Origin: Adineta vaga
Lineage: Eukaryota > Animalia > Rotifera
Reading direction: 5' to 3'
Assembly (NCBI GenBank): GCA_021613535.1
Contig: CP075492.1
Coordinates: 11,532,001-11,596,000 of the forward strand
DNA: 64,000 nucleotides
Part shown: positions 1 through 64,000 of the stretch, piece after piece
Layout: the number at the start of each line of letters is the position of its first letter
Position numbering within the stretch: the stretch's first letter is position 1
Notes under the pieces: generated by a model
The model's input: the letters and a program-made list of their open reading frames with translations, nothing else
What the model was told of the DNA's origin: nothing
Databases searched by the model: none
Translations under genes and position numbers: made by a program

Positions 1-222
1 TAACTCAATCATAACCCGACATTGAAGTGATGAAGAAAAAAGACACAAAGCTTTTTGTGACATTGTATTGTGACTGGTAACAATAAACAAAATATCAAGT
101 GATTGTCGACCATTTTTAATCTCACGTTCTAGCATTGGCCATGCTGGATGAATATTACGTTTGAAATAATCAATATCAAATAGTTTTCGATTTAATAAAC
201 GAACAATTTTGCCCGATTGCAT
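1..222 (-). CDS. 5' part of a gene running off the window edge; probable HoxX/HypX-like (formyltransferase-type N-terminus) protein
   Basis: Manual translation from ATG 222 is open to base 1: MQSGKIVRLLNRKLFDIDYFKRNIHPAWPMLEREIKNGRQSLDILFIVTSHNTMSQKALCLFSSSLQCRVMIEL. The ILFIVTSHNTMSQK...V.IE segment resembles the HoxX/HypX N-terminus as I recall it (ILFLcTAHNSLSQRL...VtVE). Not in the ORF track because it has no stop in the window. Confidence 0.5.
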   Translation of the reverse strand, partial: MQSGKIVRLLNRKLFDIDYFKRNIHPAWPMLEREIKNGRQSLDILFIVTSHNTMSQKALCLFSSSLQCRVMIEL

Positions 223-1023
223 ACTAACTTATATCTGTAAGGAAAAAAAAATCTTTTCGATGTACTTACATAATTCTTAGTATAGATTTATGCGTTTTCT
301 TTGAACATTAAAGAAGAGTACATTGTGAATCTCATCTAAAATTTCGTCAACTATGATGGGAAGGTTCTAGGTACTGAAGTAAAGGTGAATGAATACGGTG
401 AATATCGATGATTATTTTTCGATGCTACTTTTGGCAATATGTTTTTGTCCGTATAAAACAAAATATTTTTGCTATATTCAAGTACTTTATTCTTAAAAAT
501 ACATAGTTATAATAAATGCAATTCATCTTGAATAGAGTATGAATAGATTCAAAGCGCCTCCAGTAAATCAAAAATAAAAAAAAAGGTGCAATATTTGAAT
601 TGTATATTAATTTAATAGAATTATATTTTACGTATTGAAAGGGATGCACAGCTTGGTATTTAATAAGTGGTAATTGTACGTGAATAAAATGATGCAGTTT
701 GTAAAATAAAATCCTTGGAAAGTACAAAACTAATAACTGAGTACCTGAAATTATAATTTTTGTTTTCGTCGGAAGTATGTTCGAAGAAAATTTGATAAAA
801 CTATTCTCATGTTCAGCAAAAGAACATGTCTGCATATAGCGTCCTCTTACTTTTAATTTATTATCATTGGTTCATATGATGTCAGTAATGAATCAATCGA
901 TTGACAACTCATGAAGTGAAGAAGAGAAAAAAACGAAAAGAAAACAACATCTAATCATTCTAAGTGTTTGTGTAAATACGTTGATCGTGTTTTCTCTCTG
1001 TTTCGTAGAAGAATCTCATCAAA

Positions 1024-3371
1024 ATGACAAATATCAATGTTATTGAAGCTGTGCGTTCTTATATCAATCGAATGATTGAAGATTGTGGTCCAAGTATAAA
1101 AGGACTTGTTATGGATAAAGAAACGGTTTAGAAAAATTCTTCTATCTTTTGTAAAATGAACTTTTTCATGATTTTTAGGCTTCAATTGTTAGTATGGTCT
1201 ATGCTCAATCGGAAATTCTTCAAAAAGAAGTCTTTCTTTTCGAACGTATTGATATTGCCGGACAAAAATCATTGAAACATCTCAGTGCTATTTGTTTCCT
1301 ACGACCAACGGAAGAAAATATTCAATCATTAGTACGTGAATTACGTGAACCAAAGTATGGAAGTTATTTTATTTGTAAGTTTATCGATTAGTTTAATATA
1401 ACTTCTGAAAAAGCTTTGTTTCAATTTAGATTTTACAAATTTTGTTGAAATGAGTGATATCAAAATTTTAGCTGAAGCTGATGAATTTGAATGTGTTCGA
1501 GTTGTCCAAGAATTCTATGCTGATTATTTAGCAATTAATCCACATTTATATTCACTTAATATTCCACTTACTTATCAAGTAAGAAGAGATTTTCAAAGGA
1601 AATTATTTTTTTGAAATATATAAATATATTAGAAAAATTACGAATGGAATGAGAATACTCTTCGTCGAACAGTTCAAGGTCTCATGTCATTATTACTTTC
1701 ATTACGAAAGAAAAGTGCAACAATTCGTTATCAAAAATCATCAAACATGGCAAGAATATTAGCTGATAAACTGTTTGTAAGATTATTCGATTCGGAAACT
1801 TCATTTTTCAAACTTTTCTTTTCAGAGTACTTTGAAACGTCAGGTAGATTTTTCTACACCAAATCCAAATGATATTAATCAAACAATAGTATTGATTGTT
1901 GATCGACGTGAAGATGCAATAACTCCATTATTGAATCAGGTTTGTTATGAATAGAATAGATAGAACGAAAGAATGAGTTTTTCTTTTCTAGTGGACATAT
2001 CAAGCAATGGTTCATGAATTGATTGGAATTAAAAATAATCGAGTTAATCTCAATCAAGTACCTGGTATTACCAAAGAATTAGAAGAAGTTGTGATGAATG
2101 CAGAATATGATGAATTCTATGCTAATGTAAAAGAAGAAGAAGACGAAGATTAGAGTTCTTTTATTTTTATTCTGATCTATTTAGAATCTGTATAGTAATT
2201 TTGGTGAAATCGCAACAAATATTAAAGGATTAATGGAACATTTTCAAGAGAAACATAAAAGTCAATCAAAAATTGAATCTATTGGTGATATGAAGGTTTG
2301 TATTCAAATTAGGTTTTGGTAATCGAACATTTATATTTCTATTAGGTATTCATTGAAAATTATCCACAATTCAAAAAACTTTCCGGTACTGTTTCCAAAC
2401 ATGTGACTATTGTCAGTGAATTATCTCGTCTTGTTGGTCAATATCATTTACTTGAAGTTAGTGAAACTGAACAACATTTAGTTTGTCAAGGTGATCATAA
2501 TGAAGTTGTACAAGTATGAAACAAAGATGAATATTTTCTATTTTCTTTCTCTATTTTATTCATCTTTAGAAAATCAAACGTTTAATTAAAGATGATAAAA
2601 TTCGTGAAATCGATATTCTTCGTCTTTTATCTCTCTATGCATTACGTTATGAACGACATGCAAGTAATGAATTAAATACATTGAAATATGAAGCACAAAA
2701 ACATCGTCGATTATCAGACAAATATATACAAGTATATCAAAAATGAACATCAAATTTTTATCTTTTCTTCTCTCTTTTAGTTTCTTCAAGCTCTACTTGA
2801 ATATGGTGGTTCAAAATTTCGACAAGCTGATCTATTTAATACTCAAACACCAATGGCTATAACACGACAATTCATTCGAGGATTACGTGTAAGTAAAAAA
2901 CGAAGTGAATTTATCTATTTATAGATTGTTTATTAATATACATAGGGAGTAGATAATGTCTATGCTCAGCATGTACCATTAATAAAAGATTTAATTGATC
3001 AATTACTACGCGGCAAATTAAAGGATACATCGTATCCAAATGTGAATTCAAAAGAGCAAGTAGTATCACAACAAAATTTATTACAACAAGGTCAAATTGT
3101 CAAGTAAGATGATTTCATTCCTCCCGAAAAAAAAAATCACTCATCTATTGTTGTTTTGATTAGACCAAGTGAAATTATTATTTATGTCATTGGTGGTGTA
3201 ACTTATGAAGAATCTTATCATATTCAAATGATGAATAAACAAAGTGCACGTATTTTATTAGGTGGTTCATATTTACATAATTTTTCATCGTTTATCGACG
3301 AAGTACTTGATGGTGCACCTTCAACATTATCTGCTGCATCACATGAACTTCTTTCAACAAGACGTCGTTAA
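1024..3371 (+). CDS. VPS45: Vacuolar protein sorting 45 (Sec1/Munc18 family), multi-exon
   Basis: [34 protein letters not shown]; [19 protein letters not shown]; [17 protein letters not shown]; [22 protein letters not shown]; [12 protein letters not shown]. Exons joined by short GT-AG introns. Confidence 0.95.
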
Positions 3372-4279
3372 TTCATATACATATATATATTTTAAGTCAT
3401 TCAACTTGCTTTTCTTTTTAATGTTGTAACAAATAAAATACAGAATAATCATCTTTATGTAAAACATGTTCGAACAGAATCGATTTGCTACTTTGCCTAA
3501 TGGAAATCTTTGTTCTATTATGAAGATTCATACATCATTTCTATCGACATTTGTTTTCTGTTTTCACATTAGGCTATATTCATCTCTGTTCTATCTGGTT
3601 TCCAATATACAACAGTTGTTTACAGGCTTATTCAATTGGAAATACCAATCAATAGACCTGAATTTCTTTTCTTTTTCTATTTCAATTCAATATAATTGAT
3701 ATGAAAAAGAATTTCTTTGATAGATCTCGTTACGTATATCGACTTAGTAGGTCTTCGATGGAGTCTATTCAGAAAATTATAGTAAATAATGAGAATGCTT
3801 ATCGAGATAACATACCAAAGTCATAAATCATCGCATTCATTCTTCCATAAAAAATAATTTCGAGAAGCAATAGAATTTTATTGCTTCCTTCATTTGTCTT
3901 CGCTATGTCCATATCGATCTATACATGTTAGAACATACATTTGACATCTAAAAGAGTACACAATTACTTCCCGTATAGAAAAATTTCAATAAGTCATTAT
4001 TATTTCTCGTAAAAATTTTACTTTTTCGAAGCATGTAACAAAAAAAATTGACGTTGTACACTATCAAGCGTATGTAATTAGATGTAGTTTTTGCGTTCTA
4101 TAGTGATTGTAGACAATACATGAAAATCTTTTACATACATATATATATATATATTATCGAAACATTTGTGACATCCTAATGAAGATAATCGTTTTCTTCT
4201 CCTTCTTCTCTTTCGAGGAACTAGATAACTAATACTTGATGATGTTTTATTTGCTATATTATACTTGTGGTTGTTATTA

Positions 4280-7200
4280 ATGCATTTATCAACGATTTCA
4301 AAGAGAACAAATCACCTATTAATTCAAGTATTTAATCTTTTGTTATTTTTAAAACGTTTTGTAGAAAACTTTCATCTTTCTCTCTTATTTATTTAGATTA
4401 TATCAAATGAAGCATTTTCACATTTAATCAATCACAAATCACTTGTTTCACTACCATCAAAATATCTCCTACCAACATTTCAAATATGTCTGTATTTTCC
4501 ATTCATATATCATCATCCTTGGCTAATACTTAGAGGTAAATTATTAACTCTTGTATCTAAATATCAAGTAAGTATATATATATATATATATTATTCTAGA
4601 AGAAGAAAAAAATCTTCTTTTGATATCTCAAATGTCGTGCTTGTTTTTGAGTTCCATGATAAAGAAATAGATAGATAAATGATAATTGTGACATTCTGTA
4701 CTATGTTTTTCTTTTCCGTTTCGGAGAATTCATTAACTACGCCCATTTAACGTTATTTCGATCGACGTCATCATTATTTATCTTGACGTGAAACAAAACT
4801 TCGCTCTTCGTACATCTTCATTATGTAGCGAGAAAAAAGAACTACGCTTGTTTATATGAATAGTTGAATGAGTCGATGTAAATTTTGTTTTCTAGGTAGG
4901 AAACTATTTCGATGATTTATGATATGTTTTAATTGTTCATTTGTAGAAACAACTCTATTGATTAATTGATTAGTCAAAAAACCTCGATAATCTACTATCA
5001 TTCGGCGATTTTTTTTCTTTTTCTATCATTTGTTTCTATCTGAAGAAAGAAGGAGAGGAAAAAATCACTTGCTCGAGTTTTCTTATGAAATAGACAAGCA
5101 CAGATGTGGTGGTAGATGAGAAGAGAGAATTAGAGAAGAAAAAAAAAGGAGAAAACTGTCAGGATATATAACGACATTTAATACTAATCTGTGCAAGTGT
5201 TTGGTTAATAAATCTATACTCGCGATTTATTGCTACGAATGTCTTTTGATTAAATATTGAAATGACGTCTCATACGAAACAAAAGTGGAATCATGTGACA
5301 ATACTGTTTCTAATCGTTTCTATTGGTGAAATTATCGTTAAATATGGTAAGAAATTTTCTTTCTTTTTTTTCAATAATCATTAATGTTTTCCTAACGAAT
5401 TGATTCTTCATGTTCAGTTTGAATATAGAGCGACAAAACTAGTTCGAATAGTTTAAAATCTAGATTTGTAAGTCGACTTTTGAGATCATTTGTGCAGTTT
5501 GTATTTATGAGATAAGAAGATTTTCTCAATTCCCGCCTCCATATGGGACCTTATCTCAAGGTCAGATTGTTTATATCTTTTAGATAGAGATTAACTTCAT
5601 CGTAAATGTACTAAATTACATACATCTTACAGAAATATATTCTTATGCAATTTGATGGCTACTTGGAGACCTAGAGTTTACATTAGTTCCTAGATATATA
5701 ACAATCGTTTACCTCGAAATCTTCGGAAAAAAATCAACAATCATCAATCGAGACATTTCCTACGTTATTCTTCTCTTACATTCAACTGTCAGAAGAATGT
5801 TGTAATTTTTGTATATATAAATAAGTGATTAATCTGCGTATAGTGTCGATCTTTTACCTCCTTTTCTGCGGCATTTATTCCTTAGAACAATTTAGTCTAG
5901 ACGAACTACTGTGAGATTTATTCTCACACTTTACATCAGATATGAATGATCGGTTCATGTACATTGAATATCTTATCCTTCATTACACGATTTAAGACTT
6001 TGACCTTGTTCACTGACCACCAATCGTTCATATAATTATCAATTGATTTTTTTTTCTCCTCCGTTCTCCCTTCTTTTCCTCGCATCTTTACAGACGAATA
6101 TACGTTTTGACGTATCTATTTGTGTATAGTGAAAAGAAATGAGTGTGTGTATACGCCATTACCGCGTTCCTTCAATACAAACATATACATGCGCATACAC
6201 ATACATACATACATACATATGCACATCCTCGCCGATACATTTATTCGATGACATAACTGGTGTCTATAGTTGCAGAAAGCAAAATTGACGGACGGTTATT
6301 CTTCACCGCGTGTATGCTGAGCTTCTGTGTTTTTACCTTTTTCTGCTTATTAGCCGTTTTTCTCGGCAATATTTTCATGAGAAATTTATTTTCTTATATT
6401 GTTTTTCTTATGGATAATTTCAATAATTCATTAAATGGTAAGTTGCTCGATTCATAGAAAATTCTAATTAACATAATTTCTTCCAACATACACTGTCATA
6501 CTCTGTTTTATATATGATTTGAAAATTATTTTCAATCGCTAATTTGTATATATATAGGCCTTGATTTATTTTCTTCCCTCGATTTTTTTTAGTGTAACTA
6601 ATTCTTGCATAAGCATACAGATTGTTATAATATTGATTACGCACGTCAGCTTCACAGTATGGACGATATCCTATTTATTGTTAGTCAACTAAAGGTCGTG
6701 AATATCTATTTATGTATCATTTGGGTAATGCTGACCATTTTCATAACCATGGAAAAAACATCTTGAAAAAGATGTTGATATGGTCAAGCTTACCAAAATA
6801 ACCTAAATACATGGATAAGAAGAGAGATGGAAAGAAAGGCCATATCCTAGAGTATTTATATGTATTCTTATCCAAATATAAGAGTGAGTGTGTGAGCTGC
6901 TTTATATTTCTCGAAAAAAGAAAGAAATGTATGGAGTAACTATAGATGACGATTGCAGTCAATATCAAATGCTATTGTTAAATTGTCGTTAGTTATTCAA
7001 TCTATTTGGAATTTCTTCGACGTATGGGGTCAGGAGGTAATATAAGTAAGACGAAAGATGCAGCTTGTCACGTCTATAGATGATGAATATGATATCGTTA
7101 GAATCAATTATGACATATTTGTTTTCTTTTATGAAACTAATCAGATGATTTCATATGTTCTAGTCCGTCGTAATGAAACGATTTGCTGTTTGATCGGTTT

Positions 7201-8203
7201 TGGTATTGGTGTTGGTTGTTGTATTCTTTATCGATTCATATCAAGTTTTCTGACGTCTTCAACAAATATCATATCACCATATGATGTAAATGATACGGAA
7301 AAATATTAAATGATAAAGTTCATTTATCTTTATTTTTCTTTTCAGGTCAAAACAACAAAACCAACGATTCCTGAACGAAAACGAGAACGTTCGATTAGCA
7401 TTAAATATGAAACAGAGAATCGTGAACGAAGTAATACAAATTCAGATGAAATGACTTGGTCAGAAATGTCTTCATCGTTAAGTACCGTTAATCTACTTCA
7501 TGATTCGTATCATTCCAATTCATTAACGGGTGATTCTGGTGTGGATTGTCCAGAAATCCCAATGCGAAGTCATCAACATCATGATGATGATACAAGAAAA
7601 TATGATTCCGATTCTGGAATTCATCATGATACACGTAAGAAGAAATGTTCATCTTCATATTTCAACATTCTATCTGTTTTAGAGAAAGTTACTGAAACTC
7701 AAATGATGTCTTTTATATCAACAGAAAAAGGTTTAGAACGTGCATTGGAACAAACAAGTCGGTTTTATACGGATCTTGAACATATTGCTCTTGATCTTGG
7801 CACATTATCAAAACGATATTCACAATCCGAATCATCATTAGTTCATCCATCGATTGATGCACTTGATTGGGATTGGCTCGATGATATGCAATCACCGACA
7901 ATACAATCACCAAAAACAAATCCTCGTAAACATAATTTTCTTCGTTCAACGAATAAGAATAAAGTTCGACGAAGAATTCATGTTAATATGAATCAAACAG
8001 AATATAATGAATCTGATCAAGAGAATCGATCATTTGATTATTCAACTTCACCTTTACGACGAAGTATGAGAAAAAACGGATCTTTTGAGAGTACAAATGT
8101 GTTCATTTGTTTTTTAGGACATAGTTCAGTTTATTTTGGTTCAACTGACAATTCAAGTGATGAAGATAATGTCGGAAATGAAACACTACAAATCAAATCA
8201 TAG
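4280..8203 (+). CDS. Uncharacterised protein with one hydrophobic segment and a Ser/Asp-rich tail; 5' exons tentative
   Basis: Exons 4280-4327 and 4397-4567 (phase 0) can splice to 7145-7285 (MISYVLVRRNETICCLIGFGIGVGCCILYRF, TM-like) and then to 7346-8203. The 3' part is supported by the 297-aa ORF; the link across the 2.6-kb intron is inferred. Confidence 0.55.
6181..6220. repeat. (CATA)n-type microsatellite
   Basis: acatatacatgcgcatacacatacatacatacatacatat. Confidence 0.7.
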
Positions 8204-8756
8204 ATAAGTTTATCTTATCTTTCATTTCCGGTGTATTGATCATCGATCGAAGAGCTCGACAAATATAAAACTGCTCTTTTGATACAGTGAGATCTCTCTC
8301 TCTCATTTTCTCTCTCTCTTTCTGTATCTCTCGATGTGTCAGATTTTGATATGTCTTTAACTGATGACGCGTTTTTGTACATGTAAAATTTCTTTACTCT
8401 ATGTTTTTTGCTCTTTTTTTTGGTTCAAATTGCATTTGATTATTCTGAAACAACAACAAAAATAGAATTGCTTGATAGATATTTTCCTTTATTGATCAAT
8501 TGATGATCTTGACAATATATATTCTTATCTTTAATATTGTTTTTATATTAGCCATTACTATTCTCGGCTTGTACTGAATATTTTGAAATAAAAACAAACA
8601 ATTCATGATTTTTCTATCTGAAGTGAATTATCATTCTTTCGATCATTCTTAGAAAACAGAAAAGTATATCAAATTAATTAAATAATTTATTTGAATATAA
8701 TAAAAAGAAATAATAGATTAAGTAGACACAAGAAAAGAATTGAATGTTAATTGAAA

Positions 8757-9113
8757 TCATTCTTGTTTGAGACGAGAATCTTTAAGTTCATTAGATAAAG
8801 TTGATTCACGATCTTCAACTTCTGGTTTTGTAGCTGTTTCAGAATCTTTCTCAAAGAGAAGTTTGGTGTTATCTTTTATATCGATAGATTTTGATTCTTC
8901 ATTTACATCTTTGAATAAGAGTCTGTTCGTCATTGTTGCTTCAGTTGTAAATGATTGTTCAGATCGAAATGAATCTTTTTCCATTTCATCTAATGGTTTT
9001 TCTTCTGTTTTATCGAATTTCGATTCATCATTTGTAAGTGGAGCAGATGAAATAGTGATCACCATGGCCATAAATAAAGCAGCAAAGATGAAGATACAAC
9101 GACTGGAAACCAT
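8757..9113 (-). CDS. Small secreted acidic/charged protein (118 aa), intronless
   Basis: N-terminal signal peptide MVSSRCIFIFAALFMAMVITISSA|PL followed by a Glu/Asp/Lys/Thr-rich body. A TATAAAA box lies ~80 bp upstream on the minus strand (9191-9198). Confidence 0.7.
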   Translation of the reverse strand: MVSSRCIFIFAALFMAMVITISSAPLTNDESKFDKTEEKPLDEMEKDSFRSEQSFTTEATMTNRLLFKDVNEESKSIDIKDNTKLLFEKDSETATKPEVEDRESTLSNELKDSRLKQE

Positions 9114-9784
9114 GATAATGTATTCAAAAAATATTGAGTGTACAAAATTGTTGAAGAAGATCGATAGAAGTTAATACAGTATGATCGATGCTTTTATAGT
9201 TCAGTGAAGGTCACCGATACTATCTCTTTTTCGTTCTTTAGTTATTTTCTATTGTTTTACATCGACGAGCATTCTATTAACCTGGATAGATATAATCTTA
9301 TCAGACGATTTCGACAATAGTCCACTTCTTTGTTACTATTAACTATTGTTATCGTTCTTTGTAATATAAGATACGTGTTAGTCGATATTGTAGAAGTACA
9401 GCATAACATTGCCACATATTGGTAAAATCAGCCAGCGGTCGCCTTCGATGGGAAAGGGTTTTTAATTGAAAGAATTGTCTTTAAAATCAAAGTGTGCTAT
9501 GGTTAGAGTTTGAAACATGTTGAAACCTTTAGGACGTTCTATTTGTTCAGAAATGAACCGATATTATGAAAGCTTATTGAAAGCCGAACAAACTGTACTT
9601 GTAACATCTATTAGTATAACACTTCGTTTTGTAGAGAAACGTTAAACTCTGTGCTCACACAAACAACAAATCCATTTGAGAAATTTCGTAACGCTGGTTT
9701 TGTCGATATCAGAAAATCTTTTATGTCAATATCTAAAAACAACAAATCATAGTTTGTAATTACTTTTTATTCTAACGACACAAA

Positions 9785-11196
9785 ATGTTACCGAAAAGAC
9801 ATCAAGAAATCATGAAGCAACGCATGGCAAGGAATCGATTAAGTTTCGTTTATGAAACTTTGTCATAAACTATCTTTTTTCGACTTAGATTAAATTACAA
9901 AAACTAAAAGAACAAAGACTACATCGCGAACGTGTCAAATAGCAGCTGGAAGATGACAATTGAGCTGTTGAAATGATTGAACCATCAATTTATTTGAATT
10001 GACTTAATGTTCGTGATCTTGAAGATTTTAGTAAAAGATAATCATGTTTATTCAAAATTAGAATAACAACAAAAATCTTGTGCTACATCAAGTTGTGATA
10101 ATGTACACTATTGGAATGTTATTAAAATAATAACAGAAGATGAATTAGTTAAGAAAATTATCATTGGAAATGGATCTTAGTGAAAGAGTTAATCAACGAC
10201 AAGAAAGAGTCCATCCAAGAATAAAGCACTAACACAACTGCAACATTTGGAACAACGAATCAAGTATGATATTTTGATTGCGTTAAGGAAGTACATCTGA
10301 TTGATGTATTCAATAATAGTTAAGTTTTTAGTGAGAAATTTCGAAGAATTATCTGTCACACTATTTATTTACAGTAATCTTTTGAAAGCATAGTTTTTCT
10401 TTTAGAAATGTCAGGTCCAACTTATAATTTTAATTCCATTTTTAGAGAAGAAGGGAAAGATTTGTGCTGAAAACTTGTTCTTAAAATCAGAAATATAACT
10501 ATTAACACTGAGATTTATTTGATATTTTTATTTAGATCAAAAATTGACAATCAAACAGGTATTGATATTAGCTATTGGGAGTCACTATTGATTCAATTAT
10601 AAACACACGTGGCTCGTACATGTTAATTTGATAGACACCAATTAAGATTGAAAAAACAATTTCAAAATTAAACACAATATGTACAAATAGCTTTAATAAA
10701 CAAATCCACACAACCGATAGTTGTAGGCTTATGATAGAAATCAGTACGATAGAAAGCATTATGATGCAGATAATCCATCATCGAAAGTTGTCCAAGGCTA
10801 TAAATTTAATGTAAGATTATTTAAAATAAAAAGAAATTTTGAAAATGTTCTATTTAGATTTTTTATCCTGTTTTGATTGATAAAACTAAAACACTAACAT
10901 ATACTCCAGTAAGTTTTTTTTATTGCTTTTCTTTTCTGAATTGATTTGCTTTTTCGACTGTTTGTTAGGACAATAGAAATTTTTTGCAATTCTCAAAGCT
11001 CATGGTAGACCACCGTATAAAGTAAGAAAAACAAGATTTCCCATAGAAAGACTTCAATGTTTTTTTTCAGGATATCGCATTCAAAATGGTGAATAAAAGT
11101 TGAGATTTGTCAGTTCGACATGGATTTCGATCTCAATTTAATAATGGAATATTTCAACTATGGTTCCATTTTTCCAAATGAAAATATCGACGTTAG
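9785..11196 (+). pseudogene. CACTIN: Cactin pseudogene (introns retained; stops, frameshifts and internal deletions)
   Basis: Ordered cactin motifs: IKLQKLKEQRLHRERVK*; EPSIYLN*LNVRDLEDF; GIDISYWESLLIQL*THVAR; HYDADNPSSKVVQGYKFN|IFYPVLIDK; FAILKAHGRPPY|DIAFKMVNKS*DLSVRHGFRSQFNNGIFQLWFHFSK*KYRR*. Confidence 0.88.
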
Positions 11197-13060
11197 ACGT
11201 TTATTTTTTGTGTATTTAATAAACAACTCAAATAATAAAATCACTTTTTCATCGCCAAGAACAGAAGTTCGTTCTTATCAAACTGTATCTGCTGTGTTTT
11301 TATTGAGAAGTGTATTTATTGAACTTGAAAAGAAACTAACTATTTTATTTACTATACAATAGGATAGAACTATTATTCAATGAGAAATTCAACGCTAAAA
11401 GGTAAAGGAGAACAGGAAAAGAAGAGAATTTCATTTACACCATGGACAAACGAATATATGACTGTTCTCTATCGATATAGGTCGAAGTATGTCTTCTATA
11501 ATTACTTAATAGAAAGTAAATGATTTATAAGAAATATCTTCCTTTTCTCTCTCTCAACGATCTTAATATTTGAAAATATCTTTTTTCAATTTGTGTAGTC
11601 ACTTTTTTACTTTTATTTTGCTAAATATGAGTTCAAAAGAAAAATGTCAATTGAATGCTCATCATACCGATGAGTATTTTGAAAAAGAACAGTTTCAGAT
11701 GTGGTAACAAATTATTAAGAAGATTAAATACCTTCATAAATAACTGTGTTCCATTTTTTTAAAACATGAGGGTGATATACTCGGTGCATTTAGCTTGCGT
11801 AATGTCAAAAAGTTAATGTGAACTATCGGTACAAAGAAAAGAGAATAGCGAACCTAGGTCAACCAATTCGACGTTGGATCCGATGAATTAAATAAATTCT
11901 GCAAATACCTAATTTCTTTGCATTTTTCTCGAATTTAAAAATCCTCTACTTATATTTCGTATATGCTCAGTTAGAGTATGATTCGTTTGGACTAGTTAGG
12001 AATGGAAAGCTCATCATGTACATTATATAGTGATTTAAGGAAGGGATAGATGAAATGGAGCAGTGGAGGAATTTGAATTATTTTTGTAGGTGTCAGGATC
12101 GTATGAGATGAAATATAGGAAAGAATGTTAATGTGAAAGTTGTTTTGTGTAGAATTAATCGAGTGTGTCGGTGAAAACTAAACATTTTTCGGGGATATAG
12201 GTGGAAATGTCAGTTGATGTTGGCGTTTGTGTTGTGTATGTCTTTCTGAGTTGTTGGGGATGTCTGGCAGTGTTAATTAGTTTCATAAGCAGTATTTGTA
12301 CATCAGTAGGTAGTGTTGCTTTGGGGAAAGCACGAAGCTGGCAGTTATATTAGCTAAGTAAATGTTTTTGGTGGAAATTTGTAGTAACAGAATACGACAA
12401 AGGAGGATATCTGTTGTTGTGCTATGTGTAGGTTTTTCAAGAACGTTCGCTGTGGTTGTCAAGATGGTGGATGCCGTAGATTTTTGCTTATGATACTTTC
12501 TGATGGAGTTATGAGATATGAAATAGGAAAAATACAGTCGGCTTAAAATGTCAACGGTTCAAAAATATGAATACTACTGGGAGTTAGGTAATATATATTC
12601 ATAAATAGCGTCAAATAGTTTGAATATACTGTTTCACGTTACTAAGATCCGTTGATCCGATAAAATCCTATGATTTTAAGATCATTCAAATTGATTTCCA
12701 CAAAAAAATACCATAGACTAATGAATACCTAAAATATTGATATTATTTGGAAATATGTGTTAAGGAAATTATCAAAAGAATTGATAATTTATTAATTAAA
12801 TCGAACGATGTTGATCGACATATCCAAACTCAACGAAATCTTCATCATTCACCATTATTTTTGGTTCAAATGTTCAGTATCGACTGGTCACCGTCAACAA
12901 CAGATATGTTTTCCATCTATGATTGATCACCATTTTCAAATGATTTGAATGCTACACAGCGATAATCAGAAGTCTCAGAAATTGCATTGTTTCTGAGAAG
13001 AATACTTCGACAATGAATACGAAAATGGAAGTAGGAAATCATCATATTTTTCCGATAACA

Positions 13061-13207
13061 TTCGGACTTTTCTGATCGGAACGGATCGCAGTTGTTGGGA
13101 AGACATCCTCGGAAAAACAAAACTTTTTCGATTCGGAATTATGCTCTCATGAAATTACAGGAATACCATGGAACCAACCGTTTCTGCATCAGACTCTTCG
13201 ACATGAG
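13061..13207. repeat. Degenerate GC-richer interspersed repeat / MITE remnant
   Basis: GC-richer block rich in TCGGA/CGGA motifs, ending ggaataccatggaaccaaccgtttctgcatcagactcttcgacatgag. It resembles a repeat I associate with bdelloid genomes; no second copy in the window. Confidence 0.3.
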
Positions 13208-13251
13208 AAATAAACCAAAGTTTGATGCTAACAGTGAACAACTTCATAAGT

Positions 13252-15378
13252 ACGTAGGTGAAGTTGGCACCATATTCGAGTAAATCCTTCCCATATTCGT
13301 TTGGGTAAGCGTTCCAACAATCCTAACTAGTGTTCCAAATGAAGCTCGACGAGCTCTATCAAATGGTGTCCTTGAAATTATCAGAATCAAACATGAAACT
13401 AAAGTTATTTCATATTTTATAAACCATATCTTAACATTGAACTTATTAAAATAATTACGTAATAAATGAACTATGTTAAAATCAGCAACAACGACTGCAT
13501 GCTTTGAGTATTTTTTGGAGTGAGTCCTTTAGAAAACCTGCCAAACTGATCTTACGCGCGGAACTGGATATTTTAAGATTTTCTCATAGACAACTAATGC
13601 CATGATAATTTCAAGGACATCATTCGATAGAGCTCGTCGAGCTTCATCGGGAACGCTAGTTTGGATTGTTGGAACGCTCCTCTAAACGAATATGGTGCCA
13701 ACTTCACCCACGTAAATTAAATGCAGATGATTCTGCTTCAAACTGGATCAAACATTTTTAATGATCAGTCTTTTCTTTATTATAGTTTTCAAAATTTTAT
13801 AAATATGTTATCACGTTCGATTATGAACAACTATTCACTTTAGATAAATATCGTCGTTCACAAGTTATCAAGTTTTCGATCTTCTACAAAATCACATTGC
13901 CATTTTCTTCGTTTATCTTAACAAATCATGCCAGATATTAAGGTTTATCCAAATGGTTATGGTATTGATAAAGAGTATCACAAGGTTCCCATACATTATC
14001 AATTCCATTTTTATTACTTTGTACCGTATGTTCTCATATCTGATCTGAAAAATATTGATGTACGAGCAGAAGGATTGTTTATACAAGACGAAAACTTTGA
14101 ATCACATACGTAAGAATTTAATATTACTTTTTTATTATCGATAAATTTATTTTTGTATTTACTATCTAGGTTATCAAGATATCCTGATCGCATATACTTA
14201 CGATCAATTCATAGTATACCAATTGAACCAGCAAATTATATATTAAATATTTCAGATTGTATGTTTTGTAAAATACTTGAAGAAGATGTATATATTTTCT
14301 TTTTAATACTAGATAGGTCTCATCGAAAAGATCCATTGGACAAAAACCGAAAAAGTCAGTGTTATGGCTCTGGTTGTATCAATATTGACACCGATTTGGA
14401 CGATCTTTCAAGCAATTTATTCAGAAATGATCAAGAAAATTTGAATAAAATAAGAAAAAGAAAAACATTAAAAGAATAGTCTTTTTATGTTAATAAATAA
14501 ACGTTTAAAATAGATGTGTCTTTCCTTTATATCATTCACTACAAAGACCTAAGTCATCTTATTCGTAGGTGAACATATTTCTCTTTCATTCATATTCTCA
14601 GTATTAAATTAATTAATCGAAAATGTGCTCAATGATAACAATTTTTATTGATATTAAATAATGCACTATTGAACATATAAGAAATCTTTAAGAAATAGAT
14701 CTTTTTCTTTTGTTCAACAAAAAAGATTTTCATCTAATGTTTTGTTGATGTTCTACTCTGAATGCAACTGAAGTCAATAAGAATTAATCTTTATATCTCA
14801 ATTTTTCTTTATATAAAATAAAGAAGTTACAAGAACAGTTTCTTTTGTTTGAAAACGATTTAATATCAAATCAAATATATTATTACAATCGAGTTTATTT
14901 TACCACAAAAAAAAGCGATTAGCAAAAAATGTCAAATAATCCAGAGCATTCATCCTCTAAGGACCACACATAGTCACACTTATTGTAACAAAGAAACAGT
15001 TTCAATCTTTCAGAACTTCGGATTGAATGATAGAAAAATACTATTCACACCTAGTATGCTACTAAAACGTAAAACATCGAAATGATGGACTACTCAATGA
15101 AACATTTCCCAAAAAGGAGAATTTAAAGTCATCAATGAAGATAACCCGCTAAGTTACACCTGCAATACTCACTTAAACTAATATCGAGTCATTTTATTAA
15201 GTGGTTATTGTTATAACCAAGGGAAAAACTCGATACAATCGGTTTTCCAGAGAGTCGGTTGGAGCTATGATAATTTCAAGGACACCATTCGATAGAGCTC
15301 GTCGAGCTTCATCTGGAACACTTACCTAAACGAATATGGGAAGGATTTACTCGAATATGGTGCCAACTTCACCTACGT
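13252..15378. mobile_element. Non-autonomous Mutator-like (Pack-MULE-like) composite element, 2127 bp, 9-bp TSD TTCATAAGT
   Basis: Left TIR 13252-13383 (ACGTAGGTGAAGTTGGCACCATATTCGAG...), right TIR 15268-15378 in inverted orientation, and a third right-type TIR at 13603-13713. Perfect direct repeat TTCATAAGT at 13243-13251 and 15379-15387. No transposase ORF. Confidence 0.88.
13928..14479 (+). CDS. Captured host gene fragment inside the MULE; spliced ORF of ~145 aa, unknown product
   Basis: Exons 13928-14109, 14170-14258 and 14313-14479 join in frame through 60- and 54-nt GT-AG introns. AATAAA follows the stop. An in-frame TAA just upstream of the ATG suggests 5' decay or truncation. Confidence 0.55.
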
Positions 15379-16523
15379 TTCATAAGTTATGATCTTCATC
15401 CATGCTGTTTGTAATAATGTTTTCTCAAATTTTCTTTTTTCATCATGTCTCTATCCATTTTTCTAATTCGCATCATTATCAAATGTAGTATAAATTTTCT
15501 TCGTTGAATAAGATCATTCATTTCAATTGATATATATTATATTCTATTCTTTAAAATGAAAAAGTGAAATCAATAAAACATTAAATTTGATGTTTGTACA
15601 AATATATGTATGGTATGGTACATCCTGGTTGAAAATATGAATTCTGCATGTCTATTTTATGATAGAGATATATACAACATAAACATCTTTGAAATTGTTC
15701 AACCATAGACTTGTAGAACCTAACTAATTGTGAATGCGTGAGATACGATATTGATTTAATTGAAGAATTCATATGATTTCTCGCTCGAGCACTTTCGTAG
15801 ATTGTACAACAAATAATCAACTAGTGGTAGAAGATCTAATAATTACATTGCGTGCACAAGAGATAAGTGGTATAAAAGTTTGTATCTTTCAACTTCAGAT
15901 ATATATATATATATATATAAATCTTGATCTATAGACTTGGAAATATCTCAAGAGTGTTGATTCATATATTTATATTAAAGATTTAAATTACTCATCCATA
16001 TTATACATTAGTGAGTGCTTAACATAAACTTTAACTCAATGGTATTTCAGTTTCATTCGAGTACGGAATATGATGCGAAGCGATAATGTTGATAAACTTT
16101 TTTGATTTGTGATTTACTAATAGCTAGAACTCAGTCATTTTAACAAAAACCGCGCCTAACTTTTTTTTCTTGAAACCTTGATTTTAATTATCTCAGAAAA
16201 CATTTTTTGGGACATTCTGTATACATATAGAATGCGATGATTAAGTTTGAAAAACGGATGTTCCACATCACATTAAAAACAAAGGTTTTTTCATTATGAA
16301 CTGTATAAACAAAGAAAAGCAAAACGAACATTCTATATTTATCAAATTTAAAACATACATAATTATCACAAAAAAAACAACAGATCTCATAAAAATTTTC
16401 TACAATTTTTTTTCCAACGTAGCAAACAACAGCAACAACAAGAAACAGATTATATATGTACACACTAAAATGACAAAGAAGAGAGAAGAAAACTAATATA
16501 AATTGCATAAAATACAATAATCG

Positions 16524-17101
16524 TCAATCATCATTATCATTTGAATTGGGAATAAATTTTAGAAGAAGTGCTGCGTCAACATTAGTCGAACAATGTGGAC
16601 ATGTAAGACTTTTCTCTAACCATCCATCGATACATGATGGATGAAATACATGTGCACCATCACATGGTAATTGTCGAATTTGTTCATTGGGCAGAAAATC
16701 AATAAGACATATAGCACAACTAAAACAAACATAGAGATAAATTAAGCTTTTTTTCAAGATCAAATATTTAATTACTCAGTTTGTTTAGTTAATTTTTCAT
16801 TGTAATTAATTAACGGTAAATGTTCGAAAAGATTTCGACATTGTGCAGCTTTAATTACATTCATATCTGTTACGATTGTTGACTGACCTACTGAACGATT
16901 CAATGTGACTAACTAAAACAATAACACATGACGGAAGAATGTTTTAAAATGAAAAGTTCAAGTTACTTTAGGCATAGATGTTTCAGATGTTGATGAACTT
17001 GGATGTGAACTTGATGATGACATTGATATTGAAGCATTATGAATAGGTGGGATTGGAAGAAGACTAGCATGATCTTCTGGTACACGCCAACAATTTCCCA
17101 T
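16524..17101 (-). CDS. RNF11: RNF11-like RING-H2 E3 ligase, 3 exons
   Basis: N-terminal MGNCW acylation motif; RING-H2 CAICLIDF...LPCDGAHVFHPSCIDGWLEKSLTCPHC followed by the RNF11-type VDAALL. Confidence 0.75.
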
Positions 17102-17624
17102 TGAAATGTAAAGAAAACCAAGAAGTTTTATATGATAATTTCAAGTCTGGAAATCAAGGACGATACATGTGTATTTATATATCAATTACGAGTAAGGCGA
17201 ATGTAAGCGTATATATAAAAAGATCAGCTGGTTCGTCTCGTCTTACCACTCATATTCTCTTCCATGTGATTGATTGAAAATTGATTATCTGTAATATCCA
17301 ATCTTAACTAAAACTTTTTTTTCTTAAATCAATTTTAAAATTGAAGATTTTATTGAAGAAATTGAAGAAATACATTCTGAGATATTCTTATTTAAAACAG
17401 ATGTCACTAATGGTCTTGAAGAGAAAAACTCACTTCGTCAAAGATGCACACATACACTTGTCTAATATGGCTGTTCTGTCGTCGTCGTATGATGATTATG
17501 ATTCATTTTTTATTTCCATTAATCATTTGATTAATTACTGTTTTTTTAGATTTATTATTTTATCCCAACTCCCTTACAATTAATTTCCCAGAAAAAAATA
17601 AAAACAACTTTAACGCAGAACAAA

Positions 17625-18358
17625 ATGAGTAATACAAATCGTCAAGCTGCAAACAGTCAAACAGCACGAACATGTCAGTTTAAAATGGTTTTATTAGGTG
17701 AATCAGCTGTTGGCAAATCTTCATTAGTACTTCGATTTGTTAAAGGACAATTTCATGAATATCAAGAGTCAACAATTGGTGCAGCATTTCTTACTCAAAC
17801 TGTATCTGTCGATGATACAACCGTTAAACTTGAATTATGGGATACTGCTGGACAAGAAAGGTATGAAAAAGAAAATTAGTAAAATCTTCGAAAAATCTTC
17901 TGTTTCGTATTCTTAGATATCATTCATTAGCTCCAATGTATTATCGTGGTGCTCAAGCAGCTATTGTTGTTTATGATATAACAAATGCGGATACATTTAG
18001 TCGTGCAAAAGTATGGGTCAAAGAATTACAACGTCAAGCTGCTCCAAATATTGTTATTGCTTTAGCTGGTAATAAAGCTGATTTAGCTACGAAACGACAA
18101 GTTGAAGTAAATGAAGCACAAGCCTACGCAGATGAAAATGGTTTAATTTTCATGGAAACTTCCGCTAAAACAGCAATGAATGTTAATGATATATTTATGG
18201 CAATAGCAAAAAAACTCCCAAAAACTCAAGATATATCAAATCCATCTGGTGGACGAGGGCGTGGAAATGATGGTTCATCAATCACAGTTGGAGGATCGCC
18301 AACTTCTAGAACTGGTGGAAATGAAAGTGGTGGTGGCTGCTGTGGTGGTTCTAAGTAA
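17625..18358 (+). CDS. RAB5: Rab5 GTPase, one intron (17861-17916)
   Basis: [60 protein letters not shown], and a C-terminal CC prenylation motif. Confidence 0.97.
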
Positions 18359-18989
18359 AATAAACTCGTTCTTTTCATCTTTGTTCTTTCTTTTTTTTTT
18401 AAAAAAATTATTTCAAGAATAAGAGAAAAAAAATCATTCTTCACGAACAAATTGAATTTTTCAGAAAAAAAACACCAACATCAACTTTTAAAAACTTAAA
18501 TTCTCTTCTTTTCTTATCGCTTGTCTTTTGTTTCACTGTAAATCTGTTCGTTGTCTTCTGTCCTGTCTCTTTCTCTTCATGTATTTCAAAACATATATAT
18601 ATACATAAATTCATCGTATTCGATCTTTTTCTTATTACTTGTCTCTTTCTCTCTCTTTCTATCGCGTGTGATGATTCTGGCCGCTGATTTCTTGTTTCTA
18701 AAAAGAAAATGAAGAAAAAAACAACATCATCACTATTATTATTATTATTATTATTCAGCTTTTTTTTCAAATGATATATCAACTTCAGATTTAGAAACAT
18801 CGAGAATCACCTATATTTGTTTGCAATATTATAAATTCAATAAAAAAAAGAACAAATACATTTTTTGCATGTTTATTTTTCTCTGTAAGAATGTATATCA
18901 AAGGTATGTCTAAATTACAAGATCATTGGGAGAAAATGAAAAATATTGTTGATGTAATCGTGATACTATTTTCTTTTATAGATTTCAGT

Positions 18990-19940
18990 ATGGATATATC
19001 TTTGTTTAAACTTCTTCGTTCATTCCTTCTAGTTTTATTCATTGCTATTGTGGAATATCAACGTGGTTCATTTACACGTTCAGGTGCAATAACGGGTGTT
19101 ATCCTGTGTTTTCTCATTGCTTATTCCAATATTGTCTTTTTATTTGTTATGATCACATTTGTTTTAAGTGGAACATTTGCTACACGATATAAATTCGATT
19201 TTAAACGATCGAAAATCAATGAAAATGATCACTGTATTGATAATAGAAAATATAAAAAGACAGCACGTGATTATTTACAAGTATTATGCAATGGTGCTCT
19301 TGCGTGTTTCTATGCCTTAGGATATTGTTCACAAACAAATTATTCAGGTCTTTCATTACCAATTGATAATAAACATTCATCAACAATCTATTCGATTGGG
19401 TTTCTTTTTACAATGGTTTGCTGTTGTGGAGATACACTGGGTAAATCTTTTGTGATCTATATTTACGATTTAAAATGAGTTGTTTCAGCATCAGAATTAG
19501 GTCCTGTTTTTGCGCAACATAATCCTCGTTTACTGACAAATCCATTTCGAATTGTACCAATTGGAACAAATGGTGGGATTTCATTCGCTGGTTGTTTATT
19601 TAGTCTATTCGGTGGTTTTATTATTGGTATTAGTTATATCATAGGTAATCTGATATTCTGTCGGTCAGATTATTTAAAGAATACATCAATAATAAATCTT
19701 CAATTACTTTTGTATTGTACATTTTTTGGTCTTCTCGGCTCGATCATTGATTCATTCTTAGGGGCAATATTACAATTTAGTGGTTATGATCGCGAACGAA
19801 ATGTCACTGTACAAAAACCTGGACCGTCCATTGAACAAATATCTGGTCGAAATATTCTTTCAAATAATCAGGTGAATGTAATTTCCTCCTTTTTGACATC
19901 AATTTTTGCTATTTGGTTTTTACCAAAAATTCTCATGTGA
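18990..19940 (+). CDS. TMEM19: TMEM19 / DUF92 multipass membrane protein, one intron
   Basis: SGAITG..., RDYLQVLCNG, CCCGDTLASELG, VPIGTNGGIS, GLLGSIIDSFLGAILQFSG, ILSNNQVNVISS. Confidence 0.9.
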
Positions 19941-20275
19941 TATTTAAAATTGCATCGTTACTAATTAGGATAGAAATTTTTGTTAACGTTTATATTATTT
20001 TTTTTTGAATAAATAAAACAAATCATGTTAGTAATCAGCAAAATTCGAATTATGATTCATGCGATGCGATGCGAATTACCTGATAGTATTTCCAGATTTT
20101 ATTCGTTTCTTCGAATAAAACCAATCATATGCACGTGAAATGTGTCGCTATCCGTTAAAAGCAAACAAACACCTTGTAAGAGAGAGAGAGAGACAGAATT
20201 CTTCTGTTTGATATTATTTCGACGATAAATAACACGAAGATATCACTCGTTTGTCCTCTATAGAAAATAAGAAGA

Positions 20276-22917
20276 ATGCAACAAGGTGGTCAAAGTATTG
20301 TCGATCGTATTTTAGCTGCAAAAAATACCATTGCCGGTCAATCTGTAGCAAAAGTTGTATGTAAAGCAACAACAGAGGAACTTATGGGACCCAAACGAAA
20401 ACATTTGGATTGTAAGTTTAAATCTATATATTATCTAAAAGAAACAATTTAACATACGATTTCAAGGTCTTTTACAAGCAACACATGAAATGAATGTATC
20501 AATACCTGAAGTAGCTGATCTTTTAATAGAACGTTCACAAAGTTCTTCATGGATTGTTTCATTTAAATCTTTGATTACTATTCATCATTTAATGTCGTAT
20601 GGAAATGAAGTAAAATACTTTATTTTCAATTGATTTGATTTCTTACGTTTTTTTTTTGTCATTTGAATAGCGTTTTGAAGCCTTATATGGCTTCACATAA
20701 TCATCATCTGCAAACAAATATTTTTACAGATCGCCTTGGAATGGCTGGTAGTGATATGACAGTACATCTTCGTCGATATGCAGCTTATTTATATGAAAAA
20801 CGTGATGCATATAAATTAATGGGTTATGATTTTTGTAAAATAAAACGAGGGTTTGTCATAAAAATATTCATGTAGTACAATTTCCATTCGATTTTTTCTA
20901 GAAAAGAAGAGGCGATACTTCGAACATTGCCGACAGATAAAGTAATATTCTGTTTGTATATTTCAAAAATTAGACTACTATATTGTTTTAGTTATTAAAA
21001 ACGGTTCCTATTATTCAAAAACAACTCGATGCACTTCTTGAATTTGAAGTAAATAAGAGATACTTCTCGATCCATAAAAACGATATATTTCATTTGCTTA
21101 TCTTAGATTGCACCAAATGAATTGATTAATGGTGTAATAAATAGTTGCTTTTTCCTACTGATCAAAGATCTTGTTAATCTATACACGGCTTATAACGATT
21201 CAATGATTAATTTACTCGGTAAGAGTTATTTAATTTCTTCCTCGAATGAACATTTTTATATTTTAGAAAAATATTTTACAATCAATAAAAAACAATGTCG
21301 TGAAGCACTTGATATGTATAAAAAATTTGTTGATCGTACTGATAAAGTTTCACAATATTTGAAAATAGCTGAAGTAAGTAGAAAAATATTTGTTGTAACT
21401 TATGGAATAAGAAGCGAAACTATTAGCGTTATGAACAATTATTTGATCGACCGTTTCGGGGAGAGGTAGAGTAGAATCCATGCTCATTTGATCTTTTCTT
21501 CTTCTACAAATTGATTGAAATTTTATGAATGTAATAGAAATGATCAATAATTCTATGATTTTAATTTTTAGTCATCAGGCATGGAACGAAATGATATAAC
21601 GGATTTAACTCAGGTATGTTCAAATGATGATGACGAATGATTGTTGTATTGATGTATATCTATTCTCTAGCTAATCGAGAGAAACAAAGTAGGGAGATAT
21701 AATTATTGCTAGAAATCTGCTCTATTTTATGTTTGATGGTGAATAATTGGAATAAGATTATGTTTCATTTTTAGGTACCCAATAGTCTTTTAGAAGCATT
21801 GGAAAATCATTTAACACATATTGAAGGCAAAAAAATGATATCACAAACATCAACGACAACTGTTAATTTGAATTTAAATCCACAAAAAGTTATTGATGAC
21901 GAAGCCAAAGCATTAGCACAATTTAATAAAGTTGGTGTTCAAAAAAATTGACTTCACAATTCTATTTATCTATCATCATATCTTTAGAAAAAAGAAGTAT
22001 CGATATCACCACCTCCTCTTTCTTCTCAAGCAACAACATCAAATGGTCACAATGGTTTTGGTGGTACAGATTTCTTTTCTCAACAATCAACATCAAATGG
22101 ACAACACCAACAACAACAATTATTTTCTGATGATATATTTTCATCTGCACCATCTTCATCGTCAACAGTAACAAATTCATTCAATCCATTTGATGCACCA
22201 GCACCTAAACGTACGTACTCAAACTCTCATGATCTTTCTTTTATTTATTTTTTCACATATTTATATTTAGAAAATTTATTCGATGACATGCTTCAACCAA
22301 CGTCAACATCAACAACTAAACCGACGAATCCGATGCCATTATTTCCTAATAATCAAAACATTCCACCGGTGACTAAGCCACTTCAAACAGGTGATCTGAA
22401 TTCTTCACTTAATCAATTAATTGATAATCTTGATATTAAAGATCATTCTAAAATTGGGTAAAACTCCTTTTCTAATGAGACCTTCATTTTCTACATGCAC
22501 ATGCTTCTTTCTCAAATAGAAAAGATCATCAATGGATACCTAATGATGGTAAAGGCCAACAAATACTAGGTACAAGTAATGGTAATATGAAGATTCCCGG
22601 TACAACATGGCCTAATGCAACAGGTTTTGGTAATGTTGCAAATAATACTGTACAATCAAATACATTATGGCCACCATCACAACCATCGATGATAACATCT
22701 TCAACAAATCCTTTCGCAGCTGTTTCGAATGGTTCATCAGTATGTTTAAATGAATAACTATCTTTCTTATAGAATACTTTTCTTTTCAAAGATCAACTTC
22801 AATAATATGAATCAACAATCAACAAATCATTCTAATAATCCATTTGCTGCTCAACCATCCTCTGGTACATCTTTTTTTCATCAACTTCAGAGTAATGATC
22901 CATTCTCTAGTCTTTAA
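20276..22917 (+). CDS. PICALM: PICALM/AP180 ANTH-domain clathrin assembly protein, multi-exon
   Basis: [41 protein letters not shown]; [15 protein letters not shown]; [15 protein letters not shown]; low-complexity tail with NPF/DPF motifs. Confidence 0.93.
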
Positions 22918-23465
22918 ATTAATATTAATTATTTATGTGAAAAAATTTATGATCATTATCAATGCGAATACATTCCCGGTTCCCCTCTTGTAATTAGTAT
23001 TCCCTTCTGTCTATTAAACAAACATGTATGTGTGTTTTCTTATTGGTAATTTAATTCTTTTTCTTTTAAAAAAATCATATATTCTGATTTTACTATCAAT
23101 AAAATTTTCGTAAAGATTCTTTCAAATGATGAATTGTGTAAATAAAAGAGAAAGAAATTCTCAATCAGAACTACTCGCCACTCTTCGAGAACAGGAAGGA
23201 GAGAAAACATATAAATCAGTTAAACTTTGCTTATTCGTGTTCTGTTTTTTTTCTTTCAAAAGAAAAACTATTTTTTAAGTGCATTAAAATGTTACTATTT
23301 TTTCGTTCTTATACACTTGTAAAGTTTCGAAAATGGTCAATGTCAAAAACAGACTATATACATTAATCATTGTCTGCATATATTTTTGCAACGAACGAGT
23401 ATTTTGTGTCATAAAACATTTAACAGACATTCAATAGGTACCAGAGAATAATTTTTGATCTAATC

Positions 23466-24524
23466 ATGCAAGTGGTTAAAGATCGTATTGTCAATCCTAG
23501 TCAAATTGATGATGAATATCTTTGTCCAATCTGTTATCATCTCTTATGGAAACCAGTCGAATGTCAAAATTGTCAAAGATTATTTTGTAAAGCCTGTATC
23601 GATGAATGTTTAAAGGAACAACCGGATGCATGTCCACTTTGTCGACATTATGAAGAGAAACGTTGTTCACCTATGTTCTATGCTTTATTATCAAAAATCA
23701 AAATTGAATGTGAAAATAAAGTCAATGGTTGTGAAGAAATCTTATCGTATGAATCACTTGAAAAACATCAAAATTATGGATGTCAATATAAAATGAAAAA
23801 TTGTCGTGGTTGTCAAAAGGAAATGCTAGAAAAAGATCTTAATCAACATGAACGTACTTGTGGAAAAGTTAAAATTGAATGTCAACGTTGTCATCGAACT
23901 TATAAACAAAAACGAAAACATGAACAAATGGAATGTTTAATTAATATGTTAGATACAAGTAATAAAAGATCGGAAATTTTAGAAAAAAAAGTTGCCCATC
24001 TAGAAGGCTATGTTCACGAATTAGAAACAACAATACATTTATATATTCTTGGAGGATTTAGTGCAGGTGTTGTACATGATATATCATTGTCATCATTACC
24101 ATCATCATGGAAGATAATCTATGATTTTAATTATGGTCATGAAACAACTGTAGAAGAATTACGAACGTTAAGAGCACGATGTAAAAAACAAATTATTGTT
24201 GGAGCGATCCTAGGAACTGCATCGACTGAATTGAAAATTGCAGCTATGGGCCCATCGGAAATCTTATCATTGGAAAGTCCATTGAATCAGCCGACGAAAT
24301 TTGGCAATGTTAATTGGTATTTAACACCGAATTATTCATTTGGATTTGCACCTGCATGTTCAACAATCAATTGTTATTGCGCAGATTATGGCGAAAGAGA
24401 AAATGCAGAAAATCGATTAAGTTGGCATTTGAGTGGTGATGGTGGTTATCGTGCTGGAATATTCAAAGATCTAGTTCACAATACTGAATGGAGAAAGATT
24501 ATCCTTGCAGAGACGCAGCAATAA
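23466..24524 (+). CDS. RING + TRAF-type zinc-finger protein with a coiled coil and a non-MATH C-terminal domain, intronless
   Basis: CPIC...CQNCQRLFCKACI...CPLC RING; CENKVNGC...H..C and CRGC...H...C TRAF-like fingers; C-terminal WYLTPNYSFGFAP...NRLSWHLSGDGGYRAG domain. Confidence 0.85.
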   Translation: MQVVKDRIVNPSQIDDEYLCPICYHLLWKPVECQNCQRLFCKACIDECLKEQPDACPLCRHYEEKRCSPMFYALLSKIKIECENKVNGCEEILSYESLEKHQNYGCQYKMKNCRGCQKEMLEKDLNQHERTCGKVKIECQRCHRTYKQKRKHEQMECLINMLDTSNKRSEILEKKVAHLEGYVHELETTIHLYILGGFSAGVVHDISLSSLPSSWKIIYDFNYGHETTVEELRTLRARCKKQIIVGAILGTASTELKIAAMGPSEILSLESPLNQPTKFGNVNWYLTPNYSFGFAPACSTINCYCADYGERENAENRLSWHLSGDGGYRAGIFKDLVHNTEWRKIILAETQQ

Positions 24525-24567
24525 TTGAACGAAAAAGAAGTCTCATCTTTGATCATATTTCATCTAA

Positions 24568-25299
24568 TCATGTATAAAAACTATAATGATGGATATTGAT
24601 TAAACTTCGAATAAAAATGACAAAAGTATAGAGAGAAATAGGTGAGAGTAAATGAACTAGTCGTGTCATTTGAAGAAAATAGATTAATCCCGATGATTGA
24701 CAAAGAACAACGAAAGAAAGAATAAAAGAATAGGTGAGATATTTTGTTGGATTAATTCGAGATAAATATTGAAAGATCCATAAAATAAATTGATGAATAT
24801 AGAGAAGAAATGAACTTGTAAAAAGATAGTAATAAATTCTATCGAAGAGATCAACATTGAAGAATGAATTCATTTTTAAGAATTGAAGACGTTCACTTAT
24901 ATTTTTTGTTATTTCCATTAATCCATCATTTTGAATGAATTCATATGTTGTTAATTTATTTCGACTATTTCGTATTAATATTTGATCAGTAGTATTATCT
25001 TTATTTATATCTTTGATTAAATCAAATAAATCTGTTTGAGTTCTCAAGATTAATTCTAATGTTTCACTGATTGGTTGTAAGAATTGTCTTTCGTCATTTA
25101 AATTTGATTGAGATTCAATTTTCGTTTGAATTGAGAAATATAAACTAATTCCATACAAAACAGCATCGATTAATCCGATAAGAATAATAGAACCAACTGA
25201 TGGTAAATCAGAAGACACAAGATCTGATTTAATTGAATTCAAACTTAAAATCGGTCCAGTAAGAAAAATTATAAAACTAATTAATACAATATTCAACAT
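24568..25299 (-). CDS. Uncharacterised multipass membrane protein
   Basis: 243-aa ORF with ~5 hydrophobic segments; the true start may lie further upstream. Confidence 0.6.
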   Translation of the reverse strand: MLNIVLISFIIFLTGPILSLNSIKSDLVSSDLPSVGSIILIGLIDAVLYGISLYFSIQTKIESQSNLNDERQFLQPISETLELILRTQTDLFDLIKDINKDNTTDQILIRNSRNKLTTYEFIQNDGLMEITKNISERLQFLKMNSFFNVDLFDRIYYYLFTSSFLLYIHQFILWIFQYLSRINPTKYLTYSFILSFVVLCQSSGLIYFLQMTRLVHLLSPISLYTFVIFIRSLINIHHYSFYT

Positions 25300-25722
25300 T
25301 TCAATTGCAGATATTTCAAATCTATGTTATACATTCAAGACAAGCACGTGAGTTTCTTTATCTAGAAAGAAGCATACAAATTATCTGATATGATTAATAA
25401 CATGTATACTTCTGCTCTCGTGTTATTATTACTTCATAACTTTTCTTGTAGTCATCAACACGAAAATCATATGATACATACTCTTGTGTTGTAGGCGAAA
25501 CAAAAAAATGCATCGATGCATATCAACATGCGTTTTTGTCTCTCTGTTCGTTGAAAACTACTACGAAAAAATGAGGAAAAGAAATGAGAAAAAGCAGCGA
25601 AGCATACTGATCTTTTTCTTATCAGTATGCGAAAATTATACAGCTGGTGCAATCGAACAGGATAAAATGATATATATTAAAAAAACCGATTTCTTAACTA
25701 TAAAAAGAAACAATTAGAAATG

Positions 25723-28700
25723 TTATTCTTCATTATCATGATTGTCATTTGAATACGATTCTTGTTCGTGATAACGTGTTCGGAATGGTTTTATAGGAAT
25801 TGTTGATATTGTCGTACTTTTCGCTTGATTATTTCGATCGAATCGTCTCGTTGTATATATTTCTCGTTGTTTGGAAACGGAATCTTTCCATTGAACCGTT
25901 GGTCGGTATCTTCTAGGTGGATCTAATAATTGAGGAAATGGCATTTCTTTATTGATTGGTTCGATACGTTGACGTAACAATTCGAGAAGTGCTCGTCTAT
26001 AGTTTCCCTTTGTATCTGTCTAAAATGAGAAGAAGAAGAATGACGATGATCTTTACACAATGAACAAACCTGAATATGATCAAAGAGTGTTCGATGAGTT
26101 ATCTTTTCAAATTCTGCTTTGATTTGTAACATATCAATTTCCGAACGAGAAACGATAATACGTGTTAAATTATCTTCATTAGTACTTGATCCCTTGGAAA
26201 ATGAATCGAGAAGCGAAAAGATAAAGTTAATATGATGAAATATAATCTTACTTTGAGACTTTTCTTTAATTCATAAGCAAAAAAACGTACTGAATTTCGT
26301 ATAATTCGAACTAGAAAAGATTTCCAAGTCTTTTCTCAGGAATAGAAAAACAAGTTTGAACATACCAATAGCCATTAATGTTCGACTAAGATCAGGATTT
26401 GCACTAGTTTTAATCGAATCTTCAATATCAACGTTTGAATATCGATGATAAACGGCAAACGTTTGTTTTAAATGTGCATTACTAGAAGAAAACAGCATAG
26501 TTATAGAAATTATACAATGAAATCATTTTAAAACCTTCGATTGCATAACAATCGAATAAATGTTGATCCATCTGTTCGCCATTTTGATTGTGATTCAGCT
26601 AAATTTTTCGCATCGTCACAAACTTCATCCTCATCAACTGTATCATCTTCTGGACGATTTGCTTGAAGTAATGCAAGGAAAATTTTTATCGATGGTGTAT
26701 TACGATTCTTCATAATATCTTGCTCAACCGTACTTTCGAATACTATTCAAATAGATTAAATTTTAAAAACAGAAAGAAGCTTTTGAATTTGACCTTACAT
26801 TTGTTATAATAATCGAGAATATGTTTGATTTGTTTATTGGTACTTGTAAGAAATATTTCGATGAGAATATTTTCATCCAGATTCGCATTTTTAAATATTC
26901 GTCGTAATTCATAGCAATTACGTTCAATTGGTGATAATAAAAGAATTTTCAAGATTTTCTTCGAATCATCAGTGATATTCGTGTCAATAACATTGATTAA
27001 ACCCTATTATAGAAATTGAATTGCAATTTTAGTTGGTTTTTATTTTTTACAAGAAAGATAGGATTTACTTTATTGAAAAGATTTTTGTATATATCACGAA
27101 TTCGAATACGTTGAGCAACAGTTCGATTACAAAGTATTCTTATAATAGCTGTTTCATCGATATGCATTTGATCGAAAATATGGTTCAATCGTTTACAATC
27201 TAAATAGAGAAGAATATAAGACAAAATTTTACTTTTTTATTTTTTAATTTTGTTAAATACCTTGTTCGACATCAAAATCAGTAAATCGAGTTATTGTTCC
27301 TTCGAATGATATCGAATCTTTTGTTTTATGAATGTCTTGTAATGACGGAGATTTTACTTGAATAAATGTTGATGAATGATAATTTGATCTTTTAATATCA
27401 TGTTCTGATGATGAACGAAGAATTGATTTACGCTTTGTTGTAGATGAATTTTCTAGTGTTCTTTTTGAATATCGATTTAATTCTTCTCGATATATTTCAA
27501 TTCGTTGTTTCAATTCTGTACGAATACGAATAGCATCATCGTGTTGTTTCTCTCTTTCTCGAATAATTTGTTCGAGCATTGCTAAATGTCGTTGAGTACT
27601 TAATTTTGCTTGACTATCAGTGTTTCTTTCTGTAATTTGTTTTTCAAAAGTTTGAATTTGAATTTGAACTTCGTGAATCGAACCACTAACAGCACTAATC
27701 TGTTGTTCAACAATTTTTCTTTCATGCTTTAATTGATCTATTTTTTGTTCATGTTCTCGTGTAACATTTGGAATAGGACGATGTTTATGCATGTGATAAC
27801 GATGTAATTCTAATTCATATTGTCGATGTAATTCATCTCGATATGTTTGAATTTTTCTTTCATAGTCCACACGACTACGACGAATTTCATGAGTTAATTG
27901 TTCACGAAAATATGTTAATGGTTGACTTGTTGCTATTAGTTTCATATCAATGGATCCTCGAATATCATCAACTTTTATTGAATGTACATCTTCATTAGAA
28001 ATCTTTTCACTTTCTAATACTTCGACTTCGGTTTTTAAAACTTGTTTAGCAAAGATTTCTTCATCGACTTCATAATGTAATTTCGTTTTCCGTAGTTGTA
28101 ATGATTCATTTTTTAATGTATAAAATTGTATTTCATCATTGAATTGTTGGATACGACAACGAAGAAATTCCGATTCAGCTCGTGTCTGTGCTAATTGACG
28201 ATGATATTCAAAAATGTCTCGATTTGTTGTATTTCGTCTGGATAATAATTGTTGATAATGTTCATCATTAGCAATAGTTGTTTGATGAATATCATGAAGT
28301 TTTTTTTCCATATCAGGTTTAGATCGTGTTGCATCTTCAATTAATTGTTGTGCTGTTTGAATTTCTTGACGAAACATTCTATCAATTGTTAAAGAATTTT
28401 TATTCGCATTATTTTGTAACCATTCAATCTGCAATTCTAACGCCCGATTATGAACATCAAAATGACAACATTGTAAAATACATTCAGTTAATGTTTCAGT
28501 TAGTTTTGATAATTCACGTTCTTCATCAATAGAAGATTCTCCATCGATACTTTGAATGCAAGATATTTGTGAATGGGAAGAAGTTCCAATTATTGAAGCA
28601 AGACCATGACCTGTTGATATTGGTGCTGGTTTTATCGTTGGACCAATTGCTGATAAAACAAAATTGCGTAATGAACCTGCATAACTATTGGCGACATTGA

Positions 28701-28824
28701 TACCAACAGTACGAGAAGCAATATATTTCATGGCTGTTGTTGATCTATGAGGTGCAGCTGTTGTTGGACGACCAACTTCAGCAACATCATATTTATTCTC
28801 ATTAAATTTCACGATTTGATTCAT
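25723..28824 (-). CDS. Intermediate-filament rod / annexin core fusion protein, multi-exon
   Basis: Exon 1 (28824-27261) has an IF-like rod (ELSKLTETLTECILQCCHFDVHNRALE ... ELKQRIEIYREELNRY) and ends GTITRFTDFDVEQ. It splices in frame (intron 27260-27200) to DCKRL...IDETAIIRILCNRTVAQR, then three more annexin repeats ending TDTKGNYRRALLELL, then a ~80-aa tail. Confidence 0.85.
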
Positions 28825-29156
28825 TGCTATTGTAATTGAATAGCCGCAATGATTCTTTTTATTCCTGGAAAGACTTTTTTTTCTGTTATCATTCTTCTGA
28901 TAAACTGTTACCTTGAGCTTAAGTCTTCTTCATCGTTTTTTATCATACGAATATACATATCTTCATTTTATATGTTTATTTTAGAATATGTCTGTATTCA
29001 AAGATATTACATCGTAAGATTGTCTTGTCTACAACTCGAGAAGAATTTTTTCATTGAAGTAAAAAGAAATACCCTCGAATATTGTACTATATATTTGAAG
29101 TGATCATGTATCGTTTTTCTTTATTTATTCAATAAAAAAGAACATATGAAAATAGT

Positions 29157-30786
29157 TTACAATTCTTGAATACGATTAGAAGCATTTGTTGTCTGTTGTT
29201 GATGTAATCGAATATGCTTTAAATTTTTCTCAATTCGATTTTTAGCATGTTGATATTGAGTTAATTCATTACGAAGATCATGTCCGATTTGTTCTAACTC
29301 ATCTTCAAGCATAATTAAACGATTTGAATGAGTAATTGTCCAACTTAGAAGATAATCAATCTTATGTGAAAGTAATTGAAGTAGTTTACGATTGAATATT
29401 TTAGGTTTTTTCATTTTCATAGATGAGGATGCTTTGGAAACATTCGATTTTGGATGAATACATAGTTTACTATTCGCCTAAAATTGACGTTTAAATAGAT
29501 GTCGATTTGAATAAAAACTTACTGATCGATTGACTGTTTCTTTTGAATTGATCGTTCGATTGGTATGAAATACATTAGTCGTTGATGACGTTGACTTGTT
29601 TGAATCTTCGGTAATTGTAGATTCAGTCGATGGTTTATAACTTTGAATTTGCGTGAGAAATTGTTTTAGATCGGATAATGCTGCGAGCACATAGATATTC
29701 GATGATGTTTTACGTGGATATGGACCATGAATGATACTAATTATATCAACGAATACGTTTACAAAGAATTCTTCTGAGATACGACATGATATAGTTTCAT
29801 CTTGTAGATATTCACGAAGTAATGAAATACGTGTATGAAGAATTGATATAGGATCTTCTTGTTCATCGAATATATCTGGTTTTTGTGTGAAATGTCTTGA
29901 TGCAATATGAATGAATTCAGTTCCCGCTTCAGATATATACGACTGAAAATCTCCGCGATAACGAATACTAATTAGAACGTAAGCAAAAATGACTTCAAAG
30001 ACATCAAATCGAACATGTATATGAGGAAGAATTGATGTGAGTGATGGAAGTGGAACTATATTCGATTCTACTGCTGGAATTGTATTAGGTAGTGCAGGTA
30101 ATGATGAAGATACTGTTGAAGTTTCTAAATCAGTGATGAGAGCTGGTGCAGAAGTTTTATATAGCCACCAAGGTTTCCATGGTTTGTAATCATTAAGTAA
30201 ATGAGATATGCGTCCATCTTGTAACATTTTTTTAAATTCTTGTTTTTCTTCTATTGTTAAATAACCCCATAATTGATTAATATTCTCATCAGATTCATCA
30301 ATATCATTAGGTAAATCTGGTAAAGGTTCTTCATCACTTGCAATACGTTCTTCGCCATCTTCATCATCATCATCATTATCATCACCGATTTCCTATAAAA
30401 AAAAAGACTTTGTATGTTTTTTTTTATGAATCGATTCTGCTCACTTCTCGATAAGTTTGCGAATCTTGTGTTGGTAATAAATGTTCGAAAAATTCTTCAA
30501 TTTGTTCATCATCTTCATCATTATGAAAATCTTTTTCGTCAATTTTTCTTTTCATTATATCTTCAATTCGTTCTCGAACAAAATCATTTGTTGTTGTTTG
30601 ATTTTCATCACAATTCTCATCGATATTCATGGAATCAATCAATTCTTTTTCATCGAATTCTTTCGTACATCTCTGATGTAAATCATCACGATAACACGTT
30701 AAACTACAATACTTTATTTGACATTTCGGACATTTATATGGTGCTGATTTTTCTTGACAAATTTGACATAGAATATCGTAATTCAT
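29157..30786 (-). CDS. ZNHIT2: Zinc finger HIT domain protein 2-like
   Basis: CQICQEKSAPYKCPKCQIKYCSLTCYRDDLHQRCTKEF HIT finger; LWGYLTIEEKQEFKKML...KPWKPWW motif. Confidence 0.85.
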
Positions 30787-31306
30787 CTTATTGTTATTTG
30801 ATCTAAAAGTAATTCAAAGATTCGAGATAAAATTTGTGTAAGTTTATTCTTCTTTTAAAAAACAAACTAAAATGTAGAAGATTTGTTTTTCAAAAGCTTC
30901 AGTCAAGTTGCCGCGGCACGCCCATCTAGAAAAAAACATGTGCTTGTGTGTAGTAAAAAAGAACTCAAAACAATAATAATAATAATAGTAACAACAACAG
31001 AAACGACAAATGTTTTATGAAATAACAGTATGTAATATGGGGGGAAAAGGTCAGATCGACGTGTTTGGAAAGTAATGTAAGAAAGAAAACACAGATCAGA
31101 ATTCAAATGTCTCGAGTTGTTCGTTTATGTAATAGTTTACTCATTTGCCAAAAAAAAAGAACAGAGAAACACTGGGAAAACAATCGTGAGATATAAAAAG
31201 CGACGACGACGACGAAGAAGAACGTATCACGCAGTATACTATAAAAGAATAAAAAACAGATCACGTAGGACGGAATGTAAATAGAATAGATTGATCAATG
31301 GTTCGT

Positions 31307-34300
31307 TCAGAATTGAATTTTTCCTTTGGCGATTAAACTGCATATTTCAGGTGTTAATCTTTCGTAGGTCTGTTTCGTAAGATTTAAATAATAGATTGGT
31401 TCAGTTACACGTTCGAGATCATAACCTTCTTCTTGAAAAATAGTCTTTTTTACTTTAAATGTACCTGAAAGAAGCAGAAATGTATTTTGTCTAGCAAATC
31501 ATTCATAGAAACAAACCAGTCATTTCAATATGTTCTGTCACACGAATAAAACAGGGTCGAGAATACGTGGGTAGACCATGTTTTTTCATATCACTAGCTA
31601 ATGTATTCATATTGATTGATGCCGAATTACTCTCAAGTACCACCGCCATTCCTGCTTTTCCATCAGTTTCTAAAACAAAGAATATTGTTAGAATTTTTGT
31701 CACGTCATTTCCAAAATTCTGTTCATCATCGAAGATTGGAAAATACTATCAAACCTGGTATAGAAACACCAAAAACCATGACATCATTTTGTTTCAAAAT
31801 GTCCATAAGAATATTTTCCACTTCAACTGTTGATACATTTTCACCTTTCCAACGAAAGGTATCACCCGTTCGATCACAAAAATATAAATATCCATATTTA
31901 TCGGCTACCATAACATCACCTATTCAAAGAAGACCAATATATTTCCAGAGCCAAACTTTCACAATCATTATTTCTACCTGTATTAAAGGCACGATCACCT
32001 CTCTTGTAAATATCTTCAACAATTTTTCCCTTTGTTCCAGATGGATTGTTTACATATCCATCAAAAGCATGTAATAAACTCTTTCCAATCATTCCCAATA
32101 GTAGTCCTCGTTCACCTGCTTTACATCGTACACAGATCTTTGTTTTTTCATTACGTATTGGTTCCATCGTGATCGGATCGAATCGAACAAGTACACTTCC
32201 AAGTGCACGTGGAACAATTAATGAATAAAAACCACAAGCACCCGGATGAGAATCAACATTAACTACAAGAAAAATGTAAGTGAAAAGATCCATCGAAGAA
32301 TGATATCTACTTACAAAAGTACGCATTGCTTTCAGTCGCAGCATAAAATTCATAGACATTCCGGACATTGAATCTTTCAACAAATGAACTCCATAAGTTT
32401 TGTCTCAAGCCATTACCAGTACACAGTCGGATGGAATGTTTTTGATCATATTCACCAGGTGGTTGAGCAAGTAAAAAACGACATAATTCACCAACATAAG
32501 TAAAACCCTATATTTCAAGGAAAAACAGAGATAAATACAGATTTTTTCTACGAAATACTTACTGTGCATTTATATCTGACACAATCTTTCCAGAAATTGG
32601 AAGCCGAGAATTTTTTGCGTAATACTGTTGTACAACCACCCAATAGACTAAAAAATGAAATTCTTCAAAATGTTTGTATGTTATTTGATTCTTACCTATA
32701 GCTAATACAAATCCAACCGCCTACGAAAAAAATAAGATGAAATGCGAAATAGATTTTATTTAAAGAAAAAAAAAGAAATATACCTAATGAATGATAAAGT
32801 GGAAGAGTATCATACATAATATCTTTGTCATTAATACCAGTGGCGACGATAAAACCAAATGAACCAAGTAAAAATCTGTAGGAGAAAGAAAAGTTAATTA
32901 TAATCTATGTGAAATAGTTCATACTATTAGTTTTACCGCACAACTACGTTCTTTTGATCTTTCAATCTCACTATCTAACTAATGTCATATGAGTTTTTAG
33001 ACGTTTTGTATTTGTAGGCAAAAGAATCGAGTATGTTAATAATATACAATCACAAACTTGATCAAATGTCGTTTTTTTTTATGATTTATAGAACAGTAAA
33101 TATCGATAGTAAAGAGAGAGAATATTCAAATTGATAAGATTTGATAGATAATATTTTGTCAGTTAAATTAATCAATAGCATTATTTCTTCAATAGATTAA
33201 TTGTTTCAGACGGTAATGCGAAGAGATCTTATTCTACTAAGTAGTTGAAAGAGTTCATTCATCTTCTTTCATCAAGAGAAAAATAACACATGAATTAGAC
33301 TGGAATATTCATTTCAAGTCTTTTCAATATGATTTCACAAGAAACTACTAATTAATAGTATCTTTTCGTTTGGAGAATATATCTCTGTCATAGTCTTTTG
33401 AGATCTACTATTCTATTCCTTTTCATTATCATTGAACGAACCTTGAATGTTTAATAACAGCAGCTTTTGGTAATCCTGTAGTCCCCGAAGTAAAAATATA
33501 TAGAACAGGATCTATGAAATGAAGAAAATATGTATATATATATTTTATTGTATATATCATTTTCTAAAATATTACGTTTTAAATCAAATGGAATAGGTTT
33601 TGTTGGTTTACTTGAACATTGTGCTAATCTTTCATACAAATGAATGGCTTCAAAATCATTTGTTGACGTATGACCATTAGTTATTTTGATTGTTGATGTA
33701 GATTTAGGATCGAATAGATAAACTTTATTAATATTTAATTCCTTCAATTCATTTTCGATTTCTAAACAACAAAAATACATCGATCGATAACAAAGAGACT
33801 ATTCAATATTTACCTGGAAGAAGTTGTTTGGATGTAATAATACCTTTTGCATTTACTGTTCGTATTGAATGAAGAAGTGGTGTAGCACGAAGATTGGAAT
33901 TAATTAATGCAGTAATACAACCGATTTTACTTAAACCAATCCATACACATGGATATTCAATTGAATTATCTAAGACAAGTGCAATAACATCACCATGAGA
34001 ATAACCTTCAGCTAGGAAAAAGTTTGCTAATTGATTTGTTAAATCTTCTACCTAGGAAAAGAAAAGATACAATAATTGAATGAAATTTTTTCTTTTCATG
34101 ATTCAATTTAACAAACTTCTTGAAAGGAAAGTTTGGTTTCTTCTAGAACGAAACATGGTTTCGATTGATAATACTTCACATTGCTACGAAATAACGCAAG
34201 AAAATCTTGTTTTCGATAAATATAATATTGAATTAAAAATGAATGTCGAAGAAGTTTACAGAGGCCGTGTATATCACGTGGTAATGTTCGAAGGATTGAT

Positions 34301-34350
34301 AAGAAATAATCGCACAACCATAGAAAATAAGTCCAAATTTGATCGAACAT
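31307..34350 (-). CDS. SLC27A: Long-chain fatty acid transport protein / very-long-chain acyl-CoA synthetase (SLC27A/FATP), multi-exon
   Basis: [16 protein letters not shown]-binding motif; [10 protein letters not shown]; [26 protein letters not shown]; DGKAGMA; EMTGTFK. Confidence 0.93.
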
Positions 34351-34979
34351 CTAGAAAAGAAAACACTAACGAATGTAATGAGCTGTTTGTTTGTTTCGCT
34401 TCAATTCACATTTTATATATCCGTACAGATCATTGTCATGGTTAATGTTATTTTTGTTTCGAAGAAAGAGCATGAATAAATATAAATCTACGCATACATC
34501 GCCATGAGTATGAGTAAGAAGAGACCGCGAATGAAAGAAAAATGACGAACGACCGTTTTTTTTTCTCCTCTTTTTCTTTCTATTTTAATAATAACGTCGA
34601 AGAGAAACAGAATGAAATGCAAAGAAAAGTATAAAAAAAAAGAAGAAATCAAACATTTTCTCGTTCTCTTTTTCCTCAACATGATTAAGAGTCATGCACG
34701 TTGAATTAATGGGATATAAACGACGTACTAACATTCTTCTAGATAGACGACATGCCTTTGATATAACTAACACTAGACAAAGTTTTTTTGTTTCATTTTT
34801 GTTAAACTATGAAAAGGAGAAGAAAAACAAATGATTTTATTATTTCATAAAGCAAAAACGTAGCAGTATATATTTTATATTTGTAAGAATATTCAAATAC
34901 ATAAAATCTAGATACAAATATTTGAAGAGATTTCTTTTAGTTCGAAGATAAGAATTTCACATGTTTTTTTCTTCTTCTT

Positions 34980-36608
34980 TTAACAAAACTCATCACCAAA
35001 ATCTCCTCGATAATCAATATCAATTCGACATATTGGACACCGTTTACTTTGTATTAACCATCGATCAACGCATTCAATATGAAATAAATGCATACAGGGT
35101 AAACGACGTACATTATCATTCGAATCATATTCACATAAACATATTGTACATTTTTCATCCATCGAATGAGTTCCTTTTATATATTTAAATGATAATGTTC
35201 GGCAATTGATTTGTTCCGTAGTGGCGCCTAAATTTGATAAATGATTTAAACCATTTAATTGTTCTTCCATACGTAATAATTCTTCGAGAACATGTTCATT
35301 ATGATGCAGAAAAAGTGGATTACGAAATGAACGTAAAAATAAAGGTGTTGGTGGCCATGAAGTATTATTGTCTATCCTTGTATTCATATGTATATTTGAA
35401 TTTAAATTAAATGTTGTGATCGGTTGAATAGTTAAATGTGTATGAATATGATTATTAGTTGATAATGTTGTGGGATTACTTAATAACGCATGAAGATGTT
35501 GATCTGCAGTAAACATAGGTGATGATGATGCCGGTGATGATGTAGGATTTTGAAATGCACTTAAACGTTGACGATGTAATTCGGATGTTAATTGTTGACG
35601 ATATTGATGACGAAGATGAGCGGGATGATGAAGACGTGGGATTGATGGGAGTGACATTGGTTGATGATTACTTTGAGGTATTGTAGATGTACGTTGTGAA
35701 CAAGAACATGAGGAGTTTGATGAATTAAATGGGGCAAAAAGTTCATCATCACTTGAATCGATTGTATTAGCTGATATGCGATTGATTTGATCATAGAGTG
35801 AACTCGTTGAATTTATCAATGAATTTGATATATTGATCAAATCAGAATTATTGTTAATAGTCGTAGTCGTAGGATCATCATCATCAGATGATGAAGATGA
35901 ACATTCTTGAATTTGTAATTGATGAGACGACGACGACGACGACGATGACGATGAAGAAGAAGATGATGATGATGATGGTGGTGGTAGACCTTTTTAAGAG
36001 AGAGAGAGAGAAAAGGATCAAGGATTTATGAAAATAAGTTTATATAATCTACCTGTAGATGATTGTAAAGGACGAAACCGTTTGGATGGTTTATATTCAT
36101 TGGATATCGATCGTTTTCTTCGATTAGTAGATGATGAATAATAATTTTGATTAAGATTTGTATTATTTGATAAGCTTGGATGTTGTTCATGAGTACTATT
36201 TGATGTATATTTATTTAAAAGAGTTTTATAACGTGGTAAACTTCTTGTATTTGTTGATGGTAATATTGATGATGATGATGATGAAGATGAAGAATCTGAA
36301 TATTGAATTATTTGTGAAATATGTATGAAAACAACAAACAATTTCTTACCACTGTTTGTAGGTGTAGAAATTGCATATGGTGTAGGTGGTCGAATATTTC
36401 TTAATATGTCATGATTATTAGTTGTAATTTCAATGGGTAAAATCGTAGAATCGACATATTGTTCAGAATTCAGAAGAAGAGGAAGTGTACCATTGGTATT
36501 AATAGTAGTACTTTCATCAGCAAGAAATTCAGCAAATGCTACGTTCATTGCTGATGTCACTTCTTCTGGATTAACGATCGATGCTGGCTGTTGTGGTAGA
36601 ATGTTCAT
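34980..36608 (-). CDS. Arkadia (RNF111/RNF165)-like RING-H2 E3 ligase with poly-Ser tracts
   Basis: [10 protein letters not shown]...[12 protein letters not shown]...[47 protein letters not shown]; GAC/GAT repeats encode poly-Ser. Confidence 0.85.
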
Positions 36609-38788
36609 TTAACAATCTAAAGAAGAAAGAAAAAACGGAATATGTATTTCCTTTGAGTTCTTGTTTTTTTGTCGAACAAATCAATGAAAGAAATTCTTAC
36701 AACACGATTTTCTCGATCAGTACAAAGATATCATGATGACGTTGGTATATTTACTCCCGTTACTACTGCTATTGCTTCTTTTTCCTTTTTTCCCCTCTCG
36801 CTTCTATATTCTACTCGTCGACCGTTGCTCGGGAACACAGAGAGCACGCGAGCATGTTCGCCTTCGCTTTTACGATAATAAATGTTTTTCTCCGATCTTC
36901 CATCCTTATATAGTTCAACATAAACTATTCGCGTTACTGCGTATTATGCACTCAAAGTAGAAAAGGAAAAATAGATCATGTCAAGAACGTCTCACTGAGA
37001 TACGATACATTTCATTTTTTCCACCATTCATCTTGTTTTGAATGCAAAAAACGAACTTGTATAATCGTTAACATAGTTGAGACAAGAGATTGTGAGGACA
37101 TAATCGATAGAAGTAAAGAAGAACGTTTCTTTTTTTTCAAACATTGAGTACACATAGTCGTGAATGTCGAATGTGTTGCAAATAAAAGACGACGACAACG
37201 ACGACGACGACGACGGTCGTGCAAATCATCACGATGGGGCGAACGAATATATATATATATATACATTTATGTTCTGTATAGTAAGAAGAAAAGAAGAAAA
37301 AAAAATAGGCGAGAAAAAAAACGCAGTCAAAAGACTTCAGAGGCGTATACACCTATATAGAATCAGCCAGTAATATTTCTCTTTTTTTTCTGTCTACTCA
37401 TCACATGTGATTACTAAACAGAAAAACATCATGATATTATCTACTACTCGTTTATTCATCAATATAAAATATTGAAAAATTTACAAAGAACAATAAAAAC
37501 TATGTTTTCTCTTGTGTTATTGTGAATAGTCGAATACTTGAAATTCGTACAATGACTCAGACGATGATCTTGACGAACTTTTCTAAAAGAGAATAAATAA
37601 ATATCGCATTGAAACATTTTGTTTACGACAAATAATTGGTTAAAAATGTACAACGGGTGAAATCAGAATATGTGATGAAAAACACACGCCTGTTGGAATC
37701 GTTGTTTGAGAAAATCGATTTTGCACTTTTTAACTTTATATAGAAAAAGTTTCAAACTTTCTTATAATGAAAAAGAAAGAAAGAACTTCGAAAAGTGCAG
37801 GTATCTCAAGTTTAAATTCGAAATGGTGAAATAATTGTAATGTTTTAAGTGAAACTTACTTTAGGTCTACTTTTATGATCCTTCAAAATAAGATCATTTC
37901 CATTCAAATAGATCAAACTAAATCATCAATTTTACACTATTGTACATCATAGGATAAGATGAGACTAGAATAAGAAATAGTAATAGTAAACTAATTCTAT
38001 TATAATTAATTCAATTCTTTACCTATGAAATAAAACAACACGAAGGAAGATCAAACATTATCATTATCGTTAATTTTATTGAAATGAATCGAAAAATTTA
38101 AATTACAATCATATCCAAAAATGAAATGAAGACTCCGTAGCCTCCTTCAATAGTAATCGACCGATCGAAGTTTTGATGCATTTCAATATAAATAGATGTC
38201 GTTATATACTAAATGAAAACGATGAAACTAGAACTTCTTTTTAAGCAGTGTATAATGTTCATTTCTTTTGTCAACATGTTCTTTTTCTTTTCCTTTTTTA
38301 TTGAATTCTATTAAAATACAAAAAAAAGTAATTATCATTGAAATTTTTTGATCTAGTGATCTAGCGCGAACCATAACCTGCATTTAGTTTATTCATTTTA
38401 AGAGAAAGGAAAAGAAATTAGAACTAAAAATAAATATGAACTATAAATAATAATTTCCTGAACTGAGTCAAAATTACGTTATCCATCTATTTCGTACAAA
38501 ACTAAACGAATTGCTATCAGTATCCTCTGATATAAAAGAATATTCTTTTGCACTTATGGATCATATCGAGAAGATATTTTTATGATCAATGTACTAGTGT
38601 GGATTTATAAGAAGATGTACAACATCATATTTTAAATCTTCAAGGAAATTCTTTCGTTCCACATCAGTATGATTCAATGATCTTATTTTCGAATTGATAT
38701 TAAGACTTTGTTTGACCTATTTATTATAAATTGAATTAAGTAACTCATGATAAAGATATAGAACTTCAATGAAGAGGAAAAAAATGTA

Positions 38789-39883
38789 CTAGATTATATT
38801 TGTACAAAGTTCATTTCGTATATCTTCGAGTGTTGATTGTACTATCGAACGAGATTTGTCTAATTCTTTCTTTACCATTGAACTATCTGGATTTTCTAAA
38901 TCTGTTAAATACCATGGTGCTAAATTTGTTACAAATCGGTTGAAGCTTTCCAATAAAGAAAACTTTTCAATTGTTCGCGGTGTTAAAACATGTCGTTTTT
39001 CTAATTCATCATAAAAGATCTTTTGCATTTCTTGTTCATTATCATCAAGAAAATGATTGTAGGAAGTGAAATATTCTTCCGAACATGGAAATGAACCAGA
39101 CCATTCCCAATCTACAATACCAGTAATACGTGGACAATTAGGATCGCTCATTGATATTAAAATATTTTGAGAATCTAAATCTCCATGTGAAAAAACAAAT
39201 GGTAACTGATCGAATGATGGAAATTGTAGTTTATCAAATTGATCAATTGCATCAAGAATTGAATCTTTAATTGGTGAAAAAACGCTATTTGTATTCAAAG
39301 AAGATATTTCTGATTGAGCACGTGTACGAATGAATTGTTCATAAGTTAACCAAGGTCCAAGTTGGTTGAGATCTGTACCAATTTGTCCATTGCTTGTCAA
39401 TGCACCAATTTGATTAAAACGTGGAATTTTAAAATGCATTTGTGCAACACAATCAGCTAGATCTTGAATAATAGATTTTTTTGCATTAAAATTTAATGTT
39501 TGTTTTTGACAAATTTCATTTAAATTTTCTCCCGATAAACATGTCATTAAAATCCATTCGACACCAAATTCATTATTTCGATCCGATGAATAAGCAAGAA
39601 CTTTGGGTACAGGAATTGTGGTATATTCAGCAAGTAATTGTAATGCTTTTACTTCTGCTTCCGTTTTTATTTTAATCCAATATCGACCACCAATTTTAAG
39701 TACATATTTTTGAGTATTTTCAATAGTATTGATGAAAAAAATTAAATTATTATAGCCAATATCATTACATTCAAACAAATTTATCGTTTCATTCAAATGT
39801 GTTCGAATTAAACTATCAGCTTGTGCACGTGTAAATGAAATTCCATATCGAGGTCCTTTTCTTTCTAAAATTTCTGAAGACAT
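38789..39883 (-). CDS. Aminoglycoside phosphotransferase/choline-kinase-like (APH family) enzyme, intronless
   Basis: YVLKIG, EVKALQLL...TTIPVPKVLAY, Brenner motif HGDLDSQNILI, GIVDWEWSG. First ATG at 39883. Confidence 0.9.
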   Translation of the reverse strand: MSSEILERKGPRYGISFTRAQADSLIRTHLNETINLFECNDIGYNNLIFFINTIENTQKYVLKIGGRYWIKIKTEAEVKALQLLAEYTTIPVPKVLAYSSDRNNEFGVEWILMTCLSGENLNEICQKQTLNFNAKKSIIQDLADCVAQMHFKIPRFNQIGALTSNGQIGTDLNQLGPWLTYEQFIRTRAQSEISSLNTNSVFSPIKDSILDAIDQFDKLQFPSFDQLPFVFSHGDLDSQNILISMSDPNCPRITGIVDWEWSGSFPCSEEYFTSYNHFLDDNEQEMQKIFYDELEKRHVLTPRTIEKFSLLESFNRFVTNLAPWYLTDLENPDSSMVKKELDKSRSIVQSTLEDIRNELCTNII

Positions 39884-40250
39884 CTTAGATTGCAATTAAA
39901 AGAAAGATTGTCATCAAGATTATATAGATCAAACATGTTATGTCGAAATTTGCTACCAGTTATGACTCATGAGATAAGAATAAGAAAATTTATTTAATGA
40001 ATAAATAAAAAGAAGATTTTACTAATCATTCATTCGTTAATATAATCTACTAACAAATATCGAGAACGAGCGAGCGAGCGCCAGATGACTTTTTCTATCG
40101 ATTGGTTATTCTTTTTTTCCAGTACAACGAAAGGAAGGAAGGAAGGAATGTACGTATGTAGAGCAGCACTTCTTTTTTTTCTGTTGTTCTTAGATTCTTT
40201 TCATTTGCTTCTAAGGCAATGCGAAAACAGAAAAAAATCTACATATTGTG

Positions 40251-42769
40251 ATGAAAAAAGACACGGATACTACTGTTATTTTCAACAATAAATATCATTC
40301 AGAATCAAAGTTTCCTTTATATCGAGTATGTTCCAAAGTTCACTAGTCGAATAAAACGCACAATTATTAATTCATTCAGAACATGCACATTTTTACCTTC
40401 AATAGAAATCTACCAAATATTTTCTTAATTATTTTCTTTACAAACTTTAGTTTTGGCGTCGGTTACCACTGCAACAACGTACATTTATAATTTCCATCTT
40501 TCTTCTTCTTCTTTTCTTCCTTCTTTACATTGGTTATTCTAAACATTCTGTCAAATCTACTAAAAACATTCCATCTGAATATCATCTATCGAAAATAGAA
40601 AAAGACAAAGAACCATGGCGACCAAAACAGCGTATGCAAGTGAGTCAAATATTTTCTTTCTTTTCAAAGATAAAAAAAAGAAAGTTTTCTCTTCATTCGA
40701 AATGTTTTATCAACTAAGTCTTGGGAGATTCAGTTTTCTCTTCTTTACTTATTATTGTAACTGTATACAAATACATTTGTTTTCATCTTCTAACACTTCA
40801 TCATATCGATGTCAGGAAAATGAATTGAAATTTAGTGGTGTATGTTCAAACTATTCTATGATTTAAAGAAAATCTATTTGTTGTTTTTTCAGGAGAATCA
40901 ACTATTGTTCAAAAGAAAGATTTTCTCAAGTAAATTGTTTTGCTTACCAATAAACTTATGTACAATTAGATTCATTTAGCTCCAAAAGACGAACGTCAGA
41001 TAGCTGTACGCGACGCAATGCAACATGCTTGGAAAGCGTATCGAACATATGCTTGGGGCTATGATGAGTTAAAACCAATACAGAAAAAACCATCCAGATG
41101 GTTTGGTCTTGGTTTAACGATTGTTGATGCTATTGATACATTGTATATAATGAATATGAAAGAAGGTTTAATTGATTTTTCTTTTGTATTATATCAATTT
41201 TCGAATGTTTTATTGAAGAATACAATCAAGCTCGTGAATGGATTGAGAATTCATTTGATGTTGATACAAATGATGTGGATAAATTTAATTCACACTTTGA
41301 AATAACTATACGAATTCTTGGTGGTTTATTGAGTATATATCATTTAACTAGGGATGAAATTTTCAAGACACGAGCAGTATGTTTTTTCATTACGAATTTT
41401 TAAGAGAGTACTTTGGATTTATTTATAGATTGAATTAGGTGATCGACTTTTATTGAATTTCAATACAAGTTCAGGATTGCCTTTGGCACAAATTAATCTC
41501 AAGCAAAAAATATCGAGTAATTATGAGTAAGTGAAATGATGTATGTTTTTCTCAATACCTTAAAATCCTTCGTCTTTATTAGATGGACTTCCGAATCAGC
41601 AACATCCGAAGTTGGTTCTGTTCAACTTGAAATGCGTGATTTATCACGAATAACTGGTGATAAACGATATGAAGTTCGTTTTATTTGTTATATTATTCGA
41701 ATAAATAACAAAATATGAAATATCTAGGAAGCAGCTGATCGTTCAGCAGCAATACTTCATAGTCAACCAAAAACAGATGGTCTAGTACCGATATACATCA
41801 GTTCATTAACGGGACAATTCTCTGGTGAAACTGTTTCATTTGGTGCACGTGGTGATTCATATTATGAATATTTGCTTAAGCAATGGTTACAAACAGGACA
41901 GGCACGATCAATGTAAGTTATAAATGCTTAACTAATTTACTAATTGATTTTATTTTTGATTTAGTTTCTGGAATGATTGGCTTGAAAGTATTGGTAAGTT
42001 AGAACAGATCTAAGGAGAACTGATTTTTAGCAATCGTTTAGAGGGTGTACAAAAGCATCTTTGGCGTATAGCCTATCCTGAGAAGCTCTATTTTATTGGT
42101 GAATTACTGAGCAAGTCAGAATTTTCACCAAAAATGGTAATTACAAATTTCTATAAAATCTTATTTTATTAAGAAAAATAATTAGGATCATTTGGCTTGT
42201 TTTCTTGCTGGTAATATGGCACTTGGATGGTATTATCGTCGTGATTTAACCTATCTACTTGATATGGCAAAGAATTTAACAAATACCTGTTATCAAATGT
42301 ATGCTCAACAACCAACTGGTCTTAGTCCAGAGATAGTCTATTTCAATCTCGTTTCAAAGTCTAATGAACCAACGATTAGTGTTCGAGTAAATTCATATCA
42401 TAAATTTGACTTTTTCAATTAAGAAATCTATTTTCTACAAAGGATAATGATGTACATAATCTATTACGTCCTGAATTAATTGAATCTTTATATTACATGT
42501 ATCATATAACTGGTGATAAAATTTATCAAGATTGGGGTTGGAATATATTTCAATCATTTGAAAAATATACTCGACAAAACGATGGTTATTCATCTATTAA
42601 TGATGTTCGACATAAAGAAAATGTTCGACCACGTGATAAAATGGAAAGTTATTTTCTAGCTGAAACATTAAAATATTTCTATTTATTATTTGATCATATC
42701 AATCCATTCGCATTTAATCAATGGTTATTCAATACTGAGGCACATCTATTACCTATATATAGTAATTGA
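40251..42769 (+). CDS. MAN1B1: ER alpha-1,2-mannosidase (GH47, MAN1B1-like), multi-exon
   Basis: Type II anchor [25 protein letters not shown]; [18 protein letters not shown]; [13 protein letters not shown]; [15 protein letters not shown]; LLRPELIES; [14 protein letters not shown]; FNTEAH. Confidence 0.95.
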
Positions 42770-43008
42770 TTTAACGATTGCTCATGTTGTGATGTATTTC
42801 AGATTGAAATGATTCTTCTTCTTGTTTTTTTGTTCCAAAATTAATTTTAGTGATGCACATGTTATGAATAAAAGAAAAAAGAACTACTTCATCATGATGA
42901 CAGTGTGATTTTTTGTTCTTTCTCTTTCAGAACGATAAATACCTCCGTATTTTTCTTGTCTTTCGTTTCTTTTCTTCAACGTCATTTATTATCTTAACGA
43001 TCTATATC

Positions 43009-44291
43009 ATGTCTTTGGATACACAGGTAGAAAATTTTTCGTATTATTTGATGGTGCTAAATGAATTTTGTTTAATTTAGAATGAAAATAAAGATAAACT
43101 CGAACCTGTACTTCAACCCTTATTTCCTAAAGCAAGAGAGATACTCTTCTATACAGGCAATACATTGACATTATTTAAAATAATGAAAAAAACCAATACA
43201 AGTATTACCGAAGAAGTAATTGCAAGAAAACGATTTTTAATCCGATTAAATCGGAATTCGTTTCTTTCATAGATTGAAGAATATATGTCAACAATGTTAC
43301 AAACAATGAGAACAGATGGAAATGAAAAACAATTTGAAGTAGAAAATAATCGATTTATGTTTGAAGAAAACACTGTTTTCTCTTTAGAATCAAACATATG
43401 TTAAATTTCTTCCAATATCTGATGAAGTATCCGTAGCTAATAATCATAATAGTTCGAGTCCGGACAATGAACAACTAACACGAGAAGACTTGAAATTTTC
43501 TGGTAAGTCATTCGTCATTTCTGACACTTTAATAGAACTTGTTCGTTCTTTATCAACGTTATGAAACATCTCTCTTCTAGTGAAAATCTTTCTTCGTTCC
43601 TTGGAACCTGAAATCTTATCACATACCATCGATACAGGTTTGATCTCTTCTTGGAATTGAATCTATCATTTTTTAATAATATTCTTTAGTTTTAAATGAA
43701 TTGAAAGAAAATTACTTAGAAAGTGTGATGATTGCTCTGCCCAATTATGGTGCACAAATCACAATAGATGACTTTCTTCCTCTATGGCGCATTGTCGAAG
43801 ATTACATCGATAAACAAAAGATTCTATCTGCTGGTGTTTGTGATTTTATGCTTCCATTATTTTCTGATTTATGCAATGCTTGTAAAGTAAGAAGTATCCA
43901 CCGAAATCAAACCAATCTGATTTGATATAATCTCATTTAGCATAAACCATATGCAAATCAAATTAACTTAGGTGTATGTTGCTCAATTCCAGAAGAATTA
44001 AATAAATATGTCAAAGAAAATAATATTCAACTTTTAACACACAGTGATCCAATTGGTAGAGAAGAAACAACGATAAAAGAAAATACTTCCTTTCTACATT
44101 TTGTTTTTCTTTTAGATGTTATTTCGGAATCTGATTTTCAAGAAGTATTACGAAAATATTGTCATGAATATGATGCTATGCATTGGAAGCCATTATCAAT
44201 TGTTCGTTATAACTCTGTTATTGCTAATCGAGGAATTATTAAAACAAAAGGATTTTTCATTTATGCCAAACGAGAACTACGGATGAATTGA
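43009..44291 (+). CDS. GCLM: Glutamate-cysteine ligase modifier subunit, multi-exon
   Basis: YTGNTL; LPLWRIVEDY...ILSAGVCDF; QINLGVCCSIPEELNKYVKENNIQLLTHSDP; RYNSVIANRGIIKTKGF. Confidence 0.9.
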
Positions 44292-46640
44292 AAATATCGA
44301 ATGAAATATTCAAAATCAAAGACTTACTCGTCTTGAATATCTTTTTTCTTTTTCTCTTTTTATATACTCATCCTTCTTTCTTTTTGGATAATAAATTGAT
44401 CATTAAAAGAAAAAAAAACAAATTCTATACTTCGTAGGAGTTACAAAAAGTTTATCAATTTCACATTTCATAAAAAAAGACTTCCTGTTACGTTTACGAA
44501 GAAGAGAAAATGGTGAGTCTTTCAAAAAACCTGAAATCTTCATTAAGTCAATGTTCATCTGACTAATGCTTATCTTCGAAGTTAATGAAGCAATAAATGG
44601 TAGGTTTAATGAAAAAAAGAACATCAAAACGAGTTACTGATTCAGAAGATGAACGTCATAACTTTTTCAGAGACATCTTTTTTATTAATGCCAACCTCAT
44701 TAAATCAATTTTTTATGTCAGTATGTCACTGATCTTTGTTAACCTAGCGAATAGTATTTCTCTCTCTCTCTTTTTTTTAATGATTTCAGATAATTTTTGT
44801 GTTGGAAACATGAATATGAACTATTCTTTAAAAGCACGCCTAGTAAACAGGATGAGTTGTTATTAAGCTACTTATATATCGTAATCATGTTGATGAAAAA
44901 GATAATCATATATTTTTATCTATAATTAAAACAACAGTTCTTTCATATTCATTTACAAAAAAAAGAATCTTTTGCTTTTTCTGACAGTGTGCAATCACAA
45001 CGATTTCTACTATAAGGTATGACAGAATTAATTGAATATTACGATAAAGAAGAATACAAAAGACAATATATTGGATATAAACTTGTTTATTAGCATGACA
45101 TTAAGTACTTGAAAGTCATCATTTTTTGTCTAATCAAATATGAGACTCTTGAATATATTCATAGGATTATAATCCGATAGAAGAAAAACATTTTTCAATA
45201 AATTACGAAGGAAGAAAATTCATTAAATTCTCGACTTACATTCACTTGTATAGATTCTAGATCGTAGAAGAAGGCTCATTTATTGTTTTTTTCATAGAAT
45301 ACTATTATCAATAATATCGAATCCTTTTTGTATTCTACAGAAATGATAATACTATTCTAAACAAAGTCAATGAACTCTTCCTCCCACAAAGAATTCATTG
45401 ATATTAAGAATGCATATCATCCTACTAGCTTTTATCTCATAGACTTGTCAGATTTCATGTTATTCTAAATGGTAGGAATACTTTCTTTTGCGTTCTAGAT
45501 ATGATATACGTCAGAGGATATCAAGATAACATATTGAAAGTAGAAAACGAAAAATACATTTAAATCATCGAAACGATTATTTTCTTTGCATGAATTGTTG
45601 TTGAAATCCATCATTTTCTTTTCAGGATGATTAAGTGTTTTCTGATCTTCTTAAAGCTTTTATCCGAAGATTTTCTTCAAGAGAACTAGACATATAATCT
45701 CGATATATTTATTCTTACATGGCGTCATTCTGTTAGACATAAATAAACAAAGAAAAAGTGAATATATTGCGCTGATTTGAGTAGTTAACATAACACAAAC
45801 GAGTAGTTAGTGAGTCTCTTTCAACAACCACTTATTTCTTTTCTTTTATAAATGAGAGAAAGGTGTCAATATATTTTATATGTTTTGTTTCATATATTTG
45901 CAGCACAGAAAAGGTAGGTGTATCGTCCGGGAAACATTCGATGTATTCTTTAGCAAAAAAAAAGAAATATTTCAATATAAATTAATACCGCTCATTGAAT
46001 TTCCTTCATTTTACATATGTCATAAGCGAAAGAAACCCACATATAAACTGATCATTTTATGCTGTGTTTTCTTTTGCTTTCAGAGCAAGAAGGTTACTCT
46101 CCCGAACATTCTTTTATTGCGACTAAGAATTAAATGACATTAGAATAGAGTTTGAAATGATACTAGGTTATCGAATGAAAATTTCCTTGATGTTACACAA
46201 ACTAGCTGTCAGTACTTAATTATTGTTACTAGACATGTATGAGGAGAGAAAATCTCGAGAAAAAAAATTGCAGGAAAGCAACGGCATCATCAAAAAATTG
46301 GTTCCGAACGGAAGAACGAGGCGAGAAAAATTTCAACAGAAATAACCACAAAGTAAAATGGCATGACAATTTTGCACATCTTCTTTCGCTGACAGACAGA
46401 GAGCCGAAGAAGAAGAAGAAGAAGAAAAAGAAGAGAAATATAGTCTTGTTGTATACATTAGAAAACTCTCTACTTTCCAACAACTAACAAGGTAAAAACG
46501 GTATCTCATTTGTTTTTTTTTCGAAGATTATTATGAACTAATAGTAAATAACTATTCAGACGTGTAGCATCATATTTTATTTATATATATATATATGTTT
46601 GTCTTTATAGATTGACGAAGGAAAATATAATACATACTTA

Positions 46641-48537
46641 ATGACACAAATTGAAGTTCCTAGAGAATTGCCAATAATTCTACGTGATTTTACGTTAAGT
46701 GTATTACGAACTAAACCACGTGATATTGTCGATCATGCTGTGAAATATTTTACACAACTTCAACAACAATCACAACTAATTATAGACGACAAAAACGTCA
46801 CGATTATTCCTCATTCTTCCTCATCATCTAATAGTCAGTATGAAAAACAACAGAACCAGACGGCAAAACATAATATTGCTTTTACAGGTGAGTAGTTCAT
46901 TTAAAATGTTCAAAATATCTTCGATGAATAATAATGATTATCTTACTTTCAAATCAAAATTTTATCACCACATTTTCATACGCGGAAGTATGCCACATTT
47001 AGTATATATTGACTTTGCTTTGATTATTAGAAATCACGTTTTTTCTCTCTTTATGATCGAGTGAAAAGAAGGAGTTCTTAGAAAATTGACGTTCGTTGTG
47101 CTCGAAAAAAACATCTCTCAGATTTTAAGATGCCTAATACGAATAAGATCATACTTTAGAATATAGTAGAAGAAAACGCATACGCACACATGCAGGATAG
47201 AGTGGTTGCGTGACAAAAATGTAAAATATATTTTTTTTTTCTGGTAATATGAAGATTTGATGATTAGGCATCAATGCATTATGAACAAAATCGATAGAGA
47301 ATGTCATTCGTTGTTATGTTTTTGTCAATTATGAAAAGAAATGAAAATTAATTATTTAGATGATGATGTAACAATGGAAAACAGTCAATTAACGTCAGAA
47401 AAAGAAGAAGCAACAACAACAAATCCAATCAATATTTCTATTCATTGTATTTCACCAGTAGTGTCGGGAAATGAAAGTGGATTAAGTGAAGAAGATGATA
47501 TTCTTGATGTTGATGAAGATATGCGAGTATGAAAATTTGTTTCTTATTTCAAATAAAAGGATTTTATTCGTTGTAATTTTGGTTTTTAAGCGTCAATATG
47601 TTAAGAAAAATGATTCCCGACGTGTCTCAGTTGCAGCTGAAAGATACAATCCAGAAGATGATGATTCAGGTGATGAACAATTTTATGTTTATCCGAAAAC
47701 GCCCGATCAAAGAAAACGTTTAAAAGATGCTGTTTGTCATAATCTTTTATTTCGTACATTAGAATCAAAACAAATTGATCATATTCTTGATGCCATGTGG
47801 GAAAAACATGTCGAAAAAGGAGAATATATCATTCAACAAGGTAATTTATTTTCTAATAAAGTTCTATTTTTTTGTTATCATGATTTATTCTTCTTCAAAT
47901 AGGTAAAGATGGTGACAACTTTTATGTTATTGATCAAGGTACTTATGAAGTTTATGTTTCGAAAGATAATAATGGTAATAGTCCACCTGTTAAAATTGGA
48001 GAATATGATCAAAACGGTTCATTTGGAGAATTAGCTTTAATGTATAATCAACCACGTTCAGCAACAATCATTTCAACGAGTGAGGGCATTCTATGGGTGA
48101 TGGGTCGACAGACATTTCGTAAACTTGTCTTAAAACATGCATTTCGTAAACGACAAATGTATGAAAATTTCCTACGTGATGTTGATATCTTACAATCTTT
48201 AACTGATTACGAACGATCGAATGTTGCTGATGCATTAATACCAATTGATTATTATCAAAATGATATCATTATTAAACAAGGCGATGTTGGTGATCGAATG
48301 TTTTTTATTGAAGATGGTCAATGTGATATATTTGTGAATAATCAATGTCATAAACGTTTACATAAAGGTGATTATTTTGGCGAACTTGCTTTACTTACTC
48401 ATGAACCTCGATCAGCAACAGTTATTGCAGCCAGTTATAAAGTTAGATTAGCATCTTTAGAAGTTCAATCATTTGAACGTTTATTAGGGCCATGTATGGA
48501 TTTATTACATCGAAATACCTCTAAATATCTCAAATAA
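46641..48537 (+). CDS. PRKAR2: cAMP-dependent protein kinase type II regulatory subunit
   Basis: RIIa D/D domain (IEVPRELPIILRDFTLSVLRTKP), RRVSV autophosphorylation site, two CNB domains (FGELALMYNQPRSAT, FGELALLTHEPRSAT). Confidence 0.95.
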
Positions 48538-49173
48538 CTACTAGTTTCGTTTTTTTCTCTCTTTCTGTGCGTATGTATTTGTTCAAATTTTAATGATAGA
48601 ATCGTAGTATAAAGAAACAAAAACAAAAATGTACGTGTGTATCTATATAGTGGTGATGTTGTTGGATATAAACATGTTAATATTTAGATTGTTTGATCAG
48701 AAGTGTCAGTAGCTACAAGTGACATAGGTATCTCCTTGTACTGAATTATTCTCGATGATTATCTATCATTCAAGGCATATCAATTCCTAGAATTCAATAT
48801 TCTTGTTTGAGAATTTATTTTATCGATTGGCAGTAGAATGCGTGAGTTGTTATTATGAAATGATAAGAAACGATTATCAGAAAGAAGAAGAATAAGAAGA
48901 AAAGAAATAAAAGCAAAACGAAATGCTTTTGCTAATATAAATCACAATGCAAGGTTAATGTTAACATTGAAGAAATTAAAGGAATATAAACAAATAAAAA
49001 CCGGTTGCCTTAGTGAGTGTAACAAGAGGATAGTAGATGTTTTACTCACTAGTATTTTTTTCTTAAAAAATTTGCCCCCACAAAATGTATATTAGAATGA
49101 CATTAAAATACAAAGAAGAAAAAAACGGATAAATCTTTATCGAATACTTTGTACAACATATTTTCGATATGTT

Positions 49174-51062
<1,889 letters not shown>

Positions 51063-53177
51063 TATTAAAGAAATTAATTAAAACTGAGGTGTATTTTGTT
51101 GAATAAAAGAAAAGAAATGGAGTAAAACGAAGGTAATGTGTAGTTTTTTGAAACTTTCAAATGTAATGAAAACAGAATTGAATAGAAAATAACAACAACA
51201 ACAATAACAAATAAGTGATGAAAATTTGTTTTAATGACTTCTTTTTTACTCATTTGCTGCTATGCGACTACCTTCAATATTACTTCAATTTAATATTGTA
51301 AAATAGATTCAATATTGATTGTCTCAATTTGAATAATTACAAATAAAATAATAAATTAATTTGATTATTTTTTTTTTCAACATAAAAAGTTCAGTTTTCA
51401 ATAGAGGGCGTTCTTTATCATGTATATTTTCATATGAAAGAAAAATGTTAGACAATATATAACTCACTCATTCTATCTAAACACGAATGATGTATGACAT
51501 TCATCGAATAAAATGACATTTTAGAAATTTGATTCCAATGATAAATAACATACACACATAAAGATTAGATCTCTATTAACAACATCATCACATTTATCTG
51601 ATTGAATCGTTTGTTTATTGTTTATTATTTATTCGTTCGTTCGTATTATCACTTAAATATTGACAATGATGAAATAGAAACTAAGTTATAGAAATGTATA
51701 CATATTTAACCAAGAAAATGTTCTGTACTTAATAAGTAATTATAACCATGTTGATCTGTTGCCGTCAAATGTCATCTTCAATTAATTATTATAGATCGCG
51801 ATATGTCGATAGTATATAGAATATTATTTCCAGTATGCACTGCATGACGATCATGTTGGTTCTCATTTGTTTTCGATATTTTGCTTTGATTCATCTATTC
51901 TATTTCTGTCTTGTCTAATTATTATGTACATAGCCAGTCGCATCTCACGTATCATCGTTATTTTCTTTTTCTCTCTTGTTCGCTGTTCTAACTATAATAT
52001 GTATATGCAAAATGCATGTTTGGACGTGTAATGATAAATGTCAGTAAATGAATCTCTTTCATTCATTGATTGTTGATCAGAAAATATTGATAGTGCAGAA
52101 ATAAATTCTTCTGAATCGATATTTATATTAACAATACTATGTGAGTAAGTTTTATTATTATTATTATTATTTACAGATAGATGCAAAAAGGAGAAGTACT
52201 TCATGTTATCAAGATACCTTATTGATGTTTGATTGAAAAAGTATACTGTAAAAAGAGAGAAATCTGTCTGATTTTGTAATTATTCATTCTATTTTATAAA
52301 ATAAACGTATGATGAAAAGAAAGAGGAGTACCTAGTAAAATATTAAAGAAAAGAAGAAGAAAGAAACGAATAATATATAACTTGCATCTGACTGTTCGTC
52401 GTACCACTTCAATCAAATATGTTTATGTGTGAGAAATAAATTTCATTTACGCAAATTTCCTATTTCTATTCATTTGCTTTCAATTTGCATTTCTAAAAAC
52501 AACAAATCACTCTCTTCAACTTTGACATTTAACTAAAATCAACTAGACACTTTCGTAGACATCGAAAAAAAACTTGCCCTGAATTTCTATTCGAAAGTAT
52601 ACATATATAAACAATTCTATGCTTATCAATCGATTTATTATTAAAAATCGTCTTGATAATCATTCTTTTTGTTATAAGACAGCTGTTTTGATTAAGTGAA
52701 TGATTTCTTATCTTCATTTTTTTCTTTGATAGGCTCAACGGCAATATATACATATATAAATATATATCAAGTAAGATTAAACCAATACGTATGTATAGAT
52801 CACTATTGTCCTTCTATATATATAAAGGATATCATCATTCAATTGATGATATCTCGACAGCATAGTCGTTATGCAATAACTTAATTTGAAATAAACGATT
52901 TTTCGTATTGCTCTTTTCTAACCTTCTTTTAAAATAGAAGCAAACAAAAAAGAAATCATCATCTACTGTAATAATGATCATCTACTTTCTTTAGTATATG
53001 TTTGTCTAATAATTGATTGATGTGAAAGCTATTTATTAACAGATGAAGGTTGATCTTCTTCATTTTCGTCTCACTGCATATATATATATATCTTGCTTTC
53101 TCTCATTTTTTTAAATCTTTTTTTATAGATATTTCATTCATTTTGACATTTGAAAAAGTGGTAAATTTTCAACGAAG

Positions 53178-53669
53178 ATGAATGGTTATTCACAACAATC
53201 AAATCAATATCCTAAATTACTTATTACCGTTAAACATGAAACTGAAGAACGATCTGTAATTGAAGCATATTCTAATCCTCGAAAATATCGATCAAAAAAT
53301 CATTCACGCTCAAAAAATTTTCATCCAACAACTATTTATTATAACAGTAATCATCATCACAACTCACATTTTACTCGATCATCATATCCCTCGAAAGCTT
53401 ACGAACGATTTTCATATTCGAATCATCCATCGACTCTTCGTCCATTAATGGAAATAAAAAACTTCGATCAAGATGAACTCGCCTATCTGACATTTAAACA
53501 ACGCGAACCGAAACAACGTGGTCAATATCGAAATCGTAAAGCTGAATTAGATTGGGATCATGCATTTGATCTTGATCAAATACATCTGTATACAACACAA
53601 AATGATCTTGATAATCATTCATTGACAAGTTTTCAAAGTTCAAGTGACAATTCATTTTCATCTTTTTAA
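53178..53669 (+). CDS. Uncharacterised 163-aa low-complexity protein
   Basis: Uninterrupted ORF with coding-like codon use, preceded by a splice-acceptor-like tract; no recognised domain. Confidence 0.55.
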   Translation: MNGYSQQSNQYPKLLITVKHETEERSVIEAYSNPRKYRSKNHSRSKNFHPTTIYYNSNHHHNSHFTRSSYPSKAYERFSYSNHPSTLRPLMEIKNFDQDELAYLTFKQREPKQRGQYRNRKAELDWDHAFDLDQIHLYTTQNDLDNHSLTSFQSSSDNSFSSF

Positions 53670-54947
53670 ACGTTTTTTCTGGTGCTTTTTGTCCTTTTTC
53701 TTTTCTGTATATTTTTCATTCATTCGATCTTATCGAATATAAACGTGATTTTCATGTTACATGGAAAAATCAAAGGTCATTTGCATTAAATATCTTTTCA
53801 AGTTGTACTACTGACTATAACATAAAGATTCTTCTTGTCATTTGTTTGGTAACAGAATTAATTAGCCGATGAAAACTCTGTAGGATAAAATTTTCTTTTT
53901 TCAAAGACAGAAGATATCCTGAAGGTTTATTCAGAAAGGGAGGATAATTCTGAACTATTTTTATATTATCCTTTTAGTCAGAAAAAATGGACTTGAAACT
54001 TCCCACTTAGAATCTTGTATTTCACGTTAACCTCTTGATCATGTTTGATCGACTGCAAGATATAAGAGAATCAATTTTGACTTTATTTTCTTTAATCATA
54101 AAAAACTTTAATATGATTAATCATTTCAAAATATTTACATCCGACTTTACATAGAATCATTTTCCAGGTCTTGTTATTTTCTATTTTAATTTCCTTTTTT
54201 TAGAATTATTCATATTTATTTATAAGTGTTACACGCTTTCTTGCATTATAGATTTTCATACCTCACTTCCGAAGTAAATAAACATGGAAAAAAGTTCACA
54301 TTACATTTATGGTAGTCAGTAGGAAGAAAAACAAACATTTGTTTAAAGACCATATGTCGAAAATACTTTAAATCTTATCTATACACTCGACGATTTAGAT
54401 AAGTCGAAAGGATCTTTCACGTTAATGCAGATTTCTTTTTTCTCCAAACTAAAAAACAGATTAGACATTGGTAATGTAACAGTTCAACTCTCTAATTTCT
54501 TAATCGTTACGTTCAGCACGCTATTCCCCAAGTAATTAAGTAAGAACGAGTAAATAAATCCGTCTATGTTAATAAAAATACCCAATACTTTTCCTTCGAT
54601 ATCTGATCTATTAGAATTGACAAGAGAATAAATATTCTTGCCGAAAGAATCCAAACAAACTGTAGTCTAGCAGCTACTCGCTAATTTGTATAACCATTGA
54701 GCACGCACATAGTTGTTGTCTCATCTCATTTGACAAAAGCAATGTCAGTGAACACATGTACTTCTTTAGTTTCTGTTTTTTATCTTCGCCCATTTGCACT
54801 AAAAGAATAGAGAAAAAAGCAAGCCGAAGAGATTTTAAACGTGTTGAACTAAGCGTATTTCACGGTGAAAAGAACTAAATAAACTATCTTTTCTAGAAGA
54901 AAGTGTGTTAGTGTGTATTATCTAAATATAGATAAGTTTAATCTACT

Positions 54948-55751
54948 ATGTCACATGTAAGTTATTCAATTTTATACTTTATCGTTTTATAGAGAAGATT
55001 ATGTTCTAGGATAAGAAAATACGAAAATTAAATACAGATCAATTACAAGGTAAAATTTGTCTTGAAATTTCACTGATCATTCTGAGTTCTTTTCGGTTTT
55101 CAGAACTTCGACATGCATTTGATTTATTTGATTCTGATCGTAGTGGTGGAATTTCAGTGATAGAATTAAAACAATCACTTTCGGCATTAGGTGTTAATGT
55201 AAATGATCAACAAGTGAAACAAATTTTTTCTGCAATTGATGTTGATAGTAAAACAATTCGAAAAGAATTCCATAAGAAATTTATTCATCTCATTTGTTTG
55301 TTTTTTTAGAAAATGGTTTGTCATGAATGGTTGTATTCTTTTCATTGTTGTGATATTACTTTTGTTTTTCTATTAAGGTCGAATTGAATTTGATGAATTT
55401 ATTGAAATAGTAGCGGATTTTTATTTTAAAAAACATTCGCGTGCTGAAATTCTCGATGCATTTAGAAGATTTGATCATAATGGTGATGGTTTTATTGAAG
55501 CTGAAGAATTACAGAATATTTTAAGTCAACTAGGAAAAAAATATTCTGATGATGAAGTAGATTTATCTGAAAATGGATATTTCTTTAATTGTTTTTGTCT
55601 GTTTTAGATTCATCGTATGATTGAAAAAATTGATCGAGATGGTAATGGAAAGATTTCAGTCGAAGGTAAATGATGATTAATCAATCTTGATGAAATTTAT
55701 GGTTCTCTATTCCTAGAATTTGCGGCCTTGATCGAAAGACAATCTTGTTAG
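54948..55751 (+). CDS. Calmodulin-like four-EF-hand protein, 7 exons including a 6-nt microexon
   Basis: Spliced: MSHDKKIRKLNTDQLQELRHAFDLFDSDRSGGISVIEL...IDVDKNGRIEFDEF...FDHNGDGFIEAEEL...IDRDGNGKISVEEFAALIERQSC. Absent from the ORF track because the exons are short. Confidence 0.9.
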
Positions 55752-56500
55752 AATGTTAATTTAATTGGAATAAATTAAATTCTACGTTGAATGTTAACAA
55801 GAAAAAAGAACGGATTTATATAGTTTTTCTTTTTTTGTTTATTCGTGTCTTGTATGTAATTGTATGGATTCATTAAATTTGATTGACTATTAATTAATCA
55901 TTCTATATGTATGTTTTTATTTCTCTCTTTCTCGTCTTTTCTAGTTCTTAGATGAAGAAGAAAAGAGAAGTAGAAGGAATGAAATCTTTTTCTCTTTTCT
56001 TGCTAAAGATGAAATGACGTATTCAGGTATAAAAACCAAGCGCGAGAAGAAGAAGAAAAAGAAGAAGAAAAAAGAGGAATTGACATATAAATATAAGTTT
56101 TTTTTCTTTCTCTGCCTTACGAGAAGAAGGAAGATCGACATTATTAAAATAATAGTGTTTATCTGTAACTCATACTGTTGTCGTCTTTTCTCGTCTATTC
56201 GAACAAATCTTTCTCGTATTTTACTATTATTATTTCGGTCGAGTCAGAAAAAAATATTTAACTTTCTTCTTTCTTTCTCTCTCTCTCTCTCTCTCACTCA
56301 TACATTTAATCATCATTGACGACTCTTTTCTGCTCTCTTCTGCTTTTTCTCTCTCTCGTTCTTGTCGTTCTCTTTTCTATATTTGCATTAACCATGATGA
56401 CAACGACCAACAACAAAAACAAAAATCATACGAAAGAGTGAATCTTCAGTGTGACCTCGGTTGGCGAAGGTGAACTACTGCATAATAACCATTGAAAAAA

Positions 56501-57212
56501 ATGAAATTTCAACGTCGTATACTTCCTCCACATTCATCAACATATTTTGAAATGGAAGAGTATACAACTCCATCGATCTCACAACAATCAAGTAGGTCAT
56601 TATCATAAGAAACTAAATATCATTGATGTCTGTTTTATAGTTTCTATTACTGGTTCAACAAGTGATTTAAGTGAAATAGACAGTGTTTGCAGTCTCTCAA
56701 CTAATCTTCGACAACGATCTGATTCTTTAACAAATCTTTTTAATATGTCAGAAGATAATACATCATTGTCAAATTTAAGTATTGCTTCATATACTTTATC
56801 TCAACATTCTTATGATAACAGTTCTCCAACAATCTTTACGAGTTTATCACCTCAACCAACATCTTTAAATAGTAATTCAGACAGAACATCTCGTTCACGT
56901 CGAAGTGTTTGTTCGTCGACAACGAATAGTCAAAAGAATTTTTCTATAAAAACAGCTGAAACTGTTTTATCTACGATTGGTATTCATCCTTCCTCATCAG
57001 ATACATGTGGTTTAATTGCTAATGATGGAAATAATGTTGAAAATACAGATGATCATCAAAATGAATATGAAGATGAACAAAATATAGGTTCGAGTTCGGA
57101 TGAAAACGATATGGATATATTATCATCTCAAACCAATCGTGGATTAAGAAAAACTGTTTTGAACAATGTCGATCGATTATTAAATTCCGCGAATAAACAA
57201 ATTAAATTGTAA
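56501..57212 (+). CDS. Uncharacterised Ser-rich protein, one intron
   Basis: ATG 56501 exon splices (intron ~56592-56640) into the 221-aa ORF (SITGSTSDLSEIDSVCSLS...). Confidence 0.55.
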
Positions 57213-57838
57213 TTATAATCAAATGTGTATTTTGTTTTATATGATTACCTGTGATTGCTGAAACGGAACGCGAAATTCTTTTCTTTGTGAATATTATATT
57301 TTGTAAAAACAAAACTTTCAAAATCCTTCATTTACTTTATAAATGGAATTGTCTTTTTTTTATTCAATTCAGTAAATGAAAAGATCAATATTTGATTTAC
57401 ACAGAAGAAACTACGAAAAAAAACTTGAACTTCAAGTACAAATGATCCTTTCTTATCAAAGATTTTGTCCTGAGTAAGTTGTGTCTGTTAATGGAAAGAG
57501 TATTTGAGAAACCTTTGCAGTCAAAGGTGAATATTATTCAAATGTTTCTTCTGTATAAGTGCAAATACATATTTTATGTACTACTGGTTTATAATTATCA
57601 ATATATGTCATTATAATATGACGATTACTTCCTAATATTATGAATAAGAAAACATTCGTAATCATCAGTATTTAAATGCAATTATAGAAGAAATTTTAAT
57701 CAAAAATTATATGATACTGCTATGTGCTGGATAATTGTATTAAACTAAATGAAAGATAATGTTATTTTCTTCTTCTTCTTCTTCTTCTTTATCGGTTCCA
57801 GTCATATTTATTATCTTGTCAAAAGGTTTAGTTATTAA

Positions 57839-60045
57839 TTACAACTTCTTTTCAATATTTTGAAGATTCTTTTCCCATTGCTGACGATCAGGATGGTTTG
57901 AAAATAATGAATATCGTGCAATATCAACTGCACGTTTATAGTGCAAACGTGCGTTTGTATAATCACCAAGCTTTTCATATGATAAGCCGATATTGTTATT
58001 AAACACGCCTAGATAAGGATGATTTGAAGGAAGTGATTGTTGTTGAATTTCCATAGCTTTTTGATAACATTGAAGTGCTTTTGTTGGATTATTCATATTG
58101 CAATAAACTTCACCAATATTATTGTAGGAAACACTCAAATCAGAGGATGATTTAGTGGTAAGGATTGTCGTCGAATTCGGAGAGATTTTTCATAATAAGA
58201 TAATGCTTCCGAATTTTTCTTCATATTTCGATAGATTATACCAAGATTATTATAACAATCACTTAAAGAAGGATGATTCAAAGGTAGGGATTGTCGTCGA
58301 ATATCAAGACATTTATTGTAATATGAAAATGCTTTCGAATAATCACCTATATGATCACATAATACACCAAGATTGTTGAAGGACATACTTAGATCCAAAT
58401 GATCTGTAGGAAGTGATTGTTGTTGAATTTCAAGAGCTTTTTCATAGTAAGGTAATGATTTGAAATATTGACCGATTTTGAGATATGCTGAGCCGATATT
58501 GTTGTAGGAAGCAGCTAAATATGGATGATTTGGAAAAAGAGTTGTCTGTTTAATTTTTAATGCTTTCTTATAAAGTTCAATAGCTTTTAGATATTCTCCT
58601 TGATCAGATTTTGCGGTCGCAAGTCGATCATAAATACATGCTTTTTCATTTTCATCATTAGTACGATTTAAAAGTACCTGATAAACTTCTTTTATTTTAT
58701 CGAATTGACCAATCTTGCATAGTATTTCACCTATTGCATACCATCCTGTTGATCCTTCTATATCTTCTCGTATACGATCAGTAAGTACATGAAGTTCTCT
58801 ATCATTCTCATTTATTAATCTTAAATTTACTTGAAAGAGTCGTTGCTCTTCATCTATCTGTTGAATATTTTCAATACGAAAGATAGTATGCATCGAGAAG
58901 AGAACTTCATCTTCGAGATCCGCAAAACATCCAACTTCTGTAATAGAAGCAAAAGGTGTTGTCGATTGAGTAGGATCAATAGACATGAGAAAAAGAATGC
59001 CTACTATATCAGGATCAGAGCAAGATTTACGTGCAAAATTAAGAGAAACATTTCGATTCCTACTAGTGGATAAAAAGTTATTAAAAGCCATTAAACCACC
59101 ACGAGCGTACTGTAATTGAATAAAATCAGTTTTCGATAGGCCTTGTCCACGATAGAGAGTAAACATTTCAGTACAATGTTGTCTATTAAATTGTTTAGAA
59201 TGCAGTTGTTCAATTTGACGATGAAGATCACCAACATAAAAACCCATACTGATAATAATCGTCGCATCCATTGTTCGAAGTGCACGATTGAGCATCGAAT
59301 AAAGATAAGATTCGTAAGTATACCACCATATAGGTGTTTGTTGATGATACTCTCGTTTGAGTTTTTCAACGTTGTCTAGTTCATAGCCGTTTTCAACAAA
59401 TAATTCTTTACAATAAACGATAAATTGTTCAAAATGTTCTTGTTCAAATGTAATTGTTAAAAGAATCTCTTTAAGAATTTGCGTATACATAAATGAACAA
59501 TCAAGTTTATTCGAATTTTTATTATTTATAACGTTATCTGTAGCCATAAAACTCATGGTCATTGTATTACGTTCACATTGTTGAGCAGTTTCTTTCAGTG
59601 CTGTATAGATAGCAGTAATATCTGTATAAATACCTTTGATTTTAGACCATTTTTCAGTCCATTGCTTATGACGTTGCTGATCACAACAAAAAATAAATAT
59701 TGAATCCATCTGAGACATATTATGTATCGTTGGTATAATACGTTCACCGAGTGCACCTGAAATAATCATACAGATCTTCTCGTTTAGAAGAGTTTTGATA
59801 AATTCAATACATTTATCACTATCAGTAAAAGTATGAATGTTGTTTACGAAACGTCGTAATTGTGACATGGTGTTCTTACAATCAGAATTGTTTTCGTCGA
59901 TATTATTATCAAGCCAGATAAGAAGAACATTTTGTACCATACGAATATTAGGACGTTCTACAATATTTGTTGAAGCAGCAGAAACTTCTTCAATCTCATT
60001 TGAACTGGTTTCAATACTACCCAAGAACGACTTTCCAATACCCAT
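57839..60045 (-). CDS. Receiver-like / NAD+ ADP-ribosyltransferase (R-S-E) / TPR-array protein, frameshifted near the 3' end (possible pseudogene or assembly error)
   Basis: LYRGQG ... NNFLSTS ... EDEVLF ART motifs; kinesin-light-chain-type TPRs (HPYLAASYNNIG). ORFs 58135-60045 and 57839-58138 join if 2 nt are removed at ~58142. Confidence 0.9.
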
Positions 60046-60728
60046 TGCTCAAAGTACAAATAATGTCGTAATAAATTGAATGTTTATCGGTCTAGACCAT
60101 ACCTTTATTTCTGTTGCCTAAACTACAGTCATATTTTTCAATTCTTCTAGTCAGAAACTGTGGTTTTTATATTATTAATTTTAGTGTTTTGAAATACATG
60201 AGAGATCACCATAGACTCTGCATAGTAACGTATGAAGAACGGAAAAAAATAACAGAATATTGCTTTGACTAATAATGTAACATGAAGTTAGCATGAAAGA
60301 GTTTTATTACAGAGAAAAAAAGACTTAAAAGCTTTCTTTTTCTGTTCTTTTCTGTCGTCTTGCTAGACTTGTTCATTACCTGATATTTTAGTGTCTGATG
60401 AACATAAAAAACCACTTACATCTGAATTATAGAGATCGATCTGTTGATGTCAGCTAGATATCTATTTCTAGAATATATCTTGATGATGTAGGCATGTCAT
60501 TATGAAGAATAATGTCCACAGAAATATATATTCTGCACCTTATTCCTCGTTAAGTTTGTTTTCAATAGTTTTGAAATTTATTTGAATATTTTACGTTATA
60601 AAAAATGATGAAGAAAGCAGGCTCTAAGTTATGTAAGTTACTAAAAAAATATTAACATAACTGGAATAATGTTCGTTTTAACAAAATGATCAAGAATATC
60701 TTGTAGAAATTCGAGACGATACGAAGTT

Positions 60729-61535
60729 TTACACACGTGCGATGAATCCTATATGAAAATACGAAACATCCGAAAAGAATGCTTTCTTTTCTCCAGTTGT
60801 TTTCGGATCAATCTCTAATGGTACCCATTGAAATGTTGTAAAACCAGCTTCACGAAATGCCTTTTCGTATGTATCCGAACTGTACCAGAAATCAGTCAAA
60901 GTAAATTGATTGTCCGTATTGACATCGAATGTAACATCAACTTTGTCTCCATCCATGATATTAGGAGAAATATTATATCGAATATTATATTTATGTAATC
61001 GAACAGCGTCTTCTTTATTCAGGAATGGATTTGGTAGAAGACCAACAAAGAAATCAGAACATAATCGACGAATTTGAGATAAAACTTCATAAAGCTCTTT
61101 TACATTTTCTATGTGACATATCATAAATGTCGAAATGACTAATGATGATTGATCAATTGATTGGTGTTTTTCCTGAAATTCTTTTACCGTCATTGCATAG
61201 TATTCAAATTGGTTCTTTTCAGCTTGTCGCGTAGCATCCTTAGCTAATGCAATCATATCTTTCGAGATATCAATACCGGTTGCAGAGTTTACAATGTCAT
61301 CATGAACTAATAGTCTTGTCATATAACCTTCAACACAGCCAATATCTAGAATATGATCCATTGGTTTTGATGATAACGCTTGCACCTGATGAATTAATGT
61401 TTTTAAACTAAATCCATGGATAATTGGACGTGTTTCATTGTAAAATGAACATTTTGCATATTTATTAGCAAGCATATTTTCATTGTATTGATATGAGAAA
61501 GAATTTGTTTCACTAATCATTGTAGACGCTTGCAT
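60729..61535 (-). CDS. Class I SAM-dependent methyltransferase, intronless
   Basis: Motif I ILDIGCVEGYMTR, GIDISKDMIALA, C-terminal YEKAFREAGF. Confidence 0.88.
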   Translation of the reverse strand: MQASTMISETNSFSYQYNENMLANKYAKCSFYNETRPIIHGFSLKTLIHQVQALSSKPMDHILDIGCVEGYMTRLLVHDDIVNSATGIDISKDMIALAKDATRQAEKNQFEYYAMTVKEFQEKHQSIDQSSLVISTFMICHIENVKELYEVLSQIRRLCSDFFVGLLPNPFLNKEDAVRLHKYNIRYNISPNIMDGDKVDVTFDVNTDNQFTLTDFWYSSDTYEKAFREAGFTTFQWVPLEIDPKTTGEKKAFFSDVSYFHIGFIARV

Positions 61536-61666
61536 ATAAAGGCAAAGAAAACAATTTTAATACAGTGTGGTTATTATTGTTTCAGAATTTCATACTAGAA
61601 TACCTTGGTATTTATAGTATCTCACTGAGAAAGAATAATTGAGATTATGGTGACAGATATGACTAC

Positions 61667-61971
61667 CAGGGTTGCCAAACCTCCTGGTTTTTTAGATTTT
61701 CTCCTGGTTTCTACTGGTTTCTGGTTTCTCTTTTAATATCGATTTTTAGCGACATTTTGAATTGATAAAAATATACAAATGAAAGGTGAACGAGAATATC
61801 ACTCTATTTGATAAATACAGCAACCAATAAGAAAAAAAGTTAATATCAGGGTTCAGGGTTGCCAAACCTCCTGCTTTAGCCAGCAGTCTCCTGGTAAAAA
61901 AATCTCCTGGTGAACTCCTGGTTTTTTTCTCGTGAATTACTGGTTTTCAAAATTCGGATTTGGCAACCCTG
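61667..61971. mobile_element. hAT-type MITE, 305 bp
   Basis: TIR CAGGGTTGCCAAA ... TTTGGCAACCCTG; 8-bp TSD ATGACTAC (61659-61666) / ATAACTAC (61972-61979), 7/8 match; many subterminal CTCCTGG/CTGG motifs; extra left-end copy at 61854. Confidence 0.85.
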
Positions 61972-62778
61972 ATAACTACCTCGATCACGAAAACAATGTT
62001 AAAATGTTGTGTTGACATGTATGTATTGAGTACTTACTAATTTACAAAACAATAACTGTCCAAGTATAGAAAATGCACTGTATTGATCAAGTTGACATCC
62101 CCCTCCCCATTCTAATAGGTGAGCTATTTGATGAATGACTTCCTTTGTTTATTACTTCAAAATTTTAGTAAAAAAATATATAAAAAAACAATGTCATTGA
62201 TATAAACATATTTACAAAGAGAATCATTGAGAGAAGATCATATTTTTATTGATCTTGAAGAAAATTCACCCTCAACTTTTAGCATGTCGTTACGCTCGAA
62301 CAAAATTGAATAATATATGACCTACTGCAGCGTAATCATTGGAAAAAAGGTACATCAACGTATAGAAAAACATTGCAAAATATAAAGAGATCATTGACAT
62401 TGTTTTTAACTTCAGCTAGTATTGATCACTTGTTTTGTCCGTACGATTTTGTAAGTACATAATATTAGTCAAACTATATTGAGTGTTTTTCGAATTTTTA
62501 CATACTGAATTGGAATGTTGGAGAATAGAATAGATACGATAATCTGTTTTGATTTACATTTAAAGTTATGTACACTGTCGAGTTAGATTTCAACTACAAA
62601 TTTTGAAATTTTACACTGTGAAATGTACTTCCAGAGTGTAGATAACAGACCGAATCTGTATATTTATATAACTATTGATATGATGGCGAGAGGTTTTTAT
62701 ACGAATTACCCGAAAAAAACTGACAGTAGTTCTTCTTTTGTTTATAAAGATGTAATATACTTTAGAAATTGCCATTCA

Positions 62779-64000
62779 ATGATCAATTATTTATTTTTTT
62801 ATGTAAATGGCAAGGAGATAATTGATTATCATGTTGAACCTGAATGGACTCTTCTTTGGTACTTAAGAAATAGTGCGTAATGATTTATTGTATTGAAACG
62901 TATATTTCGTTTTTTATTTAATGTGTAGAATTAAGACTGACTGGTTCAAAATTAGGTTGTGGAGAAGGTGGTTGTGGAGCATGTACTGTACTTGTTTCAA
63001 GACTTATTGATAAAAAGCCGAATGAAATTGAACATCGAACAATTAATGCTTGTTTAACATCGATCTGTGGTGTTGATGGATGTCATGTTATAACGGTTGA
63101 AGGATTAGGCTCAATAAACAAGTCTAATCTACATCCAGTGCAAAGGCGTCTTGCAGAATTATCTGGTTCACAATGTGGATTTTGTACTCCCGGCATGATC
63201 ATGTCTCTATATGGTACATTGACTACTGGAAACAGTTCACTACCACTAGTACAAGATATTGAAGAATCTTTTGATGGAAATCTTTGTCGATGTACTGGAT
63301 ATCGTCCAATTCTTGATGCTGCAAAAACATTTGCAAGTGATATCAATCAAATATATCATAAAAATTCATTATTATCATCAGAAACATCAACGACATACGA
63401 TAAATGCCATTTATATGCTAAACAAAATTCTGAAATAATGAATCCATTTGATTTTCCAGAAAAACTTCGAGAATATATTCCTCAATCTCTTCACATTCAA
63501 GGTTCAGTTGATTGGTATCGTCCGGTGACACTCAGTGAATTATTTCATCTTCGTTCCATGTATTCAGGCAATCAATCCAAACTTATCTTTGGTAATACGA
63601 CCGTACAGATAGAAAGCAGATATCAAAAGATATCCTATCCTCGTCTGATTACGATAACACATATTACAGAATTACAAGAAATCAAACGAACGCAAGACTC
63701 TTTATTGCTTGGAGCTGGTATAACATTTTCACAATTGAAATCTAAATTAATTGAATGGACCAATGATGATAATAGTCTTAGTGCTTGTCAAGCTCTACTA
63801 GATCAATTGAAACATTTTGCATCAATACAGATAAGAAATGTCGCCTCACTTGGTGGAAATATTATTTCCGCTTCACCAATGTAGATACGAATTGCAACAT
63901 GATTATATAGATTTTATTTTTATTTCTAGTTCTGATATCAATCCAGTTTTGATTGCTATTGGTGCAATACTTGAATTTCATTCTGCTAATAGACCGAACG
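62779..64000 (+). CDS. XDH: Xanthine dehydrogenase/aldehyde oxidase, 5' part (truncated by window end)
   Basis: FYVNGK...EPEWTLLWYLRN|KLRLTGSKLGCGEGGCGACTV; SQCGFCTPGMIMS; FDGNLCRCTGYRPILDA; FAD domain HFASIQIRNVASLGGNI. Confidence 0.93.

Follow-up and report, generated by a model that had tools for sequence, protein, structure and literature searches.

Bdelloid rotifers are textbook ancient asexuals, and for that reason routes by which genes can be relocated or shuffled within their genomes are of interest. That cut-and-paste transposons can carry whole genes is well established for plants, but hardly documented in animals. A 64,000-nucleotide stretch of the Adineta vaga genome, referred to here as the window, contains a 2127-bp DNA transposon that has no transposase and is bounded by a 9-bp target duplication. 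A terminal repeat of ~110-132 bp occurs in it three times, and a stretch of foreign DNA with a small gene lies between these repeats.

The three repeats are a left unit, L, and two right units, R1 and R2 (Table 1), and the earlier note on this DNA, made from the sequence alone, had placed all of them at exactly the right positions. The same 27-nt terminus opens L, R1 and R2 (three matches in the window and none in 100 shuffles), and a core motif is likewise present in each (three matches in the window versus zero expected). L and R2 are 97.3% identical (108/111), L and R1 90.1%, and R1 and R2 92.2%. The units differ in length because of two 21-bp deletions, separate from each other, each between short direct repeats: L retains both 21-bp segments and R1 shares its deletion with the family copy at C5:7015612. 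L has no A-type signature positions, is uniformly nearest to R2 and lacks subterminal arm sequence of its own. Together, L, A-sub and R1 make up a 462-bp internally deleted miniature element, close to the ~460 bp that the earlier note gave for the inner pair. The stretch from R1 to R2 measures 1554 bp; of what had been described as 1.55 kb of host-like DNA, ~1.14 kb is indeed foreign to the family, but the last ~415 bp, about a quarter, is family sequence, with a degenerate inner repeat unit (~15150-15255) beside R2. The element is surrounded by a transposon-rich intergenic stretch.

Table 1. Features of the element, in window positions, and target-site duplications of family copies elsewhere in the genome.
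Feature	Position	Strand	Length	Remark
Left target-site duplication TTCATAAGT	13243..13251	.	9 bp	abuts L terminus
L, left terminal repeat unit	13252..13383	+	132 bp	B-type
A-sub, family subterminal sequence	13384..13602	-	219 bp	belongs to R1
R1, complete terminus	13603..13713	-	111 bp	A-type; no matching duplication after it
Foreign (non-family) DNA	13714..14852	+	~1.14 kb	
Cargo gene, exon 1	13928..14109	+		ATG at 13928
Cargo gene, exon 2	14170..14258	+		after 60-nt GT-AG intron 14110-14169
Cargo gene, exon 3	14313..14479	+		TAG stop
B-sub, family subterminal arm	14853..15267	-	~415 bp	belongs to R2
R2, right terminal repeat unit	15268..15378	-	111 bp	B-type; private 21-bp deletion
Right target-site duplication TTCATAAGT	15379..15387	.	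9 bp	abuts R2 terminus
Family copy	C5:15236952-15237459		508 bp	9/9 duplication CGAAAAATT
Family copy	C2:14359241-14365428			9/9 duplication GTCGTTCAT
Family copy	C6:6163009-6163415		407 bp	8/9 duplication

The target-site duplication belongs to the outer pair only, as had been noticed before: TTCATAAGT directly abuts both outer termini as a perfect 9/9 match, whereas AAATTAAAT follows R1, and no separate duplication flanks L and R1 as a pair or R2 by itself. From base composition, a 9/9 match is expected by chance with p ~1.4e-5, and a match at the same offset occurs at 4 of 61,800 positions, which puts p at ~1e-5 to 7e-5. The whole 2127-bp unit, and not the inner miniature element, integrated as one piece at TTCATAAGT. 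Duplications of 9 bp are a trait of the family, a point that the earlier note had wanted checked: three are perfect in the genome, the window element included, one is 8/9, and two metagenomic family insertions also have one, with three other family copies having none.

Arms built of ~155-bp tandem units are the norm in this family. Units of 153-162 bp form the arrays of the C2 copy, whose arms reach 1.1-1.7 kb, two-unit arms are found in C1 and C5 copies, and the 508-bp copy on C5 shows the same three-repeat L-R-R layout, with its duplication on the outer pair. We considered whether the C1 two-unit arms descend from the composite in the window and rejected this, since they fit the normal tandem-unit arm of the family and R1-type ends fit the collapse of a two-unit arm. 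A passenger gene that resembles a viral F-type fusion glycoprotein (~675 aa) is regularly present in the longer copies of the family, and both subterminal sequences of the window element can be placed with respect to it: A-sub leads into the 5' end of this gene in copies C1:380618 and C5:7015612, and B-sub is 88-90% identical to C4:12877298-12877710, which adjoins its 3' end.

The foreign DNA matches no other family copy and has a single relative elsewhere in the genome, C2:6298731-6299288, which corresponds to 14005-14651 at 69% identity. It contains the spliced gene that had been recognised as a two-exon open reading frame and is now modelled with three predicted exons (~145 codons, apparently intact; annotated as A. 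vaga I4U23_014459). A homologue in Adineta ricciae is 51% identical; the last 19 codons of exon 1 are conserved with this protein (P0001), and a second, in-frame GT-AG intron of 54 nt (14259-14312) is predicted from an 18-residue gap in the comparison with it. Both upstream and downstream DNA accompany the complete gene. Pfam searches, for which the cargo exons were taken separately, gave no significant match for these exons or for the family glycoprotein, PDB sequence and profile searches were also empty, and Rfam gave no match on 13000-15600.

The earlier note proposed that the intervening host sequence had been duplicated from a donor locus flanked by TIR copies, and no such locus came to light. 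A search of the genome, a collapsed haploid assembly of six chromosomes, with the 1554-bp interior returned only the interior itself, two family arm fragments and the 69% fragment on C2, and the A. ricciae homologue as protein query matched only the window and the same fragment. The fragment has one stop and one frameshift and is truncated by another repeat; past the part corresponding to 14005-14651, extension scores were not above those of shuffled sequence. Its flanks are repeat-rich, and the right flank alone points to C5:11.697 Mb. The window flanks map to the homoeologous region C6:3549195-3559152, where 1.5 kb corresponds to 8.1 kb of the window and the cargo is absent, and an exact search for the empty site in metagenomes gave 0 matches. 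With no donor copy and only a broken 69% fragment on another chromosome, relocation of the cargo is supported and its duplication is not. A cargo without a donor had been named beforehand as a refutation of that proposal, yet it is also the expected outcome of cut-and-paste transposition. The unit bounded by transposon ends is now the only place where this small, complete gene is present, and its sole relative lies at another position.

We infer the history by which the element was assembled, and a composite origin, in which a miniature element and the truncated arm of a second copy moved together with the cargo, is one that we hold at about even confidence. The 462-bp miniature element would derive, by internal deletion, from a full-length copy of the family. 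It would have inserted 1.14 kb away from a second copy's truncated right arm (415 bp plus R2), and a transposase supplied in trans would have paired the outermost, mutually inverted termini, L and R2, moving all DNA between them, including the 1.14 kb of chromosomal DNA with its three-exon gene. R1 would have been passed over, keeping its old flank and gaining no duplication. The perfect duplication on the outer pair and its absence from the inner pair argue for such an origin, as does the recurrence of 9-bp duplications in the family and in the two metagenomic copies. The full 27-nt terminus of R1 ends exactly at the border of the foreign DNA, and a border that is exact to the terminus is the signature of an integration junction and not of a template switch. 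L is bare and R2 has a 415-bp arm, which points to different kinds of copy, and the 219 bp beside R1 are those that precede the glycoprotein gene in the C1 and C5 copies. In addition, the 1.14 kb belongs to no family copy and its gene has a homologue in A. ricciae, the relative of the cargo on C2 is not transposon-flanked, and the homoeologous C6 region is without the cargo. The earlier proposal of a MITE joined to the end of a neighbouring copy is supported by the full terminus of R1 and the subterminal arm of R2, but the third repeat alone is no proof of a two-element composite, since the three-repeat layout is recurrent; the 508-bp copy and the multi-unit arms indicate that extra repeats can arise within a single element. 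Also against the composite origin, the genome yielded no donor locus, no excision footprint and no second copy of the composite, and no transposase with matching termini was found in the genome or the metagenomic contigs. The divergence of 8-12% among family copies makes the event an old one, and intermediates may have disappeared since.

An exact integration junction at R1 would also be left by a nested insertion, in which the miniature element entered a gene-carrying element (L0...cargo...B-sub R2) beside the cargo and recombination between left units of the same orientation then removed the outer left interior together with the inner left duplication. Direct repeats of 130 bp are good substrates for deletion, unit-to-unit collapses occur elsewhere in the family (R1 and C5:7015612 resemble collapsed two-unit arms), and Ferguson and Jiang (PMC3310237) name nested insertion, with the inner duplication lost, among the routes to multi-TIR elements. 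We nevertheless regard this course of events as unlikely: three events are needed in addition to an unexplained prior capture of the 1.14 kb, the closeness of L to R2 and its lack of A-type positions speak against it, and no cargo-bearing copy without R1 was found in the genome. Alternatively, a single element may have gained the 1.14 kb and the extra repeat by gap repair or template switching after excision, as in classical Pack-type acquisition, so that two elements never flanked host DNA. Pack-MULEs are documented, as are multi-TIR MULEs of types 4 and 5, in which gene fragments accompany an internal solo repeat; that they acquired this repeat is among the origins proposed for them (PMC3310237), and a passenger gene is regular in the longer members of the present family. 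Template switches, however, seldom stop precisely at a complete transposon terminus, unlike the R1/cargo border, the cargo is a complete gene with flanking DNA and not a fragment, and the genome holds no high-identity parental copy, all of which make this acquisition rather improbable. That nothing moved, the 1.14 kb being resident, the repeats reflecting independent insertions or local rearrangement and the 9-mers agreeing by chance or through assembly error, we consider barely credible. In its favour, only one copy of the cargo exists and the interval around it is rich in transposons, forming an island, but the low chance probability of the 9/9 match, the lack of separate duplications for the L/R1 pair and for R2, the location of the sole cargo relative on C2 and not in the homoeologous C6 region, and the small size of the structure (just 2.1 kb, inside a chromosome-scale contig) all speak against it.

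Whichever way it was assembled, the window element is real, old, single-copy, gene-carrying and non-autonomous. As the earlier note had stated, it contains no transposase: none of its open frames of >=50 aa gave a transposase match. That note also assigned the element to Mutator/MULE and expected an autonomous MULE with the same termini, which was not recovered, since all 12 PF10551 (MULE-domain) matches in the genome are more than 30 kb away from each of 50 family termini. None of 28 FLYWCH matches in the genome pairs with any of these termini either, and the one nearby FLYWCH frame is 1.2 kb outside the 407-bp C6 copy and so external to it. The repeats at four inspected MULE loci are unrelated to the family termini, genome Pfam searches for MULE, FLYWCH and IS256-type domains gave nothing linked to them, and 53 metagenomic contigs with a family terminus have no transposase inside the element; a weak P-element HTH match in one of these (L063) was rejected, as it falls outside the 686-bp element. 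The transposase of the family could be lost or unsampled. The 9-bp duplication (8-11 bp, typically 9, in Mutator/MULE) and terminal inverted repeats of >100 bp (units of 111-132 bp in the window) are as in Mutator/MULE, and an autonomous member combining these termini with a MULE-domain DDE transposase was not found. Because no MULE transposase shares the termini, we do not file the element as a MULE, and that membership is unproven. It is Pack-MULE-like in being non-autonomous with non-transposon genic DNA between its repeats, and has no identifiable parental gene copy in the genome; it is Foldback-like in its arms of tandem subrepeats that vary between copies and ends, and like a composite transposon in that independent ends flank non-element DNA with the duplication outermost only. 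The family, which is low-copy, bdelloid and cut-and-paste, looks Foldback/Mutator-like.

In bacterial composite transposons and in the Ac/Ds macrotransposons of maize, the transposase acts on the outermost ends of a pair of neighbouring elements and the intervening DNA travels with them; the logic is the same, whereas the transposase families and hosts differ and the mechanism in A. vaga is read from structure only. The Drosophila FB duplication is 9 bp, as in the A. vaga element. In Foldback-bounded composite TEs of Drosophila (Ising's TE, cited in PMC6431247), two ends of one family mobilise the chromosomal DNA between them and the arms consist of tandem subrepeats, but tens to hundreds of kilobases lie between two complete FB elements with short repeat motifs. 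In the A. vaga element, a miniature element and a truncated arm enclose no more than 1.14 kb, and the repeat units are of ~155 bp. Pack-MULEs, and the MULEs that Ferguson and Jiang (2012, PMC3310237) class as types 4 and 5 and that have one more TIR, solo and internal, are likewise non-autonomous, with long terminal repeats, genic non-transposon DNA between them, a 9-bp duplication on the outer pair only and an internal repeat without its own. These are plant elements tied to MULE transposases that are known, and their cargo is usually a gene fragment whose parent can be recognised (PMC3310237), whereas the A. vaga element has an animal host, no MULE transposase sharing its termini, a whole-gene-like cargo and no parent copy. 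Tm1, a Mutator/Foldback family of root-knot nematodes, is also low-copy and senescent in an asexual animal host, with 9-bp duplications, composite repeats of variable length and mostly miniature derivatives, some with acquired host-like sequence; it differs in its identified Phantom-type (FLYWCH + MULE) transposase and ~14-bp repeat motifs (PMC3169594). The repeats at Phantom-like genes of the A. vaga genome differ from those of the family.

Gene relocation by a composite animal transposon is a known route that is rarely seen, and the locus offers a concrete, testable case of gene carriage; it is a case of one old copy and is not evidence of duplication, current activity or an effect on the host. 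How such a family, with no transposase of its own, persists and moves in several bdelloid species is a question that the locus brings up. Tentatively, and with some doubt, we suggest that it may represent an undescribed bdelloid lineage with TIRs and 9-bp duplications whose sole conserved gene is an env-like class I fusion glycoprotein, the window copy having swapped this passenger for a host gene. If so, an env-bearing, trans-mobilised DNA transposon family would also serve to shuttle genes in an asexual animal. The AlphaFold model of the glycoprotein has a pLDDT of 34, too low for a structure comparison; the gene has been retained between the repeats by at least three divergent subfamilies and is 58-75% conserved across bdelloid genera.

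Three copies of one terminal repeat unit, L, R1 and R2, were examined in the window (C3:11532001-11596000), which comes from a genome of 100.8 Mb in six contigs (C1 to C6) with the assembly collapsed to one haplotype, and every feature described in the earlier note is present where it was placed. Each unit opens with a shared 27-nt terminus and contains a shared core motif, both found three times in the 64 kb and not once in shuffled sequence. Identity to L is 97.3% for R2 and only 90.1% for R1, and the units differ in length by two 21-bp deletions that arose independently between short direct repeats. The sequence TTCATAAGT directly adjoins the outer termini, those of L and R2, on both sides, a 9-bp match with a chance of ~1e-5 from composition and of 4 in 61,800 empirically, and the sequence that comes after R1 is AAATTAAAT. 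No transposase-like frame was found among the open frames of the element, as we call the 2127-bp unit from L to R2. We conclude that the observation is real, that the element is an old, single-copy, three-repeat composite with 1.14 kb of non-transposon DNA and a small intact gene, and that the 2127-bp unit was inserted whole by an enzyme that generates 9-bp duplications; the reading of it as a Pack-MULE-like composite transposon is supported in part.

Features of the element and of the long members of its repeat family (window positions unless a contig is named; L021, L029, L030 and L037 are extracted A. vaga stretches)
Feature	Position	Strand or size	Position in extracted stretch
L, repeat unit	13252-13383	+	
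R1, repeat unit	13603-13713	-	
R2, repeat unit	15268-15378	-	
Cargo gene, exon model	13928-14109, 14170-14258, 14313-14479	about 145 codons	
Long member	C2:14359241-14365428		L021:1042-7229
Long member	C5:300607-304359		L029:508-4260
Long member	C6:12690008-12693449		L030:509-3950
Long member	C1:380618-383128		L037:619-3129

Searches of the genome with the repeat and its terminus returned ~50 related termini in several subfamilies. Perfect 9-bp duplications surround a 508-bp copy at C5:15236952-15237459 (CGAAAAATT) and the 6188-bp copy on C2 (GTCGTTCAT), a 407-bp copy on C6 has a duplication of 8/9, two independent metagenomic copies have 9-bp duplications whose limit at the terminus is ambiguous by one base, and three other copies have none; the 9-bp length predicted for the duplications of the family therefore holds. 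The 508-bp copy has the same topology as the element, with a single left unit, two right units and the duplication flanking the outer pair, although its inner unit, unlike R1, is without the terminal bases. The arms of the C2 copy (L021:1042-2750 and 5930-7229) are 1.1-1.7 kb long, 99% identical, complementary and built of 153-162-bp tandem units, which is a Foldback-like layout except that the units are unusually long; other copies, on C1 and C5, have two units per arm. The exact 27-nt terminus pattern is present in 53 JGI/ENA metagenome contigs (L042-L094), mostly at contig ends, which places the family in wild bdelloid-like genomes; complete copies of 686-689 bp, with 9-bp duplications and arms of two units, are found at L063:8166-8851 and L058:5267-5955. 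On C1, near-identical two-unit arms at C1:380618 (+) and C1:989470 (-) face each other 609 kb apart without matching duplications, the glycoprotein gene described below follows only C1:380618, and the pair may be what a rearrangement left behind.

The ~1.55 kb interior was taken in the earlier note to be host-like, which stands for 13714-14852 (1.14 kb), the only non-family part, but not for the ~415 bp next to R2 (about 14853-15267). This stretch is 88-90% identical to sequence neighbouring a terminal unit at C4:12877166-12877710, contains a degenerate inner repeat unit and recurs in part at C3:16120734-16120857. The 219 bp between L and R1 match what lies on the inner side of A-type units at C1:380808, C1:989166 and C5:7015612. 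A copy or fragment of the glycoprotein gene lies just inside the C1:380618 arm, another adjoins the C4 arm with its 3' end toward the 415-bp sequence, and a third adjoins the C5:7015612 end with its 5' end toward the 219-bp sequence; this placement gives a full-length order of left arm, 219-bp type, gene, 415-bp type and right arm. Accordingly, L, the 219 bp and R1 form an internally deleted miniature element, and the 415 bp with R2 are the truncated right arm of another copy, in the same direction as R1.

A gene that opens with ATG and is interrupted by a 60-nt GT-AG intron lies in the foreign DNA. When its exons were searched separately, the sole homologue found was a 115-aa A. ricciae protein, with 51% identity over the second block and 13/19 identical residues at the end of exon 1; an 18-residue gap in this comparison coincides with a second, in-frame GT-AG intron, leading to a three-exon model. 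The protein search also returned the annotated product of the locus itself, A. vaga I4U23_014459 (P0002, 132 aa), which is spliced differently, with a frame shift after 'NISDC', whereas the A. ricciae homologue favours a 54-nt in-frame intron (14259-14312) and a C-terminus with the basic motif KIRKRKTLK at its end. Elsewhere in the genome the gene has a single relative, at C2:6298731-6299288 (69% DNA identity). This has an in-frame stop and a frameshift but keeps both intron positions and is thus a DNA-level paralogue; it is truncated by an unrelated repeat and not flanked by repeats of this family. By visual estimate from the alignment, the downstream or 3' untranslated stretch (14490-14650, against L032:4732-4900 in the extracted C2 locus) is better conserved than the coding exons, which are at roughly two-thirds identity, and it matches no Rfam family.

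The window flanks are homoeologous to C6:3549195-3559152. In that region, which lacks the cargo gene, the counterpart of window positions 8442-16519 (8.1 kb) measures 1.5 kb (C6:3549665-3551158). Since it is absent there and has only a broken relative elsewhere, the gene is not at its neighbours' ancestral position and is not duplicated; the proposed duplication of intervening host DNA is not borne out, the cargo being the only intact copy in the genome. The stretch 8442-16519, an island rich in transposons, also includes a ~760-bp repeat (11879-12641) of which there are >20 copies at 76-86% identity.

R1, a complete terminus, lies exactly at the foreign-DNA border, which is therefore probably an old integration junction. 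The miniature element would once have integrated into the DNA now on its right, the other cargo border would fall inside a right arm, as expected of a truncated copy, and a transposase supplied in trans would have paired L with R2, moving the composite and leaving R1 without a duplication. We give this composite move, as proposed in the earlier note, an even chance of being correct. The same end product would result if the miniature element had nested in a pre-existing cargo-bearing element that then underwent unit-to-unit deletion, a course that we consider rather unlikely, and also if gap repair had brought in both cargo and extra repeat, in the way suggested for Pack-MULEs of plants, a course to which we attach a similarly low probability. 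That nothing moved is very improbable. Under the composite, nested and gap-repair readings alike, the element carried non-family DNA with a gene.

MULE and FLYWCH domains are present in the genome, with at least six Phantom-like FLYWCH/MULE pairs, but none in the genome is associated with the family termini, the inspected loci having other repeats. The expected autonomous MULE sharing these termini was not found in the genome, and, as no MULE or FLYWCH gene is tied to them, the element is not filed as a MULE; we describe it as behaving like a Pack-type or a composite Foldback/Mutator-like element. Phantom-like transposases, whose own termini are unrelated to those of the family, are possible trans-acting partners. 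Two such genes (C2:15369079-15371049, L035:4080-6050; C1:17181739-17183903, L036:3740-5904) are surrounded by Foldback-like repeats of short (~13-16 bp) tandem motifs. A catalogue of plant MULEs with extra repeats includes some that have gene fragments and a solo repeat inside; like the element, these have the duplication on the outer pair only, with "no recognizable TSD" at the internal repeat (PMC3310237). In Drosophila, the mobilisation of DNA that lies between Foldback elements is a classical finding, as cited in PMC6431247. Asexual root-knot nematodes have a Mutator/Foldback family whose duplications are 9 bp long and whose members are mostly miniature derivatives, and the paper describing it stresses that Foldback-like repeats accompany different transposases (PMC3169594). 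Our literature searches, of incomplete coverage, returned no account of the family under study, nor of bdelloid cut-and-paste elements that carry genes.

The four long members carry no transposase. Long copies encode paired frames of 171 aa and 498 aa (about 675 aa in other bdelloids), whose product combines a signal peptide, a basic cleavage motif with a hydrophobic stretch after it, long helices and a membrane anchor at the C-terminus. Homologues of this glycoprotein-like gene are shared by three subfamilies that differ in their termini: the C2 copy is 98% identical to the C5:300607 copy, 69% to the C1 copy and 26% to the C6:12690008 copy (E = 5e-11). Adineta steineri, Didymodactylos carnosus and many contigs from environmental samples have full-length relatives (~675 aa, 58-75% identity). 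In a language-model feature search the nearest clusters were those of baculovirus F, gypsy env and paramyxovirus F, a lead that the product may resemble viral F-type fusion glycoproteins; neither Pfam nor PDB sequence searches nor an AlphaFold model (pLDDT 34) confirmed this likeness. Weaker relatives (about 24% identity) are present elsewhere in the genome and may correspond to the env genes resembling paramyxovirus F that TelKA retrotransposons are reported to carry (PMC5408684).

What the first reader, a model, noticed from the sequence alone, without database searches (positions are those of the whole stretch)
25723..28824. Intermediate filament-annexin fusion protein with degenerate Ca2+ sites
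Seen: one 1.56-kb exon encodes a low-complexity head and an IF-like rod, with coil-1A start ERELSKLTETLTECILQCCHFDVHNRALELQI and coil-2 end ELKQRIEIYREELNRY. The same exon continues into the annexin N-terminal signature GTITRFTDFDVEQ and splices in frame to four annexin repeats (IDETAIIRILCNRTVAQR; LDENILIEIFLTSTNKQI; TDGSTFIRLLCNRSNAHL; TNEDNLTRIIVSRSEIDML...DTKGNYRRALL). Because the junction lies inside an exon, the fusion is not a gene-model artefact. The GxGTDE loops read QMHIDE, NANLDE, KWRTDG and GSSTNE. Knowledge: IF rods form coiled-coil filaments, annexin cores bind phospholipid membranes, and the two are normally separate proteins. Inference: a direct, probably Ca2+-independent filament-to-membrane linker, for example for the syncytial integument lamina or for membrane stabilisation during desiccation. 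I cannot tell whether this architecture has already been reported.
Basis: partly seen in the sequence, partly recalled or inferred. Interest (0 to 1): 0.85.

Follow-up and report, generated by a model that had tools for sequence, protein, structure and literature searches.

The report
Intermediate filament fused to annexin
A rotifer (Adineta vaga) gene joins the head and rod of a cytoskeletal intermediate-filament protein to a complete annexin domain that has lost its usual calcium sites; the combination is conserved across bdelloid rotifers, sits unnamed in public databases, and has an untested function.

Summary
On the minus strand, 28824..25723, lies an 8-exon gene (all introns GT-AG, 50-65 nt; 900 codons). 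It matches the public Adineta vaga model I4U23_014466 except for the start codon. Exon 1 (1564 nt) encodes a head, a 354-residue rod, a linker and the first 16 residues of annexin homology. The fusion point is therefore inside one exon.

The rod scores below Pfam's Filament cut-off (28-37 bits against 40). It is still a true IF homologue: profile-profile probability is 99.9% over 409 columns against 35 bona fide IFs, rod length is gap-free in 14 relatives, coil 1B is of the long lamin type, and the family nests inside rotifer IFs.

The annexin core is confident (E about 1e-55 to annexin A5/A4; predicted fold TM 0.9). The K-G-x-G-T plus acidic-cap calcium sites are absent in repeats 1-3 in all 14 relatives and only partly kept in repeat 4.

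The family has one origin and two old paralogue clades, present in both Adineta and Rotaria. A. vaga carries the second copy on another chromosome, and this scan had already noted a copy on other DNA of this genome. One intron-free 3-kb contig supports a single fused mRNA, but only for the sister clade.

Function as a filament-to-membrane linker remains inference. I found no paper on it.

The parts
25723..28824 (-). Whole coding region of the IF-annexin gene: 8 exons, 2703 nt, 900 aa plus stop
   Evidence: Each exon translation is found in order in public protein P0001 (A. vaga I4U23_014466). All introns are GT-AG and 50-65 nt long.
27261..28824 (-). Exon 1 (1564 nt): head, rod, linker and the first 16 residues of annexin homology
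28528..28824 (-). Head domain (aa 1-99 counted from the ATG at 28824), predicted disordered, with conserved motifs RPTTA, KYIxxR, GLAS and SIDGE
   Evidence: The head aligns with canonical rotifer IF heads (YxSxIxPR). Orthologues conserve the 31 aa upstream of the public model's start.
27466..28527 (-). IF-type rod, 354 aa (P0001 residues 69-422). Predicted helices 66-108, 111-260, 272-316 and 325-424 in P0001 numbering
   Evidence: hhalign 99.94%, E 1.4e-36 against bona fide IFs. Gap-free 352-354 aligned residues in 13 relatives. AF2 secondary structure. Tree.
27313..27465 (-). Variable Ser/Thr-rich linker (about 51 aa) between the rod end and the annexin core
   Evidence: Mean pairwise column identity 0.26; pLDDT below 50.
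27261..27309 (-). Start of annexin homology (SFEGTITRFTDFDVEQ) still inside exon 1
   Evidence: phmmer alignment to annexin VI/V begins here.
27200..27260 (-). Intron 1 (61 nt, phase 1). It contains the in-frame stop at 27253-27255 that ends the raw ORF.
   Evidence: An intron at the same position and phase precedes 'DC...' in the chromosome-6 paralogue.
25972..27199 (-). Rest of the four-repeat annexin core. Exons 2-8: 27199..27069, 27003..26799, 26742..26535, 26481..26366, 26310..26252, 26192..26070, 26019..25972
   Evidence: Pfam Annexin 172 bits, 4 stretches. PDB annexins E 1e-55 to 1e-100. AF2 pLDDT above 90; Foldseek TM 0.88-0.92 to annexin A4/A11/A5.
27153..27176 (-). Repeat 1 AB loop FDQMHIDE (in place of MKGxGTDE); cap position is N
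26872..26895 (-). Repeat 2 AB loop FKNANLDE; cap position is N
26564..26587 (-). Repeat 3 AB loop SKWRTDGS. Trp is invariant in 14 of 14, followed by a basic residue (R, K or H) in 13 of 14 and Q in one; cap position is S
26175..26192 (-). Repeat 4 AB loop (LK, encoded at 26257..26252, then GSSTNE here). The acidic cap D is kept, so this is the least degenerate site
25726..25971 (-). C-terminal extension of about 82 aa after the annexin core, predicted disordered, with conserved islands VQW and FDxNNxxK

Best explanation
Shown: this is one Adineta vaga gene whose product (900 aa) is a divergent cytoplasmic intermediate-filament protein. Its usual tail has been replaced by a complete four-repeat annexin core plus a disordered 82-aa extension. 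The fusion arose once, on the branch leading to a bdelloid-specific IF lineage whose closest unfused relative is a Didymodactylos carnosus IF. It then duplicated into two clades, both kept in Adineta and Rotaria. The annexin core is under stronger constraint than the rod. Its type II Ca2+ sites were already lost before the duplication. Inferred mechanism: the 354-aa rod forms a parallel, in-register coiled-coil dimer, as IF rods do, so two annexin cores sit side by side on flexible ~50-aa linkers at one end. Higher-order assembly, alone or with the clade-B paralogue, would give a scaffold studded with annexin cores. These would dock without Ca2+ onto a membrane surface or cortical partner. My odds for each step: single fused protein 0.95; true IF homologue 0.95; dimer or filament formation 0.6; Ca2+-independent membrane docking 0.35. 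A conserved Cys at a predicted core 'a' position of coil 1A (ILQCC) could allow an inter-chain disulfide; this is inference only.
For: Gene model and junction inside exon 1. Independent public gene models carry Filament plus Annexin on file for A. vaga, A. ricciae, A. steineri, Rotaria sp. Silwood2 and R. socialis. The colinear R. sordida, R. sp. Silwood1 and R. magnacalcarata models carry Annexin only on file. An intron-free 3021-nt contig (L009) with one 958-aa ORF spans head, rod, linker, four annexin repeats and tail. Its genomic relatives are split into exons. IF homology: phmmer reaches bona fide IFs at E 5e-19 over rod-length colinear alignments; all 35 such hits carry Filament above threshold; hhalign 99.94% over 409 columns; the only PDB profile hits are lamin A/C; rod length is invariant; helix breaks fall where L1 and L12 are expected and coil 1B is 150 aa. 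Monophyly and the two clades: (SH-aLRT 100, 98 and 97). A. vaga paralogue on contig 6. Annexin fold. Ca2+-site loss across the family and relaxed loops.
Against: Pfam Filament is below its gathering score in every member tested. The two hallmark IF end motifs are only partly kept (LNDRFA becomes LTETLT; YRKLLEGEE becomes YREELNRY), so canonical 10-nm assembly is uncertain. The former membrane-binding loops are the least conserved part of the annexin core and are not notably basic. This weakens the membrane-docking step.
Confidence: 0.5

Rival explanations
1. The fused protein is the same, but the annexin core no longer touches membranes. It serves as a globular tail that binds proteins or other annexin cores, taking the place of the lamin-tail Ig fold of other invertebrate IFs. 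In that role it would control lateral packing or bundling of filaments.
For: Ca2+-coordinating positions are relaxed (0.36 and 0.30 against 0.61 for the rest of the core). The rest of the core is the best-conserved part of the protein. The annexin sits exactly where IF tails sit, and 6 of 35 related IFs carry an LTD there.
Against: The invariant Trp in the repeat 3 loop, usually followed by a basic residue, corresponds to the membrane-inserting Trp of annexin A5 (my knowledge; alignment). It is kept in 14 of 14 members. No partner is known.
Confidence: 0.3
2. It is a lamin-like protein of the nuclear lamina. The annexin core would replace the farnesyl (CaaX) membrane anchor that all rotifer lamins lack.
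For: Rotifer lamins lack CaaX (PMC10125929). The rod has the long lamin-type coil 1B. A. vaga has TKRKS shortly after the rod end, where lamins carry their NLS.
Against: The basic motif is not conserved in A. ricciae, Rotaria or clade B. There is no LTD and no CaaX. The nearest relatives are cytoplasmic-type rotifer IFs without an LTD.
Confidence: 0.05
3. Gene-model artefact: an IF-like gene ends at the stop in intron 1 (27253) and a separate annexin gene follows.
For: The raw ORF stops at 27253. No reads were laid on this gene.
Against: Annexin homology begins 16 residues before the junction, inside exon 1. Exon 2 has no start codon before helix A of repeat 1. The phase-1 intron is conserved in the paralogue. 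All species' models fuse the two parts. A spliced 958-aa contig exists for the sister clade. An earlier follow-up of this scan reported one mRNA for a copy on other DNA of this genome (not re-tested here).
Confidence: 0.03
4. The N-terminal part is a generic coiled coil with only compositional resemblance to IFs.
For: Pfam Filament is below its cut-off. The hallmark motifs are degraded.
Against: The alignment is end-to-end, colinear and length-preserving, including the head motif. All 35 distant hits are IFs, not myosins or tropomyosins. PDB profile hits are lamin only. The sister protein in D. carnosus passes the Filament threshold at 64 bits.
Confidence: 0.03

Closest known systems
Invertebrate cytoplasmic intermediate-filament proteins and lamins (Pfam PF00038 Filament). 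Nearest: Didymodactylos carnosus 'IF rod domain-containing protein' P0054 and Rotaria IFs P0060/P0066/P0067
   Same: Disordered head with a shared motif. A 354-aa rod with the long, lamin-type coil 1B, and helix breaks where L1 and L12 are expected. Colinear profile match.
   Different: The tail is replaced by an annexin core. The coil 1A and coil 2B end motifs are only partly kept. Pfam score is below the gathering cut-off. A long stem branch (1.27 + 0.76 substitutions per site) separates it from canonical IFs. No LTD, no CaaX, no conserved NLS.
Annexins (Pfam PF00191). Nearest solved structures: annexin A4, A5, A11, A13, A2 and A6 (32-37% identity)
   Same: Four-repeat core aligned end to end from the conserved N-terminal G-T-x-x-x-F-x-x-F segment to the last helix. 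Predicted fold TM about 0.9.
   Different: The N-terminal 'variable domain' is a 500-aa IF head and rod. The type II Ca2+ motif is absent in repeats 1-3 and partial in repeat 4. There is an extra 82-aa disordered C-terminal extension. No close free-standing annexin relative was found (best 35%).
Annexins without type II Ca2+ sites, such as vertebrate annexin A9 and A10 (from my knowledge, not tested here)
   Same: An annexin core kept by selection after loss of the canonical Ca2+ loops.
   Different: Those are free-standing proteins with short N-termini. Here the core is welded to a filament-type rod.
Farnesylated lamins (CaaX anchor), as IF proteins with a built-in membrane anchor (PMC10125929)
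   Same: Concept only: an IF-family protein carrying its own candidate membrane-attachment device at the C-terminal end.
   Different: A lipid modification against a folded lipid-binding-type domain. Lamins are nuclear, while this protein shows no conserved NLS.
Other annexin fusions in the same genome: the DZANK1-like head fused to eight annexin repeats (earlier finding s1-484521)
   Same: An annexin core used as the C-terminal module of a composite bdelloid protein.
   Different: A different head, and an eight-repeat annexin described there as a calcium/membrane-binding type. Not examined here.

Membership tests
Intermediate filament proteins (PF00038) | Score above the curated Pfam gathering threshold (40 bits) | tested here: not met
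   28.6-30.6 bits for this protein and 16.8-36.9 bits in five of the six orthologue models scanned (R. sordida P0013 had no Filament match at E <= 0.01). Matches start at profile position 2, and one spans 2-304 of 313.
Intermediate filament proteins (PF00038) | Homology of the whole rod to bona fide IF rods | tested here: met
   hhalign probability 99.94%, E 1.4e-36, 409 columns. phmmer E down to 5e-19 to proteins that all pass the Filament threshold. Nested in the IF tree with SH-aLRT 100.
Intermediate filament proteins (PF00038) | Strictly conserved rod length (about 310 aa, or about 352-356 aa with the 42-aa coil 1B insert) | tested here: met
   354 aa, with 352-354 residues aligned without gaps in 13 relatives. 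Colinear with the 354-aa rods of rotifer IFs.
Intermediate filament proteins (PF00038) | Sub-domain plan coil 1A - L1 - coil 1B - L12 - coil 2 | tested here: met
   AF2 helices 66-108, 111-260 and 272-316/325-424, with breaks at 109-110 and 261-271. The extra Pro-containing break at 317-324 aligns with a Pro-containing stretch in the canonical rotifer IF P0060.
Intermediate filament proteins (PF00038) | Consensus end motifs (coil 1A LNDRFAxYIxKVRxLE; coil 2B TYRKLLEGEE) | tested here: inconclusive
   The heptad pattern, the core Asn and Y-R are kept. LNDR becomes LTET and LLEGEE becomes ELNRYS.
Intermediate filament proteins (PF00038) | Self-assembly into about 10-nm filaments | not testable with these tools
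   Needs in vitro assembly and electron microscopy.
Annexins (PF00191) | Four homologous repeats of about 70 aa forming the annexin core fold | tested here: met
   Pfam 172 bits, 4 stretches. E 1e-55 to annexin A5/A4. AF2 pLDDT above 90 and Foldseek TM 0.88-0.92.
Annexins (PF00191) | Type II Ca2+ sites: K-G-x-G-T in the AB loop plus an acidic residue 39 positions after the T | tested here: not met
   Absent in repeats 1-3 of all 14 family members. Repeat 4 has K-G-S-S-T plus D here, and is intact only in A. ricciae.
Annexins (PF00191) | Ca2+-dependent binding to acidic phospholipids | not testable with these tools
   Needs liposome binding assays with and without Ca2+.
Nuclear lamins | NLS after the rod, lamin tail Ig domain (PF00932), C-terminal CaaX | tested here: not met
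   No LTD match. The C-terminus is ...HDNEE. The KRK motif is present only in A. vaga and A. steineri, and absent in A. ricciae, Rotaria and clade B.

The most novel reading that the evidence does not exclude
Bdelloid rotifers build a membrane-apposed cortical lattice from two co-retained IF-annexin paralogues, possibly as obligate A/B heteropolymers like keratins. The annexin cores would hold the filament directly on the bilayer without Ca2+. That would be the first intermediate-filament system with an intrinsic folded lipid-binding module.
Probability: 0.2. Interest if true: 0.8.

Novelty: new variant of a known kind. Interest (0 to 1): 0.55.

Why it matters
IF proteins normally reach membranes through adaptors (plakins, desmosomal and hemidesmosomal proteins) or, for lamins, a lipid tail. 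Annexins normally carry short regulatory N-termini. A conserved natural weld of the two, kept in two paralogue clades since before the Adineta-Rotaria split, would be a compact model for several questions. It could show how filaments can be tethered directly to a surface. It could show what an annexin core does once its Ca2+ sites are gone. It could show how far an IF rod can diverge (sub-threshold in Pfam) while keeping its length and plan. It also shows that default Pfam thresholds can miss part of this architecture. The value is limited for now because function, localisation and assembly are all untested.

Tried and rejected
A local script only printed the GT donor dinucleotide at 27260-27259. 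The runs listed as possibly RNA hold 38-47% of the words, but this was not examined further.

Exons were used by reference. For whole-protein work I used the public protein P0001, which the homology search returned.

(3) The lamin reading was rejected: no LTD, no CaaX, no conserved NLS.

(4) I asked whether the closest unfused relative (D. carnosus P0054) has hidden annexin exons downstream. tblastn on its locus found none, and the gene is a single exon followed by a TPR gene.

(5) I looked for the architecture outside bdelloids. The long-protein search with the annexin part gave only bdelloid IF-annexin proteins plus an unrelated fish fusion. None of the 35 distant IF hits has an annexin. This is not proof of absence, because monogonont, seisonid and acanthocephalan genomes were not searched at DNA level.

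(6) Seven full-text literature searches found nothing on this architecture.

(7) A search for the accession of the run behind the mRNA-like contig found no paper, so its library type is unverified.
Full report
WHAT IS THERE. The window is AT-rich eukaryotic DNA (about 30% G+C). The exon 1 ORF is 100% identical to 'hypothetical protein I4U23_014466 [Adineta vaga]' (P0001, 869 aa). The window is contig 3, 11532001-11596000, of a six-contig 100.8-Mb assembly.

On the minus strand I read eight exons:
- 28824..27261
- 27199..27069
- 27003..26799
- 26742..26535
- 26481..26366
- 26310..26252
- 26192..26070
- 26019..25723

All introns are GT-AG and 50-65 nt long. The total is 2703 nt, or 900 codons plus stop. 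Each exon's translation occurs in order in P0001.

The public model starts at the second Met. The 31 residues upstream, including GRPTTAAPH, are conserved in the orthologues. The ATG at 28824 is therefore the likelier start.

I did not build or search a joined spliced model. Exons were handled by reference, and P0001, a protein returned by the search tool, served for whole-protein work.

IS THE FUSION REAL. Exon 1 alone encodes the head, the whole rod, a linker and then SFEGTITRFTDFDVEQ. phmmer against solved structures aligns the annexin part end to end with annexins A6, A5, A4, A2 and others (E 2e-100 for the two-core A6; about 1e-55 for A5/A4). The alignment begins at that SFEGT segment, 16 residues before the exon 1/2 junction.

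Exon 2 starts in phase 1 with no upstream Met. Public gene models of A. ricciae (901 aa), A. steineri (903 aa), Rotaria sp. Silwood1 (915), R. sordida (912), R. sp. Silwood2 (916), R. socialis (962) and R. magnacalcarata (977) are colinear with this gene over both parts. Most carry both Pfam families on file. The Silwood1, R. sordida and R. magnacalcarata models carry Annexin only on file.

A 3021-nt Logan contig (L009, run SRR5248432) holds one uninterrupted 958-aa ORF. It is 41% identical to P0001 from head to C-terminal tail. The same protein maps as separate blocks on genomic relatives. The simplest reading is a spliced mRNA of the sister clade, although the library type was not verified.

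A local script only printed the donor dinucleotide.

An earlier follow-up of this scan (s1-498381) reported one mRNA for an IF-annexin gene on another piece of this genome. That is probably the chromosome-6 paralogue. I did not re-test that claim.

IS THE N-TERMINAL PART AN INTERMEDIATE FILAMENT. By Pfam's own cut-off it is not. Filament scores 28.6-30.6 bits here and 16.8-36.9 bits in five of the six orthologue models scanned, against a threshold of 40; the R. sordida model gave no match at E <= 0.01. The matches are nevertheless anchored at profile position 2, and in one orthologue span 2-304 of 313.

Stronger tests agree on homology:
- An exhaustive phmmer search of 1.84 billion representatives found 69 proteins. 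Beyond the family itself these are about 20% identical proteins, aligned colinearly over the rod (query 99-452 to 110-463 in P0060, E 5e-19).
- All 35 of those I scanned carry Filament above threshold, and six also carry the lamin tail domain.
- A profile of 34 family rods against a profile of those 35 IFs gives hhalign probability 99.94%, E 1.4e-36, over 409 columns. The match runs from the head motif (KYIxPR against YRSxIxPR) through coil 1A to the Y-R at the end of coil 2B.
- The family profile hits only lamin A/C in the PDB, and weakly.
- Rod length is invariant: 352-354 of 354 positions aligned without gaps in 13 full-length relatives.
- AF2 on the family alignment gives a disordered head. 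Helices fall at 66-108, 111-260, 272-316 and 325-424, with breaks where L1 and L12 are expected. The 150-aa coil 1B is the long, lamin/protostome type.

What is not canonical is the state of the two end motifs. LNDRFAxYIxKVRxLE reads LTETLTECILQCCHFD, and YRKLLEGEE reads YREELNRYS. These motifs matter for longitudinal assembly (established IF knowledge, also stated in PMC10125929), so filament formation is uncertain.

EVOLUTION. A maximum-likelihood tree of 49 head-plus-rod sequences puts all 25 fusion-family rows in one clade (SH-aLRT 100). The clade is sister to the unfused Didymodactylos carnosus IF P0054 (Filament 64 bits, 31% identical). It sits on a long stem inside the canonical IFs.

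P0054 is a single-exon gene with no annexin exons downstream.

Inside the family there are two clades, A (98) and B (97), each with Adineta and Rotaria members. Six species show both.

A. vaga's clade-B copy lies on contig 6 (L002; rod 43% identical). It has the same phase-1 intron before 'DC...', plus one extra intron upstream of the annexin N-terminal motif.

Two environmental contigs with more divergent clade-B rods also carry annexin exons just downstream on the same strand (L010, L011).

Outside bdelloids I found no IF-annexin protein.

THE ANNEXIN PART. AF2 gives pLDDT above 90 over about 305 residues, and Foldseek gives TM 0.88-0.92 to annexin A4, A11, A5 and A2.

The type II site (K-G-x-G-T, then an acidic residue 39 positions after the T) is missing in repeats 1-3 of all 14 full-length members. 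Repeat 4 reads L-K-G-S-S-T-N-E with the cap Asp kept, and is intact (L-K-G-L-G-T-N-E plus D) only in A. ricciae. The loss therefore predates the A/B duplication. Residual weak binding at repeat 4 cannot be excluded.

The core is the best-conserved region, with mean pairwise column identity 0.59 against 0.51 for the rod. The former Ca2+ positions are the least conserved within it: 0.36 for the loops and 0.30 for the caps, against 0.61 for the rest. The exceptions are an invariant Trp, followed by a basic residue in 13 of 14 members, in the repeat 3 loop, and the Lys of repeat 4.

After the core comes an 82-aa extension. It is predicted disordered, with small conserved islands VQW and FDxNNxxK.

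HOW IT MOST LIKELY WORKS. Shown: the architecture, its conservation, and the loss of the Ca2+ sites.

Inferred from IF knowledge: a parallel in-register dimer that puts two annexin cores side by side on flexible ~50-aa linkers. Possible higher-order assembly, perhaps of A with B, would give a scaffold decorated with annexin cores.

Whether those cores dock on lipid without Ca2+ (my odds 0.35) or on proteins (0.3) is open. The relaxed loops argue against a classical membrane face. The conserved Trp and the mostly basic residue after it argue that something of that face is kept.

A conserved Cys at the position of the coil 1A core Val (ILQCC against KVRFLE) could give an inter-chain disulfide. 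This is inference only.

The family appears bdelloid-restricted, while the syncytial lamina is common to all Syndermata. It is also kept in Rotaria socialis and R. magnacalcarata, which I know as non-desiccating species (my knowledge, not tested here).

A lamina-anchor reading is unlikely, even though all rotifer lamins lack CaaX (PMC10125929). There is no conserved NLS, no LTD and no CaaX.

NOVELTY. The architecture exists in public databases as unnamed or 'Annexin' predictions, and the scan had already met a copy on other DNA of this genome. Seven full-text searches found no description, though that library is incomplete.

I rate it a new variant of known kinds: a known IF scaffold with a known annexin core in a combination that appears undescribed, with its function unknown.

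Noticed in passing
window 28732-28824 (-): The public model P0001 starts at the second Met (MKYIASR...). The 31 codons upstream, from the ATG at 28824, include GRPTTAAPH, which is conserved in Adineta and Rotaria orthologues. The deposited protein is therefore probably truncated by 31 aa at its N-terminus.
   Followed up: partly
L002 (G000 contig 6, 3593547-3597899), minus strand: This is the clade-B paralogue of the IF-annexin gene in the same genome (rod 43% identical). Unlike the window's gene, it has an extra intron and a 37-nt micro-exon (DANLTRNSSVEH) between the linker and the annexin core. In that copy the junction is not inside one exon.
   Followed up: partly
P0086 (Pomphorhynchus laevis KAI0978311.1, 859 aa): An acanthocephalan IF protein (Filament 165 bits) has a borderline C2-domain match at its C-terminal end (22.7 bits against a cut-off of 22). 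This may be a second case in Syndermata of an IF joined to a Ca2+/lipid-binding-type module. It is a gene prediction only.
   Followed up: no
P0045 / P0108 (Adineta steineri, 1356 and 1552 aa): Some public clade-B models continue from the annexin core into a long leucine-rich-repeat region, while sister models of the same cluster stop at 977 aa. This is probably a merge with the neighbouring gene.
   Followed up: no
L010 7545-9876 and L011 8738-11070: In both environmental clade-B loci a dynein heavy-chain gene lies convergently just downstream of the IF-annexin gene. This is conserved synteny that the window's clade-A locus does not show; there the downstream ORF is a RING/TRAF-type zinc-finger ORF at 23466-24524 (+).
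   Followed up: partly
P0014, P0015, P0019 (606 aa, environmental contigs): In these clade-A relatives intron 1 is 45 nt, in frame and free of stops. Prokaryote-style gene callers therefore read straight from the rod into annexin repeat 1, with 15 extra residues (GSLPHSAFTEPFDHL) at the junction.
   Followed up: no
It is an A/T-rich run of the intron.
   Followed up: no
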